From: Actinomycetota bacterium
Lineage (GTDB): Bacteria; Actinomycetota; Thermoleophilia; Gaiellales; F1-60-MAGs149
Reading direction: 5' to 3'
NCBI GenBank assembly: GCA_026392355.1
Contig: JAPLCF010000041.1
Span: 76,716 to 140,715, forward strand
DNA: 64,000 nt
The notes under the pieces are model-generated. The model was not told the origin of the DNA, searched no databases, and saw nothing but the letters and a program-made list of their open reading frames with translations. Made by a program: the position numbers and the translations under genes. This document shows, piece after piece, positions 1 to 64,000 of this stretch. The first letter of the stretch is position 1. Every line of letters begins with the position of its first letter.

Positions 1-1
1 C

Positions 2-469
2 ATGGAGGTCGGCGCGTTCTACTTCGTCTGGCTTGTCGGCGCGCTCGCGCCGTTTGCTGTGCGCATCGCCGGCCGTCTCGGCCCGCGCTCCGTGCTGCCG
101 GTCTTCCCCGTGGTCGCCGCCGCCGGCCTGCTGGTCGGCTCCATCCCGAGCCTGCTGCCGACCGTCATCGGGATGATGGTGATGGCCGGCAGCCTGTTCT
201 TCATGGTGGGCGTCGCGCAGCTGCTCGTGCCGCAGTTGACACTGCGCGACCGCGGCAGCGCCATGAGTCTGCACCTCACGATCTACTACCTGCTCGGCTC
301 GCTTGGTCCATTTGTGATCGGCGCGGCGTGGAGCGCGGCTGGCTGGACCGGCGCTGTGGCCTTCGCGATGGGCGCGCTTGTGATCGCCTTCGCGCTGACA
401 GTGGTTCTCCGTCGTTCTGCGCCAAGCGACGCCGCACCCCAAGGCGAAACCGAGCCGCTGCTATCGTGA
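2..469 (+). CDS. C-terminal fragment of a multi-pass membrane transporter (MFS-like); the 5' end lies outside the window
   Basis: The ORF is open to the window edge. The translation is dominated by hydrophobic TM segments with short loops, typical of the last helices of MFS transporters. No specific family was recognised. Confidence 0.5.
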
Positions 470-509
470 GGCCACTGACGCACCCGCGTCACCGACCAGC
501 CGGAGCCTC

Positions 510-2471
<1,962 letters not shown>

Positions 2472-2478
2472 CCGTAAT

Positions 2479-3942
2479 CTACGCGGTGCCGCGGTGCCGC
2501 CAGATGACCTCGCCGTCGACGACGACGTCCTCGGTCGGCTTGTCCTTCTTGACGAACTTGAGCAGGATCGGGAACGTGATCGGGCCGAGGGCGAGCGCCA
2601 CGGCGGGCTTCCAGATCGCCTCGATGCCGCCGTCGTCATACGACTTGTAGATCGCGAAGCAGATGATCGCGATCGGGAAGGACACGACCGCGATGGCGAC
2701 CGGCCAGCCGCCCGGCACGCGGAACGGGCGCACGATGTTCGGCAGCTTCCAGCGCAGGATCAGGAACGTGATGAACTGCAGGATCAGCGCGAACGAGTAG
2801 ACCGCGACGTCGATGATCACGAGATCGACGAAGGCGTTGAGGCAGAACAGGCTGTAGATCACCGAGCAGATCACGATCGAGATCCACGGCGTGCCGAAGC
2901 GGGGGTGGAGGCGCGTCATGAAGGCGGGCAGATACCCGTCGCGCGCCATCACGTACGGGATGCGCGACACGCTCAGCAGCAGGCCAGAGAACAGGCCGAT
3001 CATCGAGATGAAGCCGCCGAAGGTGATCATGGCCTTGAGCCACTCGCCGCCGAAGTCGTAGCCGACGAGCGAGAACGTGCCCGCCGTCCACTCCTCCCAC
3101 GGCACACCCGAGGCAAGACCTGCCACGACAGGCAGCACGTAGCACGCGGTGACCAGCGGGATCGAAATGAACAGCGCTAAGGGGAAGTTGCGGCGTGGCC
3201 GCTCCATCTCACCGGCGACCGTCGAAAGGCCATCCCAGCCGAGGTAGTTCCACATGCCGATCCAGAGGCCGGCGCCGACCGCCGAGGCGACCGTCACGCC
3301 CGGCGGATGCAGGGGCACGAGCGGATTGATGCCCTCGGCCAGTAGCTTCGGCAAGCCAATCGCGACGAGGATGATGAACGGGATCAGCAGGATCGCCATG
3401 AAGATCAGCGAGGAGTCGCCGACCGTGCGGGCGCCGCGGATGTTGAGGTACGTGAGCGGCCAGATCACGGCGAGGCAGACGACCCAGTGCACGTCGAACT
3501 CGACGGGACCGAGCGTGAACAGCGTGTTGGCGCCCGCGCCGGCCGGCGCCCAGTAGACGGCGAGAAATTCGGCGAACAGCACGGGGTAGATCGCCATGTC
3601 GACCCAGGTCGTAAGCCACGACCAGAACGCTTCCTGATACCCCCAGAAGCGGCCCATGCCGGCCTTGACCCACTGGTAGTAGCCGCCTTCGACAGGGATC
3701 GCCGCGCCGAGCTCGGCCACCACGAGCGCACTCGGCAGGCTGTAGAAGATCGGCAGCAGGAGCAGCAGAAGGATCGCGAGGCCCGGCCCGGACAGGCTGA
3801 TCATGTCCTCGAGGCCGTAGGCGCCGCCGGAGACCGTGAAGAACATCACGCCGATCAGCGGAACCAGGCGCAACTGGCGCTTCGCCGTCGCCGAGACGAT
3901 GTCGGACGCTGTCAGCTGTGGGACCGGGGGAGCGGCGGACAT
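2479..3942 (-). CDS. APC-superfamily amino acid/polyamine permease
   Basis: 487 aa with about 12 hydrophobic helices. The N-terminal FTVSGGAYGLE-type segment is typical of APC permeases. Confidence 0.75.
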   Translation of the reverse strand: MSAAPPVPQLTASDIVSATAKRQLRLVPLIGVMFFTVSGGAYGLEDMISLSGPGLAILLLLLLPIFYSLPSALVVAELGAAIPVEGGYYQWVKAGMGRFWGYQEAFWSWLTTWVDMAIYPVLFAEFLAVYWAPAGAGANTLFTLGPVEFDVHWVVCLAVIWPLTYLNIRGARTVGDSSLIFMAILLIPFIILVAIGLPKLLAEGINPLVPLHPPGVTVASAVGAGLWIGMWNYLGWDGLSTVAGEMERPRRNFPLALFISIPLVTACYVLPVVAGLASGVPWEEWTAGTFSLVGYDFGGEWLKAMITFGGFISMIGLFSGLLLSVSRIPYVMARDGYLPAFMTRLHPRFGTPWISIVICSVIYSLFCLNAFVDLVIIDVAVYSFALILQFITFLILRWKLPNIVRPFRVPGGWPVAIAVVSFPIAIICFAIYKSYDDGGIEAIWKPAVALALGPITFPILLKFVKKDKPTEDVVVDGEVIWRHRGTA

Positions 3943-4101
3943 GAGCGGAGCATACGCCTGACTGGTCGGTCAAACCAGCGGGGGCGTGGCAATCGCTGCA
4001 CGGGTTCCCCGACCTCCGCTAGGGTTCCCACCCATCGGGGCGCCCCGCTCCGCGCTGCCGTCTGAATTTCAGGCAGCGACCCTCATCCAAGGAACGAATC
4101 G

Positions 4102-4266
4102 ATGGCGAAGTCCGGCATCCGCATCGCAGTCACGATGGCTTGCACAGAGTGCAAGGAGCGGAACTACCAGACCAACAAGTCGAAGCGGAACACCCCTGAC
4201 CGCATCGAGCTGAACAAGTTCTGTCGCCGCTGCGGCAAGAGCACGACGCATCGCGAGACGCGCTAG
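4102..4266 (+). CDS. rpmG: 50S ribosomal protein L33 (zinc-ribbon C+ form)
   Basis: 54-aa ORF below the track threshold: [54 protein letters not shown]. Has CxxC...CxxC, sits directly upstream of secE-nusG, and AAGGA lies upstream. Confidence 0.9.
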
Positions 4267-4271
4267 CCCCC

Positions 4272-4589
4272 GTGGCCGACGCGGACGACACTGCTCCGAA
4301 GAAGGAGTCGCGCCAGGAGCGCGCTGAGCGCCGCCGTCAGGAGCGCGCCGCTCGCACGCGCCCGACGAAGAGCCAGTCCGGCCACTCGGCCGAGCGCACC
4401 GGCTTTGGCACCTTCCTGCGCGAGTGCGTCGCCGAGCTCAAGCGCGTTCAGTGGCCCACACGTCCCGTGCTGATCCAGGCCACGGCCGTCGTGATCATCA
4501 CCTGCCTCATCGTCGGCGTGTACCTATACGCGCTCGACTCCATCTTCTCCAAGCTCGCTGGTTGGCTCATCAACCAGCAGGCTGGCTAG
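4272..4589 (+). CDS. secE: Preprotein translocase subunit SecE
   Basis: 105 aa with a basic N-terminal region, then LRECVAELKRVQWPTR and a single C-terminal TM helix. Canonical position between rpmG and nusG. Confidence 0.85.
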   Translation: MADADDTAPKKESRQERAERRRQERAARTRPTKSQSGHSAERTGFGTFLRECVAELKRVQWPTRPVLIQATAVVIITCLIVGVYLYALDSIFSKLAGWLINQQAG

Positions 4590-4605
4590 TCAACGAGGTC
4601 CATCC

Positions 4606-5148
4606 ATGTTTCGCTGGTACGCCATCCACACCTATTCCGGTCACGAGGACAAGGTCCGTCGCAACCTCGAGCAGCGCCGTCGCACCCAGCAGGGTGGCGA
4701 CGACATTCGCCGCATCGTCGTGCCGACCGAGCAGATCGTCGAGACGCGTGACGGCAAGAAGGTCGAGAAGGAGAGCCGCGTGCTCCCCGGCTACGTCCTC
4801 GTGCAGATGGATGCCACGCCCGAGTGCGTCAGCCTCGTGCGCAACACCCCGGGTGTGACCGGCTTCGTCGGCGCCCAGGGCAAGCGCGAAGAGATGACGC
4901 TCGTGCCGCTCGGCCAGGCCGAGGTCGACAAGCTCCTCAAGGTCGAGGCAGCCGAGGCCAAGCCGAAGGCCGTCGCCGAGTTCACGCTCGGCCAGATGGT
5001 CAAGGTCATCTCGGGCCCGCTCGCCGACTTCGACGGCGAGATCATCGAGATCAACAACGAGTCGTCGAAGCTCAAGGTCCACGTCTCGATCTTCGAGCGC
5101 CAGGTCCCGGTCGAGCTCGGCTTCGGCGATGTGAAGCGCCTCGACTGA
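4606..5148 (+). CDS. nusG: Transcription termination/antitermination factor NusG
   Basis: 180 aa with the WYAIHTYSGHE N-terminal NGN domain and a C-terminal KOW domain (GQMVKVISGPLADFDGEI). Confidence 0.95.
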   Translation: MFRWYAIHTYSGHEDKVRRNLEQRRRTQQGGDDIRRIVVPTEQIVETRDGKKVEKESRVLPGYVLVQMDATPECVSLVRNTPGVTGFVGAQGKREEMTLVPLGQAEVDKLLKVEAAEAKPKAVAEFTLGQMVKVISGPLADFDGEIIEINNESSKLKVHVSIFERQVPVELGFGDVKRLD

Positions 5149-5237
5149 GGCTGTTCTAGGATTCACTCCGCGTCGCACTCGCGACGCCAGACAGCGGGAG
5201 CCCGACGGTTTGGGCGCATGCACCGCAGGAGGTCAAG

Positions 5238-5663
5238 ATGGCCGGTAAGGTCGTCACCATCATCAAGCTCCAGATCCCAGGCGGACAGGCCAACCCTGCC
5301 CCGCCGGTCGGACCCGCGCTCGGTCAGCACGGCGTCAACATCATGGACTTCTGCAAGGCGTTCAACGCCCAGACGCAGAGCGAGAACGGCCGCATCATCC
5401 CGGTCGAAATCTCTGTCTTCGAGGACCGCTCCTTCACCTTCATCACGAAGACGCCGCCGGCGGCCGTGCTGATCAAGGAGGCCCTCAAGCTCAAGAGCGG
5501 CTCCGCCATCCCGCATCGCGACAAGGTCGGCACGCTGAGCAAGGCGCAGCTGCAGTCGATCGCCGAGACCAAGATGGAAGATCTCAACGCCAATGACGTC
5601 GAGGCCGCGATGAAGATCATCGCCGGCACCGCCCGTTCGATGGGCGTGGAGGTAGAGGCATGA
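5238..5663 (+). CDS. rplK: 50S ribosomal protein L11
   Basis: 141 aa with the motif [34 protein letters not shown]. Confidence 0.97.
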
Positions 5664-6370
5664 GCGGCAAGAAGCTCGCAGCAGCCCGCGCACAGGTCGA
5701 TCGCGAGAAGCTGTACCAGCCGATCGACGCCGTCCGTCTGCTCAAGGCGATGGACACGGCCAAGTTCGACGAGACCGTCGAGGTGCACTTCCGCCTCGGC
5801 ATCAACGTCCGTCACGCCGAGGAGCAGCTCCGCGGCACCGTCATGCTGCCGCACGGCACCGGCTCCAACATGCGCGTCGCCGTGTTCGCCCAGGGCGACA
5901 AGGTCGCTGAGGCCGAGGCCGCTGGCGCCGACATCGTCGGTGGCGAGGACCTCGCCGCGAAGATCCTCGAGGGCTTTGACGACTTCGATGTCACCGTCGC
6001 GACGCCCGACATGATGGTCACCGTCGGCAAGCTCGGCCGCGTCCTCGGACCCTCCGGCAAGATGCCGAACCCGAAGACCGGCACCGTCACGATGGACATC
6101 AAGAAGGCCGTCGAGGACATCAAGAGCGGCAAGATCGAATACCGCACCGACCGCGCCGGCCTCGTGCACGTTGCACTCGGCAAGAAGTCGTTCGGTGAGC
6201 GCGAGCTCGGCGAGAACTACGCGACCGTGCTGGAGGAGATCCTCCGCGCCAAGCCGTCGTCCGCCAAGGGCCGCTACATCAAGACTGTTGTCCTGAGCTC
6301 CACCATGGGCCCGGGCATCAAGATCGATCCGTCGCGTGTTCGCGACGTGCTCGAGGAGCAGAACGCCTAA
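5660..6370 (+). CDS. rplA: 50S ribosomal protein L1
   Basis: 236 aa. Typical L1 sequence ([13 protein letters not shown]..., [12 protein letters not shown]). Overlaps the rplK stop. Confidence 0.97.
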
Positions 6371-6553
6371 CGGCCGACTGACTCCCATCCCGCGTGAACC
6401 TGTCGCCAGGGACCGCCGGCAAGGCCCTCATCACGAGAGCCGAGAAGACCGGCGCAGGCGGTGTAGTTCGAGCGGAGGCCGGTTTCGTACCGCCCTTTCG
6501 CCGTGCTCGCCGTCCAATCGGCGGGCACGCAGACGAAAGGAGGTGGTACACCA
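6371..6553 (+). promoter_or_regulatory. rplJ 5' leader, a possible L10(L12)4 autoregulatory leader
   Basis: 183-nt GC-rich untranslated gap between rplA and rplJ with several potential stems. It ends in a strong SD (GAAAGGAGGTGG). The call rests on position only; the structure was not verified. Confidence 0.3.
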
Positions 6554-7075
6554 ATGCTGAAGGAACGAAAAGAAGAGCTCATCGGCGAGCTCGAGGCAGA
6601 GTTCAACAACTCGACCTCGATGATCGTCGCTGACTACCGCGGACTCAGCGTGAAGCAGCTCGCAGTGCTTCGCAACGAGATCCGACCGCACGATGCGTCG
6701 TTCTACGTCGCCAAGAACACGCTCGCACGCATCGCCGTGCAGCGTGCTGGCATCGAGGGCCTCGGAGAATTTCTCACGGGCCCGACCGCGATCGCGTTCT
6801 GCAAGTCGGACGCAGCTCCCGTCGCCAAGGCGCTCGCCGCGGCCGCGAAGGAGACGCAGATCCTCCAGATCAAGGGTGGCCTGATCGATGGGGTCGTCCT
6901 TGACGCGGACGGCGTTAAGACGCTGGCCACCCTGCCGAGCAGGGACCAGCTGCACGCACAGCTCGTCGTCGCGCTCAACGGCCCGATTCAGGGCATCGCG
7001 AGCACGCTCGCAGCAATCCCGCGTGGCCTCGTGGTCGCGCTCGATCAGATCGAAAAGCAGAAGGCCGCCGCGTAG
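6554..7075 (+). CDS. rplJ: 50S ribosomal protein L10
   Basis: The track ORF starts at 6503, but ATG 6554 (MLKERKEELIGELE...) is preceded by GGAGGTGG and gives the canonical L10 N-terminus. 173 aa. Confidence 0.93.
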   Translation: MLKERKEELIGELEAEFNNSTSMIVADYRGLSVKQLAVLRNEIRPHDASFYVAKNTLARIAVQRAGIEGLGEFLTGPTAIAFCKSDAAPVAKALAAAAKETQILQIKGGLIDGVVLDADGVKTLATLPSRDQLHAQLVVALNGPIQGIASTLAAIPRGLVVALDQIEKQKAAA

Positions 7076-7108
7076 GCGCGCCACCTATCTACACAAGGAG
7101 AAACGATC

Positions 7109-7495
7109 ATGGCTCTCACCACTGATCAGATGATTGAGGAGATCAAGGGCATGTCCGTCCTCGACCTCAACACGCTCGTCAAGGCCCTCGAAGAGGAGTT
7201 CGGCGTCTCGGCAGCTGCTGCTGTCGCCGTCGCCGCTCCTGCCGCCGGTGGCGGCGGTGGCGACGCCGCTCCCGCCGAGGAGAAGACGTCGTTCGACGTG
7301 TTCCTCGCCGAGGCCGGCTCGCAGAAGATCCCGGTCATCAAGGTGATCCGCACGGCAACCGGTCTTGGCCTCAAGGAGGCCAAGGACATCGCCGACGGCG
7401 CTCCTGGCATGGTCAAGGAGGGTGTGCCCGCCGAGGACGCCCAGAAGCTCAAGGCCGAGCTCGAGGAGGCTGGCGCCACCGTCGAGCTGCGCTAA
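7109..7495 (+). CDS. rplL: 50S ribosomal protein L7/L12
   Basis: 128 aa with an Ala/Gly-rich hinge and the C-terminal domain [16 protein letters not shown]... Confidence 0.97.
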
Positions 7496-7536
7496 GCAGT
7501 CTCGGTGCCGGCCTTGCCGGCGCAGTGGTTCCACGA

Positions 7537-7566
7537 GAAGGGCCCCGGGGCAACCCGGGGCCCTTC
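7537..7566 (+). terminator. GC-rich hairpin after rplL
   Basis: gaagggccccgg-ggcaa-ccggggcccttc forms a 12-bp perfect stem. It begins 42 nt after the rplL stop and has no clear T-tract. Confidence 0.55.
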
Positions 7567-7575
7567 GTCGTTGGT

Positions 7576-7768
7576 GGACGACGCGAAGGCCTCGAGGTGG
7601 CTCGGTCCGAAAGGACCGAGCCACCTCGAGGTCATCGCGTCGCCTTGTGCTTATCCGCTCCGATATGCGATGCCACTGCTCCTGCGCTTGATCAACCAAG
7701 GCGACGGGATCACCTCGAGGTGAATCGGTCGTTTCCGACCGAGCCACCTCGAGGTGTTCACGTCGTCA
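7576..7768. repeat. Double-hairpin intergenic repeat element, copy A (family 1)
   Basis: About 193 bp holding two long hairpins. The first (7590-7631) has a perfect 19-bp stem with a GAAA loop; the second (7711-7756) is imperfect. The reverse complement aligns along its length with 18361-18552. Confidence 0.85.
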
Positions 7769-8581
7769 GCGCTTGAGCGCATCGATGATGCCGTTGAGGC
7801 CGTCGGAGGCCTTCGTCTCACGCGTGAGGAAGCCGCTGATTTCCTCGATCGTCGTCATCAGCGGCGACGGGAAGATGACGGTGCTGTTCTTGTCGACGGA
7901 GATTTCCACCAGCGTCTGTAGGTTGCGCAACTGCAGAGCGAGGGGGTGTGCGGCCATGACGTCGGCGGCGTGCGCCAACTCGCCTGCGGCCAGCGCCTCG
8001 CCCTCGGCGGCGATGATCTTGGCACGCTTCTCGCGCTCGGCCTCGGCCTCACGGGCCATCGCGCGCTTCATCGTGTCGGGCAGCTGGATGTCCTTCAGCT
8101 GCACGAGCGTCACCTGCACACCCCAGACCTCCGTGATGTCATCGAGGATGCCGGCGATGTCGGCGATGATCTTCTTCGTCTCCGTGAGTGTCTCGTCGAG
8201 CGTGTGTTGGCCAACAACGTTGCGCAGCGTCGTTTGCGCGATGTGTCCGATTGCCGACTCGACATCTTCAATCGCCACGACGGACTTGATCGGCTCGACG
8301 ACGCGGTAGTAGGCGACGGCTGCGATATCCACGGACACGTTGTCGCGCGTGATGATTCCCTGGCTCTGAATCGGCAGCGTGACGATCCGCAGCGACACCT
8401 TCACGAGACGGTCGATGATCGGAAACTTCAGCATCAGGCCCGGCTCAAAGGGGGTGGGGCGGACTTTGCCGAGGCGAAAGCGCACGCCGCGCTCGTATTC
8501 GGTAACGACGCGGATCGAACCCGCGGCGATCAAGAGCAGGACGAGGGCGGCGAGAATGATGACGAGCACGGCGGTATTCAT
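7766..8581 (-). CDS. SPFH/Band 7 (stomatin-like) membrane protein
   Basis: The start is taken at ATG 8581 (MNTAVLVIILAALVLLLIAAG...), giving an N-terminal TM helix and then an SPFH core (VTEYERGVRFRLGK..., RDNVSVDIAAVAYYRV, coiled-coil AEAEREKRAKIIAAEGE). The track ORF extends to 8740 without support. Confidence 0.85.
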   Translation of the reverse strand: MNTAVLVIILAALVLLLIAAGSIRVVTEYERGVRFRLGKVRPTPFEPGLMLKFPIIDRLVKVSLRIVTLPIQSQGIITRDNVSVDIAAVAYYRVVEPIKSVVAIEDVESAIGHIAQTTLRNVVGQHTLDETLTETKKIIADIAGILDDITEVWGVQVTLVQLKDIQLPDTMKRAMAREAEAEREKRAKIIAAEGEALAAGELAHAADVMAAHPLALQLRNLQTLVEISVDKNSTVIFPSPLMTTIEEISGFLTRETKASDGLNGIIDALKR

Positions 8582-8660
8582 GTGCCCGACCGTAGCCCTG
8601 GTCTGAGCGCAAGGATCGTGACGCCGCCGCAGGTTGGCTGCGGCAAACGGGCAAGAGTCC

Positions 8661-9047
8661 CTACAGCGGTATCTCGACCCGGCAGGCCGCGGCGGCGCGC
8701 TCGGCGAGGTCGCGGTCGAGCGTGGCGAGTGGTGCACCAACGAGGCGGGCGAGCGCCACGTACTCGGCGGCCTCGGTACGCGGATGGTTCATCAGATCGG
8801 CCATGCGCCATGTCTCTTCGCCAAGCTGCGGGTGTCCGAGCTCGGTGATCGGCGCGCGGTCGAGCGCGCGGCGCATGCGGCGGGCCTCGCTGGTGGGGAT
8901 CACGCCGCGCCGCGCCAGGTCGTGCAGCAGCGAGCGGCACTCGGACCAGAGCAGGGGAGGGGCGACGAGGTCATCGGAGCCCGCGCTCGTCCAGGCGGGT
9001 TGGGCGGCCAGCATCGGCAAGACGACGGTGGGGTCGACGACGAGCAT
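8661..9047 (-). CDS. PIN-domain protein (VapC-like toxin candidate)
   Basis: 128 aa. N-terminal MLVVDPTVVL (first acidic residue), an internal E, and C-terminal PLATLDRDL match the PIN acidic-residue spacing. Confidence 0.65.
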   Translation of the reverse strand: MLVVDPTVVLPMLAAQPAWTSAGSDDLVAPPLLWSECRSLLHDLARRGVIPTSEARRMRRALDRAPITELGHPQLGEETWRMADLMNHPRTEAAEYVALARLVGAPLATLDRDLAERAAAACRVEIPL

Positions 9048-9199
9048 CAGGCCGCGGCTCCCGCTGCGGCCTGATGCTCGTCGTCGGATGCTCCAAAGGG
9101 GTCAGACCCTTCTGGAGCATGCCGGCGCATGCGGCGCTCGTTTCCCGTGGCGGTACCTTCCGGCATGCTCCAGAAGGGTCTGACCCCTTTGGAGCATCC
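9035..9199. repeat. Nested perfect palindromes (family 2 hairpin units)
   Basis: A 21-bp perfect inverted repeat (9035-9055 / 9066-9086) includes the PIN start codon. It is followed by a 40-bp perfect inverted repeat (9086-9125 / 9160-9199) with a 34-nt spacer. Each 40-bp arm is itself a hairpin related to 58368-58406. Confidence 0.9.
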
Positions 9200-9264
9200 C
9201 CAAGCTGCATCGAGCATGGGGCGGGCGAAGGTCGGCGCCTGGTGGTGTGCTGTTGTCGGAACTA

Positions 9265-9522
9265 TCACTGCGCCAATCTCCGCCCGCCCCGCGCGCGCCG
9301 CAGCTCGGCGACCCAGTCCGGCTGTCGCGTGCCCCACGTCGTGCGGCCCCAGCCCGCGGGGAGATCGTGGGCGGGGCGGGCGATCAGGGCGTCGAGGTCC
9401 TCCGCGTGCACGAGCAGGCGTCCGTCGGCACGGTGCGCCTGCAGGCGCCCAGCGCGGATCCAGCGGCGTATCGTCTCGGCGCCGCGCCCCGTGCGGGCTG
9501 CTGCTTCGGGAATGGTGAGCAC
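9265..9522 (-). CDS. Excisionase/MerR-like helix-turn-helix DNA-binding protein (possible antitoxin partner of the PIN gene)
   Basis: 85 aa with a GTG start. [31 protein letters not shown] is a typical HTH_17-like motif. The gene lies upstream of the PIN gene on the same strand. Confidence 0.6.
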
Positions 9523-9728
9523 TCGTCAATGCTACACCTTTCTGGACAGATGTCGACATTTCGGTGGACGCGGCCGCCAGACGGCGGTACGTTCCCTGCG
9601 TCCGAAGGCCCCGCCCCGGTATGGGTGCTGCACGGCTCTGCGGAATTGTGGTACCGTGCGCCTTCGCGCCGACGGACATGCCCATGTCGTCGTGCGCCTA
9701 CGCCCATCTCTCTTCCATAGGAGTGCCA

Positions 9729-12700
9729 GTGGCCTCTGCCAAGCCCCGCCCGAAGCGCCAGCGCCGCAACTTCTCTCACCTCGAGCAGACGCCTGCAGCG
9801 CGTATCCTCGAGGTCCCGAACCTGATCGACATTCAGCGCGCGTCGTTCAAGCAGTTCATGCAGACCGGCATCCGCGAGGTGATCAGCGATATCTCGCCGA
9901 TCGAGGATTACACCGGCACCCTTGCCGTCGAGTTCGGCGAGCACGTCTTCGAGCCGCCGGCGATCACGGAGCGCGAGTGCCGTGAGACCGACAAGAGCTT
10001 TGAGTCCGGCCTGTTCATGACCGTGGCGTTCGTGAACAAGGAGACGGGCGAGATCCGCGAGCAGCGGGTCTCCATGGGCAACTTCCCCCAGATGACGGAC
10101 GCGGGCACGTTCATCATCAACGGCACCGAGCGCGTCGTCGTCACGCAGCTGGTCCGCTCCCCGGGCGCGTACATCATGGAGCCGAAGGATCCGGCGAAGC
10201 AGGTCTTCACCGCGAACCTGATGCCGCAGCGCGGCTCGTGGCTCGAGCTCGAGATCGACAAGAAGGGCCAGGTCTTCGCACGCATCGACCGCAAGCGCAA
10301 GCTGCCGGTCACGACGCTGCTGCGTGCCCTCCCCGAGGTCGACGCAACCACCGGTGAGATGATCGACACCCACTCCGACGAGGGCATCCGCAATCTCTTT
10401 CGCGATCCCGAGACGGGCGAGCCGAACCTCTTCATCGACTTCACGCTCGAGAAGGACCCGGCCAAGACGCACGACCAGGCGCTGATCGAGGTCGTCAAGA
10501 AGCAGCGTCCGGGCGAGCCGCCGACGATCGACAACTCGCGCAAGTTGTTCGACACCCTCTTCTTCGATTCGAAGCGTTACGACCTGACGCGCGTCGGCCG
10601 CTACAAGCTGAACTCGCGCCTCGGTCTCAACATCGATCCCGACGTCCGCGTGCTCACGCATCAGGACCTGATCGAGCTGGTGCGCCGCATCGTGCGCCTG
10701 CCGATCATGCTCGGCGTCAACGATCCCGAGATTCGCGACTACGCCGACACGTGCCGCGAGATCCAGCGTACCGACGAGGTCGCCCGCGAGCTCGACGAGT
10801 ACGAGCACTTCGGCAACCGCCGCCTGCGCACCGTCGGCGAGCTCGTCCAGGAGGCGTTCCGCGTCGGTCTCTACCGCATGGAGCGCGTCGTCAAGGAGCG
10901 CATGACGACCGAGGACATCGACACGATCACGCCGCAGACGATCATCAACATCCGTCCGGTCGTGGCCGCGCTGAAGGAGTTCTTTGGCTCCTCGCAGCTG
11001 TCGCAGTTCATGGACCAGACGAACTCGCTGTCCGGCCTCACGCATCGCCGCCGCCTGTCGGCCCTCGGTGCCGGTGGTCTCACCCGCGAGCGCGCACCGA
11101 TCGAGGTGCGCGACGTGCACCCGACCCATTACGGCCGCATGTGCCCGATCGAGACCCCTGAGGGTCCGAACATCGGTCTGATCGGCTCGCTGTCGTCGTA
11201 CGCGACGGTCTCCGAGTTCGGCTTCGTGCAGTCGCCGTACCGCGTGGTCAAGAACGGTGCGATCACGAAGGAAGTGCAGTACATCGACGCCTCCCAGGAG
11301 GAGCACCACCTGATCGCGCAGTCCGACACGCCGATCGACGCCAAGGGCAACCTCCTTGGCGAAGGCGGCCTCGTGGTCGTCCGCCAGCATGGCGGCGAGC
11401 TCGCGCAGGTCGAGCCCAACGAGGTCACGTTGATGGACGTCGCGCCGGAGCAGCTCGTCTCTGTTGCCACTGCCCTGATTCCGTTCCTTGAGCACGACGA
11501 CGCTAACCGCGCCCTGATGGGTTCGAACATGATGCGTCAGGCCGTGCCGCTGCTCGTCTCCGAGGCGCCCGTCGTGGGCACTGGCCTCGAGTCTCGTGCC
11601 GCGGTTGATACCGGTGACGTCGTCGTCAACGCGCGTGCCGGCATCATCTCGAACGTCGACGCCAACACGATCACGGTGAAGGCGACGGATGGCGGCGAGG
11701 ACACGTACGAGCTCGTCAAGTTCATGCGCTCCAATCAGGGCACGCTGATTCATCAGAAGCCGATCGTCCTTGAGGGCCAGAAGGTCGCTGCCGGCGAGGT
11801 CCTCGCCGACGGCTCCGCCTCCGACATGGGCGAACTCGCGCTGGGCAAGAACATGCTCGTCGCGTTCATGACGTGGGAGGGCTACAACTTCGAGGACTCG
11901 ATCATTCTCTCGGAGCGCGTCGTCAAGGACGACATCCTCTCGTCGGTGCACATCGACGAGTACGAGGTCGATGCCCGCTCGACGAAGCTCGGCGACGAGG
12001 AGCTCACCCGCGATATCCCGAACCGCTCGGAGGAGTCGCTTCGCGTCCTCGACGAGATGGGCGTGATTCGCATCGGTGCCGAGGTCCGCTCTGGCGATCT
12101 GCTCGTCGGCAAGGTCACGCCGAAGGGTGAGACCGAGCTGACGGCCGAGGAGAAGCTGATCCGCGCGATCTTCAAGGAGAAGGCGCGCGAGGTTCGTGAC
12201 ACCTCGCTGAAGGTGCCGCATGGCGATGGTGGCAAGGTCATCGACGTCAAGGCGTTTGACCGCGAGAATGGCGACGAGCTCAACGCCGGCGTCAACCAGC
12301 TGGTCCGCGTCTACGTCGCCAAGAAGCGCAAGATCTCCGAGGGCGACAAGCTCGCCGGACGCCATGGCAACAAGGGCGTCATCTCGAAGATCGTGCCCGA
12401 CGAGGACATGCCGTTCCTCGAGGACGGCACACCGATCGACATGATCCTCAACCCGCTGGGCGTGCCGAGCCGCATGAACATCGGGCAGATCCTCGAGACA
12501 CACCTCGGCTTCGCTGCCAAGTACCGCACCGACGACGACGTCAGCCCCCCGGAGTGGGTGGCGACGCCGGTCTTCGACGGTGCGACCGTTGAAGAGGTCG
12601 ATGACGAGCTCTACAACTGGATCGAGAAGCACAAGGACTCGCCCGTCAAGCTCGCGCATAGCGACGAGAAGGGTCGTCGCGTGTCCGGCAAGGTCCAGCT

Positions 12701-13364
12701 GTTCGACGGCAAGACCGGCGAGCCGTACGACCAGAAGATCACCGTCGGCTACATGTACATCCTGAAGCTGCTGCATCTCGTGGACGACAAGATCCACGCG
12801 CGCAGCACGGGCCCGTACTCGCTCGTCACCCAGCAGCCGCTGGGCGGCAAGGCACAGTTCGGTGGCCAGCGCTTCGGCGAGATGGAGGTCTGGGCGCTCG
12901 AGGCATACGGCGCCGCGCACACCCTCCAGGAGATGCTCACGATCAAGTCCGACGATACGGTCGGCCGCGTCAAGGCGTACGAGGCCATCGTCAAGGGCGA
13001 GAACATCCCCGAGCCGAGCGTGCCGGAGAGCTTCAAGGTGCTCCTCAAGGAGATGCAGTCGCTCGCCCTCGACGTGCGCCCGATGCGCGACGACGGCCGC
13101 GACGTGCTCGTCTCCGAGGAGGACGACGAGCTGATCCGCGCTGCCGAAGAGCTCGGTGTCGACCTGTCGGCGGACCGCGTCCGCGGTGACGGCGATGCCG
13201 ATGTCGACGAGGCCGACGTGATGGAGGACGACACCGACGAGGCCGCGGCTGACGCCACGCTCGACTCGGAGATCGACCTCGCCGCCGAGGCTGGCGATGC
13301 TGAAGACGAGGACGCACTGGCGCTCGGCGCCGGTGAGCCCGCTGACGAGGAGGGGGAGCTGTAG
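9729..13364 (+). CDS. rpoB: DNA-directed RNA polymerase subunit beta
   Basis: Conserved beta motifs run throughout ([23 protein letters not shown], the [11 protein letters not shown] region, GRHGNKGV, and others). The start is uncertain. GTG 9729 has AGGAG 6 nt upstream. The track ORF start at 9564 adds a non-conserved, Cys/Pro-rich stretch. Confidence 0.93.
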
Positions 13365-13411
13365 GGCGCCCAGGCGACCAACGGCATCCCACTCGATAAG
13401 GAGATACAGAC

Positions 13412-18358
<4,947 letters not shown>

Positions 18359-18360
18359 GT

Positions 18361-18585
18361 TGACGATGGGAACACCCCGAGGTGGCTCGGTCCGAAAGGA
18401 CCGATTCACCTCGCGGTGATCCCGTCGCCTTGGTTGATCAACCTCGCCAGCAGTGGCGTTGCGAAGCCACGACGTTGGAACTAGGCGACGCGATGACCTC
18501 GAGGTGAATCGGTCCATTCGGACCGAGCCACCTCGAGGCCTTCGCGTCGTCCGACGCGATCAATCAAGAGGCCTCCGCGTCGTCA
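18361..18585. repeat. Double-hairpin intergenic repeat element, copy B (family 1, inverted relative to copy A)
   Basis: Begins 3 nt after the rpoC stop. Hairpins lie at about 18373-18418 (GAAA loop) and 18497-18538. It is the reverse complement of 7576-7768, and its terminal ~35 nt also match 57015-57072. Confidence 0.85.
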
Positions 18586-19101
18586 GACGTACGCCAGCAA
18601 TTCCGCCACCGGCACGCGATCCGCTGCCGTCGCCGGCCGGTGGATGAACGCTACGTGCCCCTCGGCGTCGAGGACCACGTCGGCGCCGAGCTGGAAGCCG
18701 TCGTCACTACGGTGCTTCATCGCGAAGTGTCCGTGCAGTAGTTCGCCGGCCGCCTCGCGCCACGAGCGCGGGTCGAGCAGGAGGTTGCGCGGCGTGCCGC
18801 GGCCGACGCCGAGCGCGCGGTAGAGCGCGCAGTCTTCATCGCCGATCACGGTCACGTCCCAGGCGGCGTTCGACTGGCGCCAGCCCTCTGCGCGTCCGGC
18901 GGACGTCGGCAGCACGACGAGCAGGTCAGCCCCGGCGGCGCGAATTGCGGTCTTGGCCTCCACGGCACGGCGGAGGTGGCGTTGACACACCGGTCAACCG
19001 GGGTGGCGCGAGAGGTAGACAATCCACGGCCGCCCGCTCAGATCTGCGCGAGTGACGGTCCCGCCGCCGGCGCGGGGGAGGGCGAGGTCGGGGTAGTCCA
19101 T
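18583..19101 (-). CDS. Redoxin/AhpC-TSA-like thioredoxin-fold protein with an in-frame TGA at the CxxC position (candidate selenoprotein, otherwise a pseudogene)
   Basis: ATG 19101 gives MDYPDLALPRAGGGTVTRADLSGRPWIVYLSRHPG-[TGA at 18994-18996]-PVCQRHLRRAVEAK... in one frame through to the stop at 18583. The track lists only the part downstream of the TGA. Confidence 0.6.
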
Positions 19102-19223
19102 GTCCTGACTATCGCAGAGTCGCCGCAGGTGGCACGGATGCCTCGCAGCTGTTGCGTGGGGAGGGGTTTGCCAACCACAGGCGGGAGCGTCACAATCTTC
19201 GCTTCGTCCGGGAGGAGGATCCC

Positions 19224-20162
19224 ATGGAGACCCTGTTCACTCGTCGCGGCTTGGCCGTGCTGATCGTGCTTGCGCTTGCCGTCGGTGCGGCGCTGCCATC
19301 GCTTGGGACGGCCGCGAGCGCATTCATCGGCACGGCACAGTTGAAGAACGGTGCCGTCACCAATGCCAAGGTGCGGGCCGGCTCGCTGCGCTACACGGCG
19401 TTCGCCAAGGGACAGGTCGCGCGCGCGGACCTCAAGGGCATTCGCGCGGGTGGTGTGCTGACCGGGGCGTATCCGAGCCCTGGCCTCGCAAATGGCAGTG
19501 TTAAGGCAGGGCAGATCGCCACCGGTGCCGTCGGCAAGAGCGAGATCGCCGCCGGTGCCGTTGGCTCAGACGAATTGGCGGCAGGGGCCGTGCGGGCCAG
19601 CGATATCAGTGATGGCTCGATTGGCGCAAGCAAGCTCGCCGCAAACAGCATCGGCGCGGCCCAGATTCAGCCAGGAGGGGTGGGGTCGAGTGAGATTCGC
19701 TCCGGCGCGGTGGGCGTCAACGAGCTGGCCGCGACCCCCGGTGCGCGTGCGTACCGTTCGGCGCCAATCACGCTGGCGAGTGGCGTGATCACGGCGATTC
19801 CGTTGACCGATGTGGACTTCAATCGCAACGACGTGTGGGCGACAAATCGTCCGACCAGCTTCGTCGCCCCGGTTGCGGGCATCTACATCGCGACGGCGAG
19901 CGTGGTGTTCCAGAGCAATGGCTCGGGGACGCGAAGTCTCTGGATCGCTCCGGCCGACGCGCCGACGCAGCCGTTCAACGGCGAGCAGCAGGGCGCGGTT
20001 ACCGAAGGTGGGCAGTCAGGAGAGTTGACGGTCACGGCGATTCTTCGGCTAGAGGCAAACGAGGCCGTGTCGATGGTTGCACGGCAGAATTCGGGCGCCG
20101 ATCTGCAGGTGCTCGGAATGGGCCAGCGAACCTCGTTCTCGCTGCAATTTGTGAGTCCCTGA
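19224..20162 (+). CDS. Secreted protein with 10-residue tandem repeats and a C1q/BclA-like C-terminal jelly-roll domain
   Basis: ATG 19224 follows GGGAGGAGGA. Signal peptide METLFTRRGLAVLIVLALAVGAALPSLGTAASA. At least seven repeats of the type GAVGxxEIAA. The C-terminus has the FVAPVAGIYIATASVVF...TSFSLQFV pattern typical of C1q-like domains. Confidence 0.7.
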   Translation: METLFTRRGLAVLIVLALAVGAALPSLGTAASAFIGTAQLKNGAVTNAKVRAGSLRYTAFAKGQVARADLKGIRAGGVLTGAYPSPGLANGSVKAGQIATGAVGKSEIAAGAVGSDELAAGAVRASDISDGSIGASKLAANSIGAAQIQPGGVGSSEIRSGAVGVNELAATPGARAYRSAPITLASGVITAIPLTDVDFNRNDVWATNRPTSFVAPVAGIYIATASVVFQSNGSGTRSLWIAPADAPTQPFNGEQQGAVTEGGQSGELTVTAILRLEANEAVSMVARQNSGADLQVLGMGQRTSFSLQFVSP

Positions 20163-20387
20163 GCCAAATCCGGGTCGTGTCCGATGGGGTCTCTACAACT
20201 CGCGTAGACGGTTCGGCACACCAAACGCAGCGGGACCCAGCATTCCACTGGGCACGGCACCCCTGAGGGGTGACGGTTCTCGTTTGGCGCTTTCGGCCAG
20301 ATGCCCTAGAGTCCCCGGGCTGCGGCTACTGCCGCGCATGTCAACGTGCGCCTTCGGGCGCCCAACGGAAAGCGGACTCCGGAGTCC

Positions 20388-20756
20388 ATGCCCACGATCA
20401 ACCAGCTGGTTCGCAAGCCGCGAACCCCCGAGATGGCCAAGACGAAGACCCCGGCGCTCAAGGGTGCCCCGCAGAAGCGCGGCGTCTGCACGCGCGTCTA
20501 CACGACGACCCCGAAGAAGCCGAACTCGGCTCTGCGTAAGGTTGCTCGCGTCCGCCTCTCCAACGGCATGGAAGTCACCGCCTACATCCCTGGCGTCGGC
20601 CATAACCTGCAGGAGCACAGCGTCGTGCTGATCCGCGGCGGCCGCGTGAAGGACCTCCCGGGTGTCCGCTACAAGGTCATTCGCGCCGCGTTGGACACCT
20701 CCGGCGTCGCCGACCGCAAGCAGGCCCGCTCGAAGTATGGAGCGAAGAAGAGCTAA
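20388..20756 (+). CDS. rpsL: 30S ribosomal protein S12
   Basis: [12 protein letters not shown]... with the canonical start at ATG 20388 (GGAG upstream). 122 aa. Confidence 0.97.
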
Positions 20757-21226
20757 TGCCCCGTCGCGCAGATATCACCCCCCGCGAGCTGATCCCGGAC
20801 CCCGTCTACAACTCGACGATGGTCACGCAGGTGATCAACAAGGTCATGCTGGACGGCAAGCGATCGACCGCTGAGAGCATCGTCTATGGCGCCCTCACGA
20901 TCGTCGCCGAGAAGTCGGGCCGTGAGCCCGTCGAGGTTCTCGAGCAGGCAATCAAGTCGGTCACGCCGGTCCTCGAGACCCGCAGCCGCCGCGTCGGTGG
21001 TGCCAACTATCAGGTCCCGGTCGAGGTGCCCACGCGCCGCGCCCGCACGCTGGCAGTCCGCTGGCTGGTCACGTTCGCCCGTCAGCGCCGTGAGCGCGGC
21101 TCGCACGAGCGCCTCGCTGCCGAGATTCTCGACGCAACGAACCAGCAGGGCGGCGCCTTCAAGCGCAAGGACGACATCTACCGAATGGCGCAGGCGAACA
21201 AGGCCTTCGCGCACTACCGCTGGTAA
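20756..21226 (+). CDS. rpsG: 30S ribosomal protein S7
   Basis: 156 aa: [20 protein letters not shown]... Confidence 0.97.
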
Positions 21227-21231
21227 CGCAT

Positions 21232-23320
<2,089 letters not shown>

Positions 23321-23395
23321 TCGGCCAGTCCCGCAACCCTGTACACCACTAACCCAACCCTTTAGCACCACAGTCCTGGAGACCCGGAGAAGACG

Positions 23396-24580
<1,185 letters not shown>

Positions 24581-24584
24581 CCCC

Positions 24585-24893
24585 TTGGCTGAGCAGAAAA
24601 TCCGCATCCGCCTTAAGGGCTACGACCACCAGACGCTGGATCGGTCGGCAAAGGACATCGTCGAGACGGCGGTGCGCTCCGGCGCGACCGTCTCCGGCCC
24701 TGTTCCGCTGCCGACCGAGAAGAACGTCTACTGCGTGATCCGCAGTCCCTTCAAGGACAAGGATTCGCGCGAGCACTTCGAGATCCGCACGCACAAGCGG
24801 CTCATCGACATCCATAGCCCTACGCCGAAGACGGTCGATTCGCTGATGCGCCTCGACCTGCCTGCTGGCATCGACATCGAGATCAAGCTCTAA
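24585..24893 (+). CDS. rpsJ: 30S ribosomal protein S10
   Basis: The canonical N-terminus (M)[14 protein letters not shown] requires a TTG start at 24585. The track ORF start at 24549 overlaps tuf. Confidence 0.9.
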
Positions 24894-24897
24894 CACC

Positions 24898-25515
24898 ATG
24901 AAAGCCATCATTGGACGCAAGCTGGGCATGACCCAGCTCTTCACGGAAGACGGGGCGCGGCTGCCCGTCACCGTGATCGAGGCGGGCCCGTGCCCGATCG
25001 TCGGCGTGCGCACGTCTGACGCCGACGGGTACGACGGGGTTCAGCTCGCGTACCAGGCGGTTGATCTCGAGGACCTCTCCAAGCCGGAGGCCGGCCATCT
25101 TGCGAAGGCCGGCGTCGGACCCCACCGTCATCTGACGGAGTTCCGCGGGACCACGGACATGAACGTCGGCGAGGCCATTACGGTCGGCGTGTTCGGACCG
25201 GGCGACCACATCAAGGTCTCCGGCACGAGCGTCGGTAAGGGTTTCGCCGGCACGATCAAGCGCCACAACTTCAGTCGTGGTCCGGTCTCCCACGGCTCGC
25301 ACAACGTGCGTGCCCCGGGCTCGATCGGTCAGTCGGCGTGGCCGTCGCGTGTCTTCAAGGGCAAGCGCATGGCCGGCCAGATGGGCAACAAGCGCATCAC
25401 GCAGCGCGGTCTGACCGTGATCGACGTCGATCCCAGCCGCAACGTGATTCTGGTGTCCGGCGCCGTGCCGGGCCCGAAGGGCTCGCTCGTCGAGATCCGA
25501 GAGGACGTGCACTAA
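24898..25515 (+). CDS. rplC: 50S ribosomal protein L3
   Basis: 205 aa: MKAIIGRKLGMTQLFTEDG... Confidence 0.97.
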   Translation: MKAIIGRKLGMTQLFTEDGARLPVTVIEAGPCPIVGVRTSDADGYDGVQLAYQAVDLEDLSKPEAGHLAKAGVGPHRHLTEFRGTTDMNVGEAITVGVFGPGDHIKVSGTSVGKGFAGTIKRHNFSRGPVSHGSHNVRAPGSIGQSAWPSRVFKGKRMAGQMGNKRITQRGLTVIDVDPSRNVILVSGAVPGPKGSLVEIREDVH

Positions 25516-26156
25516 TGGCACTGACTGCTCCCATCATCGGCGGCAAGGGCACCGTCAACCTGCCCGACGCCGTCTTCGGCGTCGAGGTCGCGCCCGGCCT
25601 GCTCCATGAGGTCGCCAAGGCGGAGGCCGCTGGCCGCCGTCAGGGCACCCACGCGACCAAGTCGCGCGGCATGGTTGCTGGCGGTCGCGCCAAGCCGTTC
25701 CGCCAGAAGGGCACGGGTCGCGCCCGCCAGGGCACGACGCGCGCCGCACAGTTCACCGGCGGTGGCGTGGTCTTCGGCCCGCAGCCCCGCTCGTACGCCG
25801 TCAAGGTCAACAAGAAGGCGTACAAGAAGGCCCGCTGCATGGGTCTCAGCCAGCACGCCGGTAACGGCTCGCTCGGCATCTTCGAGGCCGGCGCGTTCGA
25901 CGCGCCGAAGACGAAGGACGCACTCAAGCTCGTCGAGGGCTGGAGCGTCGCTCCCCTCGTCGTGGTCGTCGGCACCGAGGAGGAGGCTGCGGCACTGTCG
26001 TTCCGCAACATCCCGCGCTCGGCCGTCCTGACCCCGACCGAGGTCGGCCTGACCGAGCTGCTCTGGGCCCGTCGCCTGCTGATCAGCACGACGGCGCTCG
26101 ACGAGCTGTCCGCTTCGCTCGACGCCTCCAAGCAGAAGGACGAGGTGACGGCATGA
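25515..26156 (+). CDS. rplD: 50S ribosomal protein L4
   Basis: ATG 25515 overlaps the rplC stop (TAATG). Contains [15 protein letters not shown]. 213 aa. Confidence 0.95.
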
Positions 26157-26455
26157 AGTCGACCACCCCTGCAGCCCACGCAGTGCTGCTCGCCCCGGTC
26201 GTGAGCGAGAAGAGCTACTCGCTGACCGAGGACGGCAAGTACACGTTCCACGTACATCCTGACGCCCACAAGACGCAGGTTCGCCAGGCCGTCGAGGAGA
26301 TCTTCAAGGTCACCGTCGTCGACGTCCACATCATCAAGGTTCCCTCCAAGCCCAAGCGTCGCGGCCTGTTCAAGGGCACGCGCCCGGGCGGCAAGAAGGC
26401 GATCGTCAAGCTCGCCGAGGGCCAGTCCATTCCGATCTTCGAGGGAGTCGCATAA
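26153..26455 (+). CDS. rplW: 50S ribosomal protein L23
   Basis: 100 aa in the canonical position, with [10 protein letters not shown]... Confidence 0.95.
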
Positions 26456-27294
26456 TGGGCGTCCGCTCGTTCCGCCCGACCTCGCCGGGTCGCCGCTTCA
26501 TGACGGTGTCCGACTTCGCCGAAGTGACGAAGTCCACGCCGGAGAAGAGCCTGCTCGCGCCGGTCCACAACAAGGGTGGCCGCAACAACAACGGCCGCAT
26601 CACGACGCGCCATCAGGGTGGTGGCCACAAGCGCCGCTACCGCATCATCGACTTCAAGCGGCTCAAGGACGGCGTGCCGGCGAAGGTCGCCGCCGTCGAG
26701 TACGACCCGAACCGCTCTGCGCGCATCGCGCTCCTCCACTACGTGGACGGCGCCAAGGCGTACATCCTGGCTCCCGTTAACCTCGAGGTGGGCGCGATGG
26801 TGTCGTCCGGTCCCGAGGCTGACATCAAGCCGGGCAACGCGCTGCCGCTGCTCAACATCCCGACCGGCACCACGGTGCATGCGGTCGAGCTTCGCCCCGG
26901 TCAGGGCGCGAAGATGTGCCGCTCCGCTGGCACGAGCGCTCAGCTGGTCGCCAAGGAGGCCGAGACGGCGCTGCTGCGCCTGCCCTCCGGCGAGCTTCGC
27001 CGCGTGTCCGCGCACTGCCGCGCCACGATCGGCCAGGTCGGCAACACGACGCACGAGAACGAGGTCGGCGGCAAGGCCGGTCGCGCTCGCTGGGCCGGTA
27101 AGCGCCCGGGCGTCCGTGGTACCGCTATGAACCCCGTTGACCACCCGCATGGTGGTGGCGAAGGCAAGGGCAAGGGCTCGCACCCTGTGACCCCGTGGGG
27201 CAAGCCCACGCTCGGACGTCGCACCCGCGACCCGAAGAAGGCCTCCTCCGCTGATATTGTCCGCGGCCGCCGCCGTGGGAAGGGCAGGAAGTAA
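26455..27294 (+). CDS. rplB: 50S ribosomal protein L2
   Basis: 279 aa with [15 protein letters not shown] and [13 protein letters not shown]. Confidence 0.98.
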
Positions 27295-27573
27295 ATGTCC
27301 CGATCCTCGAAAAAGGGTCCTTACGTGGACGAGCGTCTCCTCAAGCGCATTGAGGAGCAGAACGCCACTAAGGAAAAGAAGATGCTCAAGACCTGGTCGC
27401 GTGCCAGCACCATCTTCCCGGAGATGGTCGGTCACACGATCGCAGTGCATGACGGGCGCAAGCACGTCCCCGTCTTCGTCTCCGAGGCCATGGTGGGCCA
27501 CAAGCTCGGCGAGTTTGCGCCGACGCGCACCTACCGTGGTCACCTCGCCGACAAGCAGTCGAGGCGCGGCTAA
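27295..27573 (+). CDS. rpsS: 30S ribosomal protein S19
   Basis: 92 aa: [18 protein letters not shown]... Confidence 0.97.
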
Positions 27574-28343
27574 TGTCTGCTGAGCGATTCTCCTACGCCA
27601 AGACCGGACTCGTCCGGGCCGAGGCCAAGCACGTCCGCTCGTCGGCGCGCAAGGCACGTCTGGTGCTCGCGGACATCCGCGGTCGCAACGTGCTGGACGC
27701 CCGCAAGCAGCTGCTGTTCTCGCCGCGCGCCGTGGCCAAGGACATCGAGCTCGTGCTCCGCTCTGCGGTCACGAATGCCGAAGTCAACCATGGTCTCTCG
27801 CCGGACGACCTCGTGATCCACGAGGCCTTCGCCAACGAGGGCGTCACGATCAAGCGCTTTAAGCCGCGTGCCCGTGGCCGTGCCAGCCGCATTAACAAGC
27901 GCACGACGCACATCACGATCCTGCTCCGCTCGCTGACGAGCGGTGCGATCGTCGACGGCACCGAGACGGCCGCTCCGGCCGCTAAGGCATCGTCGGATTC
28001 GGCCCGCGCCAAGCGCGTTGCCGCGTCGAAGCAGGCCGAGGCCAACGTCGAGACGGGTGCCGCTGAGGTGGCCGAGTCGACCGACGAGAAGCCGGCTGCC
28101 AAGAAGCCGGCTGCCAAGAAGCCTGCTGCCAAGAAGCCGGCAGCCAAGAAGACCGAGGCCGCCGCGGCTGACGCGACGACCGAGAAGAAGCCGGCGGCCA
28201 AGAAGCCTGCCGCAAAGAAGCCGGCGGCCGCCAAGGCCGACGACGCAACGGCAACCAAGCCGGCAGCCAAGAAGCCTGCCGCGAAGAAGCCTGCTGCGCC
28301 GAAGAAGCCGGCCGCTGAGAAGACCGACGAGGAGAAGAGCTAG
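27573..28343 (+). CDS. rplV: 50S ribosomal protein L22 with a long Ala/Lys/Pro-rich C-terminal extension
   Basis: The L22 core occupies roughly aa 1-120. It is followed by about 135 aa carrying repeated PAAKK units. Confidence 0.93.
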
Positions 28344-28345
28344 AT

Positions 28346-29470
28346 ATGGGCCAGAAAGTTCATCCTGGCGGCCTCCGCGTCGGCATCATTCACGACTGGA
28401 AGTCGAACTGGTGCTCCGACCGCGAGTTCGCCCGCTACCTGGGTGAGGACATCAAGATCCGGGAGCACATCCACAACAAACTGAGCCATGCAGGCCTGTC
28501 GGATATTCACATCCGCAAGGACTCGCAGAAGATCACGATCGACATCTACACCGCCCGTCCGGGCATCGTCATCGGCAAGTCCGGTGTCGAGGTCGACGCC
28601 CTCCGCAAGGAGGTCCACGCGATCACCGGCCGTGCCGTGCAGATCAACATCAACGAGATCAAGCGCCCTGAGCTGGACGCGCGCCTGATGGCGCAGTCCG
28701 TCGCGGAGCAGCTGCAGAATCGCGTGGCCTTCCGCCGCGCGATGAAGCGCTCGATGCAGTCCGCTGTGCGCTCCGGCGCCCAGGGCGTCCGCATCAAGTG
28801 CGGTGGCCGCCTCGGTGGCGGCGAGATGAGCCGCACGGAGCAGTACTCGGAGGGCCGCGTGCCGCTCCAGACGCTGCGCGCTGACATCGATTACGGCTTC
28901 GCCGAGGCCAAGACCACGTACGGCCGCATTGGCGTCAAGGTCTGGATCAACAAGGGCGAGATCATGCCGGAGGGCTTCGAAGGCCACGACCAGAACGCCA
29001 CGCGTCTGGGCGAGGTCGATGCCCGTCGTCGCAAGGGTGGCGCCAAGGGTGCCATCGAAGAGCTCGGTCCCGCGCGTCCGAAGGGTCGCCGCGGCGCCCC
29101 GGGTCGCGATGGCGAGCAGCGCGGCGCCGGCGGCGACCGTGGTGATCGTCGTCCCCGTCAGGGTGGCGGCGGTCCCGGTGGTCCGAACCAGCCGCGTCTG
29201 AGCGGTCCGTCGGTTCCGGCCGGCCGTCGCGCGCGTCCCAAGCCGGAGGCTCCCGCAGTTGAGGAGACCGTGGTCGAAGAGATCATCGTCGACGAGACGC
29301 CGGTCGCCGAGGCTGCTGTGACCGAAGCTGTCGTCGAGGAGACGGTCGTCGAGACGCCCGCCGAGACGGTTGTCGAGGAGACGGTGGTCGAAGAGACCCC
29401 CACCGCCGAGGCTCCCGCCGACGAGGCGCCTGCTGACGAGACCCCTGCTGCTGAGGAGGGTGATTCCTGA
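28346..29470 (+). CDS. rpsC: 30S ribosomal protein S3 with a long C-terminal extension
   Basis: KH and S3-C domains ([14 protein letters not shown]...). These are followed by about 140 aa: first Arg/Gly-rich, then acidic ETVVEE-type repeats. 374 aa in total. Confidence 0.95.
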
Positions 29471-29895
29471 TGCTGATGCCACGTCGCGTCAAGCACCGCC
29501 GCGTCCATCGTGGCCGCCGCACGGGGGAGACGAAGGGCCATGCCCGCGTCACCTTCGGCGAGTACGGCCTGAAGGCGATGGGCGAGGGGTGGATTACCGC
29601 TCGTCAGATCGAGGCTGCTCGTATTGCCATGACCCGCAAGATCAAGCGCGGTGGCAAGGTCTGGATCACGATCTTCCCGGACAAGCCGGTCACCAAGAAG
29701 CCCGCCGAGACCCGCATGGGTTCGGGCAAGGGCTCGCCGGAGTTCTGGGTTGCCGTCGTGCGCCCTGGCCGCATCATGTTTGAGCTCGCTGGTGTCCCCG
29801 AGCCGCTGGCCCGCGAGGCCATGCTGCTCGCCGCCCAGAAGCTGCCGATCCAGTGCAAGTTCGTGACCCGAGAAGGTGATCTCTTTGAAGGCTAG
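29470..29895 (+). CDS. rplP: 50S ribosomal protein L16
   Basis: 141 aa: [16 protein letters not shown]... Confidence 0.97.
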
Positions 29896-30094
29896 TGAGA
29901 TCCGTGAGCTCAGCTCGGACGACGTCGCGCGCAAGGTCGCAGAGGCGCGTCAGGAGCTGTTCAACCTGCGCTTTCAGCACGCCACCGGCGCGCTGGAGAA
30001 CACGTCCAAGCTGACGGGCGTCCGCCGCGAGCTCGCTCGCCTGCTGACGATCCAGGGCGAGCAGGCCGACAAGATGGAAGGTGGAGCGTCGTGA
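29885..30094 (+). CDS. rpmC: 50S ribosomal protein L29
   Basis: A TTG start at 29885 gives the canonical (M)[10 protein letters not shown]-terminus with GAAGG 8 nt upstream. The alternative is GTG 29876, as in the track. Confidence 0.88.
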
Positions 30095-30804
30095 GCGACG
30101 AGAACGAGACCCCGGACGTGGAGGAGACTCCCGTGACTGAGGCCGAGGCCGTCGCCGACGAGGCTCCCGCCGAGGAGGCTGCTCCTGAGGCTGCCGCCGA
30201 GGAGGCTGCTCCTGAGGCTGCCGCTGAGGAGGCTGCTCCTGAGGCTGCCGCTGAGGAGGCTGCTCCTGAGGCTGCCGCTGAGGAGGCTGCCGCTGAGGAG
30301 GCTGCTCCTGAGGCTGCCGCTGAGGCGGAGGCTCCTGCGGAGCCTGCATCCGAGGCTGCCGCCGAGCCCGAGGCTGAGCCCGAGCCGGTCAAGGAAAAGA
30401 AGAAGCGCCCGCCGCGCTCCAATCGTCCCCGCCGTGTCCGCACGACGGCCGAGGAGCGCACCGAGCTGCGCAAGAAGTCTGCTGCTGCGCGCAAGCGCCG
30501 CCGTGGCGAGTCGGGTGGCGGCGAGTACGTCCGCACGCCGGCCGCCGACGCCGAGCAGGGCACGCGCCGCGAGCGCCGTGGCGTCGTCACGTCCAACAAG
30601 GGCGAGAAGACGATCACCGTTCGCGTCGACGTCCTCAAGGCGCACCCCAAGTACAAGAAGATCATGCGCCGCTCGATGACTCTGCACGCGCATGACGAGC
30701 AGAACGCCGCCAATATCGGTGACATCGTCCGCGTCGTTGAGACGCGCCCGCTGTCCCGCACCAAGCGGTGGCGCCTGGTCGAGATCGTCGAGGTAGCCAA
30801 GTGA
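30091..30804 (+). CDS. rpsQ: 30S ribosomal protein S17 with a ~150-aa N-terminal extension
   Basis: The canonical S17 core ([18 protein letters not shown]...RWRLVEIVE) occupies only the last ~85 aa. There is no ATG, GTG or TTG in frame between 30091 and the core, so the extension must be translated. Confidence 0.9.
30172..30321 (+). repeat. 27-nt in-frame tandem repeat (about 5.5 copies) inside rpsQ
   Basis: The unit gaggaggctgctcctgaggctgccgc(c/t) encodes EEAAPEAAA. Copies lie at 30172, 30199, 30226, 30253, a 15-nt partial at 30280, and 30295. Confidence 0.95.
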
Positions 30805-31169
30805 TCCAGCAGGAATCCCGACTCCGCGTTGCCGATAACACCGGCGCCCGCGAGATCCTCTGCATCCGCGTCCGCGGCGGCTCGCACCGCCGCTACGCAG
30901 CCGTAGGCGACATCATCGTCGCCACGGTCAAGCAGGCGACCCCGAACGGCACCGTCAAGAAGGGCGAGGTCGTCCACGCCGTAGTCGTGCGCACCACCAA
31001 GGCGCATCACCGCGACGACGGCACGAACATTCGCTTCGACGACAACGCTGCGGTCATCATCGACCCGGCCGGCAACCCGCGCGGTACGCGCATCTTCGGG
31101 CCCGTCGCCCGTGAGCTGCGCGAGAAGAACTTCATGCGCATCGTCTCGCTCGCCCCGGAGGTGCTGTGA
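30801..31169 (+). CDS. rplN: 50S ribosomal protein L14
   Basis: GTG 30801 overlaps the rpsQ stop. (M)[15 protein letters not shown]. 122 aa. Confidence 0.95.
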
Positions 31170-31501
31170 TGAGTGGCATCGGCATCAAGACCGGCGATAC
31201 CGTTGAGGTCATCACCGGCAAGGACCGCGGCAAGCGCGGCAAGGTTGTCTCGGCTGATCCCACGAACGAGCGCGTTGTCGTGGAGGGCCGTAACCTGGCC
31301 AAGCGCCACATGAAGCCCCGCCCGATCCCGGGTGGTCAGCAGATGGCGCCCGGCGGCATCTTCGAGCAGGAGCAGCCGCTGCGCCGCTCCAACATCATGC
31401 TCGTGTGCCCGTCGTGCGACAAGACGACGCGCGTCGGCAAGAAGGCCGACGACGCCAAGGTCCGCGTCTGCAAGCAGTGCGGAACGGAGATCGACAAGTA
31501 A
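31166..31501 (+). CDS. rplX: 50S ribosomal protein L24 (with a CxxC...CxxC pattern in its C-terminal part)
   Basis: 111 aa with KOW motif [18 protein letters not shown]. The C-terminus reads [12 protein letters not shown]...VCKQCG. Confidence 0.95.
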
Positions 31502-32064
31502 TGGCTGATATCGCTACCCACATCCCGCGGCTGAAGGAGCGCTACGAGCGCGAGCTCAAGCCGCAGCTGATCGAGAAGTTCAGTTACACGTCGTCGATGC
31601 AGGCGCCGAAGCTGGTCAAGATCACGCTGAACATGGGCGTCTCCGACGCGAAGACCGACTCGAAGGCGCTTGATCATGCCGTCGAGCAGATGACGCAGAT
31701 CGCGGGTCAGAAGCCGATCATCACGCTGGCCCGCAAGTCCATCGCCGGCTTCAAGCTGCGCGAGGGCATGCCGATTGGCTGCAAGGTCACGCTACGCGGC
31801 GAGAACATGTACGAGTTCCTTGATCGTCTCACGACGGTCGCGCTGCCTCGTATCCGCGACTTCCGCGGCATCAGCGCCAAGTCCTTCGACGGACGCGGCA
31901 ACTACTCGCTCGGCATTCGGGAGCAGATCATCTTCCCGGAGATCGACTACGACCGGATCGACCAGGTCCGGGGCATGGACATCACTATCACCACGACTGC
32001 GGCAACCGATGACGAGGCGCGCGAGCTCCTCGTGCTCTTCGGCATGCCGTTCCGAGAGGCCTGA
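31501..32064 (+). CDS. rplE: 50S ribosomal protein L5
   Basis: ATG 31501 overlaps the rplX stop. [16 protein letters not shown]... 187 aa. Confidence 0.95.
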
Positions 32065-32069
32065 GAGAT

Positions 32070-32255
32070 ATGGCGAAGACTGCTCTCCGCATGAAGGCCG
32101 CTCGCCCGGCCAAGTACAAGGTCCGCGCGTACTCGCGTTGCCAGAAGTGCGGCCGCCCGCGCGCGGTCTACAAGAAGTTCGGCCTGTGCCGCATCTGCCT
32201 CCGGCAGCTCGCGCACGAAGGCGTGATCCCCGGTATGACGAAGTCGAGCTGGTAG
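32070..32255 (+). CDS. rpsN: 30S ribosomal protein S14 type Z (zinc-binding)
   Basis: 61 aa with CQKCGRP...CRIC. Confidence 0.95.
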
Positions 32256-32259
32256 CACC

Positions 32260-32655
32260 ATGGTCAACGATCCCATCGCAGACATGCTGACCCGCATCCG
32301 CAACGCCAACACGGCGCTGCACGACAAGGTCATCATGCCCACGTCCCGCAGCAAGCGCGAGATCGCACGCATCCTGCTCGAGGAGGGCTACATCGCCTCC
32401 TGGTCCGAGGAGGCCGCGACCCCGCAGCCACTGCTCGTCATCGAGCTGAAGTACGGCCGCAACCGCGAGCGCGTGATCTACGGGCTCAAGCGCGTGTCCA
32501 AGCCCGGCCGCCGCATGTACGCCCCCAAGGACCGGCTTCCCCGCGTCCTGGGCGGACTCGGCACCGCAATCATGTCCACCTCGACCGGCATCTGCACTGC
32601 CGCGGACGCCGCTAAGCGCGGCGTCGGTGGCGAAGTGCTGTGCTTCATCTGGTAA
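32260..32655 (+). CDS. rpsH: 30S ribosomal protein S8
   Basis: 131 aa: [16 protein letters not shown]... Confidence 0.97.
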
Positions 32656-32659
32656 CGCC

Positions 32660-33193
32660 ATGAGTCGCATCGGCCGCCGCATCATCACCCTCCCTGACGG
32701 AGTCACCATCGACGTCGCCCCCGGGCGCGTCACGGTCACCGGTCCCAAGGGCACCCTCGAGCAGAACATCTCGCCCGACATGACCGTCACGGTCAACGAC
32801 GGTGTGATCACGATTGGACGCCCCACCGATCGCCCGAACCATCGCGCGCTTCACGGACTCACCCGCAGCCTCCTCGCCAACATGGTCGAGGGTGTCTCGA
32901 ACGGGTACGTCAAAGAGCTCGAGATCCAGGGCGTCGGTTACCGCTGTGCTGCCCAGGGTAAGAATCTGGAGCTCGCACTCGGCTACTCCCACCCGGTCAA
33001 GTACAACGCGCCGGAGGGCATCGAGTTCGAAGTCCCGCAGCCCACGCAGATCATCATTCGCGGCATCGACAAGCAGCGCGTCGGTCAGGTCGCCAGCGAG
33101 ATCCGCAAGCTGCGTCCGCCGGAGCCGTACAAGGGCAAGGGCATTCGCTACGCGGGCGAGCATGTCGCCCGGAAGGTCGGTAAGCGCGCATGA
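32660..33193 (+). CDS. rplF: 50S ribosomal protein L6
   Basis: ATG 32660: [16 protein letters not shown]... 177 aa. Confidence 0.95.
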
Positions 33194-33537
33194 GCAAGCT
33201 CACTCCCAAGGAAGCTCGCGATCGTCGCCATCGGCGCGTTCGCGGCAAGATCACTGGTACCGCCGAGCGTCCGCGCCTGGCCGTGTTCCGCTCGAACTCG
33301 GACGTCTACGTCCAGGTCATCGACGACGTCAAGGGTCACACCCTGGCGGCGGCCGACTCGCGCGCCGTCAAGGACGGCGACAAGTCGGCCAAGGCGAAGG
33401 CCACGGGCGTCCTGATCGCCGAGCGCGCGAAGGCCGCTGGTGTCAGCAATGTTGTGTTTGACCGTGGTGGATACCTCTACCACGGACGTGTCAAAGCGCT
33501 CGCCGAAGGTGCGCGCGAGGGAGGTCTCGAGTTCTGA
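33190..33537 (+). CDS. rplR: 50S ribosomal protein L18
   Basis: 115 aa ending [26 protein letters not shown]. Confidence 0.96.
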
Positions 33538-34115
33538 TGGCTAGCCGCGTAGGTACGGATGCCCAGGGCCGCGAGCTCCACGAGCGCGTCGTCGAGATCA
33601 ACCGCGTCGCGAAGGTCGTCAAGGGCGGCCGTCGCTTCAGCTTCACCGCGCTCGTCGTGGTGGGTGACGAGATCGAGCAGGTTGGTGTCGGCTACGGCAA
33701 GGCCAACGAGGTCCCCGTCGCGATCCAGAAGGCGATCGAAGACGCGAAGAAGAACCTCTTCACGGTCCCGCGTCACCACACGACGATCACCCATGAGATC
33801 ACCGGCGTCTACGGCGCCGGCAAGGTGCTCCTCAAGCCCGCCTCGCAGGGTACCGGCGTCATCGCCGGCGCCGGCGTCCGCGCCGTGCTCGAGCTCGCGG
33901 GTATCAAGGACGTGCTGGCCAAGTCGCTTGGCACGTCGAACCCGATCAATCTTTGCCGTGCCGCCGAGGTCGCCCTGCGCAGCCTCCGCCGCCCGGAAGA
34001 GGTCGCGGCGCTTCGCGGCAAGCAGGTGCACGAGATTCTGCCCCAGGGCGGAAGCCGCAAGAAGACCGCCGACGCCGCAGCCAAGGCTGCTGCAGACGCC
34101 GAGGTGACCGCATGA
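33537..34115 (+). CDS. rpsE: 30S ribosomal protein S5
   Basis: 192 aa with [16 protein letters not shown]. Confidence 0.96.
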
Positions 34116-34297
34116 GCTACAAGGTCACCCAGGTGAAGTCGTCGATCGGCGTCCAGAAAGAGCATCGCGGCACGCTGCGCGCGCTCGGTCTGCGCCGCAT
34201 CGGTCATTCGCGTGTCCACCAGGATTCGCCGGGCCTGCAGGGCATGCTGCATCAGGTCGGCTACCTCCTGAAGATCGAGGAGGTCGACGCCAAATGA
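34112..34297 (+). CDS. rpmD: 50S ribosomal protein L30
   Basis: ATG 34112 overlaps the rpsE stop. [27 protein letters not shown]. 61 aa. Confidence 0.92.
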
Positions 34298-34803
34298 GCG
34301 AGCCCATTACCCTCAGCAACTTGCAGCCCGCACCGGGCGCCCAGAAGACGCGCAAGCGCGTGGGCCGCGGTAACGGCAGCGGCAACGGCAAGACTGCCGG
34401 TCGTGGCCAGAAGGGCCAGAAGTCGCGCTCGGGCAGCCACAACATGCGCCCCGGCTTCGAGGGCGGCCAGATGCCGCTCTACATGCGCACCGGCAAGCTC
34501 CGCGGTCCGCACATGAAGAAGTCGATGCCGATGGGCCCCTTCCGGACCCAGACGGAGATCGCCAACGTCGGTGCCATCGCCGAGAAGTTCCCGGCCGGCA
34601 CTGAGGTCACGCCGGAAATGCTCGTGCAGACCGGACTTCTGAGCCGCATCAAGCATCCGGTCAAGATCCTCGGCGAGGGCGACCTCGGCCATGCGCTCAC
34701 GATTCACGCGCACGGATTCTCGGCTTCGGCCAAGGCGAAGATCGAGGCCGCCGGCGGTACCGCCGTGCTGATCGAGCGCTCGGCCTCGGCCGAGTCCGAG
34801 TAG
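34294..34803 (+). CDS. rplO: 50S ribosomal protein L15
   Basis: 169 aa with [21 protein letters not shown]. Confidence 0.96.
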
Positions 34804-34821
34804 GACCAGTAGGCTAGGAAC

Positions 34822-36096
34822 GTGCTCGCCGCAGTCGCTAACGCCCTCCGGGTCAAGGAACTCCGCAATCGCATCCTGTTCACGGCTGCGATGTTGCTCC
34901 TGTACCGCGCGGGCTCGTGGCTGCCGACGCCCGGCGTCAACACGGCGGAGATCCAGAATCTCTTCAGCGGTGGCGCGGGCTCGACGATCCTTGGCTACCT
35001 GAACCTGTTCTCGGGTCAGGCGCTACAGAACCTGTCGTTCTTCGCGCTCGGGATCATGCCGTACATCACGGCGTCGATCATCATGCAGCTGATGACGGTG
35101 GTCGTGCCACGTCTCGAGGCGCTCCAGAAGGAGGGCGAGGCGGGGCAGAAGAAGATCACGCAGTACACGCGCTACCTCACCGTGATCCTGGCGCTACTGC
35201 AGTCGATCGGCTACGTGATCCTGTTTCACAACGGTTCGGTGCTCGGCGGCTCGAACTCGCTGACGAGCCTTACGCCGCGCTCGTTCATCCTGATCGTCGT
35301 CACCCTGACGGCAGGCACCACGGTGCTGATGTGGATGGGCGAGCTGATCACGCAGCGCGGCATCGGTAATGGCCAGTCGTTGCTGATTTTCGCGTCGATC
35401 CTGACGTCGCTGCCCGTCGGCGTCCGCGCCTGGGCCAGCTCGGGCACGTTCCAGCGCCTCAGCCTGCCGATCATCGTGCTCGCCGTGATTGTGGCGGTCG
35501 TGTACGTCAACGAGGGCCAGCGTCGCATCCCGATCCAATACGCCAAACGCATGGTTGGCCGCCGCATGACCACGGGCGGGTCGACGTATATGCCGCTGCG
35601 CGTCAACATGGCGGGCGTGATCCCGGTGATCTTCGCGGTCGCAGTGTTGTTCCTGCCGCCGACGATCGGCCAGCTGGTGCCGGGTCTCAACTTCCTTGCC
35701 GACTGGTTCGCGCCAACGTCGTGGGCGTCACTCATCCTTGAGTTCGGCCTGATCGTGATGTTCTCGTTCTTCTATACGGCGGTGCAGTTCAATCCGTCAG
35801 AGCAGGCCGAGAATCTCAAGAAGAACGGCGGGTTCATTCCCGGCGTCCGTCCTGGCCGCCCCACGGCGCAGTACCTTGATCGCGTGATGACGCGCCTGAC
35901 GCTGCCTGGCGCGATCTTTCTCGGCACGATTGCCATCGCACCAACCATCTTCATCAAGTACGCCGGCTTCTCGCAGGCTGTCGGTCAGGCACTCGGCGGT
36001 ACGTCGATCCTGATCGTCGTGGGCGTCGCACTCGACACCATGCGCCAGATGGAATCGCAGGTGATGATGCGGCACTACGAGGGTTTCCTGAAGTAG
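34822..36096 (+). CDS. secY: Preprotein translocase subunit SecY
   Basis: 424 aa with 10 TM helices, in the canonical position after rplO. Confidence 0.96.
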
Positions 36097-36749
36097 TGCC
36101 GGGCGCGTACCTCATCTTCGGCCCACCTGGAGCCGGAAAGGGAACCCAGGCGCCGCGTCTCGCAGAGCGCCTCGCGATCCCGCACATCTCGACCGGCGAC
36201 ATCCTGCGCGCCAACGTCAAGGGCGGTACGCCGCTCGGTGTCGAGGCCAAGGGCTACATGGACGCGGGCGATCTTGTCCCCGACGAGCTCGTCGTGCGCA
36301 TGCTTGGCGATCGCCTGGCCGAGGCCGACGCTGCCAGCGGGTTCCTGCTCGACGGTTTCCCACGCAATGTCGCGCAGGCCGACGCGCTCGATGCGATGCT
36401 CGCCGAGCGGGGGAGTCCCCTCGACTGCGTGCTCGTGCTCAACGTGCCCGAGGAAGAGGTGGTCACACGCATCTCTGGCCGCCTCACCGCGCAGAACGGC
36501 CGTGTCTACCACGAGGTCTACGACCCGCCGCAGACGCCCGGCATCGACGACGATGAGGGCCTGCCACTGATCCGCCGCGCCGACGACGAGGCCGATGTAG
36601 TGCGCAACCGCTACCGCAACGTCTATCTCGCCCAGACGCTGCCGGTGCGCGAGCACTACCAGCAGGTTGGCGTGCGCGAGGTCGTGATCGACGGTCTCGG
36701 TTCCACCGACGAGGTCGCCGCACGGATCGACGCGGCGCTGCCCGCGTGA
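36096..36749 (+). CDS. adk: Adenylate kinase (LID without the Cys4 zinc site)
   Basis: 217 aa with P-loop GPPGAGKGTQ and motifs ISTGDILR and DGFPR. Confidence 0.95.
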   Translation: MPGAYLIFGPPGAGKGTQAPRLAERLAIPHISTGDILRANVKGGTPLGVEAKGYMDAGDLVPDELVVRMLGDRLAEADAASGFLLDGFPRNVAQADALDAMLAERGSPLDCVLVLNVPEEEVVTRISGRLTAQNGRVYHEVYDPPQTPGIDDDEGLPLIRRADDEADVVRNRYRNVYLAQTLPVREHYQQVGVREVVIDGLGSTDEVAARIDAALPA

Positions 36750-37525
36750 TCCACCGTAAATCCGCGCGCGACCTCGACCGCATGGCCGCGGCGGGGGCGA
36801 TCGTCGCCGAGACGCTGGCCCTGCTGGCCGAAGCCGCCCGCCCGGGCATGTCGACGCTCGATCTCGACCAGATCGCCGAGGGGCACATTCGCGCCTCGGG
36901 TGGTGTGCCGACGTTCAAGGGCTATCGCGGCTTTCCTGGGTCGATCTGCGCCTCGCCAAACACGATGATCGTGCATGGCATTCCGAGCGATGAGATCGTG
37001 CTCGCCGATGGCGACATCATCTCGATCGACGTCGGCGTGACGCGCCAGGGCTTCGTTGGCGACTCCGCTGTGACGATTGCCGTCGGCGAGGTACCGGAGC
37101 ACACCAAGGAGCTGCTGCGCACGTGTCAGGCGTCGCTGCACGCCGCGGTAGAGGTCTGCCAGGTCGGCGGGCGTCTTGGCGATATCGGGGCGGCCGTACA
37201 GGGCGTAGTGGAGGGGAATGGCTTCGCCGTCGTGCGCGACCTCGTCGGCCACGGCGTGGGGCGCTCCATGCACGAGGATCCGCAGGTCAAGAACTACGGC
37301 GAGGCAGGCACAGGCGGGGAGCTCAAGGCCGGGATGACGCTCGCGATCGAACCGATGATCACGGATGGCTCCTACGAGATCCACATTGATGACGACGGGT
37401 GGTCGATCTTCACCGTCGACGACTCCCTCGCAGCGCACTTCGAGCACACCGTTGCCATCACCGAGGATGGGCCCCGGGTCCTGACGCTCGCAAACGGCTC
37501 ATCCATCGTCAACCAGGCGATCTGA
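36746..37525 (+). CDS. map: Type I methionine aminopeptidase
   Basis: 259 aa with metal ligands in the contexts [12 protein letters not shown] and EPM. Confidence 0.95.
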
Positions 37526-37637
37526 TGGGTATGACGCACCTGTTCGAAATGCTCTGCTACGGTGCCCCTCCGCGCACCGGTGCGGCCATTCGGCCTGCCC
37601 TGCGCACAGTCCTATCCGATTCACACCCGAGGGTTTC

Positions 37638-37751
37638 ATGAAGGTCCGACCGAGCGTCAAGCCGATGTGCGACAAGTGCCGAGTGATCAAGCGCTCTGGC
37701 ATTGTCCATGTGATCTGCACGAATCCCCGTCATAAGCAGCGTCAGGGGTAG
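37638..37751 (+). CDS. rpmJ: 50S ribosomal protein L36
   Basis: 37-aa ORF below the track threshold: [37 protein letters not shown]. Confidence 0.93.
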
Positions 37752-37754
37752 TCA

Positions 37755-38126
37755 GTGGCACGCATTGCCGGAGTCAACATCCCTCGGGAGAAGCGCGTCG
37801 AGATCGGCCTGACGTACATCTACGGGATCGGTCGCTCGACCGCCCAGAGCGTCTGCAAGGAGCTCGGGATCGAGTCGCACCAGAAGGTGCGCGACCTCAC
37901 GGACGAGGAAGTTGCACGACTCCGCGCGTACATCGACGCCAACGTCCAGGTCGAAGGCGACCTGCGCCGTGAGCGCTCGGCAAATATCAAGCGTCTGATG
38001 GAGATTGGCTGCTACCGCGGCATTCGCCATCGCCGTGGCCTCCCGGTCAACGGTCAGCGCACGAAGACCAATGCTCGTACCCGTAAGGGTCCGAAGAAGA
38101 CCGTCTCGCGCGGCCGCAAGGGTTAA
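37755..38126 (+). CDS. rpsM: 30S ribosomal protein S13
   Basis: 123 aa with a GTG start: (M)[16 protein letters not shown]... Confidence 0.96.
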
Positions 38127-38146
38127 GGAAAGGACTCTCCAACTTC

Positions 38147-38557
38147 ATGGCACCTCCTCGTCGATCTGGTGGCAGCACTCGCGGCCGCACGCGCCGCAAG
38201 GTGCGCAAGAACGTGGCCGTTGGCCAGGCGCACATCAAGACGTCGTTCAACAATACGATCGTCGCGCTGACCGACAAGGAAGGCAATGTCCTGGCGTGGA
38301 AGAGCGCTGGCGCTGCCGGCTTCAAGGGCTCGCGCAAGTCGACGCCCTTCGCCGCTCAGGTGACCGCCGATCTCTGCGCCCGCGAGGGCATGGAGCACGG
38401 CCTCCAGAAGATCGAGGTCTTCCTCAAGGGCCCCGGTTCGGGTCGCGAAACCGCCATGCGCTCCCTGCAGGCTGCCGGTCTCGAGATCATCGGCGTCCGC
38501 GACGTGTCCCCGCAGGCCCACAACGGTTGCCGCGCCCGCAAGCGGCGCCGCGTCTAG
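38147..38557 (+). CDS. rpsK: 30S ribosomal protein S11
   Basis: 136 aa with [15 protein letters not shown]. Confidence 0.96.
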
Positions 38558-38570
38558 GAGCAGCTGAGTA

Positions 38571-39191
38571 ATGGCCCGCGTTACCGATCCCAAGTGCCGT
38601 CAGTGTCGCCGTGAGGGCGTCAAGCTCTTCCTCAAGGGCGAGCGCTGCCTGACCGAGAAGTGCGCCGTCGAGCGCCGCTCGTACCCGCCGGGCCAGCATG
38701 GCCGCGGTCGCATCAAGCAGTCCGAGTACCTGCTGCAGCTGCGTGAGAAGCAGAAGGCCCGCCGCTACTACGGCGTCCTCGAGAAGCAGTTCCGCAATTA
38801 CTACAAGAAGGCGTCGCGTCGCCAGGGCATCACCGGCGAGGAGCTCCTTCGCCTGCTCGAGATGCGCCTCGACAACGTCGTCTACCGGCTCGGCTTCGCC
38901 GCGTCGCGTGCCCAGGCTCGTCAGCTGGTGCGCCACGGCCACTTCCATATCAATGGCCGCCGGGTCAATATCCCCTCGTACCAGGTCCGCGCCGACGACA
39001 TCGTCTCGCTGCGCCCCGGTGCAGCCGGTGAGGCCGCGGTGCGCAGCGCCACCGACCTCACCGCGTCGGTTGCCAACTGGCTCCAGGCCGACCATGACAA
39101 CCTCACGGGCAAGGTGCTCCGCATGCCTGACCGTGACGAGATCGATACCCCTGTCCAAGAGCAGCTGATCGTGGAGCTGTATTCGAAGTGA
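38571..39191 (+). CDS. rpsD: 30S ribosomal protein S4
   Basis: 206 aa with an S4 RNA-binding domain. Confidence 0.96.
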
Positions 39192-39199
39192 GCACCCGC

Positions 39200-40153
39200 A
39201 TGCTTGAATTCCAGATGCCGCAGATCACCCACGAGGAGGTCTCCGCGACCGAGGGCGTTTTCGTCGTCGAGCCGCTCGAGCGTGGTTTCGGTTACACGTT
39301 CGGCAATTCGCTTCGTCGCGTCCTGCTTTCCTCGCTTGAGGGTGCAGCCGTTACGAGCGTCCGCATTGAGGGCGCGCAGCACGAGTTCACGACGGTGCCC
39401 GGTGTCCGCGAGGACGTCACGGACATCATCCTGAACCTCAAGGGCCTCGTCCTGCAGATGGAGGGCGACGCGCCCGAGATCGAGGCCGACATCGTCAAGT
39501 CCGGTCCCGGTGTCGTCACCGCTGCCGACATCGCTGTCGCCGGTCCCGTCGAGATCCTCAACAAGGACCTTGTGATCTGCAACCTCGCCGCCAAGTCGAA
39601 GCTGGAGATGTCGCTGACCATCGGTCGTGGCCGCGGCTACGTGCCGGCCAGCGAGAACAAGGACTTCGAGTCCACGATCGGCGTCATTCCGGTCGACTCG
39701 ATCTTCTCGCCCGTCCGCCGTGTGACCTACACGGTCGAGCCGGCGCGCGTTGGTTCTGACACCGACTTCGACAAGCTGACGCTCCATGTGAAGACGAACG
39801 GCGCGCTTGATCCCAAGGAGGCCGTCACGGCTGCCGCGGAGATCCTGATTCGCCAGCTCAACATCTTCGCCAACATGGACACCGCCGAGCTGGCCCGCAG
39901 CCTTGAGCGTGCGGTCCCCGAGTTCGACGTCGCACCGACCAACGGCATGGAGCACATCCTCATCGAGGAGCTCGAGCTGGGTGTTCGCTCGTACAACTGC
40001 CTCAAGCGCGTTGGCATCGAGACGGTTGGCGACCTCGTCGCCAAGTCGGACCGCGATCTGGCTGCGATCCCGAACTTCGGGCGCAAGTCGATCGACGAGA
40101 TCCGCGCCGCCCTTGGTGCTCACGGCCTGCGCCTGCGCGGAGACGAGGGCTAG
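39200..40153 (+). CDS. rpoA: DNA-directed RNA polymerase subunit alpha
   Basis: ATG 39200 (MLEFQMPQI...) matches the usual ML..Q.P N-terminus. The track start is GTG 39188, 4 codons upstream. Contains [11 protein letters not shown] and the C-terminal domain. Confidence 0.93.
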
Positions 40154-40155
40154 CA

Positions 40156-40509
40156 ATGCGGCACCAGCGCAAGGGACGCACCCTGGGTCGCGATTCGGCC
40201 CATCGCAAGGCGCTCTTCTCGAACCTGACCGGTTCGCTGGTCGAGCATGGTCGCATCACGACTACGCTCGCCAAGGCCAAGGAAGTCCGCCCGATTGCCG
40301 AGAAGATGGTCACGCTCGGCAAGCGCGGCGACCTGCACGCTCGCCGTCAGGCGAAGGCGTACCTCCGCAGCGGCGACGTCGTGCACGCGCTGTTCACGGA
40401 TATCGCGCCGCGCTTCACCGAGCGTCAGGGTGGCTACACGCGGATCGTCAAGCTCGGCCCGCGCTCCGGGGATAACGCCGAGATGGCGATCCTCGAGTGG
40501 GTCGACTGA
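40156..40509 (+). CDS. rplQ: 50S ribosomal protein L17
   Basis: 117 aa: [20 protein letters not shown]... Confidence 0.96.
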
Positions 40510-40523
40510 GCACCGAGCGTTCG

Positions 40524-40970
40524 ATGAGCGCCAGCGACCGTATCTCGGCAGGTCCGGTCACCATCCCGCGTATTCCCGGCTGGGAAGATCGCACCGTGCT
40601 CACGCTCGTCGGTCCGGCCACGGAGGGCGCACAACCAAACGTTGTCGTCACGCGCGAGGCGCTGTGCAACAACATGGGACTCGGCGGCTTCTCGAGTGGA
40701 TGGGTGCAGAAGCTTGCGGACCAGGTTCCGGTGCAGGAGACGAAGGGCATCGAGCACATCGAGATCTCCGGGTCGCCCGCACACCTGCGCGTCGTCGAGT
40801 GGGAGGCAGCCGGCCTTCGCCTGCGGCAGATGGTCGGTCTCACCACCGTCGCGGGTGATGGCTACGCGATCATCTGCACCGTGCCGTCGGCGATCTATGA
40901 CGACCTCGAGGATCAGCTGCGTGCGGTCATCGAGGGTACGCAGATCGACGCCGCTGCGGTCGACGCCTAG
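40524..40970 (+). CDS. Hypothetical protein (pattern reminiscent of DcrB/DUF1795-like domains)
   Basis: High third-position GC. The start is uncertain (ATG 40524 or GTG 40497). The family assignment is only a weak impression. Confidence 0.45.
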   Translation: MSASDRISAGPVTIPRIPGWEDRTVLTLVGPATEGAQPNVVVTREALCNNMGLGGFSSGWVQKLADQVPVQETKGIEHIEISGSPAHLRVVEWEAAGLRLRQMVGLTTVAGDGYAIICTVPSAIYDDLEDQLRAVIEGTQIDAAAVDA

Positions 40971-40979
40971 GCGACTGCG

Positions 40980-41432
40980 ATGAGCGTGCCTGGCGGCGGC
41001 CCGAGCCTGATTGCGCACGGCATGCCGGGGCAGAATGCGCCTGCTGGCGGCCGGGGTTCGGTCGTCCTGTTCTTCGCGCGCGTGCTCACCGGCGTCGCAG
41101 TCATCGCCGTTGCGCTCCTCAACGCTCGGGGGCATGCGGCGATTGTTCGCCACGCGGCAGAGTGGTCGCTCCCCGCGCCGGGCATCACCGTCTGGCTCGG
41201 CACGGTGCTCCTCCTGCTCATGGGCATCGGACTCCTGCTCGGGCTTGCCAGTCGACTCTGCGCGCTCATCCTGCTGCTGGTCGCGCTCGCGATCGTGGCA
41301 ACTGCCGGCCGCGTGGATGGCGGCGTACCACTTTTCGGCGGCGCACTGTTCGCCATTGGCTGCCTCCTCGTCATCGCGCGGGGCGGTGGTGCGCACCAGC
41401 TGCTCGACCGGGTTGATCCGCGCACATGGTGA
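40980..41432 (+). CDS. DoxX-like small integral membrane protein
   Basis: 150 aa with four predicted hydrophobic helices. The size and pattern resemble the DoxX family. Confidence 0.5.
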
Positions 41433-42166
41433 ACACGCGACTGCACGTCGCCTACGACGGCTCGGCCTTCAACGGCTGGGCCTTCCAGCCGGGGGCTCGA
41501 ACGGTCGAAGGGGAGATGGCGCGGGCCATCGACGCCCTGCACGAGACACGCGGCGACATCGTCGTCGCGGGACGCACCGACGCTGGCGTGCACGCCACCG
41601 GCCAGGTCGTCAGCGTCATGCGTGAGGGCGGGCCGCCGACGGCATCGCTGCAGCGTGCGCTGAACGACCTCTTGCCGGCCGACGTTGCCGTGGTCGGCGC
41701 CGACGATGTCTCTCAGGACTTCAGCGCACGCTTCTCCGCGAAGGCGCGCTCGTATACGTACGACGTGCGCCTCGGACCATTGCGCGACCCGCTGCGGTGC
41801 TTACGCGAACTCCACGAGCCCCGCCGCCTCGACCGCACGCTCCTCGATCGTTTCGCCGCCGAGCTGATCGGCTCACACGACTTCACAGCCTTCACGCCCG
41901 CCGAGACCGAGCACCGCACGTTCACTCGCACGATCCTGGCAGCGCAGTGGGTGGACACGGACGCGGGACTGCAGTTCCGCGTCACTGCCAATGCCTTCCT
42001 GCGTCACATGGTGCGTACCCTCGTCGGGACGATGATCGTCACGGCGCGTGGCGACAGTGGCAAGAACCCCGACGACTTTGCGTGCCTGCTAGACGGGCGT
42101 CCGCGCGAAGAGGCGGGCTGGACGGCGCCGCCGCACGGCCTCTGCCTCGTACGTGTCGACTACTGA
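41426..42166 (+). CDS. truA: tRNA pseudouridine(38-40) synthase TruA
   Basis: 246 aa with [14 protein letters not shown] and catalytic [13 protein letters not shown]. Confidence 0.93.
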
Positions 42167-42177
42167 GGCAGCGATCG

Positions 42178-43254
42178 TCAGACGTACCAGAAGGCGAGTG
42201 CGGCGATCGCATAGATCGCCAGCAACTGGAGGCCTTCGAGCCACGTCGCCTTGCCGCTGATCGCGATGAACGCCGCGAGTACCGAGGCGGCGATCAGGAC
42301 GGACATCTCGAGCGCTCCGAACGACAGCGTCAGCTCGTGGCCGAACGCAAAGCCGGCGGCGATCGCGACCGCCGTGACGGCCAGCGCCACCTGCAACGCA
42401 GAGTTGAACGAGATCCCCATTGCGAAGTCGAGATCGCCCTTCGCGGCGATCTTCACCGCCGCGAAGTGCTCGGCGACATTGCCGACGATCGGGACGATGA
42501 TCAGGCCGATGAAGATGGGGGAGATGCCGGTCGACTCGATCGTCGGCTCGATGGCGCTGACGAGAAATTCCGAGAGGAAGCCCGTCACGACCGCCGAGAT
42601 GACCAGCACGATCAGGGATAGGCGCGGCGTCCAGCGGGCGGTACCCTCCGACGCGCCCGACTCGTCCGGCGAGCGGAACGCGTGGAAGAGGTACGCGGCG
42701 TACAGCAGTGCCATCACGATCGCCACACCATGGGAGACGCCGATCTCGGCGGACGGATCGTCCTTCATCACGAACGAGAACAGCGTGGGGATCGCCAGCG
42801 CGGTCGTCGCGAGCAGGAGCATCGTCGCGTTGACGCCCGCGATCGTGGCGTTGAAGCCCTGGCGACCATGCTTAATGCCCGACACCAGCAGTGAGGCGCC
42901 GAGGATCAAAAGGACGTTGCCGAGCACGGAACCGATGATCGAGTAGCGCGCGACGTCGATCAGCTCGCCGCCCTGGCGAATCGCGAGCACGACGATGATC
43001 AGCTCGGCCGCATTGCCGAACGTCGCGTTGAGGAGCGCGGAGATGCGCGGTCCGGCCGCCTCGCCCGCCTGTTCTGTCGCCACTCCGAGCACGTGTGCCA
43101 TGCCCGCGACGGCGACGCCGCTGATGACGAAGATCAGGACGGCGTTGGCATGGGCGAAGTGGAGCGCAAACGCCAGCACCGCGATCCCTGCAATGACAGC
43201 AAACTGGATGCCCTCCGAGCGGTTGATGCCGCTCTGCTGTCCATGCGCCGTCAC
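42178..43254 (-). CDS. CaCA-family cation:proton antiporter (ChaA-like)
   Basis: Two alpha-repeat motifs (GNAAELII and GNVAEHF) and about 11 TM helices. The start is uncertain: GTG 43254, ATG 43293, or the track start at 43440, which overlaps surE. Confidence 0.8.
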   Translation of the reverse strand: MTAHGQQSGINRSEGIQFAVIAGIAVLAFALHFAHANAVLIFVISGVAVAGMAHVLGVATEQAGEAAGPRISALLNATFGNAAELIIVVLAIRQGGELIDVARYSIIGSVLGNVLLILGASLLVSGIKHGRQGFNATIAGVNATMLLLATTALAIPTLFSFVMKDDPSAEIGVSHGVAIVMALLYAAYLFHAFRSPDESGASEGTARWTPRLSLIVLVISAVVTGFLSEFLVSAIEPTIESTGISPIFIGLIIVPIVGNVAEHFAAVKIAAKGDLDFAMGISFNSALQVALAVTAVAIAAGFAFGHELTLSFGALEMSVLIAASVLAAFIAISGKATWLEGLQLLAIYAIAALAFWYV

Positions 43255-43291
43255 GCGTGCAGCATACGCGGAGCGGTATCGTAGGCTCCGC

Positions 43292-44077
43292 ATGCGCGTG
43301 CTCCTGACGAACGACGACGGCATCGATTCGCCGGGACTCCACGCTCTGGCGCGCGCGCTGGCAACGGTGGCGGACGTGATGGTCGTTGCGCCGGCCAAAA
43401 ACCAGAGTGCCGTGGCGCGCAGCATCACGATCCGTGGCACCCTCGAGATCGAGGAGCGAGAGGTGGAGGGCGCTATGGCCGCCTACGCCGTCAGTGGTAC
43501 GCCCGTCGATTGCGTGCGCTTCGCCGAGGCGACCGAGCCGGGCTCGTCCTTCGACCTCGTCGTCGCCGGCGCCAACCTGGGCCTCAACCTTGGCGATGAC
43601 GTCACCTACTCCGGCACCGTCGCCGCCGCCATGGAGGGCGTGCTGCTCGGCACACCGGGACTCGCTGTCTCCCAGCAGTCCACGGGCGGCGAACTCCATC
43701 ACACGCGCGACGGCCAGTACGAGTTCGCAACGGCCGAGAGCATCGTGCCCCGTCTCGCCCAGTTGCTCGCCGCCGGCGACCTCGGCCGCGACGTACTACT
43801 CAACGTCAACTGCCCGACCGGGACACCACAGGGCATCCGCGTCTGCAAGCTCGGCCGCCGCATCTGGGCCGACCAGATCGAGCTCGCCGAGGAGCACGAG
43901 GGCAAGCGCCGCTTCCGGCTCTATTCCGGCGATGCCGACTACCACCGTGCGCCCGGCACCGATTTCGAGGCGATTTCGGAGAGCTGCGTTGCGCTCACCG
44001 CCTTGCACGTTGACCTCGAGCATCCCAACAGCGCGGTGCTCCTCAGCGGCGTACAGGGGCTGCTGGAAGGGCTGTGA
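43292..44077 (+). CDS. surE: 5'/3'-nucleotidase SurE
   Basis: Canonical N-terminus MRVLLTNDDGIDSPG at ATG 43292. 261 aa. Confidence 0.92.
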   Translation: MRVLLTNDDGIDSPGLHALARALATVADVMVVAPAKNQSAVARSITIRGTLEIEEREVEGAMAAYAVSGTPVDCVRFAEATEPGSSFDLVVAGANLGLNLGDDVTYSGTVAAAMEGVLLGTPGLAVSQQSTGGELHHTRDGQYEFATAESIVPRLAQLLAAGDLGRDVLLNVNCPTGTPQGIRVCKLGRRIWADQIELAEEHEGKRRFRLYSGDADYHRAPGTDFEAISESCVALTALHVDLEHPNSAVLLSGVQGLLEGL

Positions 44078-44085
44078 CGAGAGCG

Positions 44086-45840
44086 TCAGATCGCGGCGGT
44101 CGCGACCGGTGGCGCGATCGCGACGACCACCTCCAGCACAGACCCTGAGCCGGACGTACGCGGCGTCAGCGTCCACGGCATCGTGCTTGCCTGATTGAAG
44201 ATCGTCGAGCCGAGCCCGGGGGAGCCGCCGGCGGGTCCGCCCCCGTCATCGACGAACGTGAGGGTGACGTTTCCGTCGTCACGCGGTGTGAGGGTGATCA
44301 CGACGGCCGTTGCGGAGCCGTGGCGCATCGCGTTGGCAACGCCCTCCTCGATGATCGTGCAGATCTCGGTGATGCGCGACGCGGGGATCGACGGGAGCGG
44401 CTGCAGGGTCTCCACGGTGATCGTGGCAATGCCTTGCCAGAGCGCCGTCGCCTGCGCAATCGCGGACGACAGGTCTGTTGCCGGCGGCGGCAAGAGCTCG
44501 GGCATCAGGAGCGCATCGCGCGCCTGCTCGAGGGCGCGGTCAAACCCCACCGGGTCCCCGATGCGTTCGGCCTGCTCGATCGCGAGAGCCGAGGCAAGCA
44601 GGCGCGACTGCACCGTGCCGTGCACGTAGCGCGCAAGGGTGCGGCTGGCCCGGACCAGCTCCCGGTTGCGAGCCCGTGCCTCGGTCTCGGTGGCGTCAAT
44701 GGTTGCGTGGAGACGGTCGATGATCGTCTCCTGCGATAGCTGCGACGCCATGGCGGCATTGACCAGCACGACGACCAGGAGCGAGACGATCACGACGAAG
44801 CTGACGGAGCGGCCAGTTATCTGGCCTGCGATAGAGGCGTGGAAGATCTCGGCGCGCAGGAGCGAGATGGCGGCGGTAGAGATCACGGCCAGCGGGATCG
44901 CAGCGGCTGCAATACCACCGACGCGGCGGCCCACAGCAACGATCGCGGCGAGAGATAGCCAGACGGCACCAAGCTGGATGGCCATGGTGCCCAGTACGAG
45001 CAGGAGTGTCGTGAGGGCACCGTCGAACCCGTCTTCGGTGCGACGCAGGTAGACCACCGACGTGCCGGCGACGAGCGCCGAAGCAGCCGCGGTCTCGCGC
45101 GGCCAGAGCGGATGCGCGCGCACCGTGGCTATCAGCACCTGCAGGAAGCGCGTCTCCGGCGCAGCCGGCGCTGTCTCGATCGCCTGAAGCCGGTGGCTCA
45201 GCGAACGCAGCGGCCCGATCGCCGTGGCCCGCAGCGCGTCGGCCACAGCGAGGCGGTCATCCGGTGACTGCACGGCTGGTGCCACCTCCATCTGTTGGCG
45301 GGCCGTGTGCGTCGCAGTCAGGACGTCGGCGAGGAGCGCGTGATCAATCGCCTCGCCGAGCGCGTCCTGCTGCAGCTGCTGGTGGCGAAGGTCAACCAGC
45401 GTCGCCATCAGCTCCGCCTGAAGCCGTCGATGCGTCACAACCGACTCGGTCACAGCGTTCATCACGAGGATCGTGAGCGCCGTCGCAACCGTGGTTGCCA
45501 GCAGCTGCGATCCGGCAGCGAAGCCGCTCTCTACGCTGCCGGGGTTCGCAATCGGCATGAAGGCAGCGGTGCGTGCGAGTGCCACGCCGATGGCGAGGAG
45601 GATGGTTGCGCGTAGACGGAGGTCACGATCGGTCGGGCGGAACCGCCGGATCAGCAGGAAGACCGCACCCGTCAAGCAGGTCATCGCCAAGATCGCGAGT
45701 CCGCTGCGGGTGGCGCCGCTCCCGGTCGTCACATCCGTGTCGGAGGCCAGCAACAGTGCGGCCAGCGAAGTTGCCCACACGACGATCCAAACCGGCAGCG
45801 AGAACGCAGCAGGGCCGCCGAGCCTACGCCGCAGCGTCAC
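44086..45840 (-). CDS. Multi-TM sensor histidine kinase (HisKA_3/NarX-LiaS type)
   Basis: 584 aa. A long polytopic N-terminal part. The phospho-acceptor region is around RELVRASRTLARYVHGTVQSRL. The C-terminal HATPase has EGVANAMRHG and DDGGG. Confidence 0.8.
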   Translation of the reverse strand: MTLRRRLGGPAAFSLPVWIVVWATSLAALLLASDTDVTTGSGATRSGLAILAMTCLTGAVFLLIRRFRPTDRDLRLRATILLAIGVALARTAAFMPIANPGSVESGFAAGSQLLATTVATALTILVMNAVTESVVTHRRLQAELMATLVDLRHQQLQQDALGEAIDHALLADVLTATHTARQQMEVAPAVQSPDDRLAVADALRATAIGPLRSLSHRLQAIETAPAAPETRFLQVLIATVRAHPLWPRETAAASALVAGTSVVYLRRTEDGFDGALTTLLLVLGTMAIQLGAVWLSLAAIVAVGRRVGGIAAAAIPLAVISTAAISLLRAEIFHASIAGQITGRSVSFVVIVSLLVVVLVNAAMASQLSQETIIDRLHATIDATETEARARNRELVRASRTLARYVHGTVQSRLLASALAIEQAERIGDPVGFDRALEQARDALLMPELLPPPATDLSSAIAQATALWQGIATITVETLQPLPSIPASRITEICTIIEEGVANAMRHGSATAVVITLTPRDDGNVTLTFVDDGGGPAGGSPGLGSTIFNQASTMPWTLTPRTSGSGSVLEVVVAIAPPVATAAI

Positions 45841-45843
45841 CCG

Positions 45844-46512
45844 CTACACCTCGTCGCGCACGGGAGCACCCGTCAGGTTGAGATACGCGCGTGTGATCTG
45901 GACCCGGAGGTTCTGATCCGACGTGCTTGCGATGCCAAGCTGCCGAGCCGTCCGGTGCACCAGTTTCTCGATCGCGCCCTCCGTGACCACGCGTTCGCGC
46001 GCGATCGACGCATTCGAGTGGCCTTCTGCGACAAGACGCATGACCTCGATCTGGACCTCAGTCAGCCCCGCCGTCGTTCCGACGGCGCCGACCGATCGCG
46101 GCGAGACGGGCGACACAGTGCCGACGCGCTCCCGCGCGGTTCGGAGTGCCTGCGGCAGGGCATCGCTGTCACTCAGCTCGCGCTTGACGAGATAGATGAC
46201 GTCATCAGGCAACGTGTCGTAGCTCTTGCGAACGAGACGCGGATCCTCGTACGTCGTGAGGATCACGATGCCTATGCCCGGATGCTCGCGGCGCAGCGCC
46301 CGCGCAAGGTCGATGCCGCTCGGACCGCCACCGAGGTCCAGGTCAAGCAGGGCTACATCCGGAGGATCGTTTGCGGCGATCGCAATCGCGTCCGACGCAG
46401 TCCCCGCATCACCAACGATCGTGACGCCGTGAAAGCGCAGGGCATCACAGACAGTCGTCCGGGTGAACGTGTCGTCTTCGACAACAAGGACGCGGAGGTC
46501 GGTGAGGGGCAT
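45844..46512 (-). CDS. NarL/LuxR-family response regulator
   Basis: Receiver domain (RVLVVEDD...LLDLDLGGG) followed by a LuxR HTH (LTEVQIEVMRLVAEGHSNASIA). ATG 46512 is preferred; GTG 46530 is possible. Confidence 0.88.
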   Translation of the reverse strand: MPLTDLRVLVVEDDTFTRTTVCDALRFHGVTIVGDAGTASDAIAIAANDPPDVALLDLDLGGGPSGIDLARALRREHPGIGIVILTTYEDPRLVRKSYDTLPDDVIYLVKRELSDSDALPQALRTARERVGTVSPVSPRSVGAVGTTAGLTEVQIEVMRLVAEGHSNASIARERVVTEGAIEKLVHRTARQLGIASTSDQNLRVQITRAYLNLTGAPVRDEV

Positions 46513-46685
46513 GGTGGCTGCTTCCGTCACGGGCGCCGCGAGGCGGGCGACCGCTCACCAAGATGGTTGCAGGTACAACGCGTCAGCGGGAGGCACGTGA
46601 CGGTGTGTGCAGGTACCCCGACACCGGGGGTGTGGGAGGGAGAGGTAGAGAGTGGTGACGTGAGAGTGGGCCTTCCGCCTTGTGC

Positions 46686-47003
46686 GACCGCGTCTTCAAG
46701 GGGTCCCGCGGCGCGGGGATCTCTGAGCGAGTAATTCGTCATCGGTCCACGCGTTGGGCGTGGCGGACCGCTCCTAGGGCGACGTCTTCAGGGGAGCTGC
46801 GCTGCGCACAGCTCGCTGAAGAGTGACCCTTCAAGTTGGTGGCGCCTTCGGCGTTGCTCACTTGTGGGGGTGACGTCTTCAGGGGAGCTGCGCTGCGCAC
46901 AGCTCGCTGAAGAGTGACCCTTCAAGTTGGTGGCGCCTTCGGCGTCACCCACTTGTCACCGTGTCTCTCAGGGGAACCCCGCTGCGCGGGGATTCTCTGA
47001 GAG
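46686..47003. repeat. Array of four related GC-rich hairpins, including two tandem 91-bp repeats
   Basis: Hairpins lie at about 46691-46730, 46785-46822, 46876-46913 and 46963-47003. Units 46781-46871 and 46872-46962 are identical for about 70 nt. Confidence 0.85.
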
Positions 47004-47028
47004 CGGCTCGGAGTGGGATGATCCGCCG

Positions 47029-47589
47029 CTAGTCCTCATCTACCCACGCGTTGGGTGCACTGCTCTGTTCCTCTACTACGAGATCGAGTCGGGTAGGCGG
47101 CGGCAGATCATCCCGCTCCTCTCCATCAAACCGGTGCTCTCGCATGAGAACTTGGGCCACCCGGAGGCGGTCGATGGCGGAGGGGGCGGCGGCACCGAGG
47201 AGCTGGCCGTCGGCCAGCCAGTCGCAGATCTCGTCGAGGAGGTCGCACGAGGCGATCAGGCAGGCACCAGCAGAGAGGTCGGTCTGGTCGCCAATGGCCC
47301 GAGCCACGAGGGCGGCGGCGAGCTCGTCGCCTTCGTGGCGCAGCACGTCGCCGCGGCGAGTTTTCCACGCTGCGCCGGTGACGGGGGCGGCGAGCAGGCG
47401 GGCGGCCTGCGCCTGCGCCATCGCCAAGCGTGCCTGCGGACCACGCAGGCGCCCCTCGCGCAGCAGGCGCTCGACGCCCAGAACAAGCAGGAGACCAAAC
47501 GCAGTCCGGCGGCGGCCGCGCTCGATCACCGGCGAGGGCGCCGACCAGTAGATCTGGCGCTGCAGGGGAGTGAGAGACGAGTTTGCCAT
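47029..47589 (-). CDS. Hypothetical protein (acidic C-terminus)
   Basis: 186 aa from ATG 47589 with strong GC3 bias. The rest of the 354-aa track ORF overlaps the HAD gene on the other strand and is rejected. No family was recognised. Confidence 0.5.
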   Translation of the reverse strand: MANSSLTPLQRQIYWSAPSPVIERGRRRTAFGLLLVLGVERLLREGRLRGPQARLAMAQAQAARLLAAPVTGAAWKTRRGDVLRHEGDELAAALVARAIGDQTDLSAGACLIASCDLLDEICDWLADGQLLGAAAPSAIDRLRVAQVLMREHRFDGEERDDLPPPTRLDLVVEEQSSAPNAWVDED

Positions 47590-47664
47590 CAGGGAAAGAG
47601 TAGACCGATGTGCAGTGTCTTTCGATGGCGGAACGCCGTTGGATTGGCGCGCTACGTTGCGTAG

Positions 47665-50318
<2,654 letters not shown>

Positions 50319-50325
50319 TCGTCCG

Positions 50326-51414
50326 TCAGTCGTGCGCTGGCACGATGAAGCCGTCGGCGTCGATGCGCGCGCCGATCGCGGTCTCGGTGCCGAGTGGGCC
50401 AGTCGCGATGCCGGCCGGACCGCGCACCACGAGGCGTTCGTCCTCGATCGTCACCGTGTGCTCGGGCAGTGGCAGACCGTAGGCATCGAGGCGATGGCGA
50501 TGCGGCTGGTTGAGTGCCGCCGGCACGATCAGGCGCGGATCGCCGACGGCGTGGAGGACAGCGGTGCCACTGAGATGCAGCTGGCCGGAGAGGTCGGCAT
50601 CGACGAAGCCGTCGGGGACGATCAGGCAACGTGCCGGCGGAGCCGTGCTGTTGCGTCCGAGACGGCGCGCGAGACCGGCGAGGAAGCGCGGCCCGCTCGC
50701 TCCCGGCTCGGGCAGATCGGCGACGTCAGCGACTGAGGCGACGATCACGCCGGGGCGGATCATCGGCGCATCGCCAAGTTCGCCGATTGCGACGGGCGCG
50801 CCAGCCTCGATGGCGGCGAGCGCGAACGCCAGCAGCCACGGTGTGGCAAGCGGCACCGCGATCAGCACGGGCTCATCCGGTCGCAGCAGGTCGCCGACCT
50901 GCTGAAACGCCCGCATCGCAGCGTGGAGCTGTTCGAGCGTGAAGCCGGTGCCGTCGACACCGACCACGGCGACTTGTTCGTCGCGGCGCTGCGCAGTGCG
51001 CTCGGCGAGTGCGGTGGGGTGAAGCGCCGCGTGCAAGACGCCGTGGGCAGCGAGCCGCTCGAGCGAGCGACCGCCATCTGCCGTCGTTGCGCTCGGCACG
51101 GCTACCTGATCGATGCCGGCTTGCTGCGCGAGTGCCGCCGCCCGCACCGGCGTGGCGACGAGCGCGGCACCAAGCGGCTGTTGGGCCATGCCGAGTCGCA
51201 CCGTCATGCCGGCTTCGAGGGCGGCCACGGCGAACGTCAGTGCCTCGCTGGTCGTCGCGTGCTCCAGCGCCAGCACGCTCTCAGGCGCGCGCTCAAGCTC
51301 GAGCATCGCGTTGGCGAGTTCGCGCACGCGCACCTCGAAGAGCGGGCGGTCCAGCACACGCCAGAGTGCGCCACTGCGCGTCCAAAGGGCGGAGGAGGTG
51401 TGCTGCGCCTGCAT
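50326..51414 (-). CDS. Adenylate-forming enzyme-like protein with degenerate motifs
   Basis: 362 aa from ATG 51414. The overall pattern resembles the AMP-binding superfamily, but the canonical TSGTTG and C-terminal motifs are not evident. Confidence 0.35.
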   Translation of the reverse strand: MQAQHTSSALWTRSGALWRVLDRPLFEVRVRELANAMLELERAPESVLALEHATTSEALTFAVAALEAGMTVRLGMAQQPLGAALVATPVRAAALAQQAGIDQVAVPSATTADGGRSLERLAAHGVLHAALHPTALAERTAQRRDEQVAVVGVDGTGFTLEQLHAAMRAFQQVGDLLRPDEPVLIAVPLATPWLLAFALAAIEAGAPVAIGELGDAPMIRPGVIVASVADVADLPEPGASGPRFLAGLARRLGRNSTAPPARCLIVPDGFVDADLSGQLHLSGTAVLHAVGDPRLIVPAALNQPHRHRLDAYGLPLPEHTVTIEDERLVVRGPAGIATGPLGTETAIGARIDADGFIVPAHD

Positions 51415-51433
51415 GACCCCGCGAGGGTAGCCG

Positions 51434-52189
51434 TTAGACGGGATTGACGACGGGCAGAAACGCCGTCGTGATGTCAAAGCGCGCGGCGGCCGCGGCGGCG
51501 AGCGCCTGTACGCCGACGGTCTCGGTCGCGTTGTGGCCGGCGGCAATCAGGTGCACACCGAGCTCTGCGGCGATGTACGCCGAGTCCTCGCGCGGTTCGC
51601 CGGTGATGAACGCGTCAAGGCCCGCCGCGGCCGCCTGGCGGATGTCCTTGGCGGCGCCACCCGACACGATGCCAACGGTGCGCACGGGATGGTCTCCGCC
51701 CGGAAGGACGAGCGGCGTCGATCCAAGCTGTGCGCCGAGCACGGCTGCGACGTCGCTCACCGTGGCGGGGGCGGGCAGCGCGCCCTGTACGCCGAGCAGC
51801 ACACCACCGTGCTCGCCGAAGGGTGTGCGGTCGACGAGGCCGAGCAGATCGGCCAGCAGCGCGTTATTGCCGAGCGTGGGGTGCGCATCGAGGGGCAGGT
51901 GATACGCGAGGAGCGACAGATCGCCCGCGAACATCGTCTGCAGGCGACGTCGCTCGAGCGTGCCGATGACCGGATCATCGCCCTGCCAGAAAAGGCCGTG
52001 GTGCACGAGCAGCGCCTGAGCGCCGTCGGCAATCGCGCGTTCGATGACCTCAAGCGAGATGGAGACGGCGGTGGCAAGGTGCGTCACCTCGTCCGCACCA
52101 ATGACCTGCAGGCCATTCGGCCCGTAGTCCTTGAACGAGCGCGCATCGAGCGTCTCGTCCAGCCAGCTCACGAGGTCCGCGAGCCGCAT
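51434..52189 (-). CDS. Nif3-like dinuclear metal centre protein (GTP cyclohydrolase 1 type 2 family)
   Basis: 251 aa with NGLQV, LVHHGLFW and the C-terminal GHNATE motif. Confidence 0.85.
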   Translation of the reverse strand: MRLADLVSWLDETLDARSFKDYGPNGLQVIGADEVTHLATAVSISLEVIERAIADGAQALLVHHGLFWQGDDPVIGTLERRRLQTMFAGDLSLLAYHLPLDAHPTLGNNALLADLLGLVDRTPFGEHGGVLLGVQGALPAPATVSDVAAVLGAQLGSTPLVLPGGDHPVRTVGIVSGGAAKDIRQAAAAGLDAFITGEPREDSAYIAAELGVHLIAAGHNATETVGVQALAAAAAARFDITTAFLPVVNPV

Positions 52190-52194
52190 GGGGA

Positions 52195-53559
52195 CTAGCC
52201 CGGCTCTCCTGCTCCGAGCGGCAGGCCGTCGGAGCCAGCGGGAATCGCCATCGAGTCGATCTGGTCGACGAGGCGCACGCCAGTGGCGTCGATCTCGAGC
52301 ACGTCACCGTTCTGGCCGACGTGGACGTTCTCGGCCTTGACGCCGTTATCGATCGCCAGCTCGGCCTGGGCGCGCAGCATCTGATCCTCGCCGTGCACGG
52401 GGATCACGACGTTCGGGCGCAGCATGCGAATCATCTCGCTGATCTCGTCGGCACGGGCGTGGCCGGAGACGTGGATCGCGGCATCATGGTGCGTAACGAC
52501 GCGGGCGCCGCGCATGCGCAGCATGTTCTGCATCTCCTCGACCGCGCCCTCGTTGCCAGGAACGGGGCGGGAGGCGTAGACGACGGTGTCGCCGTTGCCG
52601 ATGTGCAGATCGGGGTGCTCGCCACGCGATGCGCGCCCGAGTACGGCGAACTCCTCGGCCTGCGAGCCGGTGCACAGCACCATCGACTTGACGCCAGCGA
52701 TGTCACGGCGCGATAGCGTCGGCAGGTTCGTCGGCATCACCTCGTGCAGGCGCTCGGCGATCTTGACGTTGCGGCGCATCGAGCGGCCAAGGAGCATCAC
52801 CTGGCGGTGCGTGCGGTCGGCGGCGCGCAGCGCATGATCGATGCGATCGATCTGCGAGGAGAAGCTGGTCAGGATGATGCGGCCGGGCGCCTCGTCGATG
52901 ACGTCGTTAAGCGGCTCGATCGTTGTGGCCTCAGACGGCGTGCGTCCGGGCAGCTGCGCATTGGTGGAGTCGCCGAGCATCGCGAGCACGCCGGCGTCAC
53001 CGAGCGCGCTTAGGCGCTTGCGGTCGACCTGGCGGCGGACATCCTGGCCGGTCGCGTCGAGCTTGTAATCGCCGGTATGGACGATTGTGCCGAGCTTCGT
53101 GTGCAGTGCGATCGCCGTGGGATCGGGAATCGAGTGCGCGACGCGGATGAACTCCGCGGTGATCGAGCCGATCTCGACCATGTCGCCCGGCTGGACCGAG
53201 ACGAGCGGCGGCAGCGGCAGATCGTGCTCTGACAGCTTGGCCTCGACCATCGCGATAGTGAATGGCAGCGAGACGATGCGGCCGATCGGCGTGCCCGTGC
53301 GGATCAGGTGCGCGAGCGCAGCAACATGGTCGTCGTGGGCGTGCGTGACGAGGACGGCGTCAACGGGCTTGCCGCGCATCACGCGCACGTCGGGCAGGAA
53401 GATATCGACGCCGAGGCCGCGATCATCGCCGTGCGGGAAGCCGATGCCGCAATCGATCACGATGCGAATGCCGTCGTGCTCGACGACCATCATGTTGCGC
53501 CCGACTTCGCCGAGACCGCCAATGGGGGTAATGCGAATCGGATCCGACACGTCCGACAC
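52195..53559 (-). CDS. rnj: Ribonuclease J (metallo-beta-lactamase/beta-CASP), short form
   Basis: 454 aa with motifs HAHDDH, GDSTNA and a C-terminal HVSGHA. It lacks about 100 aa of the usual C-terminal domain. Confidence 0.85.
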   Translation of the reverse strand: MSDVSDPIRITPIGGLGEVGRNMMVVEHDGIRIVIDCGIGFPHGDDRGLGVDIFLPDVRVMRGKPVDAVLVTHAHDDHVAALAHLIRTGTPIGRIVSLPFTIAMVEAKLSEHDLPLPPLVSVQPGDMVEIGSITAEFIRVAHSIPDPTAIALHTKLGTIVHTGDYKLDATGQDVRRQVDRKRLSALGDAGVLAMLGDSTNAQLPGRTPSEATTIEPLNDVIDEAPGRIILTSFSSQIDRIDHALRAADRTHRQVMLLGRSMRRNVKIAERLHEVMPTNLPTLSRRDIAGVKSMVLCTGSQAEEFAVLGRASRGEHPDLHIGNGDTVVYASRPVPGNEGAVEEMQNMLRMRGARVVTHHDAAIHVSGHARADEISEMIRMLRPNVVIPVHGEDQMLRAQAELAIDNGVKAENVHVGQNGDVLEIDATGVRLVDQIDSMAIPAGSDGLPLGAGEPG

Positions 53560-53645
53560 GGTACCGGGAAGAGGGCTCGCTCGCGCCGGACGCCCGGCAC
53601 ATGCGTCGGGCTGGGAGCGCGGTTTCTGGCATACTCACCACCGCT

Positions 53646-53719
53646 CGGGGTATGGCGCAGCCTGGTAGCGCGCTCCGTTCGGGACGGAGAGGTCCGCAGT
53701 TCGAATCTGCGTACCCCGA
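53646..53719 (+). tRNA. tRNA-Pro (anticodon CGG)
   Basis: Cloverleaf read by hand. Acceptor cggggta/taccccg, D stem gcgc/gcgc, anticodon stem ctccg/cggag with loop ttCGGga, T arm cgcag-ttcgaat-ctgcg, discriminator A. No encoded CCA. Confidence 0.9.
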
Positions 53720-53771
53720 TGAGCGGGTAGGGGACGGCAATCCCGAGCCGTCCGGCACCTACCCTGTGGGC

Positions 53772-54593
53772 ATGCCCTACGGCTGGCCCTACGCAATCCT
53801 TGTCCTGCTGCAGGCGTTGGTGATCCCACTCGTCCGCGATCCCGGCCTGCTGCCGCGCATTCCGCGGCACCCGCTGCTGGGTCTTTTGCCGTTGATCACG
53901 ATCGGCGGCGGCGTGATCGCGCTGGGTGCGATTCCGGGTGCTGTCGGAGCGGTCACCGATCTCGCGGCGCTTGCCGTCCCGCCGCTGGCACTGCTGGCGG
54001 TGCTGCATGTACGGCGTTGGGCCTTGCCACTGGCGATCGTCTCGCCCGTCCTGTGGCTGCTGGCGTGGCGATTGCCGACAAGCGGGTGGACGCAGCTGGC
54101 CGGCGACCTCCTGATCGTGCTGGCCGGTGTCTCGCTGGGACGGCTGACCGGTTGGGTCGCGCCGCGCGCCGCACTCGTCGTCGGTGTGCTGGTCGCCACG
54201 GTCGTGGACATCTGGCAGGTGCTAACGGTGCAGGTCGGACCGGTCGCGCAGGCACTCGCCGCCGCCGAGCCGCCGAGGGGCCTGCCGGGGCTGCAGCAGC
54301 TCGAGCTGCTCGGTGCCTCAGTGGGCTGGGGGGATGTCTATCTCGCGGCGCTGGTGGGTGCGATCGTCGCCGCCAGCGTGCGTGCGACGATTGCCGCGAC
54401 GGTGGCGACGGCCATCGCGGGTCTATTGATGGGGCTCCTCTTCGGCACGTTGGATCTGCTGCCGGCCACGGTACCGTCGGCCGTCGGTCTGGTCGTTGCC
54501 GGCGTGGTCGAGCGCGAGCGCGTTGCTGGTTGGCTGCAAATGACGACCAGCCGCCTGAAAGCCCGTAGGATGCCCGCAGACAAGGAGGCCTGA
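53772..54593 (+). CDS. Polytopic membrane protein with a GxGD motif (possible presenilin/SPP-like or prepilin-peptidase-like intramembrane aspartyl protease)
   Basis: 273 aa from ATG 53772, highly hydrophobic. The motifs VVDIWQV, SVGWGDVYLAALVG and LLPATVP occur in that order. Confidence 0.6.
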   Translation: MPYGWPYAILVLLQALVIPLVRDPGLLPRIPRHPLLGLLPLITIGGGVIALGAIPGAVGAVTDLAALAVPPLALLAVLHVRRWALPLAIVSPVLWLLAWRLPTSGWTQLAGDLLIVLAGVSLGRLTGWVAPRAALVVGVLVATVVDIWQVLTVQVGPVAQALAAAEPPRGLPGLQQLELLGASVGWGDVYLAALVGAIVAASVRATIAATVATAIAGLLMGLLFGTLDLLPATVPSAVGLVVAGVVERERVAGWLQMTTSRLKARRMPADKEA

Positions 54594-54599
54594 CCAGCC

Positions 54600-56069
54600 A
54601 TGGCGACCACGATCAACCTCGACGAACACCTTCTCATCGGAGGCTCCTGGATCGACGCGACGGGCGGTGCCCGCTTCGACGTGACCGACCCCGCGACCGG
54701 CAACAAAGTCGGCTCCATGCCGAACGGCACGGAGGCCGACGTCAAGGCCGCGATCGATGCCGCTGCCGCGGCGCTGCCCGGTTGGCGTTCGACGCCCGCC
54801 ATTCAGCGCGCGCGCATCCTGCGCAAGGCTGCCGACCTGATGCGCGAGCGCGCCGAGGAGATCGCCACGGCGATGACGTCGGAGCAGGGCAAGGCCCTCG
54901 CCGAGGCCAAGGGCGAGGTCGAGTACGCCGCCAGCTTCTTCGAGTGGTTCGCCGGCGAGGCCGAGCGCGTGTACGGCGAGGTCGTCCCGCCGATGAACAC
55001 CAACAACCGCGTGCTCGTGCTGCGCCAGCCGGTCGGCGTCGTCGCTGCGATCACGCCGTGGAACTTCCCGGCCGCGATGATGACCCGCAAGCTCGGCCCC
55101 GCGATGGCCGCCGGGTGCACCAGCGTCGTCAAGCCCGCCAGCGCCACGCCGCTGACCGCCGCGCTCGTGCTGCGCTGCATCGAGGACGCCGGCGCCCCCG
55201 CCGGTGTGGTCAACCTCGTCACGTCGCGCGATGCCGGCATGGTCGCGAACACGATCTTCACCGACGGTCGCGTCAAGAAGATCTCGTTCACCGGCTCCAC
55301 GGAGATCGGCAAGGATCTGATCCGCGCCTCGGCCGAGCAGGTCAAGCGCCTCAGCCTCGAGCTTGGCGGCCACGCGCCGTACATCATCTTCGATGACGCC
55401 GATCTCGACGAGGCCGTCGAGGGTCTGATTGCCTCCAAGTACCGCAACGCCGGCCAGACCTGCGTCTGCGCCAACCGCGCGTTCGTGCAGCGTGGCGTCT
55501 ACGACGCGTTCCTCGCCAAGCTGACCGCCAAGGTCGACGCGATGAAGGTCGGTCATGGCCTCGCCGAGGGCACGGTCATCGGACCGCTGATCGACAGTCG
55601 TGCCGTTGACAAGGCCGACGAGCACGTGCAGGACGCCGTCGCCAAGGGCGCAAAGCTCGTGACGGGTGGCGTACGCCTGACCGACGGCGAGTTCGCCAAC
55701 GGCTCCTTCTACGCACCGACGATCCTTGATGGCGTCACGAAGGAGATGGACATCTTCTACGAGGAGACGTTCGGTCCGGTTGCGGGCCTCACGGTCTTTG
55801 ACACCGAGGACGAGGTCATCGAGCTCGCCAACGACTCGATCTACGGGCTCGCCTCGTACTTCCACACCAAGGATTACGCGCGCCTGATGCGCGTCGCCGA
55901 GCGCCTCGAGTACGGCATCGTCGGCGCCAACGCGGGCATCATCTCGGCTGCCAACGTGCCGTTTGGTGGCGTTAAGCAGTCGGGCTATGGGCGTGAGGGT
56001 GGCTCGGTCGGCATCGACGAGTACCTCGACGTCAAGTACGTCCTGATGGGCGGCGTAGGCACCGTCTGA
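54600..56069 (+). CDS. gabD: NAD(P)+-dependent aldehyde dehydrogenase (succinate-semialdehyde dehydrogenase-like)
   Basis: 489 aa with FTGSTEIG, ELGG and catalytic Cys in GQTCVCANR. The gene symbol is tentative. Confidence 0.85.
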   Translation: MATTINLDEHLLIGGSWIDATGGARFDVTDPATGNKVGSMPNGTEADVKAAIDAAAAALPGWRSTPAIQRARILRKAADLMRERAEEIATAMTSEQGKALAEAKGEVEYAASFFEWFAGEAERVYGEVVPPMNTNNRVLVLRQPVGVVAAITPWNFPAAMMTRKLGPAMAAGCTSVVKPASATPLTAALVLRCIEDAGAPAGVVNLVTSRDAGMVANTIFTDGRVKKISFTGSTEIGKDLIRASAEQVKRLSLELGGHAPYIIFDDADLDEAVEGLIASKYRNAGQTCVCANRAFVQRGVYDAFLAKLTAKVDAMKVGHGLAEGTVIGPLIDSRAVDKADEHVQDAVAKGAKLVTGGVRLTDGEFANGSFYAPTILDGVTKEMDIFYEETFGPVAGLTVFDTEDEVIELANDSIYGLASYFHTKDYARLMRVAERLEYGIVGANAGIISAANVPFGGVKQSGYGREGGSVGIDEYLDVKYVLMGGVGTV

Positions 56070-57007
56070 TGCGTGCGGTTCGCCAACACGCATACGGCGA
56101 GCCGCTCGTCGTCGAGGAGATCGGTCAGCCGACGGTCGGCGTGGGCGAGTCGCTCGTGACGATCGCGTACGGCGCCATCAATCCCCTCGACGTCTGGATC
56201 GCTAACGGTGCGGTGGCAGTAGCGGGTCCGCTGCCGCGGACGCCGGGCTGCGAGGGTGTTGGCACGACGGCCGATGGCGCGCGCGTCGCCTTTCGCGGCG
56301 CCGGCTGCGGACTCGTCCGCGACGGTTCGTGGGCCGAGCAGGTCGCCGTGCCGAACGAGGCGTTGGCGGCTATCCCCGACGGGTGTTCCGATGCGCAGGC
56401 TGCGGCCCTCGGCATTCCCGGCGTGACGGCGTTTGACTGCCTCGAGGCGGCCGAGGTTGGCGCGGGTTCGACCGTACTGGTCCTGGGTGCCTCTGGCGGC
56501 GTCTCGACCATTGCGATGCAGCTCGCCAAGGCACATGGTGCGCGCGTGATCGCGCAGACGTCCTCGCCGAACCGCGTCGGGCAGATCTCGCGCTACTGCG
56601 ACGACGTCATCGTGGCAAGCGCCGACGCGCTTGAGGCCGAGGTACGCGAGGTGGCACCCGACGGCGTCGACGCAATCCTCGATCCGCTCGCTGGTGCGTT
56701 CTCGGAGCCGTGCATCAAGCTGCTCGCCCCGCACGGCACGCTGGTGCTGTACGGCGCCAGTGCCGGTCCGTCGTTCTCGTTCGCGCCGCAGGAGATGTAC
56801 CGCAAGAACGCCAAGGTAATCGGCTACAGCGGCCTGCCCGTGGCTCCTGAGGCGACGGCCCGCTCGATGGAGGCGCTCTTTGCCCTCGTGGCGGCCGGCA
56901 CGCTCGAGGCCGTGATCAGCGACGAGCTCGCCTTCGAGGATGCCAACGAGGCGATCCAGCGCATCAAGGACAACCGCGCCGGCGGCAAGCTGCTGCTCCA
57001 GCCGTAG
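56069..57007 (+). CDS. MDR-family zinc-independent quinone oxidoreductase/alcohol dehydrogenase
   Basis: 312 aa with a GASGGVS nucleotide-binding motif and the typical C-terminal GKLLL. Confidence 0.8.
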   Translation: MRAVRQHAYGEPLVVEEIGQPTVGVGESLVTIAYGAINPLDVWIANGAVAVAGPLPRTPGCEGVGTTADGARVAFRGAGCGLVRDGSWAEQVAVPNEALAAIPDGCSDAQAAALGIPGVTAFDCLEAAEVGAGSTVLVLGASGGVSTIAMQLAKAHGARVIAQTSSPNRVGQISRYCDDVIVASADALEAEVREVAPDGVDAILDPLAGAFSEPCIKLLAPHGTLVLYGASAGPSFSFAPQEMYRKNAKVIGYSGLPVAPEATARSMEALFALVAAGTLEAVISDELAFEDANEAIQRIKDNRAGGKLLLQP

Positions 57008-57014
57008 ACGGCGC

Positions 57015-57072
57015 GACCACCTCGAGTCCTTCGCGTCGTCAGTCGCGATCAACCGAGAGCCTTCGTGTCGCC
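57015..57072. repeat. Partial copy (terminal ~58 nt) of the family 1 repeat
   Basis: gaccacctcgagtccttcgcgtcgtcagtcgcgatcaaccgagagccttcgtgtcgcc aligns at about 80% identity with 18527-18585. Confidence 0.7.
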
Positions 57073-57446
57073 TACCCAGCACCAGCGTCATCAGCGCGGG
57101 CCGCGCGCCGTCGGCAGATGCCCGCCACGACCAGCCGCCAGCCGACGAATCCGACCGCAAGGGCGATCGTCGCGACGATGATGAACGCGGTATCGGGCGC
57201 ACGGCCTCGTTGGATCGTGCGGATCGCCATGCCGACCACGATTGTCACCAGCCAGACCGGAATGATGCGCGTGATCGACCGTGGCGCACGGGCCAGACGC
57301 AGTGCGAACGCGCCCACGATGTAGCCGACGAGGAAGGGCCAGGCAACGCCGATCACGCCCAACAGCGGGCTTCCTTCGCCGTGGCTCTGACGGCCGATGA
57401 TCGCGAACAGGACGATCCATGCGACGTCGAGGAGGAGCCACGGCAT
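57072..57446 (-). CDS. Small membrane protein (DUF3054-like)
   Basis: 124 aa from ATG 57446 (MPWLLLDVAWIVLFAIIGR...) with four hydrophobic helices. Confidence 0.6.
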   Translation of the reverse strand: MPWLLLDVAWIVLFAIIGRQSHGEGSPLLGVIGVAWPFLVGYIVGAFALRLARAPRSITRIIPVWLVTIVVGMAIRTIQRGRAPDTAFIIVATIALAVGFVGWRLVVAGICRRRAARADDAGAG

Positions 57447-57460
57447 ACGATGATGATCGC

Positions 57461-58363
57461 ATGAGCGAACGCCACGAACCCGCACTCGTCCTCGCCGTTG
57501 GTGGCGGGCTCGCGGCTGTGCGTACGGACGCGGGGGAGGAGCGCATCGCGAAGTTTGCTGGTCGCCTCGACCGCCGGCCCGTGGCAGGAGATCGGGTACA
57601 GCTCCTGGTCGAGGCAGAGGAGGGCGGCCGCATCGACGTGATCGAGCCGCGCACCACCGAGCTGCGCCGCCAGCAGCGCATGCGCTCCGAGGGTGAGCGC
57701 GCGATGAAGGAGCAGGTGCTCGCCGTCAATGCCGAGTGTGTGCTGATCGTGGCCTCGATTGCCGATCCGCCGCTGCGGCGCGGCCTGATCGATCGCATCC
57801 TCGTGGCAGCGTGGCGTGGCGGCATGGAGCCGCTGCTGGCGATCACCAAAGAGGATCTGGCTGAGCGCGCGGATGAGGATCCCGAGGTGGTGCTGGCCGA
57901 CTATCGCGCCATCGGCGTTGACGGAGTCGTCATCGACGTGCGGACAGCGGCGGGTGAAGACGCGGTGCGTGCGCTGCTGGCAGGGCGCACCGCCGCAGTC
58001 GTTGGGCATTCCGGCGTGGGCAAGTCAACGCTCGTGAATGCGCTCACTGCTGGGGGGCAGGTGACCGGCGCGATCCACGAGTTGTCGGGGCGGGGGCGGC
58101 ATACGACGACAACAGCCACCTGGCTCGACATGCCGGCGGGAGGCGCGCTCATCGATCTGCCGGGGATCCGCAGCTTCTCGCTCGCCGGCATCACGCCCAA
58201 TGACTTGGCGAGCGCCTTCGGCGACATCGCCGACGCGTCGGCTGGCTGTCGATTTAGCGATTGTCGCCATCTTGGCGATGACGGCTGCGCCGTCGAGGCA
58301 CTGGTCGAGCCGGCACGGCTTGCGTCCTATCGCAAGCTGGTCAACGAGCTCGAGACGACGTAG
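57461..58363 (+). CDS. rsgA: Ribosome small-subunit-dependent GTPase A
   Basis: Circularly permuted GTPase with GHSGVGKSTLVNAL and Zn motif CRFSDCRHLGDDGC. The start is taken at ATG 57461. Confidence 0.9.
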   Translation: MSERHEPALVLAVGGGLAAVRTDAGEERIAKFAGRLDRRPVAGDRVQLLVEAEEGGRIDVIEPRTTELRRQQRMRSEGERAMKEQVLAVNAECVLIVASIADPPLRRGLIDRILVAAWRGGMEPLLAITKEDLAERADEDPEVVLADYRAIGVDGVVIDVRTAAGEDAVRALLAGRTAAVVGHSGVGKSTLVNALTAGGQVTGAIHELSGRGRHTTTTATWLDMPAGGALIDLPGIRSFSLAGITPNDLASAFGDIADASAGCRFSDCRHLGDDGCAVEALVEPARLASYRKLVNELETT

Positions 58364-58367
58364 GGGT

Positions 58368-58406
58368 GGGATGTTCCAAAGGGGTCTGACCCCTTTGGAA
58401 CATCCC
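58368..58406. terminator. Perfect 18-bp hairpin between convergent genes (family 2 repeat unit)
   Basis: gggatgttccaaaggggt-ctg-acccctttggaacatccc starts 5 nt after the rsgA stop and ends 8 nt before the stop of the convergent gene. It is related to the 40-bp arms at 9086-9199. Confidence 0.75.
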
Positions 58407-58413
58407 AACCTCG

Positions 58414-58812
58414 TCAGATACGGCCGAGGGCCTTCTTGATGCGCTCGAGCTCTTGCGACTTCTGTGCGAGCTCCTCGAGCTGTGCCTCGAGCGCGGCGAC
58501 GTGCTGGTGCAGGGCATCGATCGCGGCACGCGCATCAGCGGCGAGGCGATCCGTCTGGCCGCCGACGGCCTTGCGGGTCGCGGCCTTGGCCGACTTGGCA
58601 GACGTCCGCACGCCGCCGCCGCCCGGCTTGCGCTTGGCGATGCGGTAGTAGGTCGTCGTGACGGTCGCGGCCGAGCGGCCGGTCTCCTTCGCCACCTGGG
58701 CGAAGGCCTCGGTCTTGTTCATGCCCGCATCGATCAGTTTCTTGACTGCGTCGTACGTCTCGGGGCCGATCGAGCCGCGGGGTCCCTTGGGAGTAGTACC
58801 GGAATCAGACAT
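58414..58812 (-). CDS. Hypothetical protein with an N-terminal HTH-like segment and a C-terminal coiled coil
   Basis: 132 aa with good GC3 bias. Contains ETYDAVKKLIDAGMNKTEAFAQVAKETGRSAATVTTTYYR and then a heptad-like C-terminus. Confidence 0.6.
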   Translation of the reverse strand: MSDSGTTPKGPRGSIGPETYDAVKKLIDAGMNKTEAFAQVAKETGRSAATVTTTYYRIAKRKPGGGGVRTSAKSAKAATRKAVGGQTDRLAADARAAIDALHQHVAALEAQLEELAQKSQELERIKKALGRI

Positions 58813-58957
58813 ACAAAGAGATTGTCATATCTCACATGTAACTGGGTCAGTGCAAATACACAGATGCTGCGGTAGAAGCCGTATACAAATGGCATTGGCG
58901 TCCGCTTTATTCCACAAGTGATTGCCCTTCCGCGTCGAAGTCGGTCACAATGTGGGT

Positions 58958-59884
58958 ATGCAGACCCGTCTTCGTCTCACTCCCCTCCTCGCTTTGATCG
59001 CGCTGGCCGCCGTGCTTGCCGCGTGTGGGGGCAGCGATCTTGCCTCTGACCCGGGCAAGGTCCTGGCGGATGCCAAGCTGCCACCCGCTGGCCCCAATGC
59101 CTCAACGTTCAAGGCCGAGTTCGTGCCTGCCGCGGACGCAACCAATGGCGACGGTGGCGGAGCACTCGGTGGTCTCGGTGGGCTGCTGGGCGGCCCGATC
59201 ACGATTGAAGCCACCACGCAGGGCGACGCCGCGACGGGCCTGACGGCCGACGCGAAGATCACGGCCGGGCCGCTCGACGTGCCGCTCTCGGTGCGCCAGA
59301 ACGCCGACGACGCCTGGGTGCAGGTTGGTGGGCAGTGGTACGCAGTTGGTCAGCCCCTGGGCATCGACTTCGGCGCGATCGGCGCGCAGCTGGGCGATAT
59401 CTCCAAGCTGATCCGCGACCCCAAGGCCGTGGCCGTCGAGAAGGTCGGCGATGTCGAGTGCGATCGCATCAGCGGCAAGCTCGAGCCTGGTGCTGATCTG
59501 ACGGATCAGCTCGGCAATCTTGCCGAGAATCTGCCGATCGATCTGAGCGCGCTCGCCAAGGGCGATGCGGACGTCAGCGTGTGGGTTGGCCGCTCCGATG
59601 GCCTGATCCACCGTGTGCAGTTGAGTACGGCCCCGTCGGGCGATACCGCTGCGAGTGGTGGGCTGAGCGTCGATCTGAGCGTCGTGGCCGCAGACCCCGT
59701 CACGATCGAGGCGCCCGCTGATGCCAAGCCGATCACCGATCTGCTGACCGGACTGCTCGGCGACGGTGGCGCTGGCGGTCTCGGCGGCCTTCTGCAGGGC
59801 CTCGACCTCGGCTCGCTGCTTGGTGGCTCCGGGCTCGATCCTAGCCAGCTGCTGGATGGTGTGACGAGCGGAGCCGCTGCGTGA
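58958..59884 (+). CDS. Putative lipoprotein
   Basis: ATG 58958 begins a signal peptide with lipobox LAAC (MQTRLRLTPLLALIALAAVLAACGG). Gly/Leu-rich low-complexity segments lie near both ends. Confidence 0.75.
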   Translation: MQTRLRLTPLLALIALAAVLAACGGSDLASDPGKVLADAKLPPAGPNASTFKAEFVPAADATNGDGGGALGGLGGLLGGPITIEATTQGDAATGLTADAKITAGPLDVPLSVRQNADDAWVQVGGQWYAVGQPLGIDFGAIGAQLGDISKLIRDPKAVAVEKVGDVECDRISGKLEPGADLTDQLGNLAENLPIDLSALAKGDADVSVWVGRSDGLIHRVQLSTAPSGDTAASGGLSVDLSVVAADPVTIEAPADAKPITDLLTGLLGDGGAGGLGGLLQGLDLGSLLGGSGLDPSQLLDGVTSGAAA

Positions 59885-60699
59885 GCGAGACAGTCGTCGC
59901 CTGCGTTCAGATGAACGCGGACCGGCCAGTCGTTGACAACATCGCGGTTGCCGAGCGGCTCGTGGCGCAGGCCGCCGCGCGTGGCGCTGAGGTCATCTCA
60001 CTGCCCGAGCGCTGGAACGGCACGGGTACTGACGACGTGATGATCGCGGCTGCCGAATCGCTCGACGGCGAGACCGCCCAGGCGATGTCCGCCTGGGCCA
60101 AGCAGCACGGGGTCTGGCTGCACGGCGGCTCGATCGGCGAGAACACCGAGCCCGGCGTGCGCGCCAGCAACACGACGCTGGTCTTCGACCCCGACGGCAA
60201 CCGCGTCTCGACGTACCGCAAGATCCACATGTTCGACATCGATGTGGAGGGGGCCGAGGCGCGAGAGTCGGCCGCCAACAAGCCTGGCGACCAGCTCGTC
60301 ATGAGCGAGATCGCTGGCTGGCCGGTCGGTCTCACGATCTGTTACGACCTGCGTTTCCCGGAGCAGTACCGGGGCCTCGCGCTGGCCGGTGCGGAGGCCT
60401 TCATGGTCCCGGCTGGGTTCACCATGGCGACGGGGCGCGATCACTGGGAGGTGCTGCTCCGCGCTCGCGCGATCGAGAACGCCGCCTACGTGATCGCCGC
60501 CAACCAGCACGGTGTGTGGGCGGGCAGCCCGCGCTTTGCGCGCTCGATGATCATCGACCCCTGGGGTGTCGTGCTCGCCAACGGTGGTGATGGGGAGACG
60601 ATCTGCGTCGCTGCGATCGACCGCCAGCGCGTGGCTGAGGTGCGACGGCTGATCCCCGTGTTTAGCGCACGTCGCCCCGACGCCTATCGCTTCGAGTAG
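59881..60699 (+). CDS. Carbon-nitrogen hydrolase (nitrilase superfamily, Nit-like amidase)
   Basis: 272 aa with the Glu-Lys-Cys triad context (LPE..., YRKIHMFD, ICYDLRFPE). Confidence 0.88.
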   Translation: MSETVVACVQMNADRPVVDNIAVAERLVAQAAARGAEVISLPERWNGTGTDDVMIAAAESLDGETAQAMSAWAKQHGVWLHGGSIGENTEPGVRASNTTLVFDPDGNRVSTYRKIHMFDIDVEGAEARESAANKPGDQLVMSEIAGWPVGLTICYDLRFPEQYRGLALAGAEAFMVPAGFTMATGRDHWEVLLRARAIENAAYVIAANQHGVWAGSPRFARSMIIDPWGVVLANGGDGETICVAAIDRQRVAEVRRLIPVFSARRPDAYRFE

Positions 60700-60727
60700 C
60701 GGTTCAAGCGGGGAGTACGCTGGGGGC

Positions 60728-61510
60728 ATGGCTGCACCTCGCGGCATCGTGTTCGACATGGAGGGTGTCCTCCACGTGGGGTATCAGCCGCTGGCGGGTG
60801 CGCGGGAGGCGCTGGCGGCGCTCGACGCCGTTGGGCTACCGCACGTGATTCTGACGAACACGACGTCGAAGACGCGCGCCGATATCGCGGCGCGGCTTGA
60901 TTCGATGGGTATGCCATACGCGCCCGAGCGCATCGTCACGGCGGGCTCCGCCACGATCGCGTTCCTCCAGCGGCGCCATCGGGGCAAGCGGGTACTGATG
61001 CTGGCCGAGCAGGGTGCCTTTGACGAGGCGGCGGCCAGTGGTGGGCTCAACCTCGTCGATGATTGGCGCGAGGCCGAGGTTGTCTGCCTCGGTGGGCCGG
61101 ATGAGTCGATCACGTACTCGCACCTGCAGGATGCGTTTCGCGCGCTGATGGAGGGCGCCGCGTTCGTCGCCATGCAGCGCAACCGCTGGTGGCCGACGCC
61201 CGCCGGGCCGGGGCTAGATGCGGGCGTGTTCGTGAAGGGGCTTGAGTACTCGAGCGGTCGCCGCGCCACGATCATCGGCAAGCCGGCCGCTGGTGCGTAT
61301 CGTGCGGCGTTGCGGGTGCTTGGCGTGAAGGCCGCTGAGGCAATGATGGTCGGCGATGATCCCGTCGCGGATCTCGCGACGGCACACCGCATTGGCATGC
61401 GCACCTGCATCGTGCGCAGCGGCAAGGGCAGTGCGTTTCCCACGCCGTGGCCCACTGCCGACGTGGATCTCCCGGGCGTCGGCGACCTGCCGGCGGCCTT
61501 GCGTCTCTAG
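60728..61510 (+). CDS. HAD-IIA family hydrolase (NagD-like)
   Basis: 260 aa with FDMEGVL motif I, LTNTTS motif II, GKP, and GDD. Confidence 0.85.
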   Translation: MAAPRGIVFDMEGVLHVGYQPLAGAREALAALDAVGLPHVILTNTTSKTRADIAARLDSMGMPYAPERIVTAGSATIAFLQRRHRGKRVLMLAEQGAFDEAAASGGLNLVDDWREAEVVCLGGPDESITYSHLQDAFRALMEGAAFVAMQRNRWWPTPAGPGLDAGVFVKGLEYSSGRRATIIGKPAAGAYRAALRVLGVKAAEAMMVGDDPVADLATAHRIGMRTCIVRSGKGSAFPTPWPTADVDLPGVGDLPAALRL

Positions 61511-62271
61511 GCGGGTTCGGGCTCGTCGACAGGGTCGTACGAGAGTCCGTTGTCCTCGAAGCGTCGCAGGTAGGGGACCATGTATTCGATGACGACATCG
61601 ACGATTGCCTCGCCCTTTTCGGTCGTCGCGTGCTTGGGGGCACCCGAGGCGCCGTAGGCGGTGAGCTCTTCGAAGAGCCAGAACTCCCTGACGTAGGGAT
61701 CTGTCGTCGGCACCTGTCCGCGCGCGTGCTCCATCTGCATCAGGTCGGGAAACAGCGCGAGCCCGAGCGACGTCTCGGCTTCGCCGCCGTGCCCCCAGCC
61801 GCCCCAGACGTCGAACGTGCCCTCGGCGATGCGCTGATTCGTGACGACCCACCAGTCGATGGTGGCGATGCTCATCTCCGGATGCGCGACCTTTGCGTTG
61901 CGCGCGGCGACTTCGATGGGAGGGATGTTCCCGTCGTGCGCGTTGAGCAGCAGGACGCGGTGAATGCCCCAGTGGTGAAGCGACTCGAGCAGGTCGGCGA
62001 TGACGCGCGTCTGCGTATCGGCGCTCAGGCTGAGGGCCATCGGGTGGTGGCGGTAGTGGTCGCTCATGCCGAGGAAGTTCGGCGGCAGCACGACCGTGTG
62101 CTCGAGCTGCTCGGCGATCTGCACGGCGAGCGCGTGCGCGGTGAATCCGTCCGTGCCCATCGGCATGTGGTCGCCGTGGCTCTCACACGCGCCGAGCGGG
62201 ATGATTGCCGCCGTAAATCCTGCCGCGACGAACTCACGCGTCGTCAGCAACTCCATCTGCACCGTCTCCAC
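61507..62271 (-). CDS. Creatininase-family amidohydrolase
   Basis: 254 aa. GTG 62271 follows GGAGGAGGA. Metal-binding context PLGACESHGDHMPMGTD. Confidence 0.85.
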   Translation of the reverse strand: METVQMELLTTREFVAAGFTAAIIPLGACESHGDHMPMGTDGFTAHALAVQIAEQLEHTVVLPPNFLGMSDHYRHHPMALSLSADTQTRVIADLLESLHHWGIHRVLLLNAHDGNIPPIEVAARNAKVAHPEMSIATIDWWVVTNQRIAEGTFDVWGGWGHGGEAETSLGLALFPDLMQMEHARGQVPTTDPYVREFWLFEELTAYGASGAPKHATTEKGEAIVDVVIEYMVPYLRRFEDNGLSYDPVDEPEPA

Positions 62272-62335
62272 CTGATCCTCCTCCGATCGTTGAGTGCGAA
62301 CGTAGCACTCCAGTGCGGTCAGAGTCCGGTCGGCG

Positions 62336-63667
62336 CTACAGCTGGCCGAACGCCGTCAGGATGGCGCGTCCCATCTGGACGCCGAGGGCGTACTGGTCGA
62401 TGCGCAGGTGCTCGTCGGGTGCGTGGATGCGGTCGTTGGGCAGCGCGCAGCCGGTCAGTACCGTCGGCACGCCCTGCTTGGCGAGCGCGGTGACGAGTGG
62501 GATCGCGCCGCCAGAACGCGTGACGGCACAGGGCATTCCCGTCGCTGTTTCGATGGCCTCGCGTGCCAGCCGGATGGCCGGGAGTTCGGGGTCGAAGGCC
62601 GCGCCCTCAGCCATGCCACGCACTGCGAATTCGAGCTCGGCGCCGGCGGGCGTGCGCGCACGGAGTAGGTCCTGCACTGCCTGCCAGAAGGCCTTCGCGT
62701 CCTGCCCGCCAACGAGACGGAACGACACGGCTGCGGTCGCCTCGCACGGCACGATCGTGCGGTTCGTGCCGGCATCGCGACACGTGATGGCATTCACGTC
62801 GAACGTCGGCATCGCCGTCGTGCGGCGGTAGTAGTCGGCGAGCGCCTCAGGGCCGGCGCTGTTGATGCCGGCGATAGCCAGCTCGCCCGCGGGGTCGGGC
62901 AGCGTTGCCCAGGCGGCCTCTTCGATGGGCGAGGCGGGCGCGACACCCACCATCAGCGACTCGTGGAGGCGCCCATCGGGGCCGGCAGACAGATCGGCGA
63001 TCAGGCGGCTGAGGACATGCGCGGCGTTGAGGGCGCCGCCACCGTAGAGCCCGGAGTGGGCATCGCGTTCGCCGGTCCGCACGGTGATGGTGCCGGTGAT
63101 CACGCCGCGCACGCCGGCCTCGATCGCAGCGTGTCCGGGTGCCACGAAGCCCGCGTCGAAGACGACGGCGGCGTCATAGGCTCCGGCTGGCTGCTGCTCG
63201 ATCCAGTCGATCACGGAGTGCCCGCCGACCTCTTCCTCGCCATCGAGGACGATCGTCAGCTGCACGGGCAGCGCCCCGTCGGCGGCGAGTCCGGTGGCGG
63301 CGGAGAGCAGCGCGTGGAAGTTGCCCTTGTCGTCGCTGGCCCCGCGTGCGTAGATCGCGCCATTGCGGATCGTCGGCTCGAACGGCGGCGTGGTCCAGTC
63401 CTCAAGCGGTGCGACGGTCTGCACGTCGTAGTGGCCGTAGAGCAGGACGCGGGGTCCAGCACCCGTCGAGGACGGCAGCTGGCCGACGACGAGCGGGTTG
63501 ACCTGCGTCGGCAGGAGGTCGGCGGTACCGCCCGCGGCGACGATCCGATCCCGTACCCACGTCGCCGCTGCGGCGAGATCCTCCGGCGTGCCGTCACCCG
63601 ACGAGATGGACGGAATGCGGAGAAACTCGGAGAGTTCCTCGATCAGCTCGTCGGTAGTGCGAGACAT
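62336..63667 (-). CDS. M20-family metallopeptidase (dipeptidase/ArgE-DapE-like)
   Basis: 443 aa with LLYGHYDVQ, ARGASDDKG and GEEEVGG motifs. Confidence 0.88.
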   Translation of the reverse strand: MSRTTDELIEELSEFLRIPSISSGDGTPEDLAAAATWVRDRIVAAGGTADLLPTQVNPLVVGQLPSSTGAGPRVLLYGHYDVQTVAPLEDWTTPPFEPTIRNGAIYARGASDDKGNFHALLSAATGLAADGALPVQLTIVLDGEEEVGGHSVIDWIEQQPAGAYDAAVVFDAGFVAPGHAAIEAGVRGVITGTITVRTGERDAHSGLYGGGALNAAHVLSRLIADLSAGPDGRLHESLMVGVAPASPIEEAAWATLPDPAGELAIAGINSAGPEALADYYRRTTAMPTFDVNAITCRDAGTNRTIVPCEATAAVSFRLVGGQDAKAFWQAVQDLLRARTPAGAELEFAVRGMAEGAAFDPELPAIRLAREAIETATGMPCAVTRSGGAIPLVTALAKQGVPTVLTGCALPNDRIHAPDEHLRIDQYALGVQMGRAILTAFGQL

Positions 63668-63717
63668 GGGGTGGCTCCGATGGGTGGGGCGGGGACGTAG
63701 GCTACGGCTCGCCGGTG

Positions 63718-64000
63718 ATGGACGAACACGACGACTACGAGCAGGATAGTGCGCCGCCGCCCGCCACGGTTGCGGGGCTCGAGGCGGTCACCGCTGCGTT
63801 CGCGGCCGGCGACGACGTCGCGCAGGTTGCGACACGGCTGGGCTCAACCGCGCTCGTGGCCGCGCGCTGTGCCGAGGCGGTCCTGCCGCTCGTCGTCGCA
63901 GCGCTGCACACACGCCGCAGCGATACGGACCGCTCTGCGCTCTCGATCGTGGTGGCTGACGACGACCGTGCCCGCGAGCTTGCCGATGCCGTGCAGGCCT
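63718..64000 (+). CDS. 5' fragment of an ORF running off the window (possibly Mfd/helicase-like; uncertain)
   Basis: ATG 63718 opens a frame that continues to the window end with high GC3 (MDEHDDYEQDSAPPPATVAGLEAVTAAF...). It is not in the track because no stop codon is reached. Its function was not established. Confidence 0.4.
   Translation, partial: MDEHDDYEQDSAPPPATVAGLEAVTAAFAAGDDVAQVATRLGSTALVAARCAEAVLPLVVAALHTRRSDTDRSALSIVVADDDRARELADAVQA

Follow-up and report, generated by a model that had tools for sequence, protein, structure and literature searches.

A very probable UxxC selenoprotein of the Prx-like-2/SelL-related family, annotated in two pieces, in freshwater Gaiellales/Thermoleophilia

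Background

Among bacterial selenoproteins, those of the UxxC Prx-like type form an established class (PMC2398784 Table 2; PMC13188914 Table), which supports the remark of the original prediction followed up here that UxxC proteins of the thioredoxin fold are a recurrent class. Described members (Kryukov & Gladyshev/Zhang & Gladyshev; GOS Prx-like 1-3; PMC2398784, PMC1794560, PMC13188914) combine a thioredoxin/AhpC-TSA fold with Sec at the first UxxC position, have abundant CxxC homologues, carry a bSECIS within the coding sequence right after the UGA, and were discovered by comparative genomics alone. The locus described here would share each of these traits, the likeness to the named Prx-like subfamilies (e.g., WP_010940744.1) being one of description, not of sequence. 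It differs from them in that it best fits PF13911 together with NF040769 rather than PF00578 alone, and in its occurrence in freshwater Gaiellales/Thermoleophilia, where its place between rpoC and rpsL is fixed.

The closest solved full-length homologues are PRXL2A/PRXL2B (FAM213; PAMM, prostamide/prostaglandin F synthase; 9us9), covering profile positions 16-176, with PRXL2B as the closest solved relative by sequence (E = 5e-18). They have the motif (R)xxG-C-xx-C-R in common with the present protein, representing Trx-like CxxC reductases built on a Prx-like scaffold, but are eukaryotic, Cys-only and act on a defined lipid endoperoxide substrate; their likeness to the bacterial protein is one of sequence and motif. 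SelL is, as Shchedrina et al. reportedly put it in 2007, a Sec-bearing branch of the Prx-like-2 scaffold. The Prx-like-2 (AhpC-TSA_2) scaffold and the active-site position are common to SelL and the present protein, but SelL possesses UxxU (two Sec, diselenide) where the latter has UxxC, so that the present protein is not a SelL. SelL has also been termed 'a Prx-like protein' (PMC2398784).

Among the known recoding signals, the E. coli fdhF-type SECIS resembles the hairpin predicted here in being an in-coding stem-loop 3' of the UGA with G-U in a small apical loop at a fixed distance (PMC13188914). The two are unrelated in sequence, and the present hairpin lacks the bulged U, its stem pairing perfectly.

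Reading frame and probable recoded codon

On the minus strand of the window (the whole 64-kb stretch of DNA analysed), a frame of 172 sense codons extends from ATG 19101 to the stop at 18583, with a lone in-frame TGA at 18994-18996. This locus is very likely a genuine UxxC selenoprotein gene (18583-19101, minus strand), encoding a single redox protein of 172 residues in which Sec replaces the first Cys. Translation of the frame from the ATG (19101-19099) begins with MDYPDLALPRAGGGTVTRADLSGRPWIVYLSRHPG, upstream of the TGA, and past the latter (18996-18994) proceeds with PVCQRHLRR...AELLAYV up to the terminal codon at 18585-18583, which is also TGA. Alignment of the TGA with a Cys column identifies codon 36 as the predicted Sec codon (U36) and first position of UxxC; the partner residue Cys39 (TGT, 18985-18987, minus strand) shows no variation among orthologues and 90 % or more conservation across the family. 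All coordinates and sequences of the original prediction were reproduced.

The ORF listing of the window gives just a 135-aa ORF (18583-18990, minus strand) with a GTG start directly after the TGA, i.e., a truncated outcome of mechanical calling rather than a real gene. Codons 1-35 (18997-19101, minus strand), constituting the N-terminal part of the fold, are either dropped by ORF callers or called as a separate 35-aa 'gene'. The gene is split in two by the callers because its internal TGA is almost certainly read as Sec and not as a stop. TGA is otherwise an ordinary stop codon here, in fact the commonest one (31 of the 67 likely-real ORFs of the window), and its recoding therefore requires a local signal. 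Genome-wide reassignment of TGA was rejected on the same ground, and because TGA also ends the gene itself.

Other parts of the window were inspected for similar cases. A composition-based scan for further genes with in-frame TGA was non-discriminating, antisense frames scoring as high. The sole pair of adjacent ORFs in the same frame (53601-54593 and 54600-56069) was rejected as a recoded gene, since it looks like two ordinary genes, the second encoding an aldehyde dehydrogenase with a Pfam match over its full length. The window contains at least one probable sequence lesion, a 23-nt deletion in fusA, and is thus not error-free.

Conservation across orthologues

Codon 36 is TGA, and never TAA or TAG, in 21 of 21 distinct Sec-form sequences (about 13 lineages) as well as in one partial sequence (L041), a count that comprises all truncated orthologues with readable DNA. 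The TGA forms stem from independent assemblies (ENA, JGI, NCBI, Logan), and one clade among them has only about 57-60 % protein identity (dS up to about 1.2). A metagenome scan for further relatives yielded at least three loci. All 25 distinct orthologous sequences are of the same length (172 codons), without any indel, frameshift or extra stop. Pooled pN/pS amounts to 0.41 in codons 1-35, as compared with 0.44 in codons 37-172, pointing to equally strong purifying selection on both sides of the TGA. The conservation of the 35 N-terminal codons, on which the original prediction could have failed, is therefore the same as that of the rest of the gene, and its view that the TGA is no gene boundary holds, the same frame continuing to 172 codons under equal constraint.

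The second motif residue (Cys39) is encoded by TGT or TGC in all orthologues. Full-length orthologues read HLGCSVCQRH, with Cys in place of the TGA, and outgroups of 29-43 % identity all display RHxGCxxC; as anticipated, Cys thus aligns with the TGA in both. In an alignment of 60 family members, C36 is the sole invariant column, and it is on this column that the TGA falls. Cys orthologues at the same syntenic position are single proteins of 172 aa.

SECIS-like hairpin downstream of the TGA

The predicted bacterial SECIS hairpin (18957-18976, minus strand) comprises a 5' arm CCUCCGC (18976-18970), the 6-nt loop CGUGCC (18969-18964), whose positions 2-3 are GU, and a 3' arm GUGGAGG (18963-18957), the arms pairing over 7 bp, one of them G.U. 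It is separated from the UGA by a spacer of 17 nt (18977-18993, minus strand), the length of which is fixed in all orthologues while its synonymous sites vary. Its geometry lies within all published bSECIS limits (PMC13188914), among them the distance window originally pointed to: the loop measures 6 nt (limits 3-9 nt), the stem 7 bp (4-16 bp), the distance from UGA to loop 24 nt (16-37 nt) and the folding energy -11.8 kcal/mol (at most -7.5 kcal/mol), and the loop GU agrees with the required G at loop position 1 or 2 and a G or U after it.

The lowest third-position entropy of the entire gene is found in the nine codons from codon 42 onwards (0.18 versus a mean of 0.77), and no stretch free of nucleotide change is longer than gene nt 124-136, which spans the 5' arm and the loop's CGUG. 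Codons 43-45 (CTC CGC CGT) do not vary among the 12 Sec lineages compared, whereas Cys forms retaining the same amino acids show synonymous changes there. Among 16 distinct sequences, 112 of 112 hairpin cells are paired, with the two variable pairs changing only to other standard pairs. Even where the 3' arm reads GCGGGGG (L030/L037), altering two amino acids, all seven pairs are kept. The same hairpin is found by RNAalifold.

Compensatory double-sided changes were absent from these 16 sequences, and covariation statistics were null because five of the seven pairs never vary; what can be claimed for the hairpin is hence conservation and wobble-consistent change, and such conservation could in principle reflect another function at the RNA level. 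Single-sequence MFE z-scores (+1.1 to -0.9) were not significant in this sequence of 67 % GC, so that the case for the hairpin is a comparative rather than a thermodynamic one. Searches against Rfam yielded no SECIS-like family, neither for the whole window at the gathering threshold nor for positions 18850-19120 at a permissive threshold.

Protein family, fold and predicted chemistry

The full 172-aa protein (U entered as C) scores above the cutoffs of both PF13911 AhpC-TSA_2 (46.2 bits, cutoff 27) and PF00578 AhpC-TSA (44.8 bits, cutoff 26), and it is codons 1-35 that lift the AhpC-TSA score from 17 bits to the latter value. NF040769 ('SelL-related redox protein') is the only NCBIfam match, and all 60 family members match it, more distant ones reaching E = 1e-50. 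Since this best and only match stays below the cutoff of 120 bits (window protein, 87.4; orthologue P0001, 94.6; clade, 87-95), the clade forms a divergent branch and not a curated member of NF040769. The protein belongs to the Prx-like-2/SelL-related CxxC family (PF13911, NF040769). Of the AhpC/TSA-redoxin layout proposed originally, the Pfam assignment stands and the implied classical AhpC does not.

An AlphaFold2 model of orthologue P0001 (pLDDT 93.1) contains a strand at 26-30, residue 36 at the N-cap, and the active-site helix at 37-48. Codons 1-35 supply E8-10, H18-21 and E26-30 of the modelled fold. Foldseek neighbours of the model are PrxQ/BCP, AhpC and ResA (TM 0.6-0.74).

The peroxidatic motif of classical Prx is PxxxT/SxxC. 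It is absent from the present sequence, S-R-H-P-G-U-P-V-C, which has no Thr/Ser at -3 and a centre of the CxxC type. For this reason residue 36 is not the peroxidatic or resolving Cys of a Prx, as had been suggested, but the N-terminal nucleophile of a Trx-type CxxC; the underlying proposal that the TGA replaces a redox Cys is retained, this being the first Cys of RHxGCxxC. U36 would cap the N-terminal end of the active-site helix, and C39 would come a turn further along. Most likely, the selenolate of U36 would attack an oxidised substrate (disulfide, sulfenate or peroxide), whereupon a U36-C39 selenenylsulfide would form and be re-reduced by a cellular reductant.

Reversion to Cys and independent gain of Sec

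In an outgroup-rooted tree, the Cys forms constitute one clade (199/200 bootstraps) inside the Sec clade (198/200). Codon 36 of this Cys clade is TGC, and the hairpin is lost in L011 and L035 or altered without the loop GU in L023. In a distant homologue from Acidobacteriota UBA4820 (FLRHFG-TGA-MFCREH), TGA occupies the equivalent place in the motif. The hairpin that follows is unrelated in sequence but has the same geometry: it begins after a 17-nt spacer and has 8 bp, the loop AGUU and a folding energy of -15.1 kcal/mol. The clade gained Sec from Cys once and later reverted to Cys once, leaving a 'fossil' SECIS in decay, and in Acidobacteriota Sec arose separately at this residue. Reversions from Sec to Cys have been reported to be rare among families of thiol oxidoreductases (PMC1794560).

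Translation start and Sec machinery

ATG 19101 is the predicted translation start, and the mRNA is probably leaderless. The motif TGCGATAGT (19108-19116, minus strand), which ends 6 nt before the start codon, is a candidate extended -10 element of such a transcript. Motif and 6-nt spacing are kept in 15 of 16 lineages, with TGTCAGGAT as the variant in L029. Outside TGCGATAGT, the intergenic region of the 16 lineages exhibits neither conservation nor a conserved SD. A scan for consensus promoters retrieved none on the minus strand, and the assignment of the -10 element is therefore a tentative one. At UGA codon 36, the hairpin would be positioned to recruit SelB-GTP-Sec-tRNA(Sec), with Sec inserted in place of termination and translation running on to the TGA at 18585-18583.

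Searches with E. coli SelA, SelB and SelD (tblastn; window and related loci, 319 kb) detected only cross-matches to EF-Tu, and ARAGORN detected no tRNA-Sec in the 64-kb window and 11 longer loci. The missing sel genes are uninformative, because the window and the approximately 255 kb of related loci compare to a genome of several Mb. The Sec trait does exist in other members of the class Thermoleophilia. The cultured Miltoncostaea oceani harbours a selD-selA-selB-selC operon, found via a search of plasmids with E. coli SelA. A subsequent SelB homologue search yielded relatives that have no established tie to the TGA-bearing MAGs. Furthermore, the supplementary table of Peng et al. 2016 scores Solirubrobacter, Patulibacter and a single Conexibacter strain as positive in three columns, which probably stand for SelD, SelA and SelB.

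Alternative explanations

A single C/T-to-A change would suffice to turn TGC or TGT into a stop, and the fusA deletion demonstrates that a probable error occurs elsewhere in the window; a nonsense pseudogene or an error of sequencing or assembly is nevertheless scarcely credible, since the TGA recurs in about 13 lineages that were assembled independently, by various studies and sequencing centres, at dS of up to about 1.2, and secondary decay is absent (pN/pS about 0.4 on both sides). The comparative data effectively refute this reading, and a misread TGC/TGT, considered from the outset, is excluded by the recurrence of the TGA across many independent assemblies. Termination at the TGA, with a shorter redoxin starting from GTG at codon 38 or from codon 47 and the 35-codon ORF as a micropeptide or uORF, would agree with every public annotation (calls of 126-135 aa plus a 35-aa call), and every lineage does carry GTG at codon 38, codon 47 or both. 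However, no internal start is common to all lineages: GTG38 is present in 5 of 15 distinct Sec-form sequences, and GTG47, absent from L030/L037, has no SD and lies inside a hairpin arm. A product from codon 38 would lack the sole invariant residue and the N-terminal 37 residues including strand 26-30 of the model, the loss of the N-terminal strand having been foreseen for a GTG start in the original prediction. Neither redox residue would be part of a product from codon 47, yet the RHPG context and C39 are invariant. Given also that the upstream and downstream parts are equally constrained, always in frame and free of indels, and that the syntenic Cys orthologues are undivided, such a split locus appears highly improbable.

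Read-through could also proceed independently of SelB, either by a near-cognate tRNA (Cys/Trp) or stimulated by the hairpin, yielding CxxC or WxxC without Sec machinery. The negative searches for this machinery in the window and related loci would be compatible with such a mechanism, as would a hairpin conserved without compensatory covariation. On the other hand, hairpin geometry and GU loop fit the SelB-binding consensus, recoding in Acidobacteriota employs an unrelated hairpin of the same geometry, and the Sec trait occurs within the same class. A Cys product would be obtained more simply with TGC, to which one subclade indeed moved before losing the hairpin, while a Trp product would inactivate the invariant catalytic Cys of a gene that is under purifying selection. 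SelB-independent read-through is thus considered very unlikely, and insertion of Sec at U36 is clearly preferred.

Annotation and significance

Codons 1-35 have been called as separate 35-aa genes in the loci L001-4 and L015-19 and are stored as stand-alone 'proteins' (P0066, P0091, P0165, P0179). All public calls for the orthologue group are wrong: next to the 35-aa 'gene' they list a product of 126-135 aa, named either 'hypothetical protein' or 'AhpC/TSA antioxidant enzyme', and fragments of the gene are kept as separate protein clusters. The gene is a further example of an already known kind of selenoprotein that is consistently mis-annotated, and the finding leaves the understanding of how selenoproteins function unaltered. 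According to the published view, FdhA or SelD keep the Sec trait (PMC1794560); the present gene as main or only selenoprotein sustaining the trait of its lineage would, if true, contradict this view. There is only a slight chance that this holds, or that in the stronger version UGA36 is recoded without SelA/SelB/SelC, with the hairpin as the signal for inserting Cys or another residue.

Correction of the annotation adds a selenoprotein, and by implication the Sec-decoding trait, to an abundant uncultured lineage of freshwater Gaiellales/Thermoleophilia, and the clade provides a clean natural experiment on gain, loss and recurrence of Sec.

Gene anatomy and reading frame

The redoxin gene lies on the minus strand and starts at ATG 19101-19099, from which 35 codons (MDYPDLALPRAGGGTVTRADLSGRPWIVYLSRHPG) lead up to an in-frame TGA at codon 36 (18996-18994); past this TGA the same frame continues as PVCQRHLRRAVEAK...AELLAYV to the terminal TGA stop (18585-18583), so that translation gives 172 sense codons in total. 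Start codon, in-frame TGA, continued frame and a downstream hairpin are all present as described in the original prediction. Mechanical ORF calling delivered only a 135-aa ORF (18583-18990), starting with a GTG two codons past the TGA. Genome-wide reassignment of TGA was ruled out, since TGA terminates the redoxin gene itself as well as many ORFs of the window, being the commonest stop among the likely-real ones (31 of 67).

Protein family and predicted fold

The 172-aa product (U read as C) exceeds the Pfam gathering cutoffs for both AhpC-TSA_2 (46.2 bits) and AhpC-TSA (44.8 bits). Removal of the 35 N-terminal codons lowers the AhpC-TSA score to 17 bits, in line with the proposal that a start at the GTG would cut away part of the redoxin. 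The sole NCBIfam match is NF040769 ("SelL-related redox protein"; 87 bits, below the 120-bit cutoff), which is also matched by all 60 family members analyzed. SelL represents the UxxU branch of the Prx-like-2 scaffold. The family is small: when 1.84 billion representative proteins were searched exhaustively by HMMER with the Cys orthologue P0001 as query, 413 of them scored E <= 1e-3, among which 17 reached E <= 1e-10.

An alignment of 60 sequences confirmed that a Cys of the homologues coincides with the TGA, C36 being the sole invariant column, with C39 and R32 at least 90 % conserved; all full-length outgroups (29-43 % identity) share RHxGCxxC(Q/R). Among solved structures, the family profile matches PRXL2B (prostamide/prostaglandin F synthase, 9us9) best over the full length (E = 5e-18); the motif of PRXL2B reads RRFGCVVCR. 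In the confident AlphaFold2 model of P0001 (pLDDT 93.1, pTM 0.88), strand 26-30 and the loop SRHxG precede helix 37-48, whose N-cap is residue 36, with C39 one turn further on; Foldseek neighbours of the model are PrxQ/BCP, AhpC and ResA (TM 0.6-0.74). Based on family matches, CxxC motif, model and fold neighbours, the redoxin is a Trx-type CxxC oxidoreductase on a Prx-like-2 scaffold. Its identity as a classical peroxiredoxin was rejected, because the motif PxxxT/SxxC is missing.

Conservation of the TGA codon

The homologue search yielded five full-length 172-aa proteins with Cys36 and about 25 calls of 126-135 aa; DNA was read for part of these short-called relatives, 12 GTDB species representatives and three metagenome loci. 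In every short-called relative whose DNA was read, codon 36 is TGA and never TAA or TAG. This form comprises 21 distinct gene sequences plus the partial locus L041 from about 13 lineages, including a deep clade (L006, L008, L026, L028, L029, L030) at about 57-60 % protein identity, which speaks against a sequencing slip. Across 25 distinct orthologous sequences, the 172 codons contain no indels, frameshifts or extra stops. Pooled pN/pS (Nei-Gojobori) of 12 Sec lineages, with pairwise dS up to about 1.2, is 0.41 for codons 1-35 vs 0.44 for codons 37-172, in agreement with the assignment of the N-terminal 35 codons to the gene. Taken together, equal pN/pS, intact frame and kept TGA indicate that the upstream segment is translated in the redoxin frame under a constraint equal to that on the rest of the gene, and that the TGA stop has long been maintained.

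Predicted bSECIS hairpin

The hairpin CCTCCGC-CGTGCC-GTGGAGG (18976-18957, minus strand) starts 17 nt past the TGA and consists of a 7-bp stem and a 6-nt loop with G then U at loop positions 2-3 (-11.8 kcal/mol). With a UGA-to-loop distance of 24 nt, it satisfies all published bSECIS constraints (PMC13188914, Fig. 2 legend), corroborating the predicted SECIS-like spacing.

Among Sec forms, third-position entropy has its minimum of the whole gene in the 9-codon window from codon 42 (0.18 vs a mean of 0.77), coinciding with the hairpin, and the longest stretch without any nucleotide change (gene nt 124-136) extends over the 5' arm and the CGUG of the loop. Codons 43-45 (CTC CGC CGT; Leu-Arg-Arg, all six-fold degenerate) are unchanged in the 12 Sec lineages compared, whereas Cys forms encode the same amino acids by CTT CGT CGT in one case and CTC CGC CGC in another; the constraint therefore acts on the RNA rather than on the protein. 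Loop positions 5-6 vary (CC, CU, UU, UC). In L030 and L037, two members of the TGA form, the 3' arm reads GCGGGGG, which changes two amino acids (VE to AG) and leaves all seven pairs intact (G.U to G-C, U-A to U.G). Pairing is retained in 112 of 112 cells from 16 distinct sequences, compared to 44-71 % in slid controls, and RNAalifold gives the same helix. Double-sided covariation is absent from these 16 sequences, because five pairs never vary; single-sequence folding z-scores of the hairpin region were not significant, and an Rfam search gave no match for the hairpin.

Evolution of the Sec form

An outgroup-rooted NJ tree (200 bootstraps) supports monophyly of the orthologue group (196/200). 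Within this group, the deep clade B contains Sec forms only (197/200), and the Cys forms constitute a single clade (199/200), which joins the core Sec forms, whereas L038, L042 and clade B fall outside (198/200). The most parsimonious reading of this tree is one Cys-to-Sec gain at the base of the clade followed by one Sec-to-Cys reversion; the less parsimonious alternative needs four independent gains of an identical hairpin. The Cys-form orthologues with TGC at codon 36 (L023, 10001-10516; L011, 5001-5519; L035, 1063-1578) carry the accompanying substitutions P34L and P37S. In L011 and L035 the hairpin has decayed to weak alternative structures (-3 and -6 kcal/mol), while L023 retains the 5' arm and most of the 3' arm in shifted register, with the loop GU gone. 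Such decaying "fossil" hairpins probably mark a Sec-to-Cys reversion in a thiol-oxidoreductase family.

An Acidobacteriota homologue (UBA4820; L043, 1360-1908, plus strand; also L044 and L045) of about 31 % identity has a TGA at the same CxxC position (FLRHFG-TGA-MFCREH) and is split into two ORFs (46 and 135 aa) in its annotation. Its hairpin is of unrelated sequence and the same geometry (17-nt spacer, 8-bp stem CGCGGUGC/GCACCGCG, loop AGUU, -15.1 kcal/mol). These sequences suggest that one catalytic residue was recoded more than once and that a canonical SECIS-like hairpin accompanied the recoding in each case, as the selenoprotein hypothesis predicts. The family protein P0146 ("MPCREH...") may be a further TGA case.

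Genomic context and start site

The host lineage is judged to be freshwater Gaiellales/Thermoleophilia (Actinomycetota); GC content of the window is 66.8 %. The gene occupies a fixed position, convergent with rpoC and divergent from a conserved 312-aa protein (19224-20162, plus strand), which matches no Pfam family; its N-terminus resembles a signal peptide, and GAVG..SEI-type motifs recur in its sequence. This protein (312-318 aa) adjoins the redoxin in Sec and Cys lineages, and its gene precedes, co-directionally, rpsL-rpsG-fusA-tuf. In the Sec-form locus L041 (38-851, plus strand; JGI 3300043325), a GFA-family gene follows 10 nt past the stop instead of convergent rpoC; the rpoC-rpsL location is thus not universal.

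Upstream of the gene, a motif of the consensus TGCGAT(A/G)(G/A)T (19108-19116, minus strand, TGCGATAGT; TGCGATGAT in clade B, TGTCAGGAT in L029) is found at the same place in L001-L030 and always ends 6 nt ahead of the start codon, the rest of the intergenic region having diverged around it. A conserved Shine-Dalgarno sequence was not found in the same loci. By its position, the motif could be the extended -10 element of a leaderless mRNA and, if so, may independently anchor the start at 19101.

RpoC (13412-18358, plus strand) comprises 1648 aa, as in the relatives L001 and L006. Typical actinobacterial beta' subunits are several hundred residues shorter; by eye, the extra length apparently stems from a large insertion near residues 150-480 that is charged or coiled-coil-like. 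The fusA gene (EF-G; 21232-23320, plus strand) is split over two frames (21232-21516 and 21398-23320) by a clean 23-nt deletion near 21469/21470, evident from alignment with the L001 and L005 orthologues, which removes CGACGGCGCTGTGGAGCGGTCAT (residues TTALWSGH) and frameshifts this essential gene. It is probably an assembly or consensus error; hence, the window is not error-free.

Sec machinery in Thermoleophilia

Neither the window nor about 255 kb of related DNA contained Sec machinery genes, which carries little weight for a genome of several Mb; SelB relatives retrieved by a homology search gave no link to the TGA-bearing MAGs. On an 816-kb secondary replicon (NZ_CP064357.1), the cultured Miltoncostaea oceani (Thermoleophilia) harbours a complete operon of selD-selA-selB, with tRNA-Sec (anticodon TCA, 15047-15139) at its end (L046, 10893-15139, plus strand). 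Genes for a rhodanese-like protein and a NAD(P)/FAD oxidoreductase adjoin this operon. In the supplementary table of Peng et al. (2016), three columns, read here as SelD, SelA and SelB, are positive for Solirubrobacter soli, Solirubrobacter sp. URHD0082, Patulibacter americanus and Conexibacter woesei Iso977N. The Sec trait thus exists at class level.

Interpretation as a selenoprotein gene

With the TGA kept, both of its sides under selection and an RNA-constrained hairpin, the selenoprotein interpretation of the original prediction is supported, and the locus is very probably a genuine selenoprotein gene. A pseudogene or sequencing error can practically be dismissed, considering 21 distinct TGA sequences, absence of decay and the pN/pS values on both sides. 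A split or truncated gene, as the short ORF call implies, is highly improbable: an internal start codon common to all lineages was not found, no more than 5 of 15 distinct sequences have GTG at codon 38, and the GTG at codon 47, absent from L030/L037, has no SD sequence and is located within the hairpin. SelB-independent read-through of UGA36, by which the frame would likewise continue, is quite unlikely next to a hairpin of bSECIS type. Very little is left for any other explanation.

For the selenoprotein gene, translation would be initiated at ATG 19101, the hairpin 3' of UGA36 would recruit SelB-GTP-Sec-tRNA(Sec), and Sec would be inserted at UGA36, with elongation continuing as far as the normal TGA stop. 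The nucleophile would be U36 at the helix N-cap, and C39 would resolve the intermediate via a selenenylsulfide; by analogy to PRXL2 and Prx-like proteins, the substrate would be a peroxide, disulfide or sulfenate.

UxxC Prx-like/Trx-like proteins rank among the most abundant predicted bacterial selenoprotein families, including GOS Prx-like 1, 2 and 3 (PMC2398784), and a 2026 review lists a "Prx-like thiol:disulfide oxidoreductase, UxxC/UxxU" (PMC13188914), bearing out the notion of a recurrent class of UxxC Trx-fold selenoproteins. SelL, too, is a Prx-like selenoprotein (PMC2398784). Since such proteins have already been described, the redoxin is a previously unannotated case of a known selenoprotein type and adds no new mechanism or family type. 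Cys-to-Sec replacement is reported to be the general trend in thiol oxidoreductases, Sec-to-Cys reversions being rare outside FdhA and SelD (PMC1794560). The finding corrects the gene annotation and implies the Sec trait for an abundant uncultured lineage, and the redoxin clade neatly illustrates how Sec was gained, reverted and independently gained again elsewhere.
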